From Octopus sinensis (lineage: Eukaryota): a stretch of DNA of 64,000 nucleotides. The stretch lies in assembly GCF_006345805.1 (NCBI RefSeq), contig NC_043005.1, forward strand, positions 52,452,001 through 52,516,000. Direction: 5' to 3'. Positions 1 through 64,000 of the stretch are shown here, piece by piece; position 1 is the first letter of the stretch; every line of letters begins with the position of its first letter. The translations under genes were made by a program, and so were the position numbers. The notes beneath the pieces were generated by a model that was not told the DNA's origin, ran no database searches, and saw only the letters and a list, made by a program, of their open reading frames with translations.

Positions 1-859
1 TTCGTATTGGCTGTGGTTGGAAAGTTGGAATTATATTCCGTTATGAAATTACGATGAATTAGAATATAAATTTCTAAATAAAATCTGCCCTCCAACCCTT
101 AAGGTAAATGTCCTTTCATAAACGAATTTAGTGACTATAGCTATATAACGAAGAGAAAAGAAGGAAAATGCCACTTAATTATAATATAGTAATTGTAATT
201 ATTGCCTTCGTTCATTTGGAACGTATTTGTTTAATCGCCAAAGCACTCAAACATTACATTATCATCTTTATATTATTACTGCTGTCTCTTTCGATCTATT
301 CTCACTTTTTTCTCTTATAAATACATATACACAAACACAGACATAGACATACACACACACATACATATATACGCATATATAATACCTATTCATATACGTA
401 ACACACACATACACACACACGTAACTATACAGCGTATTGTCATGTGTTGTTAAAGTGTTCTATAGGATGTTTTATGATAAGTTTCCTGACTCACTGCGTT
501 CTGAGTTCGAATACGGCCCAAATTAACTTTGTCGTTATAGATTTCATGTTTCAATATATGCAAAATGCAGTGGATGGGCGGGGTTTTCTGAGTTCAAATC
601 ACAAAAGCATTCGCTGACAAAAAGAAAATTTGCTTTATTTTAAGTTGTTCTAGTCTACGATTCTAAAATAACTATGTCAGAAATTATCATACAACGTTTT
701 CTCTTTCCATCTTCCTTTAGATCAAGTTTGGGCAGGCCCCCGAGCTTCAATACGTCTGTTTGCGCCGAAATAGGTACCTAAACCAATTACCAAAAGTACA
801 GTTCATGCTGCAAAGATATATATATTATATAAGTACATATATATATATATATATATATA

Positions 860-1991
860 AGAGGTAAATTAAAAAAATTATCGCACTTGCTCCACAACAT
901 ATCATCATTATTCTTGATACACTGCTTTCTCTGCATGCGTACTTATAGTTAGTAATATTGTGGTCACCTGATCGAATTTTGAACCTGATCGTGTCATTTT
1001 CTTCCTCCTTTACAGTGTAACCATGGCCTCTTCACTAGCAATGTGCACCATAGACGAAATAAGAGCAATGAACCGATTTCCCTGGAAAAGGGGTGTATGA
1101 TCAACAGTGCAAGATACGTGCTTTGCTGGCCAACAAACTGAAGCCAGCTATTCGCACCAAACGCCGAAGCCTGTTGTCGAAGACAGTTTTGTTGTTGCAT
1201 GACAATGCACACTCAGAAACGGCCGCCAAGACCCTTGAAACCAGTAGCGTAAATAGAGAGAGGTCAAAAGGGGCACGTGTCCCGGGCGCCGTTTGAAGGC
1301 GGGCGGCTCATCAAAATCAAGAAAGATGAGTCTTTAAGCAATTGTATTTTGTTTATTACATTTCATTTCACACATTAAGCTTTTTAGTGTTTCAACTGAG
1401 GAAGCTGATGCATTAAACGGTTAAAATAAGGGGGTTTCGGAAAAGTAAACACCCAAAAATTTGTTTTCAATTACAGGTTGTACCCAAACGACCGGCTAAA
1501 TGAACCCTGGTAAAATATTTATTCGTAAAATTTTGCTTCAAAACATTAATTACTTGTAACAAATAAGTACTATATAATATCGTGGATTTTGTGATGGTGT
1601 GGGGGCGAATTGTTGCAGCTTGCTCCGAGTATGGTTTACCCTAACTACCCCACTAGTTGACACCATTCACCAATTGGGTTGCAGGGGCTGGAACACTCTG
1701 CGTACTGCTCGCTCTCTCCCCTTGCGACTATTATATATTCGGACTGCTCAGAGATGGTTTACGAGGTCATCGATCTCCTAGGGATGAAGATGTGAAGGAA
1801 GTGGTGCAGAAATGGTTGCACGAACAACACAAAGCCCTTCTTCTTGGAGGGAATACGTAAGTCTCGTGGCCTGCTGGATCAAGTGCACTGGGAAGGAAGG
1901 AGACTATATAGATAAATGACGTAATTTATCCCCTGCTTTTGTGTAAATATATTGAAAAAAGAAGAGTGAGCATAATTTTTATCTCTCCCTC

Positions 1992-1992
<1 letters not shown>
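860..1992 (+). mobile_element. Decayed, internally deleted mariner (Tc1/mariner) element with transposase remnants
   Basis: Translations NKLKPAIRTKRRSLLSKTVLLLHDNAH-TAAKTLET / IHQLG...SPCDYYIFG.L...RGHR...DEDVKEVVQKWL match the mariner catalytic region (LHDNA, SPxD). Imperfect TIRs (TAAGAGGTAAATTAAAAAAATTATC left; reverse complement of right end TACGAGGGAGAGATAAAAATTATG). Both ends abut TA runs. Confidence 0.85.
1242..1655. mobile_element. hAT-like non-autonomous element nested in the mariner
   Basis: Ends CAGTAGCGTAAATAG / reverse complement TAGTGGGGTAGTTAG. Degenerate 8-bp target duplication CTTGAAAC (1234-1241) / GTTGACAC (1656-1663). Removing it restores the mariner frame ACC CTT GAA ACC ATT CAC CAA (TLETIHQ). 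Confidence 0.7.
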
Positions 1993-2025
<33 letters not shown>

Positions 2026-2682
2026 CTAGGTTCTTTGGCTGCTATTTCTAAAGTTCGATATGTGGTGAAGCAAACTATTTTGCTGAACCGTAATTATAAT
2101 TATACTCATAATTATAAAATATATTGTTTAAGTTAACCGAAAACGGTCCTTTTAACATGCCGAGTACTACTTCTCAATTTAATCAAAGATTTGACTTCTG
2201 TGCATTTTTGAGTACGATTCGGTAGCATGTTTACTGACTCGCTAACGTATCTTTCCTAGGTAGAATCATCAGAAGTGACGAAAAATGGGTTCACCTAATC
2301 ACATTTAATTAAAACTACAATGATTAGAATGCGATGAGAAAAGAGAATTCATCCCCCAACCAGGACCATACCTGTAAAATGTTATGCTCTGGAACGGATG
2401 AAATATGAACGTCATCGCCTGTCATGGAGGGTTAAGCGAAAACGAAACAGATAATGCGAAGAAATACAGTCGTCAATCGGAAGCCTTCCTCAGAAATTTA
2501 TAGAAAATATGTCCATGCTTGATCTAGCGTGAAAGGAATTTGCTCTTATACGATAATGAAGTACCACATATTTCCCAGGTTATGGCGGAAAAGATTATGA
2601 CATTAAATAAGTGAGTTTTGCCTCATATTCTTTACTCTCCTGATTTTTTCCTAGCTGACTATCAACTTCTCAGATCATAGTA

Positions 2683-2887
2683 ATATTGGTTTCAAATTTT
2701 GGCAGAAGGCCAACAATTTTGGAAGGGAGGTAAATCGATCACATCGATCCCAGTGCTCAACTGGTAATTATTTTATCGACCCCAAACTGATGAAAGACAA
2801 GGTCGACCTCGGTGGAATTTGAACTCAGAGTGCATGGACAGTAAGCATTTTGCCGACTTGCTAACAATTCTGCCACCTCGCCGCCTT
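2683..2887 (-). mobile_element. tRNA-derived SINE, family B (decayed)
   Basis: Reverse complement matches the AAGGCGGCGAG...GAGTTCAAATTCCGCCGAGGTCGAC...GGGGTCGAT consensus seen at 34932 and 52636. Confidence 0.75.
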
Positions 2888-2930
2888 CAGTTTATTTATT
2901 ATGAAAAGATTAAAAATTATGTTAAACCTA

Positions 2931-3370
2931 GGCGTAGGAGAGGCTGTGTGGTAAGTAGCTTGCTTACCAACCACATGGTTCCGGGTTCAGTACCCACTGG
3001 TGGCACCTTAGGGAAACAAGTGCTATATACTATAGCCGGGATGACCAAAGATCACTGTGCGAGTAGATTTGGTAGACGGAAACTGAAAGTAGCCCATCGA
3101 TATATGCATATATATATATATATATATATATATACATTCAGGCCTGCTGATGATTACGTAAGTATGAAATCACTGTGATACAGGCCTATATATTTTTAAA
3201 TGTCTTACTTTGAAAAATTGCATTCGGTGGGATTAGTAATATTTTGGTAGAAATGACTGATTGTCCCTCTTAGCGTTTGGCAGGTATATATATGCTCCTG
3301 GCATGTATGTATAATTATGCCCTCTATATATAAATTAATATATATAGATATATATATATATATATATATA

Positions 3371-3410
<40 letters not shown>

Positions 3411-3620
3411 TGTGTCTGTGTTTGTCTCCCCAGCATCGCTTGACAACCGATGGTGCTGTGTTTACGTCGTCGTAACTTAGCGGTTCGGCAAAAGAGACCG
3501 ATAGAATAAGTACTAGGCTTACAAAGAATAAGTCATGGGGTCGATTTGCTCGACTAAAGGCGGTGCACCAGCATGGCCGCAGTCAAATGACTGAAACAAG
3601 TAAAAGAGTATAAGAGTAAA
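2931..3620 (+). mobile_element. tRNA-derived SINE, family A, with a ~190 bp insert in its internal (TA)n/(TG)n tract
   Basis: The head (GGCGTAGGAG...GGTTCAG...GGAAACTGAAAG) and tail (GCTTGACAACCGATG...CAGTCAAATGACTGAAACAAGTAAAAGAG) match the uninterrupted copies at 3845-4263 and 47757-48187. Confidence 0.9.
3140..3187 (+). ncRNA. Type I hammerhead ribozyme motif
   Basis: AGGCCTG-CTGATGA-TTAC GTAA GTAT-GAAA-TCAC T GTGA-TA^CAGGCCT. Full core (CUGAUGA, GAA, A15.1-U16.1, H17=A), 7-bp stem I, 3-bp stem II with GNRA loop, 4-bp stem III. Position 10.1-11.1 is U-U instead of G-C. Confidence 0.8.
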
Positions 3621-3844
3621 AATAGTAACCTAAAATATCAAACCTAAAATATTATATAAACCTAAAATATTTCATGTCTAAGAGATCAATAATTTGTCAA
3701 ATAGATGGTATATTGGTTATCAATGATGAAGGGCTAATTTTGTGATCAGATAAATCAATCAACGCATAGGAACAATTTGTTTCTTCCTTGTCTCAAAATA
3801 CAAACGACACTCACTTTCCAACCGAACGTACGCCTTCACTGTCT

Positions 3845-4066
3845 CTACTCTCTTTACTCTTTTACTCTTTTACTTGTTTCAGTCATTTGACTGCGGCCAT
3901 GCTGGAGCACCGCCTTTAATCGAGCAACTCGAACCCGGGACTTATTCTTTGTAAGCCCAGTACTTATTCTATCGGTCTCTTTTGCCGAACCGCTAAGTGA
4001 CGGGGACATAAACACACCAGCATCGGTTGTCAAGCAATGCTAGGGGGGACAAACACAGACACACAA

Positions 4067-4099
<33 letters not shown>

Positions 4100-4263
4100 C
4101 GTCGGGCTTCTTTCAGTTTCCGTCTACCAAATCCACTCACAAGGTTTTGGTCGGCCCGAGGCTATAGCAGAAGACACTTGCCCAAGGTGCCGCGCAGTGG
4201 GACTGAACCCGGAACCATGTGGTTGGTAAACAAGCTACTTACCACACAGCCACTCCTGCGCCT
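3845..4263 (-). mobile_element. Full-length SINE family A
   Basis: A/B-box head, ACCTTGGGCAAGT CORE-like segment, internal (TA)n(TG)n, tail ending in (TAAAAGAG)n. Confidence 0.92.
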
Positions 4264-4715
4264 AAAATACTCGCATTAGATACAAGTAAAAGGATTCTTC
4301 AAAATAAAGCTCTCAAAAGTAAAGACAGGAAATGTGTATGAAAGCAGTTTTGAGGCAGAACCTATGGTTCACAAGTATTCCAATCTTCTTGTTCATGCTT
4401 GTCACAGGATATTTAACTACGGATATTTGGAGAGCGACACTCGTGTCGTACTTCATTATAATTCACAGAGATACATATGTCTCATTAATGAGAAGGCTAT
4501 TATCTGACGAGATGTAGCAGTACACACACACAAATATGTGTGTGTACGTACTGCTGTATGTATACAAATATCTATGTATGTGTATATATATATATACATG
4601 TATGTATATATATGAATATATATATGTATCTATATACGTACGTATATATATATATATATATATGTATGTATTTATGTATGTATGTATGTATGTATGTATG
4701 TGTATGTATGTGTAT

Positions 4716-4789
<74 letters not shown>

Positions 4790-5157
4790 GGATGTATACA
4801 CACACACAAACACATTCGCACACACACTGGTGTGTGAAGTAATATGGAAGTGGCGAATATGTCAAAAAGAATTTCTAGCTTAACAGTTACGAGTTCAATT
4901 CTCAAACAGTCAACATCATCCTAGTGACCTGGCTGCTAGTGTGAGATGGAGGTGCAACCGTTTGCCCAGCTGTTTCTTTCTGGCCTTCGCTACTGAAAAA
5001 AACCCAACTGACGTCATGGACATTAAAACTTTTTTCAAAACTATAAACACACACAAACACGCACACACACACTCATACATTCACAGACCACACATTCACG
5101 CACACAAACACATACACATTCACAAACACAGACCCATGCATGCATATACATATGCAT

Positions 5158-5290
5158 GGACGACAAGGATTCTAGTTGATCCGATCCTCGTGAAATTAAC
5201 GTGTAAGTGGCTGAGCACTCCACAGACATGCATAACCTTAACGTAGTTCTCAGGGAGATTCATCCTGACAGCAGAATGCGAAAATGCTGC
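5158..5290 (-). mobile_element. SINE family C 3' fragment
   Basis: Matches 27620-27760 (GATCCGATC...GTGAAATTAACGTG...GAGCACTCCACAGAC). Confidence 0.7.
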
Positions 5291-5883
5291 TCTCGAGTTG
5301 CGGGTGTTTTCCACAAGCCCTTGAAATGCCTGTTTTCAAAGAATGAACACATTAAACTGATTCATTTCATCAAAATACAATCCAATAGACCCATTTGAGT
5401 TTCCTATAATGAGCTTATGGCCGCAATCGCACGTATAACACGGAAACACTTACATAAAGATTAAGAAAAAGGACACTCAAAGAGCAGAAACCTCCGCCAA
5501 AGCAACACCAAAGTCCTCTCAACGATTAGCCGGAGATGTTTTTCTTTTCAAATGAGAATATCTAAAATAAACTTAACTGCTCTCAGAAACGAGAAACTAA
5601 ATATTAACCCGATCGCTCTCAAAAATTAAGTAAAAAAAACAAACAAACAAAAAGCAGAAAATGTATCCAGAATCCTTGTCCGGTCCGGAAACTGCAGCAA
5701 ATTCACCCTCTTTCTTTCACACTGTTACACCCAGTATACACACATATGCAGTAACTATATATATATATATATATGTGTGTGTGAGCGTGTGTGTGTGCAT
5801 GTATATATGTATACATATTACATAACCGTATTCTATGCATATCTAATATATAGATATATGTGTGTGTATACACACACACACGC

Positions 5884-5935
<52 letters not shown>

Positions 5936-6399
5936 GCACACACACATAAGAGCTTCAAATTCTGTCATTGAGCCAGTTATTTGCGAGGGAAGTGGGAATT
6001 CGATAACATTCACTCCAGTAGCTTGACTGGAGCTTATCTTATCGACCTCGAAAAAACAAAATCGACCTTAAGAGAATTCCAGCTCAGAGAATAAGACAGA
6101 CGAAACGCCACTAAGCTAACGTTCCTTCCAACTCGACACCTTATACACGATAAAAATACACTCTGCATACCATATCTATCAATATCAAAACCAAAATTTC
6201 GACTGTAAACATTTACTTCATAATTCTAGACGTAATAAACTCCTACCGAGTTATTTATGTGTTCATTCAAGCGGAACGATACATGTTAGTATTGTTAGTA
6301 TATATGGGTTCTTATTTATCACAGTCTTGGTACATATGTCACTACAAGATTTAATATCCGAGTAGAAATACCTGAAAATACAGTCAGGTTAATGCAGAG

Positions 6400-6637
6400 A
6401 AAATAAACTTACGTAAATTATATGTATGCGTAAGTCTGTCTATGTACGCATTTGTGTATCTTTTGTGCGCATATATGCATGCATACATATATATAAATAC
6501 ATGCATACATACATATGTAAGTATGCATGTATACACGTATGTATAGTGTATATATATCTATATATTTACTGTCTCTCTCTCCTTCTCTCTCTATATATAT
6601 GTATATGCCTACATGTACATGTGTGTATGTATATGTA

Positions 6638-6728
<91 letters not shown>

Positions 6729-7618
6729 CCACACATACACACACACATTCACACATGTCCAGTTATGTATGTAGTTTTTATACATACGTGTGTAAGATTA
6801 TATATATATGTGTGTGTGTGTATGTATGTATGTATGTATGTATGTATGTATGTATGTATGTATGTATGTATGTATGTATATATATATATACATACACACG
6901 CATGTATGAAGTTTTAGACCCACGCAGACAAACATATATATGTATTTACAAACACACACACACATGCGTACGTACACACGCACAAACAGAAAATCGCACA
7001 CGCATACACACACATATATATGTGTGTGTGCGTTTATATGTATATATATATATGATTTATATAATAATACAGACAAAATATACTTACGTAAATTTCACAC
7101 ACACGCACAAACACACACAGATATATATATATGTATATATACATACTCGCAATATACACATTTATATGCACACACTTGTTTGTATATATATATATAATAT
7201 ATATATATTAAGCATATATATATGCGTGTGCAGCTATTTGTGCGCATCACCCGTACAGCAACAACAATAACAACAACAACAGTACTAGCAACAACAGCAA
7301 CAGCTACAAACAACAACAACAACAACAACAACGGCAATAACAATACAATGAAGATGGAGTAATGTGAGTGTTTGGACATAAAGCAAAATTGGATAATTAT
7401 AAGAAACTATAAATTTAACTTCAGTTGTTGAATTCGATGTTTATAACGCCCCAAGTGACTGTATGCGTGATTGTATATCATCATTTCTCCTCATATAATT
7501 GATATCTTCAACAGACATTAACACTCCACAGGTGCTCTTATTACCTCCTTCAACCTGTACAGAACATTGAAGATGTGTGTGTGTATATATATGTACACAC
7601 ACACACACACATCCACAC

Positions 7619-7665
<47 letters not shown>

Positions 7666-7699
7666 ATATTCATATATGTAGATATTCATATATGCACAC

Positions 7700-7756
<57 letters not shown>

Positions 7757-8169
7757 ATATATATATATATATAATTATATACATATATATATATAACTAT
7801 ATAAATGCTGAAATACACAAATGCCTAACTGATTATCAATATGTAAGTGTGGAAGCATGTAGATACGCGTATATGTATATATGTATATATGAATGAATGC
7901 TTGTGTGTATATATGTATGTATGTATATACACATTTACATACATGCACATACACACTCACATACGCACACACATACACACATATACTCTACCATATATAT
8001 ATATATATATATATCTCAGATGGACAGACAGACAGTCTCATACATATAGATAAATATAGATAGATAAATACATACATAGATAATTCTAAGAATTGCTTGT
8101 GATACGCAATGCATACATAAATACATATACAAGCATAGGAATGTGTGCATGTGTGCGTGCGTGCTAAGC

Positions 8170-8225
<56 letters not shown>

Positions 8226-8596
8226 CATATACATATATATGCATATACATGTATATATGTATATGTATATGTATATATATAAACATATATGTATGCACAC
8301 ACATGCATATATATATATATATATGCACTTATGATTGTGTACATATATCAGTATAATGCTGAATACATATATCAGTGGAAATTATCTCTAAATATAATAA
8401 TTGGGTGTAGAAACCTATATACTTATGTATGGTTTCGCTTGTCTCTACGTTATGTTTATATGTAATCGTTTTGCGTATCTTTATATAAGTCTGTATGTGT
8501 GCGTATACACTACTCGTCTGGTGATATCCATATCGATGTATTTGTATATTAGGGAGCATGTTGCTATACTTCAAACTCTGTGTGTGAAGTGTGTGA

Positions 8597-8630
<34 letters not shown>

Positions 8631-9270
8631 ATGTATGTATGTATGTATATGTATGTATATATATATATGTATGTATATGTATGTATATATATATATATAT
8701 ATGTATGTATATGTATGTATATATATATATATATGTATATGTATGTATATATATATATGTATGTATATGTATATATATATATATGTATGTATATGTATGT
8801 ATATATATATGTATGTATATGTATGTATATATATATATATGTATGTATATGTATGTATATATATATATATGTATGTATATGTATGTATATATATATATAT
8901 GTATGAATATGTATGTATATATATATATATATATATGTATGTATATGTATGTATATATATGTATGTATATGTATATATAAATATGTATGCATATGTATGT
9001 ATATATGTATGAATATGTATATATATATGTATGTATATGTATATGTATGTATATATGTATGTATATATATATATGTATATATATGTATGTATATGTATGT
9101 ATATATATGTATATGTATTATATGTATGTATATGTATATATATATATATGTATATATATGTGTGTGTATATATAATATACATACATATTTATATATACAT
9201 ATATACACATATATATATTATATATATATTATATATATATATATATACATATATTTACACACACACATAT

Positions 9271-9317
<47 letters not shown>

Positions 9318-9370
9318 ATATACACATACATGCATATACACATGCGGATATCTTTACGTACATACACATA
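6400..9370. repeat. Large compound microsatellite field (TA, CA, TATG, CAA)
   Basis: Directly visible. Accounts for all the Y/I/H/T/C/V-rich ORFs here. Confidence 0.97.
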
Positions 9371-10145
9371 GCGTTCTGGCGTATAATGTGCGCATTTGCG
9401 TGATTCTTCCAATATACTGTTTGCTTGTATATATTTCATGTGTGTATTTACAGCCTTGTTTTTGTGTGCTTTAAATTTGCCAGATAGAAGAAAGTTTAAG
9501 AAGAAAATAGGCAAACATTGAAAAAGAGACCGAGCCGTCCAGGAATGGGTGGAAGGTGTTCACACGAAAGAAAATTGGCCAAAATAAATTGCATGACTTG
9601 AAATAATTATTAAAATATAATTCTTCCGTCCGACGTTATTGGCAACAGTTTGGCTCACTGGCATTGCATTAGGTCAGTAATCTTGTGTTTGTGGCCATTA
9701 TTTCTCATCGAACATATCTACTTTACGTGTATCCGAAACGCCCCCGAGAACATTTTGTCATTATTGTGTACACATACCTCTGACATGCTCATGCAAACAC
9801 ACACACACACACACACACATACAACATACACACACACACACACCACACACACACACACACTCTCTCTCTCTCATACACACAATACTCATGCGCACAGAAA
9901 TAAATATTTAAATAATAATAATGATATACACTCACACAAATATATACATACATATATATATATATATATACATGCATGCATGCATACATACGCAATTGTG
10001 TATGTATGTGAAGTTTCTCTTCTTAGCTGTCATTCGTAATCCTTGCTCCTGTGTCGCAGGAAATTTTTATTATGAAACACCCACACACAGACACACACAC
10101 ACACACACATGCACACGTATATATATATATATATGTGTGTGTGTA

Positions 10146-10410
10146 TATAAAGGGAAAGTTTACGAAAATAAACAAAAGACGAAGGCAGGTGGAGTACAAA
10201 CAAACAAATGTATTAGTATAGCGCTCAGGAATAGAAAAAGTATTTTACGTTTCGAGCCTACGCTCTTCGACGGAAAGATACACAGAAAAAAACAAGGAGA
10301 GAAACAAGGAGAGAAAAAAAGGAGAGAAAAAAAGAGAGAAAAAAACAAGGAGAGAAACAAGGAGAGAAAAAATGCGTGTAGTAGCTAACGATCTATCATG
10401 GCGTCCTGAA
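10146..10410 (-). mobile_element. Non-autonomous Penelope-like terminal element, copy 1, with minimal HHR-like motif at 10243-10277
   Basis: Homologous to 40504-40677, 43740-43885 and 48786-48996. Reverse strand reads CTTT CCGTCGA A GAGC GTAG GCTC GAAA CG TA AAA. Confidence 0.65.
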
Positions 10411-10479
10411 TTCGGACAATGTGTGTGTTAGCCCCTTTCGTCTATGTAGACGGTCGGTCAATTTAGCTTAATCGAACAT

Positions 10480-11200
10480 ATCAGGGGATCCCCTTCTTGC
10501 AGCTTCTTTCATGGATGCTTCTTCCTATGACTGACGCGCAGCCTCTCTCACCGTACTTGCATACCAAGAGGCTGGCTCGGCGCTCTGTATTTCTGTTGTT
10601 TTCCTTTCGCGCTGACACTTCTCAACTTGTTTGTTTCTGTAGTTGCTCTCCAGCGAAGCAGTTCCTTCCTTCACCGCAGTTCTCTATGTTGTTCTGTCCT
10701 CAACTCTCTCTTGCCAGCTGTTGACATCCATCTGACATTTGGACAAACTAATTTTGCAATTGTCCTTATACCTCAGTTTTTGTCTTCCTCTTAGTATCTT
10801 GCCCTGGGCCAGTTCTCCATAGAGCAGTTGCTTTGGGATTCGATAGTCATCCATCATGACTCAGCCACCTCAGTCTTCTCATACACAGGATAGCTGTCAT
10901 GCTTTGAAGATTTTCCTCACCTGCACTTCAACATTGGTGACCTTGTCGCGCGATGTTAGGCCTCAGATCTTGCGGAGTCATCTGAGATGGAAAATATCAA
11001 GGTACCTTTCCTGTCTGCTGTACAAGGGTCATGTTTCAGATCCATAGAGGAGTGTGCTGAGAACACATGCTTCATAAATCCTAATTTTCTTGATGTCTAA
11101 TCTCTTGTTCTTCCATACTCGTTTTGTCAGCCTTCCAAAAGTTGTTGCTGCTTTCCCTGTCTTGGACATTAATCTCATCATCAAGCTCTTTGTCATCAAG
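10480..11200 (-). pseudogene. RTE-like LINE reverse transcriptase C-terminal fragment
   Basis: Translation GKAATTFGRLTKRVWKNKRLDIKKIRIYEACVLSTLLYGSET, followed by decayed RLRWL / RIPKQLLYGEL / LRYKD segments with stops and frameshifts. Confidence 0.88.
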
Positions 11201-11382
11201 TATATATGCATGATCAAATATATATATATATATATATATATGAATTAGAAAAAAAAAACACCTTTTATCAATTCAACAATGAAAAAATTTTATTATACCA
11301 TATAGAAAAAAATTACATCCTATAGAATATATATATATATATTATATATATATATTATATATATATACATACAAACACACAC

Positions 11383-11436
<54 letters not shown>

Positions 11437-12429
11437 GAGAAAGAGAGGTAGAGAGGGTGAGCGAGATACAGAAAGAACGAGAGCTGGAAAAAGCGAAAGA
11501 AAGCTAACTTATCGCTGTGAGACTATGGACCACATTTATTTACTCAGTCCTGACTGCAGGTATTCCAGAATAAATTTTGATAGTCCTGGTGCAGAGGATT
11601 TTGTTTTTGTTTGTTTGTTTCTTTCTGCTTGTTGTTTCAACCAATTCGACCCTACAGCCCTTCCTCTATATCAATTTCGCTATTGTTTGCAATTATTCAC
11701 TTTGTTCCGACGTACATGCAGACCATCACTTTATTAAGCTATCATTTCATAATTACATGTGCATAACGAAAATTTCGCTGATCCCAGTGACAGCTCAACT
11801 CATTGTTGAGTACTGCTTTGATGACACACTCTTGTACACTAGATACAGATCACGTTTCCTTCCCAAGGCAACAGCAATTCCATCAGCATATACTCCAGGC
11901 GCATATGTGTGTCTCTGGCCTTCTACCGAGAGGTTTACTCTTATAAAAAAAAATGTCTATAAAACATAGCTTATACATCTTTTGCAGATGCCGACGCAAC
12001 AGTGTGTTAGACAAACCGAATGTAACACAGGTTAGGGCTTTTTTCTTGGTAAACCTGCATTTTGTTGACAGTCCGATGATAATTTATAACCACAATTAAT
12101 TACTGATAATTCTGAGAGCATCTGCAGACAACAGTCCATGGTGATTCTCCACTCCACGCAAGCTACACTCGTCAGAAATTGTGCTTCGCAAATATGTGAA
12201 TGTTTTCCCTTCATTCAAAGCTGATTTGCAAACGGGAACATCGGAGGTGCGTGCTTCCAGCATTCCTGGGTTTGATGTTTGTAGAATACTTCATTTCATT
12301 TCACATTTACTGTTAAATTGATAGCTGATGCTGTGCATTCGAAATGGTGTTTAATTTTTCTGATACATTTTGTGTCTGAGTCATCAGAGTAGAGACATTA
12401 GCGTAAAGAATTTCATAAATACATATTCC

Positions 12430-13020
12430 AGGTGTATGACAGGAAGCTTGCTTCCCAACATTATGGTTAAGAATTCACTCTCAGTGCATGGCACTTCGGA
12501 CAAGTGTATTCTGCTATAGCCTCGGGCCGAACCATGCCTTGTCAGAGTATATGGTAGACGGAGACTGAAAGAAGCTTGCCGTATGTATGTATGTCATTGT
12601 TCAGTTTTATTTCAAGCATTGTATGCTAGAATGTATGTGTGTATGTACGTATGCATGTATGCATATATGTTAGTGTGTGTGTATGTGTACGAGCGTGTGT
12701 GAGCGTAAGGTAATATTTATCTCCCACTTAAAGTGGATGTTGTGTGAGAACACTGAAATACTGCATTATTTACCATGAGAGATACTCTGGTTCATAAAAG
12801 CACTCCTGTTTATATCGTTGATGGACACTAACGGTCTGCTACAGCGCCGTTGTTACGTACCCATAACTTAACGGTTCGGTAAAAAGAAAACGATGGAATA
12901 ACTGTCTTAAAAAAATTAACAAAAGTAAGTACTGGGAGCGACTTGTTAGACCAAACACTCTAAGGTGATGGTGCCTCAGCATGGCAGCAGTTTAAGGATT
13001 GAAGCAGTTATAAGGTAAAA
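12430..13020 (+). mobile_element. Old, diverged SINE family A
   Basis: Head 12430-12600 (CTATAGCCTCGGGCCGA...GACTGAAAGAAG), microsatellite, and tail 12810-13020 (AACTTAACGGTTCGG). Confidence 0.65.
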
Positions 13021-14862
13021 GACGTTGCAACAATTTCTGGTGGGTTTTGATACGGATATTTTCTGCAGCTCACTATTTACTGTTGTGGGTACATACACAC
13101 AACCTCTGAGTTCGCCGGCCATCTTTTGAAGCATAACAAATTACATTAAAATGAGTTCATAGTCCCGTTTAACTGCACGAGTGAAAGGAAAGGCACGGTC
13201 GTGAAATTTCTCGAAAATGCGGTCAAATTTATGTAGGGATCTTTATCTTCTGAGTAAGTTCTATGAGCCACCTCTTTCCACATTGTCGGAAGCCCTTATA
13301 AAGTAAAAGCACACAATTAAAACAGGGACGTGTTGGTTTATAGGCTTTTCTTGGATTAGTCGTAGAATAAAATTCATATCGTTGGCGATCCTCGAGAAGC
13401 GGGAACCACTTTCATATTGAGTTCAGTATGAATCGACTAACTACGTATAAGTGTACGACAAATAATTATCACAAAAATGCTACAAAAGTTGTAGTACAAC
13501 CAATGGTTCTATTCGGTGAATTTCTGGAAACAGCTAAACTTTATCATTCATATTCACTCACATATTTTCGTTTTCTTTTCTCAAATCTCTTTTCTGTACT
13601 TTCTCTCCATGTTTTCTCATTCCTTCTCCACCTCTCTCATTCTCTCTCTCTCTCTCTCTCTTCTTTGTCTGTCTGTCTGTTTGTATATCTATCTATATGC
13701 TTGTCTGTCTTTCTCTCTACCTATCTATTGATCGATCGATCTATCCATTTATCCATCAATTTATCTACTTATCTACTTATCTATCTCTATTTTTCAGTCC
13801 CACTATTTCTTTTTCCTTTGAATTCTCTATCTATCATTTAATTGATTTGCTTGTTTTCTGCGTGTCTACCTTTCCCGCGCTCTCTGTTTGAGTCTCTATC
13901 TCGCTGTCTCATATTTGCTTGCTCTAACTATCAAATAGAGCTATTTATATATCTATTTGTCAATCGTTCCTTCGTCTGTCTCTTATACTTACTGCGAATA
14001 CACTCTACCCTTCATCACTTTCTTGAATCCTTTCGCAAACAATATAATCTAGACTTCCGACTTTAAAATAGATCTGGCTCATGAAAAGACAGTCGCTTGA
14101 AGAAATAAGAACAATTTTCAAATTATATTTTATCATTTCTCATTTGCTTACACAATATTTTCAGTTCACTTTCTAAAATAAAAGTGCAAACTAAGAGTCC
14201 ATATAAACATCTAATCCTTCACTTTTTATCTCATTATCTCCATGGGTTAAATTCATCCTTAAACCTTTGACAATAATTTCAAAGCACTAACCTCATTTGT
14301 ATATCCTGTCATAGCCAATTTATCTCTGATTCGAATATATGGGAAGACAACGGAATATTATATTTATTCTTGAAAGGTTAAAATATTTCAGATAAACTGT
14401 AAAATATGAACGATACTTCCACCTTATTTTTCTATAAAGTTAACATATATATTTATATTTCATTCGTTGTATAAACTTTCTTACTATTTTCTCTTATAGT
14501 TTCTATACTTCTCTAGCTTTCATTATTCATTATTTTTGGTCTTGTGTAACTAACTTATATTTATATTTATGGCACGGCAATAACAATGAAAGAGTTTCTT
14601 TTCTTTTTTTTCTGATAAGGAGAACAAAGCAAAAAGCAAGATGAAATTTGAACAAGCAAACCAACTTCGTTAATTTACGATATATTTTCGTTCCAATACG
14701 CCATGTAAGTAACAGACAGTCTAAAAGTACAATGGTTTTGCAAACTTTTGTTTCAAAATATTCCCTAAGGTATCAACAGTTGTCAATTTTACATCGTTTA
14801 GGTATCCCACGTAATAAATATATATGTACACACGTACACATACATATTATAAATACACACAC

Positions 14863-14919
<57 letters not shown>

Positions 14920-15121
14920 GCGTATGTGTATTATACACGCATGTTATTTATTGTTTTCTTACCAATTATCCAACATGTTTCAACAATCGTATCCTCAGAG
15001 GAAAAGTGTTTCGACATTAACTTCTTTTAAGTGTGGATTTTTCAAGTTATTTGATCCTTCTCTCTCTCCCTCCCACCCGCGCTCTCATTCTCTCTCACTC
15101 TCTATCTATCACTCTATCTAC

Positions 15122-15183
<62 letters not shown>

Positions 15184-15266
15184 CTATAAATAGATTGGTA
15201 GATAGATATTTCATATAGACAACATGTGTTGGTACATATCTGTGTATGTATATGCATGTATGTATA

Positions 15267-15328
<62 letters not shown>

Positions 15329-15578
15329 CATTGTACATTTAAACACATAAGAGATGGCCATAATAGAACATCTTACCTGCTAGAAGGAGTAGTTAAAACC
15401 CAAACCACTGTTAGGGGTAATTTCGAAAGAGAATGAAAAATAAAATCATTTACCATCTATTTCCTGGACAATGGTTTCAAGATATCTTCAGCAAATAAAT
15501 TATTTGCAAATTATTTGCAAATACTTTTATTATTATAATCATATTATGGTCATCTCTTATGTGTTTAAATGTACACTG
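15329..15578. mobile_element. Tc1/mariner-type MITE
   Basis: ~37-bp TIRs CATTGTACATTTAAACACATAAGAGATGGCCATAAT / ATTATGGTCATCTCTTATGTGTTTAAATGTACACTG (2 mismatches), with TA on both sides. Confidence 0.8.
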
Positions 15579-15709
15579 TATTTATAATAAATAATATATA
15601 GTCTATTGACTAGTTTTTCTACACGCTAGACCACTGGTGGTAAAAAAGTTTCTAATTAATTTTTTACTACCCTAAAATTTATTGATATATATATATATAT
15701 ATATATATG

Positions 15710-16967
15710 TTCATGTGTGTACTACACAACCAGAATGAACCCTGTCGTGGCAGTCTATAAAACCGTTAAAAGCTTGTTCATTTTCATGTTTTCTTATTTA
15801 TTATTAGTGTTACTTGATATGTTTTGCTAAAATTGCTGCTTCTTTTCAGATATCATCAGGAAAATATTATTAAATTCATTAAAATGACAGATCTATCGGA
15901 CTTTTAAAGATGTTAAATTGTTGTTGCTCGTATAGCAGGCGCTAGCGTAACGAAAACAGTCGAAGTGCTTAGTGTATAAAGAAGTACTGTTTCAAAAGTA
16001 ATGACCGCCTTTGAGAAAGGAGGAAAACCACCCTCGTCGAAACAAATCTCCTGAATAAAACCCAAACTTTCAGATAGGAACCGTCGGTCTCTTACGGGAA
16101 ATGTTAGAGAGGATCGCAAAATTACAGCTCCCAAAATTACTGCAGAGCTTAATGACAACCTCGAGAACCCAGTTTCCACAAAAACCGTTCGCGAGGAGCT
16201 GCACAAAGCCGGATTTTATAGGAGGACTGCAATCAGAAAACCATTATTTTCAATAAAAAACGTTGCAAAGCGTTTTGAGTGGAGAAAAACACCTACAGAA
16301 TTGGTCCCTGGAGCTGTGCAACAATGTTATTTTATGGGAGGAGTCATCCTTTACCTTATTTCCGACCACCGGCCGAGTATACGTGTGGAGACGGTCAACA
16401 GAAGCATTTGACCCAGACTACCTTCTTCCAACTGTTAAACATGGAGGAGAATCTGTGATAATCTGGGGTGCTATATCTTAGAAATCCGCCGGCCCAATGA
16501 TTTCCCTCCATGGCAGAATTAATAGTCAAAATTACTTAAGGATTTTATCTGATCAAGTTCATTCTATGGTTGTGGAACTGTTTCTGGAAAGAAACGTAAT
16601 CTTTCAGGATGATAATGCACCAATTTACACAGTTAGAGTTGTTACTGAGTGGCAAGTGATAATTCTAGTGAAGCTGAACATCTTATCTGGCCACCACAGT
16701 CTCCACACCTCAATATTATTGAACATTTATGGTGCATTGTAGAAAAACAAGTAATAAGTCGATATCCTCCACCATCATCACTACAAGAACTGGAAACTGT
16801 TTTAGCTGAGGAATGGACAAAAATTCCTTTGGAAACAATTCAAACTTTGTATGAGACCATACCTCGTATACTTCAAGCTGTAATTACTGCCAAAGGCGGC
16901 CCTACCCCACATAAAAATAAATTTGTTTGAAATTCTAAGGTGTTTCCATTACTTTGTCCAACCCCAG
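15710..16967 (+). mobile_element. Tc1-like DNA transposon, right TIR present, left TIR not found
   Basis: Right end GGTGTTTCCATTACTTTGTCCAACCCCAG+TA. The 5' side runs into a (TA)n tract at ~15686-15708. Confidence 0.85.
15884..16930 (+). pseudogene. Tc1 (DD34E-type) transposase pseudogene
   Basis: MTDLSDF...KPKLSDR...TAPKITAELN...AIRKPL; TVKHGGESVIIWGAIS; IFQDDNAP; WPPQSPHLNIIEHLW; KGGPT. At least two frameshifts and several stops. Confidence 0.93.
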
Positions 16968-17480
16968 TAACTATAGGTATATATGCACACTCAAATCTCT
17001 CACGCACACAGGCACGCACACACACACAAACATTTCATTTAGATTTTAAGTATACTATTTTTTAAATACTAAACGTTCTTTAAAAGGTCTCCCTTAGAGG
17101 AAATGCTGCTGCTAGAACAGTTTAACAATACACATGCAGTAAGTACGTGATATTGATGTTTACATTACTGACCTGCTTCTAAAGCAAAATTTGAATTTTT
17201 TTTCTATTTGTGCGGCTCTCTTGCACATCAGCAAATAGATTTTACATTATTTGTATATACTTCTACCTGGCTTTTGCAAATATGCTTCGGAAGTGGAGCA
17301 AGTACACGACACCGAGCAGCAGCAGAAATTGCGAATATCAATATCTAATTTTTCCGCTTACTTTTGGGGTATTTACTTTCGCCTATGTTTGACTACACTG
17401 TGATTTGTAACACATACATCTTGAAAGGGACTTCCTGTACGCGAAATACGGTAGCTACAGGCGTTTAACAACATGCACAC

Positions 17481-17515
<35 letters not shown>

Positions 17516-19359
17516 TGTATGCATATATCACACGTGCTGCTTGTATATATGTGTATGCGTAGGAGTTTATGTACTTTTATTTGTATATAAGGGAAAGCAT
17601 ATTTCATCACACAAAGGTGTACTTCTTTAAACATTTTTTCTGTTTATTTTAAACTATAAACACAAATATCATCAACGCCTCACATCTACAGAGATACAGA
17701 AAAAAACATTTTTTTCATTGAAGATCAGATCTTGCATAGAATAACATTCACGAGATCATGTGACAATTAGAGATGGTACCTAATATTTCACGGGATAAAG
17801 GAATGGGATTTCGTCAGAATCAGAGTATATGTGATCATATTTGTTATTTAGTCAGCGAAAGGTCATTGACATCAATGAAATGAATATAGTTGGTGTGTTT
17901 GACTTCTCATCTCCAATGAAAATGCTTCAAATTTCTAATAATTAATGGTGATATTCTGGCTGTTAAGTCCATGAGTAAAGTTTTAATGACAAACGTACTT
18001 CAGCACATTGTGGAAGATATTGAAAGTAAAGCTGTTATTTGTTGTCAAATTGATTATACGTCAACATTTTCGCAGGATCAGTACTTGCAGCAACATTTTG
18101 GACCTCATACTCGATACTTGAAGGGATCTGCAAATTATAGATAAAGATTAACAAGACATTAAACACCACTGTGACGTACACATCAATAGAGAAACTGAGC
18201 CAGATTTATGCTAAACGTAGAGATGAAAACAGATGGCTTGTGTCAATATAAATGGCGTCTGGATGTCTCGTCGTACAACAGTGAGGACATTTAGTAAAGT
18301 ATTAAATGAGAAATGAGTTCATCAAATGTATATATATATATATATAAATGAGATACGAGTTCATCATATATATATATATATATATTCACCATTGAAAATC
18401 ATAATATCTTGAAATTAATTAAGAATTCCTCAATAGATACACTGAATCGTCATTTGTCACATTTGCCCTAAGGCATCTGATATAACAATGGAGGGAAAAT
18501 ATTAGTCGTATTAGATAAAGTCAATTATGCGGATAAACAAATTAGATATATTACATATAACAGTTTGGCTATGAAATATGTTTATGTGTATACATGCATA
18601 ACGAGAGAAAGCAAAATGTGGAGATTATCTGACGATAAATATTTAAGTATAAATATATATAGATATTTACATTAATAGATCCATCTTACAAGGAGTATAT
18701 TAGTGTGGCAGTAGAATACCCCTGTTGGTTGGCTCCTAATGGACTGTGCCACAATATAAATGGACATACGCAGAGAGTGTAAGGGAGCCATGAGCCGTGT
18801 AAAGCCGAGGGTTGCGTACTGTCGAGGGTTATTACCAGTATCTTGAGTAGAAGAATTTGCGAGATCATTATTATTATCCCGTTATATCTTACGTCGAACG
18901 TGCGATACAACAGAGTACAAACGACAGAGAAAAATAAAGGTGAGGAAGAAAGGTGTTATAAGCCCAATAGCTCTTTCTGGGGAGTCGTAAATCCATCATA
19001 ATGTTGCTAAATGTAGTTCATCACAAAATGAGGCCATAATGGAAGCAATCAACATTGGATAAGACGAGCCTCCGTCATCAGGGTAGAAAAGATCTTACAT
19101 TTCAGATTTTCATGTAGAAAAGTTCAAAAGATGGAATGATTAAAGGTTGAGAGCTAGCTGTATTAAACTGTCAGGAAGATAAACCTGTTCTAGGTACCTT
19201 ATACGCTACATAGATGAATATTCGTTAACGAACCCGACTAAATACTTAAACAATAAACGGAGTAAGAATGTCTCCTAGCCACCAGTGTGATAGAAAGATC
19301 GAAGGAGCCGTACTAATATGAGGAAGTTGTCACTCACTCTATCAGTACAAACGGGTTAA

Positions 19360-19703
19360 CGATAATTCAGCGCCTGACAATTCAACGCCGACTGTTCAGC
19401 TCTAGATAAATCAGTGTATAGACAATTCAGCGCATTTAAAATATGTAACTTATTATTACCTTATATTGGGGTTGGTTGTATATCTAAAACAAACGCCCAT
19501 GCAACCTATAAACACAGCAGTCATAGAATAGATGAACTTTATATAAACAAACAGCATGTATATACATCATATTTTTAAACAAATGATTGAAATGTTCCCT
19601 CTCTTTCTCACCCCCAAAATAACCTTTACCTAAGTTCAATAAGATGCCCTACACTGCATTTTCTATGCGCTGAATTGTCGGCGCTGTTTGGTTGCGTCAC
19701 GGC
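19360..19703. mobile_element. Decayed non-autonomous DNA element with subterminal ACAATTCAGCGC repeats
   Basis: Several CAATTCA(G/A)CGC copies at 19363-19435 and the inverted GCGCTGAATTGTCGGCGCTG at ~19668-19688. Confidence 0.4.
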
Positions 19704-20650
19704 ACAAAACACATGTCCTCATGAAATTTGGCATCGTTGCCAAAATTATTAAAAATGCTATTGATAGGAAGAGGCCATGCTTTTAAAACTAACTTATTTA
19801 AGAATCAGTGAGAGAATTTTAGTGTAATTGTTGGGCATTTTTGTGTTTGTTGTGTGTGTATCTGTATGTGTGCGTGTCGTATGCATATGTGTTAGTGTGT
19901 GCATATGTATATGCATATATGTATAAATGCACGAGTGTACGTGTGTGAGCGCGTATATGTGAATGACTGAAGAGATGGAATGTGGGGAGAGAGGGGTGAT
20001 GATTAATTTTAAGAATGGTTTAACCACCTTGCTGAAACCTCAGTAGTAATTCTAGCTAACAAACAGACTACTCTTAAAAGTGACCACCACACCGCTCTAC
20101 CCAATTCCTACCTCACTACACATACGCTCGCACTAGCGCGCGCGTGCACACGCGCACACACACCTACACACACTCACATCTGTCTAGTAGAGGAAAACAG
20201 AACTCACCTACAAGAGTAAAAATAGAGCTCTTTTTGCGTGAAAAAAAAAAGAGATATTGCAAGTGAGAGGTGTTAAGAGTCTCAATCATTTCTCGTTAAT
20301 TCATTCATCTTATTAATTGAATCAGTCCGCGCCGACGCATTAATCGTTTAATCTGGTTATTCTTAAATCAATATCTTTTTTCAAATCCATCCGGCTATCT
20401 ATCAATCCATTCACACATTCATTAATGTGATCTGTGCCATTCAAGCATGGATTATGTCAAAGTCCCATCAAACGAGTAATCCATCAAACTATTCATTCTA
20501 GCAATCTCATCGTGTTACTCAGTAATCTCTAATAAATAATGAACATTGCTTCTTCTTTATAACTCGACTGTTATAGAATGTTTGTATTGGGAATCTCATG
20601 CAATCGTTGTCGTTCCTACTTTCACTTTCACTTTGTATGTCTGTCTGTCA

Positions 20651-20688
<38 letters not shown>

Positions 20689-21044
20689 AACATACAAATA
20701 TATGCGTATAAATTTAACTTCTATTATTGTATTGCTTGTACATTTAAAAGTATCATCACTATATCATAAAGCAATGTGCGCTGTATTTGTATGATATACT
20801 GTGACATGGTGCTGGCTTGGCAAGACTGAAAGAAAGACAAGAGCGCAGACGCACAGGCACAGGTGCGCGCGAACGCATATCGCATGAGTCTTGTTTGATT
20901 AGTTTTGTTTTACTTTTTCATTCTTATTTTCACTTTAGAGATGTTCATCTGAGAGTGTGCAAATAGGAAAGTTTGGGATCGATGCGTGTACGTGGTGTGT
21001 GTGCGCGCGTGTGTGTGATTATCTATCTATCTATTTACCGCTCA

Positions 21045-21126
<82 letters not shown>

Positions 21127-21189
21127 TACATATATAAATATATATATATATATACACATATATACATATATAAATATATATATATATGC

Positions 21190-21221
<32 letters not shown>

Positions 21222-21363
21222 TTAGTTTAGTTGAAATATGTTTCTCACATATTTCAACTGCTAAAGGCAAATACAGGGCAGTTACCGTGGAGAAAAAAAA
21301 TCTGTCTTAATGTAGAAAGGTGTGAGAACACCCCTTTCGTTCAGTGTCGTCCTGTATCGGGAA

Positions 21364-21419
21364 TCTGAGACATCGATGTTTTGAGTTTATTGACTCTTGT
21401 CGATCAGATATGTCTGAGA
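21364..21419 (-). ncRNA. Decayed hammerhead-like motif
   Basis: Reverse strand TCTCAGACAT AT CTGATCGACAA GAGT CAATAA ACTC AAAA CA TC G ATGTCTCAGA. 9/10 outer stem and 4-bp stem II, but the core is mutated (G12A, insertions). Confidence 0.4.
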
Positions 21420-24400
21420 GGGGAAACCCTGGACGAACTGACTTAAATTGTGATTATACGTAAACACTGCTTTACTCAAGTTCATCCTTTTTCAGGATAG
21501 TAGAGTTTAACTTGAAGGAGTTTTGAGCATTACTTCCCGCACCTTGAGGCTTGCATCTTTAGTTTGTAGGACACAATACTATCCTACTATTGGTGTCTGA
21601 GTGACCCAGCAATGACCGGTAAAATTCGGAGTTGAAGATTTGGAAAGCAAAAGTGAGAATATAAAATAACCGCATAATAGATATATGAAGATTATTTTAG
21701 TTATACAGGATTGATATCTGTAAATAGCTACTGAGCATTACAAGCACATTAAGAAAACAAAGAACACTTCTTATATATGGGGACATATAAATGAATAAAT
21801 CTTAAGATGTGTGGTGATAGTCACCGGTAAGAGATTATCTAGCTTATCGTAGAAGTAATGTGCTTATATAGTCCTCATATACTGAGAGTTTGAATGCAAA
21901 TTAGTTATTTCCACCTTTCATTCAGAATCAACTGCAATAAGTCTTAAGAAATAAAATTCAAATATCTCAAAAGTTTATACATAATTCTCCAGAGAATTTT
22001 AAAGAAATTCAATCTGTTTATTGCTAATTGCAACAAAAGTCGATTTGTAGTACAAATCCTGAAGTAATAGTACATAAGCGTATGATTTTTTTTTATTTCT
22101 TTTCCCTTTTTAACTAAAGATATTTTGGTTAAGAAATTAAAACAAACAGAAATGAATACAGAAATGATGATCAAATGTAAGGCAGAGGAAACTGCTATCG
22201 AAAGGTGTGGTTCTAAGCACGATATCCCTAGGAAAAACTTTTATGCAACGGAGAGGAATTTATTGACGTCTTTAGTATGATGAAGCCCTTTAAAATAGTT
22301 CAACTCTTTTGTTAAACAGCAATTGTTCTGAATCGATGAACCGTAGATATTTAATGACAACATAAAGGAATAATGTCAGCATCAAAATAAATGTTTCACT
22401 CCAATTGACAGTTATTTCTTCATCCAGATTAAGGCGCCATAATAAATACAAACAAATATTAATTTCACGCAGAACCATAACATACAGATTCTGAACAAGT
22501 AGCGTTTAATATCAACTATATATAGTTTCTCATGTCTGCTCTTAATGAGCTGTATCTATCAAGGGTTTATTAGCTATATTACTTTCATGGGAGACATGAA
22601 TCGAGGGTATATCAGTGACGCGTTTCCCAGGGAAGTTAGTAATGAGAGTGAAATAAAATGGCTAATCACTAGAGCCATTCCTTTTTTCTTTTTTTTTTTA
22701 TTGTATATTTCCTTGAGAGCTTTCTTTTCTCTTTGTTCCCACAGCAGGATAGACTTGAAAATAAATATATGAAACCCGCGACATTTTACTGGAATGTACC
22801 GACAACAAAACAAACCGAATCTTGCGTTAAATGGAACCAATCAATATAATTCTGTATTTACTTCATCAATCCGAGAGAGATGAAAAGTAAAGTCGATTAT
22901 CGTGAGGGTTGAACCAAGCAGAGAATCTTAATTACAGTCAAGCATCAAACTGTAGGCACACGCCTTAAAACAAACAATCTCAGACTAACCCACAACCATT
23001 ATCATGCCTGATGGTCAGTTATCACGGTTATTTGCAAGCAAATCTTCAACGTACGGAGAAAATCAATGAGTCAGAGTTTCTTCTCTGAATATTCGTGGGA
23101 AGAGATGAAGTTAGAACTACGATCACATACACACAAAATCGCCAATGAAATTTTGCTAATTATTGATGTTATTGCTGTTTAGCTGTGTCATCTCTGATTG
23201 AACAGACCAATAAAGATAGGCATTCCATCCTTGGATATCCTACCTTTGTTTCAGACAAAGAATATTGAGGTAACCATTATTGTATTCGTCTGAACGCTTA
23301 AAAGATGGTAGGGTGTGAGTCGAGAGCGATTTAACTAATGTTTCTAGAAGATCGAGGGATTTTTTAATATCCCGTGTTACGTTTGTACTAATTGTCCTGT
23401 GTCAGAAGCGGAATAAAATCTTCCATGAGATTCTCAGGTCTTTCGAAATTATATTCAGGCCGCAGACATTATCAAAATATTTGTAACAAAATATGGGGCG
23501 ACATTTCAGCTTTACTGACCAAAAGCAGAAACAATTCTTCTCTTAAAAACCTTCCATACCAGATTTCTTTCTCAAAACTGAAGCCAACCCGGGTATGGAA
23601 TTGAACCAAAATACACTTCATTGTGAAGTGGGCTTCTGAACCACAAAGCCATTACTGCCTCCATAAAATAATTCAAGAGAGAGAAGATTTTATGACAGCT
23701 CACAAAGAATGGCACTTTGGTTAGTTGCTCAATGTAAACGTGATTAAGTAAAGCTCTCTGTAGCCCTTATTGACAACTGAAAACACACATCGAACTGCAT
23801 ATTTGAAGCTGGACATGGCACGTGCCAGTCTCACAAATCTGTGATTGTCTGTTAATATTTACTAAAATAAAACTGGAAAGTGAGTAAAAGTCCATGAGGT
23901 CAAAGTACTTCCTCTACTTATCATCTTGATTTGGTGAGCGCTGTAGAAACAGACATCTGAACTCCTTACACTACAGCTCACAATTCTATACAGCCAAGTC
24001 ACGGTCTCTCATTTCAAATCCCAAGCCTTTTGTTTGGTCATCTGGATAGGAAAGATTATGACGCTTCCCATCGGCCGCCCGAGGTCTCCGAAGGACAAAT
24101 GATGACGCTTGCTCATTTCTTTCGTTAAAGCATTGAACGATAAATTACTGTTTGTGAGATGGGTGGTGAGGTCCCATTAATTTCGTTAAGTGTTGGTTGT
24201 AATTTCCTCATGAGATTTTGTAAGTTCAAAATAAATCTTGTGATGTTAAATTATTTTTAGAGACTCAACTATCCAGGTTTTTTCTGAACATCTCAAACTC
24301 TCGAAACATAAACAGTTATTGAGGTGATTATTATCAATGGCAGGAATAATGTAAAATCGACGAAGGTTTCTTTAGGCGTAGTGTTAACTCCCGTTCTCAA

Positions 24401-25444
24401 CCTTCAGCCATGTCGAAATGTGCTTGTGACACAGTCCTAAATATGAATGCAGCTCTGCACTATAGCATACTAAAATTATGTCTTGTTTTTTTAGTGACGT
24501 AGATGGCCCTGAAAATATCTGCATGGATAAAATATTGAACTATTTACGTTTCACTGAATATCTCAGCTGAAGCATTTAACTTAGGGTCAAGGTAAGCTTT
24601 AATCTCGCGATACAGGAGTCATAAATTATCAGATGACAAAAGTTTTGGTGCTAAGAGGATTTTTCTTATGGATAACTGGTTTTAATTTTGAGTAGTTTTA
24701 AATTTAAGAATTAATACTTTCGAGATACACATTTTTGTTCCATAGCTCTATGTTTTATTTAAATAAATCCTACATTTGAAACACAGAATAGAAAAGTGTT
24801 AACGAATTGATCAAATGCGCTTTTGATTTATGTAAAGGTAAATTCTTTCAAATCTCTTTACATTTTGAATGATAACCAAATAATTTAAAAAATTATTTTC
24901 ATTCGCCACAACTCTTTTCACTGAATGGATTGGCGATAAAATAGGCTCGGTGCCAAAACAGCCGCGTGAAATGGCTGGCGACGGTGACCCGTTATTCATA
25001 TTGCTGTATATCCACCTAAAACTTCTCGATATATGACAGAAGACGTTACCAGAGAATTATTAGTATCTCATCTAGGGTTAAGGAGAAATTTCTTTAATTT
25101 GAGTAACTTAACTACAAAAGAGCTTTGTGACTGAATTGAAGAAATTTATGAATCATGAAAAACATAGAAAAACCAACAAAAGACATATTCTAGATCGTAT
25201 TGTGACAGCACGTGTCAAGCATTCGTATTCTTGGCAAACTATGAATTTTGGCGAAAGCAGTTTTTTATTGACAAAGAAAACTTTAATTTACTAAAAGTAA
25301 ATATAGTTTCAAGTTATTTTTTCTAATTTTTATCCCCCTTTAGTAGCATAAGGACCCACTCCGCAAGTGATGTTGTGAATCGATGTTTTAGTATGATATT
25401 CAACATTCATTGCTGCACATATAGTGCTGGTGTTCACTACACTG

Positions 25445-25658
25445 GGTGCCGGGTATTGAAATTAAACCTTACGCGTCTTTGCATAGACCCTACGGAAATT
25501 TTAACGAGTTCTGCTGATTAATTGGCCTACCATTAAAGAGGTGCTACGCTAGGTGTCGGGTATTGAAATTAAACCTTACGCGTCTTTGCATAGACCCTAC
25601 GGAAACTTTAACGAGTTCTGCTGATTAATTGACCTGCCATTAAAGAGGTGCTACGCTA
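25445..25658. repeat. Tandem dimer of a 107-bp unit
   Basis: 25445-25551 and 25552-25658 differ by 4 substitutions and no indels. Confidence 0.95.
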
Positions 25659-25663
25659 AAACA

Positions 25664-25885
25664 TGCGAGGGGGTTGCTGAAAAGTTTCTGGCTTTTGGTA
25701 AAAGAAAATGCAGGAGGATCAGTTAATAATGATTTTATTCATCGTATTTCCCTCTCAGATTTCCACATTTATTTCAGCAGTTCTTCAGTTATTCTAAGCC
25801 CTGTAAAAGAATTAGGAAGGTTGCGCCTCCAACCAGGCTTTTCGCGACACCCTTAAAGCCAGGAACATTTTAGCACGCCCTCGTA
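25664..25885. mobile_element. Mariner-type MITE
   Basis: TIRs TGCGAGGGGGTTGCTGAAAAGTTTCTGGCTTT / AAAGCCAGGAACATTTTAGCACGCCCTCGTA. Confidence 0.8.
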
Positions 25886-27395
25886 GTCAGAAAAAAAACC
25901 TGGTCCAGAAGACAGAACTTTATCGTAGTTTACAGACAACCAAAAAAGAGAACAGAAAAGTCTTATGTGAGATAACAAGGGATCCTCTAGGAAAGTGCTT
26001 ATTCTTCTCGAAAAAGCAGTCAATTTTTTTTTTAATCATACACTTGCCGCTTTACTAAAGATATGAACGGATTATATCATTTTCTACTAGATACATTCAC
26101 TATAAAGAAAAAAAAAGATAAAATCATGTTCATGGAGAGTAACCTGAAGCCAAACAACAACAATACTAACAACACTAAGCGATACTATCTCCTGATGTGG
26201 TTATGTCAGACAGATATTAGGTATGATAACCTACAAGCAGAAATAACTTCGCTGTTTATAGAAGAACACAAACAACAGAGGCCAGTAAACAAATCTCTGT
26301 CGGGTAACCAGCATGACGCATTTTTATGTATTTATTTACCTTCGTATTCATTAAAACATTTATGGATTTCTGTATTGTTTATTGCTTATCTAGTTATTTA
26401 AATATTTATGTATTTATTTTCAAAATAAAGTGAAAGAATTATTTGTATGAATGTCGACTAATTTTTCATTTCTTTTAGACAAGGAAGGAAATGACTTGAT
26501 GTTCAAACACATGAAATTTTAATAAGCATTTAAGTTTGCAATTGTATTTTTATGCGTATATATATAAATAAATATAGGTATATGTATGTATGAATGAACT
26601 TTCATACTATTGTATATATATATATATATATGGATACATCTGTGTGTGTTTTGTGTTTGTATGAGTGAACATTCATACGTACGCACACACAAATGTATCC
26701 ATATAAATACAATTATATCTACCTATCTATCACACTCTCTCTCCTCTCTCTTTATATATATATATATATATATTCATACCCATATGCACACGGGCATAAA
26801 TATGTATACAACTGTCTTTATATTTATATGCTTCTGTTTGTGAGTGAGATGGAGTGTGTTGACAAACCTCGGGTGAACGTGACAGAAAAAATACAAGTTA
26901 AAATCGAATGCATACATATATAAACGCACACATCCGTAAGGATATTATCCTAGCATTTATTCATTATATATTCTTCTTTCAATGAACGAGCTGGTTTCTT
27001 ACAAAACTATAAAACTCCATCCACGGAAGATAGATAACAACAGCGGTGAAAAGTTACATGTTCGACATTAGAATGCTTTACATATTTCCGTTTTTCTGTT
27101 GGTAAACGAAATTTACGAAAGTGCGTTTACTGATACCTAGTGTGCTTAGAAAAGAAAAGAAGAAAAAAGAAAAAAGAAAAAACTTGTTTGACATTTAAAC
27201 AGTTACTAATATAAGACAAATGACCACCACTTTTAGGTACACATGTGAATATATAATCTGCATAGTTAAACTGTAAATTTTCAAAGCAGTAATCCATAAA
27301 TATTCTTTATCACACTGATTTTCGGAGAAATGTGTAGGGCAGCTGTCCTTTGCAGCTGTTGTGATACTAGCGCTTTGCCAATATTCATTGTGTCC

Positions 27396-27590
27396 AAGGC
27401 GGTGAGCTGGCCGAATCTTAAGCACGCCACACAAAACGCTTAGCGGCATTTCTTCCCTCTTTACGTTCTAAGTACGAATTGTGCCGAGGTCGATTTTACC
27501 TTTCATCCTTTAGGGTCGATAAAATAAATACCAATTGAGTACCGTGGGCAATATAATCGACTCACCCCTCCCCGAATTTGCTGGCCAATA
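27396..27590 (+). mobile_element. SINE family B
   Basis: AAGGCGGTGAGCTGG...CCGAGGTCGAT...TTTCATCCTTTAGGGTCGATAAAATAAATACCA. Confidence 0.8.
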
Positions 27591-27611
27591 TTTCTCGTGT
27601 TGATAATTAAA

Positions 27612-27942
27612 GGAGCACTCCGCCGGTTACGACGACGAGGGTCCCAGCTGATACGATCAACGGAACAGCCTGCTCATGAAATTAACGTGCAAGTGACTGA
27701 GCAATCCACAGACACGCGTACCCATAATGTAGTTCTCAGGGATATTCAGCGTGACACAAAGTGTGCAAGGTACAAGGCCGGCCCTTTGAAATACAGGTGC
27801 AACTCATTTTTGCCAGCTGAGTGGACTGGAGCAACGTGAAATAAAGTGTCTTGCTCAAGGACTCAACGCGTCGCCGGAAATCGAACTCACGACCTTACAA
27901 TCGCGAGCCGAATGCCCTAACCACTAAGCCACGCGCCTTCAC
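27612..27942 (-). mobile_element. Full-length SINE family C
   Basis: Reverse strand begins GTGAAGGCGCGTGGCTTAGTGG (A box)...GAGTTCGATTTCC (B box)...TCCTTGAGCAAGACACTTTA. Confidence 0.9.
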
Positions 27943-29129
27943 TGTTGATAATTATGTTTGCATTCCACAACAGAGTGAGTTTTTGTATTTATCATGTCTC
28001 AGCTTTTCCAATGTATGATATTGCGGCATTGTGTATTGTTTTAGCAACACCATTCCAATTTACAAGTTAATAATTTAATGTCATTTTTGGGCATTCGCAC
28101 GACATTTTCTGTTTTGCTTTGGCTGTTTAAGGGCGCTTAAGATTGTTTAATACTGTTTTTGTTTGACATTAGCTTTCTTCGCTTAGTTTTTAAGAGTATC
28201 ATTTGTTTAGATGTAGCGTAATGTCACTGTTACAAGCTCAACAGAAGCTACACATCCTGCTAATGTAAGAATCAACTACAAACTTAGGGAAGCCTACACA
28301 CAGCATCGCTTACATGTTATGCAGATTGTTTCTGCTACAGGTTCTTTGCTGAGGTACGCTAGTCCAGCAATTTTGCAGTCATATGAAACGTCTCGAGGAG
28401 TGTTCACTAAATGTTGAGCTTTGCACTTTTTAGTCCTTGATTGATGTATCTATATCTGCTGCTGTTATTTAGGAGGAGTTGTATCTGGGAAATGATCCTA
28501 TACTCAAAATCTATCTAAACAGATGTTAAGCACATTATCCACTCTTTTCCTTAGTGACAAATATTGCCATTTCTACGATAGCTTCTACTTGAAGTCAAGA
28601 TCTTGCAATCTTACGCATTTTCATATATACGGACCAGTCATGTAACCCAAATATTGGTACCGATTTTGGTACCAATACTGGTACTATAAATACATAGGGA
28701 TATATGTTAGAATATAAGTGGAAAGCTCCAACTGCCTTATTTTTGAAAATCTAGTGAAATATTCTCTAGTCGCTCTATCTCTTTGTTCACAGCACATTTA
28801 AATATCTTGGTCAATAGCTTCATATATATAGCACTTGTTGAAGGAACATGGGAAATACAAGAGCACTGATGCTAAGATTTTACGCTTTAGAAGCGAATTT
28901 CCCTCATACGACTACCGAGCATAAGCAATTCTTATGATCAAATTCCGTCTCTATATCAACTGAATATGTTGTCAATAAATGCATGTGTTGTAATTATTTA
29001 CATTACTGAGTTTTTGACGGTCCATTAATAAATTATATGTTACATTTGTATCAATTGCCGTCGAAGAATTTTTGTAAAAGAACCTTTTGGGGATAGTGCC
29101 AAAATATACCGTATAGCATACACGCCTGT

Positions 29130-29347
29130 TATTGGTTTCAAATTTTGGTACAACGCCAGTAGTTTCGCTGGAGGGTCTCAGTGAATTACATCGATATCAG
29201 TAGTCCACTGGTACTTCTTTCAACGACCCCGAAGCGATGAGAGGCTAGGTCAATCTGGGCACAACTTGAACTCAGAGTGTAAAGACGGACGAAAAGCCGC
29301 CAAGCACTTTGTCCGGTATGTTAACAATTCTGCCAGCTCGCCGCCTT
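29130..29347 (-). mobile_element. SINE family B (decayed)
   Basis: Ends TTCTGCCAGCTCGCCGCCTT, the reverse complement of the family-B head. Confidence 0.75.
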
Positions 29348-29627
29348 TCTTCACACATGCTTGACTTCTTATAACATGAAAGAGCTGCTTTTTGAAATAG
29401 CAACAAAGCTCAATTACTTCCATGTAGATGACAAGAACGGTGTCATACGTTGATCTTTATAAAAGTCTTGCAAACTTTTACTGTTCTACTTACAGAGTGT
29501 ATTTGTAAAGTGCATGTACGCATAAGTGCGCGCTTGTATGCACTTATTTAGATATGTACGCATGTACGTATGCGTGTTGGGAATCACACGCCGCACCCAT
29601 TCAAGTGTGTATACATGCACATATATA

Positions 29628-29671
<44 letters not shown>

Positions 29672-30297
29672 CCCCTGTATCTGTGTGAGCGCGTGTCTCA
29701 TATTATATGTAGGGAAAACAAATAAAATATAATTGCACTGCCTATTAAAATGAACGCATTTATAGAAACCATTTATATAGAACATTTATATCGAACAAAT
29801 TGCTGTGAGTAAACTAAAATGAAACGTAACAAACAACAAAAGTAAATCGAAGTGTTAAAAAAAGATACGGAGACAAATGTATGATCTGTAAACGAGAAAA
29901 CAAACGAGAAATCGAATTGTAAAGAAACTAACCACGTCTGCAACATTATGATGATGAATACAATAAAAGTTTAGCAAAAAACAAAGGAGGAGTTGCAAGA
30001 AAAAAAAAATCTTAGCAATAAAGAAAACACACACTTGAAAAATAACTGAGGTAGTGTGGCTGAGGCTGAGAAAAAAAAAAAAGATACCTACACACATTGT
30101 CATACGTACACAGATATGCACACTAGCTCAGAGGTAAACTTACACATAAATAAACAGTCACGTACAAATGTATTTATGTGTACATACACATAAAAGATAC
30201 ATATATACACACATATACACACACACATTATATATATATATGCATAAACGTATATTCACAAACACATGCATATATATACTTAAACATACACACACAC

Positions 30298-30365
<68 letters not shown>

Positions 30366-30377
30366 GTGTATATATAT

Positions 30378-30444
<67 letters not shown>

Positions 30445-31574
30445 CATATATACATATATGAGTATAGAGGCGCACACACATTTAATTGTCACAGTTTGCC
30501 ACTTAAAATGTACTCTATACACGGTGTAGAGTATATTATTCATATAACTATATGTAGTAAGTATATATTTATGTGTGTACATACATATACACATACATAC
30601 ATATATGCATATAAATATGCATACCTATACATACGACCACACATGTATATACAAACACACATATACACACATATACCCACGCATTAAGATGCTAGTGTGT
30701 CGATGTACGAGGAAGAAAATATTCAATAATGGTACATAGTATATTCCTTGTATATGTATGAACATAGTAAGTATATGCATATATATGTCTGTGTGTGCGT
30801 ATACATGTACGATATATATATATATACATTCCTGTACAAGCACATATATACAATATATATATATATATATATATATACATAACACATACACACACATATA
30901 TTATGTATATGCGTGTGTATGTATGTACGTATGTATTTAATACAGCCAGTAATGTCAGCGTGGTTGGCAAAGAAAAGAGGAAAGCAATAAGAGATGTGTG
31001 AGTTGGATGGGACTGATAATGGCATCATCGATATTTACGTCTGTATCAATATCTAAGTAGACTTTGATTAACCATTGATTTATTCCCTTACTCTCATAGT
31101 ATTTCTTATCTCATCTATTTTTTTTTTCGTCGTCAAATAGATTGACTTTAGTAAAGATTTTCAAGACCCTATGCATGTACACCGTTTTACTAAAGGATTT
31201 CTTTTCTTTTTTTTTTACTCCGTATTTATAGAGGAAATTTTTATTTTCTGTTTTGTTTTTACAATACGTTCGATTCTTGGTACTAAATCTGCATTATTCA
31301 CATACATCTTTGTTAATGCTATTATCGTCTCACAAATATTTGTTCGATATCCCGCATGAAACAGATGTATTTCTAGTTCTGACGCAGTGATCGACCATCA
31401 TAACTTGTCGTCTGGTATCTAGATTTTCCTACTAAACTAACCGCTGTTACTGAACCTCTTAAATGTACTTGAACGGCATAGCTTTTCACGTTCTGTTATC
31501 ATTTGTTTCTAACAAGCATTAATTTTTCTTTTTAGTCTATCTCTTCGACATGACTTTATATCTGTATGTACATA

Positions 31575-31635
<61 letters not shown>

Positions 31636-31734
31636 CTATATATGTATAATTGAGATTATGTTGAATTAGGTACTTAAATTGAAGCACCAAGTTAGTGCTG
31701 TATTATCCGTATAACTCAAAGTAAGGTGAATAAA

Positions 31735-32348
31735 ATCAAAATAAGCGACAGGATATCAAGAGGGTTGATGCAGTACGACCGTTTCAAGCGACTCCATTTA
31801 ATTGAACAATGCAATCATTACATCAATTTAAATGCAGAGTTATACTCAGCCGCAGAAATAAATAAATAGAATTTATTAATCAGTTGGACACATTAATATA
31901 ATTTTACTCAAATTCTCGAATAGAGCAAGAAGAGGGAGAAAGTCCATGCTGCTACTAATGTAATTCAGAATATACTCCACTTCTAAGAACTGTATGAAGT
32001 TTGCTAGGGTCATAGCTTGTAAATGATTGTGGTTCACTTTTAATTTATCAGTCTTTTTTTTATCAACTACCAAATCTAAGGCTAGAGGACAGTGTCTGTT
32101 TAGAATGGATAGACAGAGTGAGTCGACAGTTTATAGTTGGGTATGGTCAAACCTTCTTGCTCTATTAGAGAATTTGAGTAAAATTATATTAGTGTGTCCA
32201 GCTGATTAATAAATTCTATCTATCTATTTATGCAGCCGAGGATAGCCCTGCATTTAAATTGATGTAATGATTGCATTGTTCAATTAAATGGAGTCGCTTG
32301 AAGCTGTCATACAGCATCACCACTTGATATCCTGTTGCTTATTTTGAT
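31735..32348. mobile_element. Foldback/MITE-like element with ~196-bp inverted arms
   Basis: Left arm 31735-31931 and right arm 32153-32348 are reverse complements at roughly 85-90% identity, separated by a ~220-bp spacer. Confidence 0.88.
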
Positions 32349-32386
32349 ATATGCATACATGCATTTACACATGTACGTGTGTATGC

Positions 32387-32433
<47 letters not shown>

Positions 32434-32629
32434 GGTGTAGAGAAGGTGAAGGTGTGTGAAGGTGAAGGCTCAATGGGTAGAGAGACGGGTAGTGAGTTCG
32501 ATTCCCGGACCGAAGCTGTGTTGTCTTCTTAAGCAAGACACATTATTTCACTTTGGTCCTATTTGTAAATAAAAGTAAACATATTATCTATGTCTATTTT
32601 ATACACTACATATATACTTTTTTTCACTC

Positions 32630-32916
32630 TTTTATTTGTTTCAGTCATTTGACTGTGGCCATGCTGGAGCATCGCCTTTAGTCGAGTAAATCGACTCCAG
32701 GGCTTATTCTTTGTAAGCCTAGTACTTATTCTATCAGTTTCTTTTGCCGAACCGCTAAGTTACGGGGATAAACACACCAGCATCGGTTGTCAAGCGATGT
32801 TGGGGGGACAAACATAGACACACAATCATATACACACATACATTATATATATATATATATTATATATATATATATTATATATAATATATATATATATAAT
32901 ATATATATATATTATA

Positions 32917-32990
<74 letters not shown>

Positions 32991-33083
32991 TATATACGAC
33001 GTGCTTCTTTTCCGTCTACCTAATCCACTCACAAGGCTTTGGTTGGTAAGCAGGCTACTTACCATACAGCCACTCCTACGCCT
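32630..33083 (-). mobile_element. SINE family A with an internal deletion
   Basis: Tail and head are present. The segment between AAGGCTTTGGT and TGGTAAGC that other copies carry is missing. Confidence 0.85.
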
Positions 33084-34931
33084 ATACATATATAAATCTT
33101 TTTTCTAATCTTCTCTTCTGTATTACCTATCATCTTTGGTGCAAACTCGGCCGCATATTCAACCACTTCCTGAACGGAAACCAGATCTTCTATTTCTCTC
33201 CGATAAAACTACATTTTGTCAGTGCTGTGCAGATTATATTCTCTGAGCATTTACATACTTCCTTCTATTCATCATTCTCTTCTTCTCACGTGGAGATCAA
33301 CAACAAATACTTCTACATACTTTGATTTAAAGTATCTCTCTATCTTTCTTCCGAATGTATCTACGTTTTCTACCATTTTCCGGATTCCTTTAATCACACG
33401 CGCGCACTCACGCAGACGTACACACAAAAATGTATATATATATACAAAATTTTGAGAAATTACCACTAAAGTGGACACCCTATATGCTAAACATAGACGT
33501 TAAATCGCCATTACCACGAAGAATGTGTTCTCAAGAAAAAATCTCAGCTGAGATTTTTTTGTTGAGTTTTTAATCTTCGGATTTTTTAAATATGCTAAGC
33601 CACTAGTTTTAATTGGTTAACATCAATTTCTACCCTTATTATTTAATTTTATATATATATGACAGGCAAGTATCTTTCACTTTCAGTCGACCACTTACGA
33701 GTCTTTGGTCAGTTCGAGACTGAAGAAACTTGCTCAAGTTGTCATGCAATATGACTAAAACCAGGACCATATGACTGGGATACAAACTGCGCACCACACG
33801 GCCGCACCAGCGTCTCTTGTCAGATAGACCAACCACTATTTTGTCTTGACCGTCCACCATACATTAACGCATTTAAGCCGCTCGGGACTCTCTACCCCGA
33901 TCCTATTTGGCTTCAAATCAGCCGCTCATCTCAAATCTCTACTATGTCTCTTCACTTCTGACCTATCAGAAAAAGATGGGCGTCTGACTAAAATCGGCTT
34001 CTTAGCAATGTCCCTCCACATAACCTAATCGTTATATACATACTTTACAAAGTCACCCAAATTTTTCGTTCGTAATTCTGCTTCAACATGTCAGGAAAGA
34101 ACAAAAATTACAACACTTCGAGAAAATGGCTTATACCTACAAATTGAACAGCTTCACTGACCGCTGCAAATCACGGAACAGTAAAGTTTCGGCAATACAA
34201 TGATTAGTTTATTTTAAATTTTTTTAAATAATTTCCCTTCAGCAATGAAAATATAGTAAGTAGAGATAAAACAGTTTTTCTATACTTCCCAGTTAAAGTG
34301 TTCAAAATGTATTCTTCTCTACTTGTTGGTCGGAGAACGAATAAAAAATTTTAAAAACCGTTGTCAAGGTTGCTTAAAAAAATTGCAAGCACTCACACTC
34401 GTATATAATGTGTTTTTCAACGTGAGAGCAAGACGCATAAGGCATAGTCATCAGTAGAAGCATGAGCCTGTGGTAAAGAAGTTCTTTTCGTATAGGGTTC
34501 AACCCCAGTTCGTGATACCCTAAGTAAGGGTCTTCTATCACATCCAGCCTTGTATAAACTAAAATACTATGAGCGAAATCACGTAGATGCAAAAATATGT
34601 TGATGCCATTCTGATCGACTATATTTGTTCTTGAATGGTAGACTTAATTTCTCACATTGTTCAACGCCACCATCTATTCAACATGTGGGTTTTATGGGGC
34701 CCTATCTTTAGCAAAATTCTCGGTTACGAGGTCCTATTTGAACTAAAGAATCTGATGAGTCTTGACTGTTTCCTCTCGCTCTCTCTTTTTTTATTAATTG
34801 CAGAAGGTCACAAAACTGTTCAAGAAAGCTGCCCATCTTCTATAGGTTAAACCATGACAAAGAATATAGGGAAACTGTTAAGTTATAAAACACTGAACAA
34901 ATTGAAAGTGGTTTTAATATTATTTGTAATT

Positions 34932-35775
34932 AAGGCGGCGAGCTGGCAGAAACGTTAGCACGCCGGGCATAGCCATATTTCGTCTGCCGTTACGTTCTGA
35001 GTTCAAATTCCGCCGAGGTCGACTTTGCCTTTCATCCTTTCGGGGTCGATTAAATAAGTACCAGTTACGCACTGGGGTCGATATAATCGACCTAATCCGT
35101 GTGTCTGTCCTTGTTCGTCCCCTCTGTGTTTAGCCCCTTGTGGGTAGTAAAGAAATAGGTATTTCGTCTGCCGTTACATTCTGAGTTCAAATTCCGCCGA
35201 GGTCGACTTTTCCTTTCATCCTTTCGGGGCCAATAAATTAAGTACCAATTACGCATTAGGATCGATCTAATCGTGTAGTCCCTCCCCAAAATTTTGGGGC
35301 CTTGTCCCTAGAGTAGAAAAGAATATTATTTATAATTAGGGCAGTGAGCTGGCTAAATCGTTGCCGCACCGGACAACAATCTTAACGGCATTTCTTCTTA
35401 TTTTACGTTCCAAGTTTAAATACTACCGGGGTCAGCGTTGCTTTTTATTTTTTCGGAGTCAATAAATAAGTACCAGTTGAATACTGGGGTCGATATAATC
35501 AAATTAACCTCGCCTCTGAAATTGCTGACCCTGTACAAGAATTTGAAATCTTGTTCTAGGGTGGTGAGCTACTAGGATCGTTACCTCACCGTAGAACATG
35601 CTTGGCGGCATTTATTCCGACTTTACGTTCTGTGTTCTAATTCTGCCGAGGCCAACTCCGCGTTTCATCCTTTGAGGGACGGTCGATAAAATAAATACCA
35701 GTTAAAGCTGACGTAGATAAAATCGACCTACCACCCACCACTGCGAAATTGGTGGCCTTGTGCCAGAATTTGGAA
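34932..35775 (+). mobile_element. Head-to-tail cluster of about four SINE family B units
   Basis: The core ...GTTC(A/T)AAT...CGAGGTC...TTTCATCCTTT...GTACCAG recurs at ~35000, ~35180, ~35410 and ~35630. Confidence 0.85.
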
Positions 35776-35949
35776 ATCGATATTGCTTGTAACTAAGTAC
35801 TCAGATTAAGAGTTTTCAAACAAGAAAATAAATATTTATCCAGTATTTCGGGAATATGTGTGATTCTATGGCGCTAATGCTTTCCCTCAAGATATGAAAG
35901 ACATAGACTATATGTAATAAATGTGAGAAGAGAACAATAAAAAAAGAAT

Positions 35950-36041
35950 CAGGTCATGCATATACATCTTAGAGAGCATTTCCTGGTTCTCAACTCGTCT
36001 GAAATCAATATTTTCAAAAATAGAAAAGAGAAGTGACATTC

Positions 36042-36112
<71 letters not shown>

Positions 36113-36150
36113 GATAATAATAACAGCAACAACAACCATAATAATGTTAA
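35950..36150. repeat. (TAA)n trinucleotide tract and flank
   Basis: Directly visible at 36042-36140. Confidence 0.9.
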
Positions 36151-36349
36151 TGAGTAAGCAGTTTCTTTCATTCGAAAGATTACTGATGCAGCGAAATGTA
36201 ATTTCATGAACGCAGTGCAAAGTAAATGCACTTAGTGGCACCTATATTAACATCCTGTGTTTCACTGAAAATACACACAGGAGGATAAGTATATACGTTA
36301 TGTGTACACACACACGCACACACACAGAGGCACGCCCCACACAAACAAA

Positions 36350-36440
<91 letters not shown>

Positions 36441-36632
36441 CATTCATGTATGTATGTATAGATGTCTATTTATATATTCATTTATATACGTACATGCATA
36501 TATATATGTATGTACGCATGTATATATGCATGCGTGCATGTATGTATGTATGTTTGTATATACTCATATATACATACATAAGGACATACACTTATATGTA
36601 AGTATATTGGTTTGTTGATAAACATAATTATT

Positions 36633-36694
36633 TCATCAGACCTAAAGGTTTCGTGCATCTAATTTTGAGGGTCATCATTACTCTTCAGTGAGAG
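36633..36694 (-). ncRNA. Type I hammerhead-like motif with complete core
   Basis: Reverse strand CTCTCA CTGAAGA GT(25 nt)AC GAAA CCT TT AGG TC^TGATGA. GUC cleavage triplet, near-palindromic stem III, but only 3-bp stem I and 2-bp stem II. Confidence 0.5.
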
Positions 36695-36819
36695 TTATAT
36701 ACATACATACACACATACATGCATATACACGTATGTATATGTGTATGTATGTTTTTATGTATGCACGTAAGTACTTGTTATATTGTACGTAAGTATGTAT
36801 TTAAGTATGCATGGATATA

Positions 36820-36859
<40 letters not shown>

Positions 36860-37453
36860 ATTAGATATACATGAATGTGTATGTAAATGTTGCATATATT
36901 ATTCTACCTCTATGCATATATACATACATACACACACACACTTATAGGAAAGTGTAAAGTGTAAATAAGGTGATGGCGTTGCAAAAAACGCAATAAAGAA
37001 AGAATTTGTCCTTCATTATCGGAACAGGGTAAAGAGTGCATGCAAATTTCTCACGCAAGCTTCTTCTTTTCTTATATTGGATTCTTTAGAAGGTTTTTAA
37101 AAACACAGCAACAAAAAACAAAAGATAATAAACTATCGAAACGATACAAAACAAAAGATACACACCCTGCCGTTTACTCATTTAGCCGCTCCCAAACACC
37201 CACTCTCAAACCCGCACACTTTCTCTCCAACGCCAGCTTCTCTCTGTCCTACATATGCTTAAAATATACACATATATGTATATAATCATATATGCTTTTC
37301 AATGTGTGTATGTATATGTATATATGTAAGTGTGTGTGAGAGAGAGAGAGGACGTATGTACATGTATGTATATTCATGTATTTAATGAGTTATATTTACA
37401 CCAGCACGCATATACTAGCACAAGGATATACGCATACATGCTTATATGTAGGC

Positions 37454-37493
<40 letters not shown>

Positions 37494-37597
37494 TTATGTA
37501 TGTACATATATATTATTATATTATTATACGTGTATATAATGATAATATAGATAAAGATATGTATACATACGTGCATACATGCATACATATATATAGA

Positions 37598-37641
<44 letters not shown>

Positions 37642-37849
37642 TATATATATATATTTGTGCATGTATATACATATATCTAAATATATAGGTGTGAATTTAT
37701 AAATGTATACATGAATGTACTTCTATATGTATGTATATATATATATATAATATATGTGTGTATGTGGTGTTTGGTGTGTGTGTTGTTGTATGGAATGTAT
37801 ATATATATATATATATATATAGGTATATATGTATATATATATATATATG

Positions 37850-38366
37850 TGTGTGGGTGTTTGATATATACACATGTATCTTCTCTCGTACATTCCTATA
37901 CACACACCCTTACACACGCATACAGAAACAAAATCAATACATTATACGACACATAATCCTCCATACAGATACTACACTCACGCGTACCACATAACAAGAA
38001 ACCAAACGATTATTTAAGCTGCAATAAGGCTTTAAGAATGAAATGCGTTTTTCGGTGTTAAATTGCAAAAATGGTGGTTGTGGCGATACTATTGGAAGTG
38101 GTATTGATTTTGTTAAGAGGCGATGTATTCTAGCGTTTTATTCATCAAGACACCTAGTCGATCAAACACCGTTAGATTGATTACTACGTCTGATGGTTTA
38201 GAACACCGTCACTCTTTTGTTACGCTTTGTTTGTGTATGTTGCCGTAATATGTGTTTTATTAGCGTGTTTCCTTATTTTTTTTGTTATAAAAGTTTTATT
38301 GATTTATACATATACATACATACAGACTTACATACATACATACATATATATATATATATATGCATA

Positions 38367-38404
<38 letters not shown>

Positions 38405-39292
38405 TATAATGTATACATATATATCTGTGGTGATATATCAGATATGTATGCATGCATCTATATACCTAGCATACGTCTATAGCATATGTGTGTGTATATA
38501 TACATAATACATATACATATATCTATATGTATATAATATATATAATATTATACTATATATATATATTATATATATATATATATATGTTATATGTATATAT
38601 ATATATATATGTGTGTGTGGGTTGATATATACACATGTATCTTCTCTCGTACATTCCTATACACACACCCTTACACACGCATACAGAAACAAAATCAATA
38701 CATTATACGAACACATAATCCTCCATACAGATACATACACTCACGCGTACACACATACAAGAAACAAAACGATTATTTAGCTGCAATAAGGCTTTAAGAA
38801 TGAAATGCGTTTCGGTGTTAAATTGCAAAAATGGTGGTTGTGGCGATACTATTGGAAGTGGTATTGATTTTGTTAAGAGGCGATGTATTCTAGCGTTTTA
38901 TTCATCAGACACCTAAGTCGATAAAACACCGTTAGATTGATTAACTACGTCTGATGGTTTAGAACACCGTCACTCTTTTGTTACGCTTTGTTTGTGTATG
39001 TTGCCGTATATTGTTTTTATTAGCGTGTTTCCTTATTTTCTTTTGTTTATAAAAGTTTTATTGATTTATACATATACATACATACATACTTACATACATA
39101 CATACATATATATATATATATATGCATATATTTATATATATATATATAATATATATATACATATATATATATATATCATATATATATGTGTGTGTATATA
39201 TCAGATATGTATGCATGCATCTATATACATATGCATACGTCTATATGCATATGTGTGTGTATATATACATATATACATATACTATATCTATG

Positions 39293-39340
<48 letters not shown>
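37850..39340. repeat. ~765-bp tandem duplication (possibly an assembly artefact)
   Basis: ~37850-38560 vs ~38615-39340. The differences are almost all 1-bp indels. Confidence 0.9.
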
Positions 39341-39345
<5 letters not shown>

Positions 39346-39469
39346 TATTATATGTATGTATGTATATATATATATATATGTCTACGTATATGTCTACACA
39401 CAAACGCAGGCGGACACATAAATACACTTTGTTTTCTCTATTTATCTTTGCTGCTCTTGTTTTCATTTA

Positions 39470-39693
39470 CGTTGTTGTCATTATCAGAAGCTTTGTTGCT
39501 GCTGCTGTTGTTGTTGTTGATGTTCTTGCTGCTGTTGTTATTGTTCTTGTTGTTCTTCTTATTATTTTTATTCATGTATATGTTTATTGTATTACATTTG
39601 TTTCCTTTGTATTTGTTTACCTTCATTTTATTTACTTAGCTTTGATTATCATTACTTCTATTATTATTGCCATTATTATTGTTGTTGTTATTA

Positions 39694-39743
<50 letters not shown>

Positions 39744-39750
39744 GTGTTTT
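39470..39750. repeat. (GTT)n/(ATT)n trinucleotide tract
   Basis: Directly visible. Confidence 0.9.
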
Positions 39751-40503
39751 TAAAACAAACAACCCCGTAAAAGTTGCACTAATTTAAAAGTCTATGTTTC
39801 GACCAGATCTTCTTCTCTTCGTATATATTTAAAAATTTAATAGGATGAATATATAATACGACACATAGCTAGAATTGATGTAAGTCGTCTCGAGACAAAA
39901 CAAAACTATACACATACATATGCATACATATCTATATAAAACGACGTGCATACACATATGTATATATATATATATATATATATACATGACAAAGTGGCAA
40001 ACAACAAAATATCGAAAACAAACAGGAATTAAAAGAAAGTAAAAATATAACAGAAAAATAAATTAAAATAAATTAAATATATTCTGAAATGAAAGAGAAC
40101 AATAACGAACAAATAACAAAGAAAAAAAAGCACATGAATGTGGTAGAGACAGAAGAAAATCAACGTTGTTAATAACAACGTAGAAATGCCGATGATGTCT
40201 TTCATAGATAAAGTATCAATTTTTGTAGTTCAGAATGCTGCATTTACTTGGTTTATCACTGGTACTTTAAAATGGCGGTTGCAAGGAAAGAAAAGATAAA
40301 GGTGGCGATCGTTTATGCATGCAATTAGGTCAAGTCCACCGCAGACGCGTATTTGGGAGGACAGGTTGATGATTGTGCTTCCCAGTCATTAGATAAACCT
40401 ATGGAGTTGTCTAGCTCAAACTATACACTGCTAATTGTATACAGGTATACCATGAATTTTGATAGATATGAAATTGACCATTTTAATGATATATATATAT
40501 ATA

Positions 40504-40677
40504 GGGAGAATTCACGAAAAAACAAAAGTTGAAGACAGGTAGTGTAGACAACATACAGATGTATTTGTATAACGTTCGGCAATTGAAATGTCTTTAACGT
40601 TTCGAGCCTACACTCTTTCACAGAAAGGAACAAAGAAAGAAACAAGGAGAGAACATGTAGTGGCTAGCGATCTATCA
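40504..40677 (-). mobile_element. Penelope-like terminal element, copy 2 (HHR-like motif at 40592-40627)
   Basis: Reverse strand CTTT CTGTGAA A GAGT GTAG GCTC GAAA CG TT AAAG. (TA)n at the 3' end. Confidence 0.65.
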
Positions 40678-42036
40678 CACGTTTATGAATTTGTTTTGCA
40701 AGATTCCTGATATGAAATCGTGTGCTGAAGCAGAAATTCATATATTTCATTTTTTCGTTGCCAAAATGTTTTTTTTCTTGCCCGAATTTGCGAACAATTT
40801 CTCCAATAATTTCAGATTAACTGGTTAGATAAGAAGATATATTGTACACGAGTTCCAAAAACAGCATATCACATAGCCGCTTAATACGCATGATCAAAAT
40901 GCTGCTTTTATGTAATATAGACCTTGTCCAACAAAAGGTGCAACAACACATCGCATAATTTTGTTCTTAATGTTTATATCCTAAAGTGAACATGTTTTCT
41001 GCTGGTTACAATTTGTTACAAGTTGAATATAGAAATATTTAAAAGAGCAACGTCATTTTGGTCTAAATTGGAAAAATAAATTCATACGAATTTTCATCAT
41101 TACTTAACTTATTTAAACCCTTCCCACCCCACGAAGCGTCAATGATTTTTCTCCCCAGTATTTGACTATCGTCTTTTCTGCATCGCTCTAGTTGAACCCT
41201 GCTTTTTATCTCTGCCTTATTATCCTGCCTCCAGGGTTTTTTTAAAATTTCCGTCCTCTCTTCCACCTCCCTTCTGAATTTCAGTTCAGAGCCTGAGGAA
41301 AGAACTTTCTCCCCTGGCCCTTGTTGGTTTTAAATTGTCATTAATGGTTCTGCAATTTTCATTTATTCTACGTAAGGCATTTGACCCTGTGCAAACCCAT
41401 TTTTCCTCTAAGAAAAGGCTGTCTCTATCCGGCTTGCCATTGACCTTTCATCGACTCGGAATGGAGGTCCTGCGTGGAGGCACCCAAGCCTTCACAAGAA
41501 AGAATAGACATTGTCGTGGTTTCATCATCACTTCCACTACCAGAAATCACTAACACTTACAATAATTTCCAATATTGACACAGGGTAGATATTATGAAAG
41601 AAATATGTAATCATTCGAGATCATTTATCATTGCACTCCTTTAGGAGTTATTTTACCAGCTCCTTTGTGATGAATGGCAAACTCGACATAATTTGAACTG
41701 TGAACGTACAGGAATGGGACTACACACAGGATTGGTTTTTAAGAGAGAATCTAAATAGCATTGGAAACTAGGCTCTTTTCAATCTCATTACAAGCGCTCA
41801 CCACTATTATTGGTATAATGATAATACAAAAATTGCGACGATGTTGATGACGACAACAATAACCATGACAACGATAACGACGGCTTTGGTAGTGATGTTG
41901 ATAGGGATGATAATGATGACGACGACGACGATAATGAACTTTATATCAATACGATAATGCCGTGAAAAAATGTATATAGATATTATGAGTGTGAGACGTT
42001 TTCTTAGTATAGTTGCGTTTGTTTATACTTACATGG

Positions 42037-42068
<32 letters not shown>

Positions 42069-42699
42069 GGGTGAGTATGCGTTTATATGTGTCTGTGCGT
42101 GTATGCCAGCGCACGTGCGCGTAAAACCGTGAGATAGATTGTACATCTAATTCAAAACTTGATTCCACGTGAGATTTACGTGTCAGTAGAATTCTCAGTC
42201 TGCTATACGCTAATTCAATAAGAAGGTAGTGGAGGTTCACAAAAACTGAACAGAAATCGTTGAAACTAGAATAGTCTTCATTTCCAGCTTTGTGCAAATG
42301 GTTCTCAAATCACGAGTCTGTGAGTGGCTCAGTTTTCACTATGTAAAGAAGATTAAGAGAGGCATATCTAACTAAGATGTCAGTATTTCTGCAATTAACA
42401 TCCTAAAATAATATGGGATACACTAAAATTTTTAAGTGATTAACTACAGCTTTTCTATAGAATTCAGAGCCAACATTGTAAGGTACAAAGTTTCGTATAC
42501 GGATACGTCTATCCAAGATTCAAAATGGGTGTATATGCATATTTCAAGAGTTATTGCTCTATCATCAACACCACATCCAACCCCTTAACAATTATAAATT
42601 AAAGTGTTCACAATGCTTTAAACAATCTCTCAATTCTCACTCACACAACACACACACACACACACACACACCACACACACACACACACACAACTGACAT

Positions 42700-43010
42700 C
42701 CATCTGTTATGACGACGAAGGTTCTAGTTAATCCGATCAACGGAACAGCCCGTTCGTGAAATTAACGAGCAAGTGGCTGACCACTCCACAGATACGTGCA
42801 CCCTTAATGTGGTTCTCAGAGAGATTCAGTGTGACACAGAAAGTGAGAAGGCTGGCTCTTTGAAATACAACAAGTACTAGTCTTTTTTTGCCAGCTGAGT
42901 AGACTGGAGAAATGAGAAATAAAGTGTTTTGCTCTAGGACACAATGCGCCACTGAAAATCGAACTCATCACCTTACGAGCATTAGCCGAACACAATATAC
43001 ACTCAACCAC
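42700..43010 (-). mobile_element. SINE family C
   Basis: Collinear with 27612-27942. Confidence 0.85.
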
Positions 43011-43349
43011 ACAGATATACAGGTCAAGAGATACATAAATGTATACACGAAGACAAGCCTACAGACAATCACACCCACACTAACTCAAATATTCGCAGAG
43101 GATAAACAAACAAGGACGTAAATAAAGGCAAAACTAACAAAAATATACAAAGGAAACGGCATTGCTCTCCTTTATATAGTATTTAATGTAGCATAAACAT
43201 TGTTTGTGAATCTTTTGTAGCTGTTAATCTGAACATAAAGAAACATTACACAATGAAACTCTACCTGAAAAGTCAACATTCAACTTGCCACAATAGTAGC
43301 TTGTCTTGATCAAGCTATCAGCATTTGATGAAACCACGTGCCAGTTTCA

Positions 43350-43550
43350 TTGCTACCGCCCACCAACACCAACGCCACCACCAACAACAGCAACAGCATC
43401 ATCATCTTCATCATCATCAACATCGTCATCATCATCGTCATTACCGTCGTCGTCGACATCATCGTCATAATTATCATCATCATCACCATCATCCCCATCG
43501 TCATCATCATCATCATCATCACCACCATCATCCCCATCGTCATCATCAGT
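43350..43550. repeat. (CAT)n/(CGT)n tract
   Basis: Directly visible. Source of the poly-H/poly-I ORFs. Confidence 0.9.
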
Positions 43551-43559
43551 GACGTTAAT

Positions 43560-43725
43560 AAGCGCAAGTGTGGCCGAATGTTAAGAAATTTGTTTCCCAG
43601 CGACGTGGTTCTGTGTTCAGTTCCTCTGCGTGACGTCTTGGGCTAGTGTCTTCTGCTATAGCACCGGGCCGACCAAAGCGTTCGGAACGGATTTAGTAAA
43701 GGAAAACTGAAAGAAGACCATCGTA
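43560..43725 (+). mobile_element. SINE family A 5' half
   Basis: GTCTTCTGCTATAGCACCGGGCCGACCAAAGC...AACTGAAAGAAGACCATCGTA. Confidence 0.75.
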
Positions 43726-43739
43726 CGTTTCTTTCTTTC

Positions 43740-43885
43740 TCCTATTTATTTCCTCGTATTCCTTTCTGTTGAAGAGCGTAGGCTCGAAACATAAAAGACT
43801 TTCTCACTTTCCCGAGCGTCAAACTAAAACACCTAGTTGTGGTTCATATACCTGTCTTCGGCTCTTGTTTCTTGTAAATTTCAAC
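43740..43885 (+). mobile_element. Penelope-like terminal element, copy 3 (HHR-like motif at 43762-43797)
   Basis: CTTT CTGTTGA A GAGC GTAG GCTC GAAA CA TA AAAG, followed by (TA)n at 43886. Confidence 0.65.
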
Positions 43886-43899
43886 TATATATATATATA

Positions 43900-44102
43900 C
43901 CAACACCGTGACCGACCAGGCTATCAGTTATTGCTACACATCGCTGGTCACAATGCGCTTTGCATTGTTATAGCCTTCAAATGACACCACCCCGCTGGTT
44001 AAGCGAGCAGGCCTACAGAAGATAGTGTGAGAGAAAGTTGTGGCGAAAGAGTACAGCAGGGAGCGCCACCACTCCCCGCCGGAGCCTCGTGGAGCTTTAG
44101 GT
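43900..44102 (-). mobile_element. SINE family D fragment
   Basis: 44010-44102 is the reverse complement of 45560-45640 (AGCTCCACGA...CTGTACT..TT.ACCACAACTTTCTC). Confidence 0.6.
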
Positions 44103-44205
44103 AAAATTTTGTTTATTTTAGTAGTTTTGACCGCATTGGTCCCTCTTTAGCGTGTAGTATCTACGAATAGTAGTACCCTCAATATAATATATATATATAT
44201 ATATA

Positions 44206-44420
44206 CTTAATACAAACAAGAAAACACAAAAAACACAACAACGCGAGGACGTGGAACAAATATAGTATTATTGGACGCTCAGGAAGGAAGGTAAGAAGGA
44301 GGGTTTAACGTTTCGAGCGGAGCTCTTCGTCGGAAACATAGGAGAAGGAAAGATCCCGAGAAGGGAAGACAGAGGAAAAAAATCGCCAACGGTACACACG
44401 AGGTCACATTTTGAAAGGAT
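44206..44420 (-). mobile_element. Sister Penelope-like terminal element (HHR-like motif at 44303-44337)
   Basis: Reverse strand GTTT CCGACGA A GAGC TCC GCTC GAAA CG TT AAAC. TA-rich microsatellites on both sides. Confidence 0.65.
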
Positions 44421-44537
44421 ATATGTATATATATATATATGCATACATACATATATATATATATGCATACATACATATATGTATATATACACATACATAC
44501 ATATACATATAGAAATACATATGCACATAATTGATAC

Positions 44538-44606
44538 GGGAAATTGAAAATGGATTTGGTACGAAACTTTAACAAAGATTCGTACCAAATCCATTTTCCG
44601 TTTCCC
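44538..44606. other. 69-nt near-perfect hairpin
   Basis: Perfect 20-bp arms 44546-44565 / 44579-44598, extended by GGGAAA/TTTCCC outside and CTTT/AAAG inside. Confidence 0.9.
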
Positions 44607-44775
44607 TTATCCATTATAAACCAAACGAATACTGTGGAATTCTGACGGAGATTCAGTGAAAATTATAACGTAACGTAATTGTAGATGACATCAGGTAGTA
44701 GAAAAAAGGTGAAAGTGCTTTAATTGGTAAACTAATAGACATATACCCAAAGATGAAATAGGTACATACATAGGC

Positions 44776-44814
<39 letters not shown>

Positions 44815-45204
44815 TAATATATATATATATATATATATTATTTATTATTTATTTATAAATGAAACTAACTTGGAAAAGGATGTCTGGCGTTCGATCATAT
44901 AATAGTATAAATAATATATAAATATATGCATATATACATACATATACATGTACAAACGTGGGGTAGATGAAACAGGGACAACTGATGAAGAGGTATATTC
45001 TTAATGTTGTATGTCTCGTTTCTGTTTTTTTTTTTCGTTCGAAAAAATTTCGTTTTCTATGTTTTTGTTTTTAGGTTTTCGTTTCTGATTGTGTTCAAAG
45101 TTCTTTTGATGTCCTACATATGCTTGTATATATACATATATATGTAGGTATGACATATATGTATATATCCATATATTAAATATTATTTATATTGTGTATA
45201 TATA

Positions 45205-45252
<48 letters not shown>

Positions 45253-45464
45253 CATATGTATATATATATGTGTGAGCAGGTGTCTTCATGGTTGCGTTTG
45301 TGAACCGTCAGGGCTTGATAATAAATACTGGGGTCGATTTCCTCGATCAAACACTTCTAGACGGTGCCTTAGTATGACCATGGTCCAATGACTAAAACAA
45401 GCAAAAGATTGAAGATAAAAAGTAGAAAATAAGGAGGGCCAGCAGAACAACAGCAACAAGAGTG

Positions 45465-45650
45465 GAGGCACAATGGCCCAGTGGTAGGGCAGCGGACTCG
45501 CGGTCGTAAGAACGCGGTTTCGATTCCCGGTCCGGGCAGTGAGTGTTTATTGAGCAAAACACCTTAGCTCCACGAATCTCCGGCGGAGGGTGGTGGTGAA
45601 CTTCGCTGTACTTTTTCACCACAACTTTCTCACACTCTTTCTTCTTACTT
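45465..45650 (+). mobile_element. SINE family D 5' part
   Basis: A box TGGCCCAGTGGT, B box GGTTTCGATTCCC, followed by the family-D body. Confidence 0.75.
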
Positions 45651-45919
45651 CTGCCACAAACCAGAGGAACCATGGTGTGGTAAACTTTCAGACCCTAGTC
45701 TAGATTGCGAATCCTCTGTACCCCAGGATGGTTCAGCCCTCCACCCGTTAAAAGCCACTGTTTATGGAATGAGGATAACAATGTAGCTTTCGCGCCCGTG
45801 CAGCCGCCAGTCTATCCCGTATGGTGGGTGGATCTTCAAGTTGCCACACGCATTCTTAGTAGCTTAGAGTAGGCTCGAATTAGACATTATTCTTTGTGGC
45901 TAATGGCGCGAGTCCTGAT

Positions 45920-46070
45920 TGGAAGAAGAAGAAGAAGAAGAAGAAGCAAAGAAGAAGAAGAAAAGAAGAGAAGAAGCAGAAGAAGAAGAGCAAGAAGAAA
46001 AGAAGAAGAAGAAGAAGAAGAAGAAGAAAGAAAAGAAGACAGCAACAAGAAGACCAAAATAATAATGCAT
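45920..46070. repeat. (GAA)n purine tract
   Basis: Directly visible. Confidence 0.92.
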
Positions 46071-46594
46071 ACACTAAACTTTTGAATGTGTGATAATCAT
46101 ATTTGCCAAAACATTCAAAGAATTACAGAAAGGGTGCAAAAATTAAACCAGGTCGACCCCTCCAACTAGCATGTAAACCTAAATTAGTCGTTAGGTGTGA
46201 TTGGATGACGGTTCACGCGAAAAGAGTGAAGTCAACGGGGTTGATTTTAATTAGCTGTTTTATTGGGGAGTTTTAAATGGTGTAATATAATGAGTTCAGT
46301 CAGACAAGCGACGAAAAATGTTTATTTATTGGTCTGGTCCAGATTTTATTTAACTGTAAATACGCTGTGCATGCAAAAGTATTTCGCAAACATAGCTACA
46401 AACACACACATATATGTTTGCTAACACACACACACACACACAAGCAAAGACCAACACACACACACAAACATACACTCATACGTGTGTGTGCGTGTTTGTG
46501 TGTTATGTGTGTGTGTATAAATATATATTTGTATATGTATTATGTATTATATATATATATATATATATATCAATATGTAGATACATATATATAC

Positions 46595-46654
<60 letters not shown>

Positions 46655-47329
46655 ACACACACACATATATAATATAATATATATATGTATACATGGATTG
46701 CGTGTGTATGTGTGTATGTATGTAGGTTTGTATGTATGTGTATATGTATGTGTATACGTGTGTATATATGAATGCAACGAACACATACATAGTAGCTGAT
46801 TGGAATAATCAGCTAGAATTAACAACCATTTACAATTTTGGAGTAGTTTGAACCATTTCGATTACATGATCACAATTTGTTTTGTTTAGTGTTTTTCAAT
46901 TTAATCTGTCAAGATAATTGAGGTTCTTCAATGTCTACTAAGAAGAAAAAAACAACAACAACAATAATAATAATAGTGAAAAAAATAAAACAACAACAAA
47001 ATTTTAAATAAACATATAAATAAATAGATGAGTAGATAAATAAATAAATAGATAAATAGATAAACCACCTCCCACTTAGAAAAAAGAAGAAAAACGTCGA
47101 TCATTCTTTAGGTTTGGTTACATTTGTTTATTTGTCTCCACTTCCCTCTCTCTCTCTCTCACTCTCTTTCATTCACTCACTCACTCACTCACACAGTCAC
47201 CAACTCTCTCTCCCCCCCTTTTCCTGCTTCTGCATCGATTTAAAGAATTGTTGAAAAATAAAACATCCAAAGTATGAAAACAACAAGCAAATCAACGATC
47301 AATGTAATTGAATCGTGCACGCATACACA

Positions 47330-47406
<77 letters not shown>

Positions 47407-47541
47407 GTGTATGAATATATATATGTATATATATATATTCATGTATATATATGTATATACTATATAATATATATATGTATATTAGATGTAGTGTATGTAT
47501 ATTAGAGACATATGTATGTAGATATATATATATCTATATAG

Positions 47542-47576
<35 letters not shown>

Positions 47577-47720
47577 ATTATATATGCATATCTATCTATC
47601 ACGCTATCTATCATCTATCTATCCATCTATCTCTCTTCTTCTCTCTCTCTCTCTATATATATATTTATATATATATATTATATATAAATATATATATATA
47701 TATATATCTTTCTCTCTGTC

Positions 47721-47756
<36 letters not shown>

Positions 47757-47757
<1 letters not shown>

Positions 47758-47988
47758 TCTTTACTCTTTACTCTTTACTTGTTTCAGTCATTGACTGCGG
47801 CCATGCTGGAGCACCGCCTTTAGTCGAGCAAATCGACCCGGGACTTATTCGTTGTAAGCCCAGTACTTATTCCATCGGTCTCTTTTGCCGAACGCTAATG
47901 ACGGGGACGTAAACCACCAGCATTGGTTGTCAAGCAATGCTAGGGGGACAAACACGGACACACAAACACACACACCACACAACACATA

Positions 47989-48023
<35 letters not shown>

Positions 48024-48187
48024 CGACAGGCTTCTTTCAGTTTCCGTCTACCAAATCCACTCACAAGGCATTGGTCGGCCCGGGGCTATAACGGAAGACA
48101 CTTGCCCAAGATGCCACTCAGTGGTACTGAACCCGGAACCATGTGGTTGGTTAGCAAGCTACTTACCACACAGCCACTCCTGCGCCT
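47757..48187 (-). mobile_element. Full-length SINE family A
   Basis: Collinear with 3845-4263. Confidence 0.92.
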
Positions 48188-48432
48188 ATATATCTTTGTG
48201 TGTTTGCCTCTGTTTCTCCATCACCACTTGACAACCGGTGTCGATTATTTCTTTCTCTGTAGATTTGCAGTTCGGAAAAATAGAAATACCGTTTGCAGAA
48301 AATTCTTACAGGTGTCGATTCGTTCACCCGAGACCCTTGAAAGCGGCACCCCAGCATGGCTGAAATGCAATGACAAACAAATAACGGATAAAACATAATG
48401 CATATCCTATACATAGATACATAATGCTTGAG

Positions 48433-48500
<68 letters not shown>

Positions 48501-48785
48501 CCTATCTATCTCTCTATCTGTCTGTCTGTCTGCCTGTCTATCTGTCAACATACATATGTATATTCTTTTTTAGTTGTTTCAGTCATTTTGTCTGTAGCCT
48601 TGGTGTAGCACTCCCATTTAATCGAAAAAATCGACCCCTGAACTTGCTGTTTGTTAGGTTGGTACCTATTTTATCGAGCCCATGTTGCCGAACCGCTTTG
48701 ATATGGGAAAGTAAATACACCAACATTGGTTGTTAAACGACGGTGGTGGGACAAACACAGATACAAAAATACAAATATATATATA

Positions 48786-48996
48786 GGGAGAGTTTACGGA
48801 AAAAAAACAAAAGACGAAGACAGGTGGTGTACAAAACAAACAGATGTATTAGTATAACGTTCAGGAATAGAAAAAAAGTGTTTTACGTTTCGAGCCTACG
48901 CTCTTCTACAGAAAGGGACACAGAAAAAAAAAACAAGAAGAGAAACAAGGAGAGAGAAAAAAATGTCTGTAGTGGCTAACGATCTATCATCGCGTC
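48786..48996 (-). mobile_element. Penelope-like terminal element, copy 4 (HHR-like motif at 48881-48915)
   Basis: Reverse strand CTTT CTGTAGA A GAGC GTAG GCTC GAAA CG TA AAA. Abuts the (TA)n of a SINE-A tail at 48560-48775. Confidence 0.65.
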
Positions 48997-49254
48997 CTGC
49001 AACCTTTTCAATAGTTTTGACTCTGTCCGTTATTCACACTGCATTCCTTTTTGTTTGTTTGTGCGCATGTGTAGGGGTTAATGTGTGTGTGTGCCTACAC
49101 ATGCATGTATATATGTATGCATGTGTGTATGCTTGTATGTATGCTGCATATTCATGTGATTTAGTGTCTGTGTTTGTGCTTTATGTATGTTTGTGTATGT
49201 GTGTGTGTGTGTGTGCATATATATATATGCATACAGACACACATTTATATATAG

Positions 49255-49415
49255 GTGCAGGCACGGGTGTGTGATAAGCTTGCTTCTCAACTATATAATT
49301 CTGGTTTCAGTGCCACTGTTTGACACCTTAGGCAGGTGTATTCTACTATAGCTTCGGGTTGTCCAAAACCTTGTGAGTGGATTCGGTTGACAGAAACTGA
49401 ATGAAGTCCGTCGTA
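49255..49415 (+). mobile_element. SINE family A 5' half (diverged)
   Basis: GACACCTTAGGCAGGTGTATTCTACTATAG...CCTTGTGAGTGGAT...GAAACTGAA. Confidence 0.75.
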
Positions 49416-49417
49416 TA

Positions 49418-49484
<67 letters not shown>

Positions 49485-49769
49485 TTATATATGTGTGTGT
49501 TGTGTCATGTATATGTATATGTGTGTGTATGTATATATATATTATATTATATATACTATGTGTGTGTGTGTGTGTGTATGTATATATAATATATATATAT
49601 ACACATAGAAAGACACACACACATATGTATGGTTGGGTTGCATGCCTTGCATCCTTACTTTGTAAAAAACCACCTGCCAATGAAGATTAGGAAGGGTTAT
49701 TTATTTATGAGTGTTATAATTCCACATAAATATTTTCGGTGTTTATGCCTTCTTCTGATTTCTAGTTAA

Positions 49770-50076
49770 AAGAGTAAAGATCCCCTTACGTCATGAGTAA
49801 CTATGGGCACAAGTCCGAGCAAGGTTCTTTATGGAAGGCCAGAAGTCGCCCATGCATACCAGTCTCTCCTCTCCACACCACTGTTGTTATCTAAGGGAAA
49901 AACAAAAGCCGATACAGCTTGGCACCAGTGACGTCACAACTCATTTCTACAGCTGAGTGAACTGGAGCAACGTGAGATAAAGCGTCATGCTCAAGAACAC
50001 AATACACAGCCCAGTCCGGGAATCGAACTAACAACCTCATGATTAGGAAGGAACCAAACATTCTAACTACTAAGCC
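49770..50076 (-). mobile_element. SINE with a family-C head and a different 3' tail
   Basis: 49930-50076 matches 27800-27930. 49770-49930 is unrelated to the family-C tail. Confidence 0.7.
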
Positions 50077-51184
50077 ATTAGGTGACAGGTACATGTCACC
50101 TAATGGATATGATAATTTTTATAAAGTGTAGCATTGGCATGTAGTATGGTGCATATTTTCAAATACTAAGCAAATAAAGAAAACATTGAGTAACGTAAGT
50201 TATTTCCAGAAAAATAACGAAGTGCTCGCCACAGAAACGAAGTAAAGAGTTGCGAATAATCAGATCAATACGTGTTTTATCCATTTCGAGATATCTTCAA
50301 CATATAAAGCTGCTTCTTCCTCTTTTTTTTTCTTTTTTCTTTCGCTACCAGCCAGTTTCTTCAATAGCTACAAATCTAAACTTGTCGCTACAATTGAAAT
50401 TATAGATTTTTAGTGTTAGACATTATTATATATAGTTACCATATAAATGAAACAATAAAATTATATAGAAACTAAACACCAGCCTATCGATATGTATTCT
50501 CAGTAATACTTATACATGGGGAGAGAGAAATCACTAATAAAAGACAGCAGAATAAAACCATTCATATCAAACATCGAAAACGAAAGAATTTCTCTGCGTC
50601 ATGTTTTATTTTTTATTCTCGAAAATTAAGAGTCATTTCGGCTTCTACCAAAGAAGTTATCTCATAAAATACCAAAAGACAATCCCAGTTTTCATCACAT
50701 GTTATCTTCGCAATTTTACGTCTTAATAGCATGTTATTTCCTCGATGGGTTTGAATAAAAATTTCTGACTGTTCTTATTCCAAGTAATGTTCATGAATCT
50801 TCTAAGAAAAACACATGCCAACAAAATCCCTTTATAGCTGTAGATTTCTCTCTCCTTATTAATAATATCCATCTAAAGGAAATAATATAAGTTATTTTGG
50901 TTGTCCGTAACTCGATTTTCACTTTCTCTCGGGAGATTCTAACCGATTAATGTGACTGTGATTGTTCCCAAGTGTAAGTGTAAAAGTGATTCTAGCCGTG
51001 GCAGAGAATCACTTCAAATACGTTTATCAGATATACTTGTAGCGGGCGGGAGGGGGGGGAGAGAGCGTTGAGAAGAAAAAGCAAACCGTGTTAAGTTGCT
51101 ACTATATAAGAGTTCGTATATATGTGTGTGTGTATACGTGTGTGTGTGTGCGTATGTGTCGGTCTCGGTGTCGGTGTATTTATG

Positions 51185-51221
<37 letters not shown>

Positions 51222-52229
51222 TATAATATAATATATTATATATTATATATATATATGTATATATATATACTGTATTATATATATCTTTAAGTGTGTGTGT
51301 ATGTATATGTCTGTGAATGGTGTTTGCACAGATGTGCTTTGCGTTTCGCGTCTGTGCGTACGTCTCTATGTGGTGTATTTGTGTATGTGCAGTTCTGGGT
51401 CTTTTGCTTGCCTTCTGTGTGCGCATGAATCTTTGCGCTCGAATGCAGGTGACGTTTGTCTGCGCTCTGTTTACACACCACACACATACACAAAAACTCA
51501 ACCACAAGTATAAGACACGCGCGCACACATCTTTATATATATATATTATATATATATATATATATATTCGTATAGATATATATAATATACATATATATAT
51601 ATGTATGTATATATGTATGTAATATATATATATATGTATATATATGTATGTATTTATGTATACGTATATATATATATATAGTTATTTATGGAGACACACA
51701 CACGTCTATGTATTAGTTATACTAACACATACACACATTCACACATATGCACACACATTTCCAAGTCACTGAACAACACTTACCTAGTTCTTCAGCGGAA
51801 CTACTACAAGTTGGTACTGAATTGTGCATATTATCCAAAACTTTCCATTACGGATGTTCTTCGAGTTATCTTTCTTTCCTGTTCTTAGACTACAGATACT
51901 CCAAGAAGAAGTCTTTTTGCCTCTATTGTATATATAATCCCAGTTGACCATGGGTTTTCAATTTGGTGTCTTAACATTTGTGACCCTACAGTAATCGTAG
52001 TTAATTGACAGAAAACTCTCTTCTGGCATAGTCTTTTAAACTCAAGAATGATCGTAGGTCAGAATTAATATTCTCATTTGGATGAGAACAATGATAAGGA
52101 TCCAAGCCTAATTATTCCGCCATCTTTAAAAGTTCATAGTGTAAAATTTCATAGTGTACACATTACTTATCAATGTCTACAAGATATGTGACTGTAGCAG
52201 ATATATTCAATGTGGGAAAATAACTTGCT

Positions 52230-52344
52230 TCCCAGCTGCACAGTAGCTATAGTAGGAGGCATTTGCCCAAGGTGCCACGCGGTGAGACTGAACCCGGAAC
52301 CATGTGGTTGGGAAGCAAACTTCTTACCACACAGCCACTCCTGC
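52230..52344 (-). mobile_element. SINE family A head fragment
   Basis: TTGCCCAAGGTGCCACGC...GAACCCGGAACCATGTGG...CAGCCACTCCTGC. Confidence 0.85.
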
Positions 52345-52635
52345 AAACAGACACACACACACATACGTATATATAATGCATTGTTCTGTTATTGTGCTCA
52401 ACCTCATTTACTCTATTCGTTCAGTGGTAAGTATTCATTCATGCACACGGGATATAATTTCGGGCTACGATTAGTGTCATTCGTGTCCGACCATCATATT
52501 TTCACAGCATGAAACTTTGAGTAGCTCGAATCTAAACTTTGCTCTATTAAATGGCATATATGTAACATAGTTAATGCATATTCATCAGTAACAAGTCAAT
52601 TATTGCGGTTTTCATCAGTGGTAATATCTCCCATG

Positions 52636-52870
52636 AAGGCGGCGAGCTGTCAGATTCGTTAGCACGCCGGGCGAAATGCTTAGCGGTATTTCATCTGCCG
52701 TTACGTTCTGACTTCAAATGCCGCCGAGGTTGACTTTGCCTTTCATCCTTTCGGGGTCGATAAATTAAGTACCAGTTACGCAGTGGGGTCGATGTAATCG
52801 ACTTAATCCGTTTGTCTGTCCTTGTTTGTCTCCTCTATGTTTAGTCCCTTGTGGGTAATAAAGAAATAAG
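52636..52870 (+). mobile_element. SINE family B, well preserved
   Basis: AAGGCGGCGAGCTG...TTTCATCCTTTCGGGGTCGATAAATTAAGTACCAG...AATCCGTTTGTCTGTCC. Confidence 0.9.
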
Positions 52871-53629
52871 TAATATCTCCAATGTATGTAATATTTGAAA
52901 GATACAGTATGAATCGCTTGAGCATTAAAAAAAATGTCTTGCGATATTTATTCTGAGTCACTACGTTCTGAGTTCGAATGCTGCCAACGTGATATTTGCT
53001 GCTCAACTTTTCGGAGTCGGTTAAATCTATTGATTCTGTCAATCTGCTTACATTAGTTAAAATTAATATCACTGCATCTTTGGCAAATTCCTACGAAAGA
53101 AAATATTTTCCCTAGGTAATTAGCTCCTATCGTAAAACCGAGTCCCCCTCCCCGACTATTTTTGTTTGTTTACTTTACGTGATCTTGTTGGTGTATTGTT
53201 TTACATCAGTACATAAAGATCGTATTGCAAGTAGAAGATGTCAATTTTCGACTCAGAAATTACTAATGTATTTTATATAAAATATAAAATCGGTATAACA
53301 GTCAATTCAGACGGCAAAATCTGGCAAGTTAATAAATATAAAGCAATGAAATTTTAGTAGATTTAGAAGAAAATATATGGAATATAAAATCCATCAGCTT
53401 CACTTTCACGTGCTGATTAGATGTTATAACAAAATTCAAACAAATACCGTATTTGTCAAATAATATCGGGGATATTGAACCATAAAATATTTGTTGAAAT
53501 GTTGACTTAAATTAAAGACGGCCTTTTCCCACCACCAGCGCCAGTAAGAGAAGCAGGAGCAGTAACAACAACAACAACAACAGCAACAAAAATAGCAACA
53601 ACAACAACAACAAAATAATAATAGTAACA

Positions 53630-53947
53630 ATCCTTTCTACTAAAGGCACAAGGCCAGAAATTGTAGGGGAGAGGACTAGTAGATTACATCGACCCCAGTG
53701 TTAAGAACAGGCGAAATACCTATTTCTTTACTACCCAAAAGGGGCTAAACACAGAGAGAACAAACAAGGACAGACAAACGGATTAAGTCGATTATATCGA
53801 CCCCAGTGCGTAACCGGTACTTATTTAATCGACCCCGAAAGGATGAAAGGCAAAGTCGACCTCGGCGGAATTTTGAACTCAGAACGTAGCGGCAGACGAA
53901 ATACCGCTAAGCATTTCGTCCGATGGTGCTAACGATTCTGCCAGAAC
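53630..53947 (-). mobile_element. SINE family B, well preserved
   Basis: Reverse complement of 52640-52870 plus the 3' tail. Confidence 0.9.
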
Positions 53948-54021
53948 TTGGTGCTTTAATAATAACAACAACAACGACGACGACGACAACAATAACAACA
54001 ACAATAATGATGATGATGATG

Positions 54022-54068
<47 letters not shown>

Positions 54069-54069
54069 C

Positions 54070-54700
54070 TACCATGCAGGCGTTCTCCACAATGATGCTG
54101 ATCCGAAACTGCAGATTATGTGATAACGGTATTGGAACCATCGACCACATAGCGGTCGGCTGCTCTAAGCTCGCAATAACTGAATACAAAACTAGACATG
54201 ACCGAATAGGGCAGTACCTATACCTTCCTAAAAACTGGTATGCACCCCACCCGAATCCTGTGACAGTAGATATTAGAGAGACTGTTCTGTGACATTTTAC
54301 CATCCATACTGGCAGATAGATAAATGACAATAGACCTGATGTTATTATCGAAGATTATCAACAAAATGCTTCCTATCTATAATAGACATGACAGTACCAA
54401 CTGACCCAAGTATCTCAGTCACAGGATTTCAAAAGTCAGCTAGATATAGGGACCTAGGAATAGAAATCAGCAGAATTTGGGAACTGAAAGCAGTTACTCA
54501 TCTGGTAGTAGTAGAAGCACTAGGAATGGTTGAAAAGGGTCTTATCTACATTGATAAAATCTCCGGAAAATCAAATATACACGTATCCAAAATATTGCGC
54601 TAATCTCCATAGGTCATCTGTTGAGAAAGTTCATAGTATAACGTAGTTACTAGCCTTAGGTGCTACGTAGAGACTCAGTCAGTAACTAAAATGCTCCGAA
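54070..54700 (+). pseudogene. 3' end of an RLE-type non-LTR retrotransposon (R4/Dong-like)
   Basis: CCHC knuckle CRLC...TIDHIAVGC, RHD motif, NDNRPDVII, IDMTVP, QKSARYRDL (PD..D..K..Y endonuclease motifs), broken by stops and frameshifts. (TAA)n directly upstream. Confidence 0.85.
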
Positions 54701-55474
54701 ATCAAGCTAAAGTATAAAATATAACACCACTCAAAAGTAACAATATCAATTCCATTCCAAAAATCACTTTTATTACGAGTCACAGCATCATCAACATTAA
54801 ATCATGGCAGCACCATCAGTCTCATATTCATCACTATCATCATCACTAAGACCACCATCACCATCCAAACCGCCTCCGGTGCCCCCATTATAACCACAAT
54901 GATCTCCACCACAAAAAAAATACAACCCTTCAACCTCTACAATTTCACCAACACAAAACCACTTCAACGACAGCACACCTCGCCCCCCCCCCCCCCACCC
55001 CCCCAGCAACACCACTTCCACCACATCTCCAACACACCTGTACTACCATACCATACCCCCCACCGAAGAACAACACCAACACCATCACCACCAACAACTA
55101 CTGAAAGTAACTATCGGTTACATTTTAAATCGTTATGGTTTTTTTTTAATATACTCATTTCATACTTATCTGTTTTATTATCCTATACGATGTCTTCTCA
55201 TCGTAATTTGTATCATCATGACAGCTACGATAATAGCAACACCAACAGTAGTAGTAGTAGTAGTGGTGGTGGTGGTGGTAGTGGTGGTGGTGGTGGAGTA
55301 GTAGTAGTAGTAGTAGTATAGTAGTAGTAGTAGTAGTAGTAGTGGTAGTAGCAGCAGTAGCAGCCGTAGCAGCAATGGGAAGCAGGGGTGGCTAAAGCAG
55401 CAGTTGGGATATTTGAACGTGGATATTTGTTGCCAATGTTTATGTATCGTATCCTCCAATATATATATATATAT

Positions 55475-55515
<41 letters not shown>

Positions 55516-55557
55516 GTAACTATATGTATATGATGTGTATGTATATGTGCTTGTCCT

Positions 55558-55596
<39 letters not shown>

Positions 55597-55717
55597 ATGT
55601 ATCTATTTATGTATATACTATTATTTTCCCGATTGTTTCCAAAGACCATTGCCTAGAGATTTGATGGATAATGACAGCAGGAAATTATCAACTCCAGACG
55701 TTTATCTCTCTTTCTCT

Positions 55718-55753
<36 letters not shown>

Positions 55754-55889
55754 TTCTGTCTTTCTTTTGTTCCTTCTTTCTTTCTCTTTTTGAATGTCTC
55801 TCTGCCTGTCTGTCTGTCTATGTATGTTTGTATGTATATATGTATGTATAAAGTATCATATAAATATAAATATATATCATACATTTATC

Positions 55890-55941
<52 letters not shown>

Positions 55942-56001
55942 ATATATATATATATATATAGACATATTATATATATATATATATATATATATGTACATAC
56001 A

Positions 56002-56043
<42 letters not shown>

Positions 56044-56486
56044 TATACATACATACATATATATATATTTTGCTCTCTGATCTCTCTCAGGCTCTATATG
56101 TCCCTTCTCTCTCTCTCTCTCTCATCTCTACAAGGAGTGTGTATTACTGTATGTCTTTACGAACGTATATAACTGATATTGGTGTTAGTGTTATGAGAGA
56201 TACAGTCGTAGAACAAAGACGAAGAGGAAACGAATAGAGAGGTGGTGGGCGTACAGGACTAGAAGTGTGATGACTTATATGAGAGATAGAAGCAAAATAA
56301 GAAAGGAAGGGAGGAAATGAGACAGAGAAGCGTATGACAAATATACCACCCACCCACCCCTCTCACACATATACACTCGTTATTGATGTATCTATTATTA
56401 CTACTGAATGACGCTGCATTAATTTCAAGGGAATCTTGGATATCAGAGATAAGTTTCTGAAGTTCATCACGATTCCGTTGGAAGGA

Positions 56487-56522
<36 letters not shown>

Positions 56523-56529
56523 GCTGCTG

Positions 56530-56574
<45 letters not shown>

Positions 56575-56609
56575 TACTACTACTACTACTACTAATAATA
56601 ATAATAATA

Positions 56610-57166
56610 AATGCCCTGATGCAGTACCAGGCAGTGGCTCTCATGGCTTCTGATCTTAACTGATTGGAAGTGTTATCATGTACATTGTTTTGTCTTGGTA
56701 TAAAAGATGGGCTACAGCAAATATTCTGCTCAATACCGCAGATTTGCTTGTCAGTTGTTTGACCTTAACCAGTTGAGAATGTCCCTTAGTGGCTGACGAT
56801 ATGTGCATCTCTGATCACGAGCAGAAGTAGTGGGGGAGCATCATAGCCATGTGTTGAGAGGGATTCTTTGGGGTTTGAATAATCCACTTCTGGAAACATG
56901 GATGCTTCATCCAACATCCTTAAACAGCCCTTATTCAGGGACCTTTTGAGCTGGACGGGCTACTCGACCAGAAGAAAATCCTAACTGGGCTCCACCTGCA
57001 AGGACATGTGCTGTTTATCTTGATATGAGATCGCCATGTCGCACACATATGGTTGTGATGCATGTGCCTAGTGTACCCTTATCAAGCGGGTAGTTATGAT
57101 GGGTATACTGGGCTTCGTATATCTTACCCCATGTCACTTTGATGGTATGCGCTGCTCTCTCACCCA
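56610..57166. mobile_element. ~560-bp non-coding interspersed element flanked by (TAA)n on both sides
   Basis: Sharp, GC-richer block between TAATAATAATAAA (56592-56610) and CAATAATAATAAT (57166 onward). Recognised as an octopus-type repeat but single-copy in this window. Confidence 0.5.
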
Positions 57167-57238
57167 ATAATAATAATAATAATAAGAATAATAATAATAA
57201 TAATATAATAATAATATAATACTAATATAATAATAATA

Positions 57239-57269
<31 letters not shown>

Positions 57270-57500
57270 TATAATAATAAAAATATTAATAATAATAATA
57301 ATATAATAATAATAATAATAATAATAAGAATAATAAATATAAATAATATATAATATACTAATAATACTAATATAATGATATAAAATAATATAATAATAAT
57401 AATAATAATAAATAATAATAATAATAATAATAATAATACTAAAAAATCACTACTACCGCTGCTACTACTACTACTGTTGCGGCAGTTGCTGCTGCTGATA
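57166..57500. repeat. Degenerate (TAA)n/(CTA)n tract
   Basis: Directly visible. Confidence 0.92.
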
Positions 57501-57559
57501 CTGTTACTAGTATGGCGCTTGTTGATCGTAGTGTTATTGGGTTTGCGAAAATCTCCATG

Positions 57560-57760
57560 GTCCTGGGCAAATGTGTTCTCGACAAACAGTACTACGTACG
57601 CAACTTCGTACCTGGTTTCAGTAAGACACTGATCAATTTGGATTTTTCGAAAGCATTTGATCGGGTCGGCCGTCATTTTTTCGCAGATATTCTCAGTGCA
57701 TCTACTATCGGTCTCGTTTTCACAGACGGCATCCCTTCAATGCGTAGCAGCATTTGCCAA
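57560..57760 (+). pseudogene. L1/Tx1-like LINE RT fragment
   Basis: Translation TLINLDFSKAFDRVGRHFFADIL contains the RT motif LDxSKAFDRV. Confidence 0.7.
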
Positions 57761-58739
57761 GTGACCACATATTGTTTCGATTCACATATTCAGTTGATGA
57801 CAGTATATTCTAAAAAAAAAAAAAACCTTTTGTATCTAATGATTCTCGAGCGACTACTGCGAAAATTTTAAAATTTGAAGAGTATCTTGTACGAACTTCA
57901 ACGTAAAATGATGTGTCAACATGGTGGGAGTAGAATTTAATTCAGTGTGGGTCCGACAGCTCGGAAGACGAAAAAATTCGCAACGATCCAAATGAGTGAG
58001 GCTTGGTGAGAAGAACAAAGTTTAAGAAGGATAAGTTGGTAAGCTTGTTGCTAAGCATCTGAAGGTACAGGACGATGCCAACTGTATCTCAGGTGCTGAC
58101 CGAATGAGCCATTTTAGCTGCTTGGAATTTGGTTCAGCCTGGCATACAGGATGTGAAGTTTCCGTCTGTGTGGTCAGTTTCATCCAAAATGTTTTTGAAA
58201 GTAAGTCACATTTTTGTGTATAAGTCATGCGTTCGACTTGTTTGGTAGGCAACCTAATAGCAGCATTCACTTAGTGGGAGGCTCAATATACTGAAACTGA
58301 AGAGGCACTGAAATATGCAAAGGCAGATAGACATGCATAGCTTTCTGGATGCTGAGTTGATGGGGTTGTCATTTTCAGGCATATTTCCAGATGTTTTCCT
58401 GTATCTGGTGATACCAAGATTTATCAACCTATATCTCAGGTCTTACCAGGCGATCGCAACTCTTCACTAATCAAATAATGTGCGGAGTTAACTTCTACGT
58501 TAGATTTCTATAGTGTATTAGAGCTGGGTAACAATCATAATGTTCTTGGAAAATCTCTTGGTGCTCACTGATATCAACTAGCCTGTTTGCTTCACAAGAC
58601 GTTTGACATGGAGACTATTGATAAAGTCCGGAAATTGCTAGACTTGTAGTGCTATTGTGGTCATTGCTGGATCGAAATATATTCTAAAGGTATGCACCTT
58701 AAGACGAAACCGTTCTCCATGTATTCTGAATTTGTGTCT

Positions 58740-58925
58740 GTCTGTTTCCCCGACACACACACCGCTTGACAACAGGTGCTGGAGACTTTACGCCTCCGTA
58801 ACTTAACGGTTCGGCAAACGAGATGATAGAATAAATACCAAACTTATCAAAATAATTACTGGGGTCGTTTCATTCGACAAAAGACTCTTCAAAGAAGTCG
58901 TGCCCCAGTATGGTCGCCATGTAAA
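58740..58925 (+). mobile_element. SINE family A 3' half
   Basis: CCGCTTGACAAC...AACTTAACGGTTCGGCAAA...GGGGTCG...CCCCAGTATGG. Confidence 0.7.
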
Positions 58926-59339
58926 AGTTTAAAAAGTCTGTGAGGCATTTAGAATACCTCTTGCTCTCACATAACCTTATCCTGCTTCTAGGAGGGCGGC
59001 ACTTTTGAATCATCTCCTGCTAAAATTAACGAACGAGTGTGATGGATTTTTCCCTAGGAAAAATTTCTAGACGCCTGCAGAAGTCTGGTTGCCCAGCTTT
59101 GTCGGGTCATAAAGTCACCAGACTGAAGGCACCGCCTTTTACTACTTAAGAGATCGGTCACATGTAATATATTCTCTCAGTGTGTTTGTTGATAATACTT
59201 TAGCTTCTGATAGCCATAGAAATCAATAATAAAGATAAGCATGTATTCATCTTGTATAACGGGATGTCTCCAAAACTCTTCGGCTTTCTCCGTCCCACTT
59301 GCCCTCTCTTTCTTGTTCTTTCCTTCTTTTATCATTTTT

Positions 59340-59347
59340 TCTTTTTT

Positions 59348-59442
<95 letters not shown>

Positions 59443-59460
59443 GTCTTCCTTTCTTTCTTT
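59340..59460. repeat. (TTTC)n tract
   Basis: Directly visible. Confidence 0.95.
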
Positions 59461-60157
59461 CCTTTTTTTCCTGTTTCTCTTATAATGGTATTGAGGTGAG
59501 ATTAAATTCCATATTGAATTGCAAATGTTTGCTGTGAAAAAAAATCGTCAAATCAACACTAAAAATGATATAAATAAAACCAAAACGCTACTGGAAGACT
59601 TTAGATTTATTATGAGAGAATGATATAGAACAATCTTCGCGAATTTATGAAACCGGTTTTGCTGACTTAGCGAGTAAGATAATATACAAAATAAAAATTG
59701 AACAAATGAAAGAGAGAGAGAAAGCGAGGAAGAGTATGTATGTGTGTGAGGTGGGGGGGGGTAATCAGGATGTGGTTTAATGAAAGGAAGCAGTATTGAT
59801 TATTCTTGCTATAAATATAGAGACCTGATGTTCCGACCATAGGCTTTTTGGTTCAAATGAAGAGCGCAAAGGTTTATTTATGTAAAATGGAAACGATTTT
59901 AATCCATCGAAAATAGAAATAAAGTGTTACTTCTTGAAGTGCTAAGAAAAATAACTAAGTGGATGATGAGGAATATAATGACGATGAGGAATACGATGAC
60001 AGCGAAGACAACTAGGACGACGACGGTGACAATGATGGTGGTGGTGGTGGTGCGGTGGTGACGACGGTGGTAATGGCAGTAGAAGTGGTTTCGTTGATGG
60101 CGACGACGACCACGATGATGATGATGATGGTGGAGGTGCTTGCGGCGGCGGTGGTCT

Positions 60158-60257
60158 NNNNNNNNNNNNNNNNNNNNNNNNNNNNNNNNNNNNNNNNNNN
60201 NNNNNNNNNNNNNNNNNNNNNNNNNNNNNNNNNNNNNNNNNNNNNNNNNNNNNNNNN
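60158..60257. other. Assembly gap (100 N)
   Basis: Run of exactly 100 Ns. Confidence 1.
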
Positions 60258-60648
60258 CCCAGCATATCAATTCAAGCTGTCACATTTGTTTTAAGTTAAA
60301 TAAACAGATATTGCAACACATTAAAGCCTAATTAATCACATCAGCATTACATCACAGGATACGCTGACAAATTGCATGCGCAATTCCATACCAAGCTTCC
60401 ATAAGGCTGATAAGTGTCGTCGAGCGTAAACGAGTTGTACTTATGTAATATTCATTATTCAAAGAACGATATTACGCTTATACATAGATAGATCGTTACG
60501 ATATTGATATCGTCTGAATCTTATCAAATATTTGTACATATCGAGATGTATTGCATCAATCTGCCTGTCTCTTTGTACACATATGTATGTATGTATGTAT
60601 ATAGAAAGCGACACTAACTCCCATAGACTTGCATATATATATATACAT

Positions 60649-60683
<35 letters not shown>

Positions 60684-60867
60684 GCGTGTGTGTGTATATA
60701 TGTATATATATATTTGCATATATATATATATGCATGCATATGTACATATATATATGTGTGTGTGTTTGTGTATATATTTGTGTGTAATATATATATTATT
60801 TTAGTTGTTTGTATACTGTACATGTTTTATATATATATATTTAGAATACACACACACACACACACAT

Positions 60868-60898
<31 letters not shown>

Positions 60899-60985
60899 CA
60901 ACTTTACATATAAATATATAAAGACATTTCCACCTATATAAGTATATGGCTATAATATACATAATATATATGTATAAAATATACG

Positions 60986-61017
<32 letters not shown>

Positions 61018-61837
61018 ATAATATAAATATATATAATATATATATATATATACACATATATATATATATACACTATACAATAACACATCTTTCTACTTAG
61101 GTTTTATATATGTATATATATATATATATATATATGGATATGTGCGTGTGTGTATGTATGAATGTATGCATACATATATAGATATAGATTTATGACAGTA
61201 AAATGGAAAAAGGGGGGAAATGTGTATGCCCATGCATCTATGCTCTATAATTCTATAGGTTTATGTTAATGCTTGCGTATGTGTATGCATTTTCTCTGTT
61301 CTCTTGAAGGTCTTCATGATAAGCTCTTTCCAATATTGATCTAACGTAAGAGATTTCATCTGTATGAAAAATATTACATATTTTTCCCGTCAATGGTTAG
61401 ATCTAGTCTCAAGGTATTGACTGATAAACGAAACTAATACACCACACATCGAGATGCTATCAGCATCATTCGTATATATTCGTACATAGATCTTTGCATA
61501 CATACTTGAAAAATACACACACATATATATACATACACACATATATATATATATATATATATACATACATATATATACATATATGTTTACACACACATAT
61601 ATATATATGTATACATATATACATACATCTATATGTGTATATATAGAGATATATATATAAACATATTATACAAATACAGATACACACACATGCATACACA
61701 CACACACATATATATATATATGTACAAATTTATATACATATATATACGCATAGATATGTATAGATCCTATATTTATGTGTGTATGTATATGTATATTGTA
61801 CATATGCATATACATACTACATATATATATATGTGTG

Positions 61838-61879
<42 letters not shown>

Positions 61880-61880
61880 T

Positions 61881-61912
<32 letters not shown>

Positions 61913-62339
61913 GGTGTGTATATACACATATATATATTACGTATATGTATATATATATATATATATGCACTTATATAAAATATAATATGCATATATATTA
62001 TATATATATATATATTTATATATGTACATAAACACGCGCGTGCGCATACACACATGTATATGCTGAAGACACACGTCTTCCAAAGTGGTCTTCTCTATTG
62101 CAGTACTGATGTTATTAGTGAAACATGAAGATTAATTTTGATATACTGCTTTCATTGCTGTAGCGACGATCCATCTTTAGCGTTTCGTGGTATGGAAAGG
62201 CAAATCCACTCTTAGATCATATCTGTAATTCTTTGGCCTCACATAGAACTGGCAATTCTAACGTCACGTTCATTGATTGATCGCCTGATCTTTATCGACA
62301 TCCAAGTAATCGATGCAATCATCTTAATCGGCATCATCC

Positions 62340-62413
62340 TCATATGATTATCATCAATATAATCAGCATCATCACCACCATCGTCATCATCATCATCATC
62401 ATCATCATCATCG

Positions 62414-62463
<50 letters not shown>

Positions 62464-62525
62464 GTCGTCGTCGTCATCAACATCATCGTCGTCGTCGTCG
62501 TCGTTGTCATCCTTCATCTTCATCC
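62340..62525. repeat. (CAT)n/(CGT)n tract
   Basis: Directly visible. Source of the poly-D ORF. Confidence 0.95.
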
Positions 62526-63771
62526 TGAATATCACTAATGTCATCAGTTATTCTAGCTGTTTATAAGACCCAGTCTCACTATTACAATTTTCACTTCAAC
62601 TCCTGTTCCTTTTCTCCCTTTTGCTCGTGAGCAAGGGGTTTTTATATGACAGCTTTTGTTTTTTTTTTTTAGATGATTCGCAGGTTATAGATCAACAATC
62701 AAGACGTTAGTCTTTTGTTTTTATTATCCTTCCTTTGTACTGTTAATATATCCACGAACAAAATATTTAGCGTCAACCTGTACTGATCCTCTAAATCTAA
62801 GTATATCCCACATTATGCTGCAATGCACTACCATAAAGAGCAGCAGGAGCATTAGAGTTCCGTCGGTTGCTATCACGATTTTTGGGTCTTCCTTTTAGAT
62901 ATTGATGGGTATCGCTCCTTATCAGATACATGTTTAATGTATTGTTTATAATTCAGTGTCTTCTCACAAACATCGGAGCGTGAAGCGTTCTTCACGAACC
63001 TGCGTTCGCGAGATGGTTGTAATCTGTAAATAGTTTTGCGCATGTGCACAGTGAATTCGTAAAAGGGAAAAGGAGAATAAAAACGGAATGCAAATGTCAA
63101 ATATGTTATATGATGGTCTGCAAGTCATGTCTGATACTACTTTCACGCAAGTTTGCTGCAGTTTTTATATTTATCTTGCTCTAGAATTTATAATCTTCAT
63201 GTACGATCTACTTATCATGCTGAAACTATCGTGATGGTTTCTCAATCGACTTTTCATACCATCTTCTATTGGAGAAATTTAACCGTTATCAAAGGCGCAC
63301 AGGTTTCATTTCTAGCTACGAAAAGTTATTGCTTGGAGGTGGAGTTTATTTTCAGGACTCAAAGATGTGGAATAGATACTTCAAATAAATCTGTCGCTCA
63401 AACAATTCCGCCAGTACGGCCTTGATTTGGTATTTATTTGCGAACCCGAAATTATGAAAGTAAATCTTAGTGGGATTTGAACTTAGGACGCTGAAACCAA
63501 TATAGTAAGATGTTCAAATCGACTCTCTAACGACTTTGCTAAATCGTCACCTTATTCTACATACATCTCAAATTCCTTTCTATTATAGGCACAAGGGCTG
63601 AAATTTTGCGAGAAATATCTAGTGTTCTGTTACTTATTTCATCGATCCCAAGACCTCGGTGGAATTTGAACTCAGAACATAAAAATGAACGATATACCAC
63701 CAAACATTTTACACGAATGCTAACGAATCTGCTAGTTCGCCTTACATACTTCTTATATTAAGGTAGATTAA

Positions 63772-64000
63772 GGCGCAGGAGTGGCTGTGTGGTAAGTAGC
63801 TTGCTAACCAGCCACATGGTTCTGGGTTCAGTCCCACTGCGTAGCATCTTGGGCAAGTGTCTTCTGCTATAGCCCCGGGCCAACCAATGCCTTGTGAGTG
63901 GATTTGGTAGACGGAAACTGAAAGAAGCCTGTCGTATATATGTATATATATATATATGTATGTGTGTTTGTCCGCCTAGCATTGCTTGACAACCGATGCT
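63772..64000 (+). mobile_element. SINE family A, cut by the window end
   Basis: GGCGCAGGAGTGGCTGTGTGGTAAG...GGGTTCAGTCCC...CTTGGGCAAGTGTCTTC...GCTTGACAACCGATGCT. Confidence 0.92.

What the first reader, a model, noticed from the sequence alone, without database searches (positions are those of the whole stretch)
3140..3187. Near-canonical type I hammerhead ribozyme with a palindromic stem III
Seen: AGGCCTG|CTGATGA|TTAC-GTAA-GTAT|GAAA|TCAC-T-GTGA|TA^CAGGCCT. All core bases are present. Stem I is 7 bp (3140-3146 with 3181-3187), stem II has a GNRA loop, and ATCACTGTGAT is a palindrome except for its central base. Predicted cleavage is after A3180 (AUA). Established: type I HHRs with palindromic stem III act as dimers in animal satellite/retrozyme repeats and Penelope-like elements. 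Inference: this is a ribozyme or a recent relic of one. The U-U at 10.1-11.1 (normally G-C) may weaken it.
Basis: partly seen in the sequence, partly recalled or inferred. Interest (0 to 1): 0.88.

Follow-up and report, generated by a model that had tools for sequence, protein, structure and literature searches.

The report
Hammerhead ribozyme motif in octopus-like retrozyme
The 48-base motif is a complete hammerhead self-cleaving RNA motif that occurs once per unit in a young, roughly 2,250-copy family of small non-coding tandem retroelements, a known kind of animal element, and the window holds only a truncated solo copy with a weakened stem.

Summary
The motif is at 3140-3187 exactly as described. 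All core bases are present, helix I has 7 bp, helix II ends in a GUAA loop, and helix III is nearly palindromic. It is not an isolated oddity. Window 3132-3341 is a 5'-truncated piece (unit positions 1-213) of a ~484-nt non-coding repeat, inserted into the (TA)n tract of a SINE-like repeat.

The genome holds about 2,250 copies of the ribozyme core. They sit in tandem arrays of up to at least 13 units, probably over 30. The insertions match the published Penelope-like-element pattern:
- fixed 3' ends at two sites (~213 and ~335)
- variable 5' truncation
- an inverted partner arm
- (TA)n on both sides

Rfam does not call the motif (HH9 14.7 bits against a threshold of 52). The U.U at 10.1-11.1 is real, but about a third of sister copies carry A-U or G.U there, and one subfamily keeps helix I through a G.U pair. 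Two copies are predicted to fold into a double hammerhead. The circular unit is far more structured than shuffles (z = -6.6).

Verdict: a hammerhead of an animal (non-LTR) retrozyme, a new member of a known kind. Catalysis is untested, and the window copy alone is probably weak or inert.

The parts
3132..3341 (+). 5'-truncated solo copy (unit positions ~1-213, possibly starting a few bases earlier inside the TA tract) of a ~484-nt non-coding tandem retroelement (retrozyme-like)
   Evidence: blastn of the unit against the window: 3132-3341 = unit 1-213, 98.6% identity, and the only copy in the window. At least 48 scored genomic copies at 97-100% identity.
3140..3146 (+). helix I, 5' strand (AGGCCUG)
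   Evidence: pairs with 3181-3187; kept in the MFE and centroid folds
3147..3153 (+). hammerhead core box C3-A9 (CUGAUGA)
   Evidence: the only CUGANGA box in the unit, and on the + strand only
3154..3165 (+). helix II: U10.1.U11.1 mismatch, 3 bp (UAC/GUA), GUAA tetraloop
   Evidence: the HH9 model alignment places it the same way; 10.1 is A or G in ~720 sister copies
3166..3168 (+). core G12 A13 A14
3169..3179 (+). helix III near-palindrome AUCACUGUGAU (A15.1...U16.1): 4 bp plus a CUG loop in a monomer; 5 bp + U.U + 5 bp between two copies
3180..3181 (+). predicted cleavage site, between A17 (3180) and C1.1 (3181)
   Evidence: position relative to the core; not tested experimentally
3181..3187 (+). 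helix I, 3' strand (CAGGCCU); CAGGUCU (G.U) in the larger subfamily
3325..3341 (+). AU-rich 3' end of the insertion (TATATATAAATTAATAT), the commonest 3' junction of the family; inferred reverse-transcription start region
   Evidence: 34 of 57 arm 3' ends fall at unit 205-215 and always abut (TA)n
3100..3131 (.). (TA)n tract left of the insertion (target)
   Evidence: a paralogous repeat copy has one uninterrupted (TA)n here
3342..3371 (.). (TA)n tract right of the insertion (target)
2929..3627 (+). host SINE-like repeat interrupted by the insertion
   Evidence: aligns with the inverted copy at 3846-4264, which lacks the 3132-3341 insert. ARAGORN finds no tRNA gene. The 'SINE' label is from my memory of octopus SINEs.

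Best explanation
Window 3140-3187 is the hammerhead ribozyme motif (type I topology) of a young, high-copy family of non-autonomous tandem retroelements, an animal 'non-LTR retrozyme'. Each ~484-nt, AT-rich, ORF-less unit carries one motif on the strand that serves as the RNA intermediate.

Proposed cycle. The first two steps are inferred; the insertion anatomy in the third is shown, while the enzyme behind it is inferred.
1. Arrays are transcribed as multimers. Neighbouring motifs pair through the palindromic helix I and the near-palindromic helix III into a double hammerhead. Each cuts after A17 (AUA|C) and releases unit-length RNA.
2. The unit RNA is ligated by a host enzyme into a highly base-paired circle.
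3. A Penelope-like element's reverse transcriptase/GIY-YIG nuclease nicks both strands of a (TA)n tract. It starts cDNA synthesis at two internal AU-rich sites of the RNA (unit ~205-213 and ~326-335) and copies one to many units. This leaves 5'-truncated tandem arms, often as an inverted pair.

The window copy is one such insertion, 0.44 units long, in the (TA)n of a SINE-like repeat. It keeps a whole motif but has no partner copy and carries the U.U allele at 10.1-11.1. In place it is most likely a weak or inactive by-product rather than a working gene.
For: Motif and chance:
- All core bases and three helices are present.
- It is the only descriptor hit in the window.
- 0 of 1.1 Gb of random sequence reaches helix I >=7 bp.

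Family:
- 2,250 cores against 0 in the control.
- Arrays have 475-485-nt spacing and reach at least 13 units.
- The unit is 33% GC and has no ORF over 51 codons.

Retrotransposition signature:
- 3' ends are bimodal, 34 at unit 205-215 and 22 at 324-335. 5' ends are scattered over the unit.
- Both kinds of 3' end abut (TA)n.
- Every complete inverted pair examined has one arm of each 3'-end type.
- A paralogous repeat copy shows the empty (TA)n site.
- These features match published PLE features: 5' truncation, partial tandems, an inverted 5' copy, a tail and a microsatellite bias (PMC8557442); both strands cut and extended, two internal start sites, and the HHR just upstream of them (PMC11167929).

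Strand: the motif lies on the strand with the fixed 3' end. The G.U in subfamily B pairs only in this sense.

RNA structure:
- Cofolding two copies gives exactly the double hammerhead, -35.3 against 2 x -13.8 kcal/mol.
- The circular unit has MFE -126.7 kcal/mol and z = -6.6, with 0 of 200 shuffles as low.

Variation among amplified copies falls on helix positions and keeps or restores pairing:
- Pair 2.5-1.5 is G-C in 306 exact copies and G.U in 860.
- 10.1 is U, A or G opposite an invariant U11.1, with 722 non-U copies.
- The opposite strand of helix II shows only 25 sporadic variants.

Single-unit templates: 7 array-private substitutions are fixed in all units, 6 of them in both arms, with few intermediates.

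Precedent: the axolotl HHR_Amex2 has a U.U at the base of helix II and still cleaves, better as a dimer (PMC7229834). The genome also holds PLE nuclease frames, some intact, and canonical hammerheads.
Against: - No Rfam hammerhead model reaches its threshold. There was nothing at gathering score, nothing in a 141-nt E<=10 scan, and 14.7 bits against 52 for HH9 in a 57-nt scan.
- Helix II is only 3 AU-rich pairs next to a U.U in this allele.
- The monomer MFE (-13.0) prefers a rival pairing of U4-U7 with A15.1-A15.4 over the hammerhead fold (-11.0).
- No loop-loop tertiary motif could be recognised.
- There is no true double compensatory change. The A-U version of pair 2.5-1.5 has only 4 copies against 0 for A.C, and that split is not significant given that subfamily B is the larger.
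- Subfamilies A and B differ at ~3% of sites, and the 48-nt motif has 1 difference, so no measurable excess conservation is seen.
- No sequence similarity was found to 30 PLE loci, so the autonomous partner is unidentified.
- In the one PLE studied in vitro, hammerhead mutants still insert.
- One 13-unit array has a 5-unit higher-order pattern, so not all arrays come from a monomer circle.
- No RNA data are available.
Confidence: 0.62

Rival explanations
1. A relic or dispensable hammerhead. The motif descends from a working ribozyme (perhaps the G10.1 allele), but the U.U allele in the window no longer cleaves usefully. The family spreads from unprocessed multimeric transcripts, so the motif is carried along rather than used.
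For: The U.U allele is the commonest, about two thirds of cores, which suggests a weak helix II does not hinder spread. PLE hammerhead mutants still insert in vitro, and no reads end at the cut site in vivo for that element. Heterogeneous long arrays exist: L071 has a 5-unit pattern, and G and U units are mixed on C2:8.216-8.234 Mb. The Rfam score is low.
Against: The 35-nt core is otherwise invariant across subfamilies. All amplified changes are pairing-compatible. Array-private variants fixed in every unit and both arms point to single-unit templates. An axolotl ribozyme with U.U at the same place is active.
Confidence: 0.22
2. A chance resemblance. The three palindromes (CAGGCCTG, TTACGTAA, ATCACTGTGAT) are DNA-level features of the element, for example promoter or protein-binding sites, that happen to flank CTGATGA and GAAA.
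For: No covariance model reaches threshold. TTACGTAA resembles a bZIP-type palindromic site (my recollection, not tested). A few chance hits per genome are expected at this descriptor stringency, extrapolating.
Against: The expected chance rate is about 3e-7 per 484-nt unit strand, extrapolated. Yet the hit lies in exactly the kind of element where hammerheads are known, and on the sense strand. Subfamily B breaks the DNA palindrome but keeps an RNA G.U pair. The only strongly polymorphic core-adjacent site is 10.1, where the alternatives create pairs.
Confidence: 0.1
3. A DNA transposon or foldback element with long terminal inverted repeats; the motif would then be part of a TIR.
For: Many copies occur as inverted pairs 0.3-1.3 kb apart.
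Against: The arms are tandem multimers of one unit. Their inner ends are variable, and their outer ends are two different fixed sites (213 against 335), not identical termini. Single arms with 5' truncation are common. No transposase ORF is present. No target-site duplication could be assessed, because both ends lie in (TA)n.
Confidence: 0.02

Closest known systems
Animal non-LTR retrozymes (Cervera & de la Pena 2020, PMC7229834): short tandem repeats with type I hammerheads, expressed as circular RNAs (coral, mussel, axolotl)
   Same: One type I hammerhead per unit in AT-rich, non-coding tandem repeats. The unit RNA is predicted to be highly base-paired. Helix III is short and palindromic, suited to dimers. 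Autonomous PLEs carrying their own hammerheads coexist in the genome. The axolotl HHR_Amex2 even shares the U.U at the base of helix II.
   Different: The unit is longer (~484 nt against the reported 170-400 nt, or 150-450 bp). Circular RNA and cleavage are not shown here. The host appears to be a cephalopod, for which I found no published retrozyme. Helix I is a perfect 7-bp palindrome, and no recognisable loop 1-loop 2 contacts were found.
Penelope-like element pLTR hammerheads (Cervera & de la Pena 2014, PMC4209133; Frangieh 2024, PMC11167929)
   Same: The hammerhead lies shortly upstream of the internal reverse-transcription start sites. Insertions show 5' truncation, tandem and inverted arms, two alternative 3' ends (a 'tail') and AT-rich or microsatellite targets.
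   Different: There is no RT/GIY-YIG ORF and the period is 484 nt, so this is not an autonomous PLE. There is no blastn similarity to 30 PLE loci of the same genome. This genome's PLE-type hammerheads (GUAC CUGAAGAG ACCC...GGGUC GAAA CAUGUG UC) differ in sequence and score up to 48 bits with RF00163. The two 3' ends are ~122 nt apart rather than 30-40.
Newt satellite 2 and Schistosoma SM-alpha hammerheads (classical type I, dimer-active)
   Same: Type I topology, repeated-DNA context, and a weak single-copy fold with a stable double hammerhead.
   Different: The sequences are unrelated, and here helix III is longer (4 bp in a monomer). This comparison with those sequences is from general knowledge and was not tested here.

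Membership tests
Hammerhead ribozyme (Rfam clan CL00010; type I) | Conserved core: C3 U4 G5 A6 N7 G8 A9, G12 A13 A14, A15.1-U16.1, H17 not G | tested here: met
   Read directly at 3147-3153, 3166-3169, 3179-3180. Invariant in 71 of 82 sampled units; the rest differ only by 1-nt homopolymer deletions.
Hammerhead ribozyme (Rfam clan CL00010; type I) | Three helices around the core with helix I open (type I) | tested here: met
   Helix I 7 bp, helix II 3 bp plus a tetraloop, helix III 4 bp plus a triloop. The HH9 model alignment uses the same register.
Hammerhead ribozyme (Rfam clan CL00010; type I) | Base pair at 10.1-11.1 (normally G-C) | tested here: not met
   U.U in the window copy. A-U or G.U in 722 of ~2,250 sister copies; G-C was never seen among amplified variants.
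Hammerhead ribozyme (Rfam clan CL00010; type I) | Covariance-model score at or above Rfam's gathering threshold | tested here: not met
   No hit at gathering score. None at E<=10 in 141 nt. RF02275 gives 14.7 bits against 52 in a 57-nt scan. Family copies are absent from the 65 RF00163 genome hits.
Hammerhead ribozyme (Rfam clan CL00010; type I) | Covariation supporting the helices | tested here: inconclusive
   One-sided, pairing-preserving changes are amplified: G-C/G.U at 2.5-1.5, and U.U/A-U/G.U at 10.1-11.1. The double change A-U occurs in only 4 copies. The family is too young for more.
Hammerhead ribozyme (Rfam clan CL00010; type I) | Loop 1-loop 2 tertiary contacts | not testable with these tools
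   A possible internal loop and an AU closing helix lie beyond helix I in the context fold, but no contact can be scored.
Hammerhead ribozyme (Rfam clan CL00010; type I) | Site-specific self-cleavage | not testable with these tools
   Needs transcription assays or RNA-end mapping.
Animal non-LTR retrozyme | Short tandem DNA repeats, each unit carrying one type I hammerhead | tested here: met
   Arrays at 475-485-nt spacing, up to at least 13 units. One CUGANGA box per unit. The unit is slightly longer than the published 150-450 bp.
Animal non-LTR retrozyme | Non-coding and low GC (<45%) | tested here: met
   GC 33%. The longest stop-free stretch is 51 codons.
Animal non-LTR retrozyme | Unit RNA highly self-paired | tested here: met
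   Circular fold -126.7 kcal/mol, 63% paired, z = -6.6 against 200 dinucleotide shuffles. This is a prediction only.
Animal non-LTR retrozyme | Expressed as linear and circular unit-length RNA | not testable with these tools
   No transcriptome access. Indirect support: array-private variants are fixed in all units and both arms.
Animal non-LTR retrozyme | Coexists with autonomous PLEs that carry hammerheads | tested here: met
   4,846 first-look GIY-YIG candidates, including frames of 781-883 aa without stops. PLE-type hammerheads reach 48 bits.
Penelope-like element (autonomous) | ORF with reverse transcriptase and GIY-YIG nuclease | tested here: not met
   No ORF in the unit or its flanks. 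No similarity to 30 PLE loci.
Penelope-like element insertion signature (mobilisation in trans) | Fixed 3' end(s) with a 'tail', 5' truncation, partial tandems, an inverted 5'-truncated copy, and an AT-rich or microsatellite target | tested here: met
   compared with PMC8557442 and PMC11167929.

The most novel reading that the evidence does not exclude
This family may be a natural experiment on hammerhead tuning and on how retrozymes move. Three amplified alleles at the single position 10.1 (U.U, A-U, G.U opposite a fixed U11.1) would set different cleavage/ligation balances and so different copy-number success. The insertion anatomy, with twin arms that each start at a different fixed RNA site in (TA)n and array-private variants fixed in every unit, would be direct genomic evidence. 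It would show that a Penelope-like enzyme copies a monomeric circular RNA by rolling-circle reverse transcription from both nicked strands.
Probability: 0.3. Interest if true: 0.65.

Novelty: new member of a known kind. Interest (0 to 1): 0.45.

Why it matters
Hammerheads in animal tandem repeats and their link to Penelope-like elements are known, but the mobilisation step is still mostly inferred. This family is very young and has about 2,250 units. Its junctions are clean: two fixed 3' ends, (TA)n targets, and paired inverted arms. It also carries a three-allele series at the one position where the motif departs from the consensus. That makes it a convenient system for testing three things: whether cleavage strength matters for spread, whether circles are the templates, and which Penelope-like element supplies the enzyme. 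For annotation, it shows that Rfam thresholds miss this ribozyme family entirely.

Tried and rejected
- **Rfam scans.** The gathering-score scan of the window gave nothing. A 141-nt permissive scan gave only microsatellite-driven miRNA noise.
- **DNA transposon with long TIRs.** This was suggested by the inverted pairs. I rejected it once the arms proved to be tandem multimers with different outer ends.
- **Coding partner next to copies.** None was found.
- **Similarity of the unit to other loci.** There was no similarity to canonical hammerhead loci or to 30 PLE loci.
- **Covariation within the family.** The first 185 sampled units were invariant in the core.
- **Compensation test at pair 2.5-1.5.** It gave 4 A-U copies against 0 A.C, too few to count.
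- **Excess conservation of the motif between subfamilies A and B.** There was no power: 1 difference seen against ~1.5 expected.
- **Enrichment of arm 5' ends at the cleavage site.** None at position 50. There is only a small post-hoc cluster at 56-67.
- **tRNA-like head of the host repeat.** ARAGORN found none.
- **Tool limits.** One genome search failed but was still counted, so helix III variants could not be surveyed.
- **Pfam on window ORFs.** Only sub-threshold hits inside microsatellites.

Full report
**Observation**

- Every conserved hammerhead position is present: C3-A9, G12-A14, A15.1/U16.1 and A17.
- Helix I is seven Watson-Crick pairs.
- Helix II is U.U plus three pairs, closed by a GUAA loop.
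- ATCACTGTGAT is a palindrome apart from its centre.

One detail needs correcting. Within one molecule helix III can be only 4 bp with a CUG loop. The full 11-nt pairing needs two copies.

**Is it more than chance?**

I wrote a relaxed descriptor: exact core, helix II >=3 bp with a 10.1-11.1 mismatch allowed, and helix III >=3 bp.
- It finds this hit and nothing else on either strand of the window, even when loosened further.
- In 1.1 Gb of random sequence with the window's composition it found 27 hits with helix I >=4 bp, 9 with >=5, 2 with >=6 and none with >=7.
- By extrapolation, that is roughly 1e-4 expected per 64-kb window and a few per whole genome.

So chance cannot be excluded on numbers alone for a 2.7-Gb genome, and the context has to decide.

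**Covariance models**

Rfam gave nothing at gathering thresholds. A permissive scan of 141 nt showed no hammerhead either.

Searching the whole genome with RF00163 finds other hammerheads that are canonical (up to 48 bits). Their form is GUAC-CUGAAGAG-ACCC..GGGUC-GAAA-CAUGUG-UC, and some are 431 nt apart in tandem. They share no sequence with the element described here. By Rfam's criterion the motif is therefore not a called member.

**What the motif sits in**

Window 3130-3335 matches dozens of places in the genome at 97-100% identity. The genome is 2.72 Gb in 13,516 contigs, and its repeats look like an octopus's to me, from memory. Mapping the copies shows a unit of about 484 nt repeated head to tail.
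- The 35-nt ribozyme core occurs 2,250 times, against 0 for the reversed control.
- Spacing is 475-485 nt, and arrays reach at least 13 units.
- The unit is 33% GC, has no open frame over 51 codons, and holds one CUGANGA box, on one strand only.
- The window holds a single partial copy, 3132-3341 = unit 1-213.
- This copy lies inside the (TA)n tract of a SINE-like repeat. An inverted paralogue at 3846-4264 has that tract uninterrupted.

**How copies were inserted**

- Among 57 arm ends, 34 stop at unit 205-215 (TATATATAAAT(TAATAT) followed by (TA)n). Another 22 stop at 324-335 (GCAAAAT(TTTTAT) followed by (TA)n).
- 5' ends are spread over the whole unit.
- About half of the insertions are inverted pairs of arms. 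In every complete pair seen, one arm ends at ~213 and the other at ~335, with both 3' ends pointing outward.

This matches what is published for Penelope-like elements:
- strong 5' truncation, partial tandems, an adjacent inverted 5'-truncated copy, a 'tail' at one end and a bias for microsatellites (PMC8557442)
- an enzyme that cuts and extends both DNA strands at AT-rich sites and starts reverse transcription at two internal RNA sites just downstream of the hammerhead (PMC11167929)

The genome has thousands of GIY-YIG candidates, several with uninterrupted frames of 781-883 aa. Thirty of those loci share no sequence with the unit, so the helper element is not identified. The hammerhead lies on the strand whose 3' end is fixed, which is the RNA sense strand.

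**RNA-level support**

- The hammerhead fold of the 48-mer (-11.0 kcal/mol) is 2 kcal/mol above an alternative that pairs U4-U7 with A15.1-A15.4.
- Two copies cofold into exactly the double hammerhead. It has intermolecular helix I, 5+5 bp of helix III around a U.U, the helix II hairpins and open cores, at -35.3 against 2 x -13.8 kcal/mol.
- That is the architecture described for animal type I hammerheads, which work as dimers in tandem repeats (PMC4209133).
- The circularised unit folds to -126.7 kcal/mol, 6.6 standard deviations below dinucleotide shuffles, as reported for retrozyme circles (PMC7229834).

**Variation**

The family is very young. Most differences are single-copy, and many are 1-nt homopolymer deletions that look like assembly errors. 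Two changes within the motif are amplified to hundreds of copies.
1. Helix I pair 2.5-1.5 is G-C in the window's subfamily (306 exact 48-mers) and G.U in the larger subfamily (860). This breaks the DNA palindrome but keeps the RNA pair, and only in this sense. The A-U form has 4 copies and the A.C form none, which is too few to weigh.
2. Position 10.1, the one place where the motif departs from the consensus, is U in about two thirds of copies. It is A or G in 722 copies, giving A-U or G.U with U11.1. The listed sample has 55 A to 30 G.

The four bases of the opposite strand of helix II show only 25 sporadic variants. No amplified change touches a core base among the positions I could survey. 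Between subfamilies A and B the unit differs at about 3% of sites and the motif at one site, so there is no measurable excess conservation.

**Template**

Seven substitutions are private to one insertion yet present in all of its units, and six of them occur in both arms. Only nine are intermediate, and over a hundred are singletons. That is what copying round a single unit-length template would give. There are exceptions:
- One 13-unit array has a 5-unit higher-order pattern.
- A long array on contig 2 (8.216-8.234 Mb, probably over 30 units by its span) mixes G and U units.

So multimeric templates or later rearrangement also occur.

**Interpretation**

The best reading is a hammerhead of an animal non-LTR retrozyme, mobilised in trans by a Penelope-like element into (TA)n. 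The window copy is a truncated by-product. A U.U at the base of helix II has a precedent in the axolotl HHR_Amex2, which cleaves weakly alone and well as a dimer.

- **Shown:** the motif, the family, the insertion anatomy, the allele series and the predicted folds.
- **Inferred:** cleavage, circularisation, rolling-circle copying and the identity of the enzyme.

The main rival is that the motif is a dispensable relic in the U allele. PLE hammerhead mutants still insert in vitro. A pure chance resemblance and a DNA-transposon reading are unlikely, for the reasons given under the rival explanations.

**Novelty**

Hammerhead-bearing tandem retroelements are known from cnidarians, mussels, amphibians and many invertebrates. 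I found no paper describing one in cephalopods in the searchable library. This is a new member of a known kind. It has a useful allele series and unusually legible insertion junctions.

Noticed in passing
window 8600-9322, 21070-21221, 30300-30459, 32844-32996, 39067-39379, 47335-47756, 60633-61135, 61523-62023: The window is dense in long (TA)n tracts, the target of this element family, yet only the short tract at 3100-3371 is occupied. The long stop-free frames in the window are artefacts of these tracts.
   Followed up: partly
window 2929-3627 and 3846-4264: Two inverted copies of a SINE-like repeat. They include a 200-nt stretch that is 91% complementary, with 218 nt between the arms. ARAGORN finds no tRNA-like gene in them.
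   Followed up: partly
L036/L037 (G000:C16:25146363-25146839) and other RF00163 hits: The genome has a separate, canonical hammerhead family (GUAC CUGAAGAG ACCC..GGGUC GAAA CAUGUG UC). It scores up to 48 bits, and some copies are 431 nt apart in tandem, so a second retrozyme or PLE pLTR family is likely.
   Followed up: partly
L071 (G000:C1:143652000-143660500): A 13-unit array whose units alternate between two haplotypes in a 5-unit higher-order pattern (Y Y* Y X X repeated). This suggests a multimeric template or later segmental duplication.
   Followed up: partly
G000:C2:8216500-8233520: One array spanning about 17 kb, probably over 30 units, mixes units with G at 10.1 and units with U at 10.1.
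   Followed up: no
unit positions 56-67 (equivalent to window 3187-3198): Six of about 51 informative arm 5' ends fall just 3' of helix I. This could reflect reverse transcriptase stalling at the folded ribozyme. The cluster was noticed post hoc and is not significant after correction.
   Followed up: partly
G000 loci (e.g. C6:12733272, C1:207477583, C3:65736423, C19:35627265): Several GIY-YIG matches sit in identical-scoring uninterrupted frames of 781 aa. This suggests a recently active Penelope-like family that could be the helper. Those particular copies were never fetched: only the 30 best-scoring GIY-YIG loci were compared with the unit (no similarity), and those include just one 780-aa and one 883-aa frame.
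   Followed up: partly
window 3154-3161 and 3139-3146: TTACGTAA and CAGGCCTG are perfect 8-nt DNA palindromes inside the motif. The first resembles a bZIP-type binding site (my recollection). I considered this as a rival reading but did not test it.
   Followed up: no
window 25437-25658: A 107-nt unit repeated 2.1 times at 94% identity, unrelated to the finding.
   Followed up: no
L001-L030, L071-L082: Many copies differ from the consensus only by 1-nt deletions in GG, CC or AA runs. This looks like long-read assembly error rather than mutation, so true copy identity is probably above 99%.
   Followed up: no
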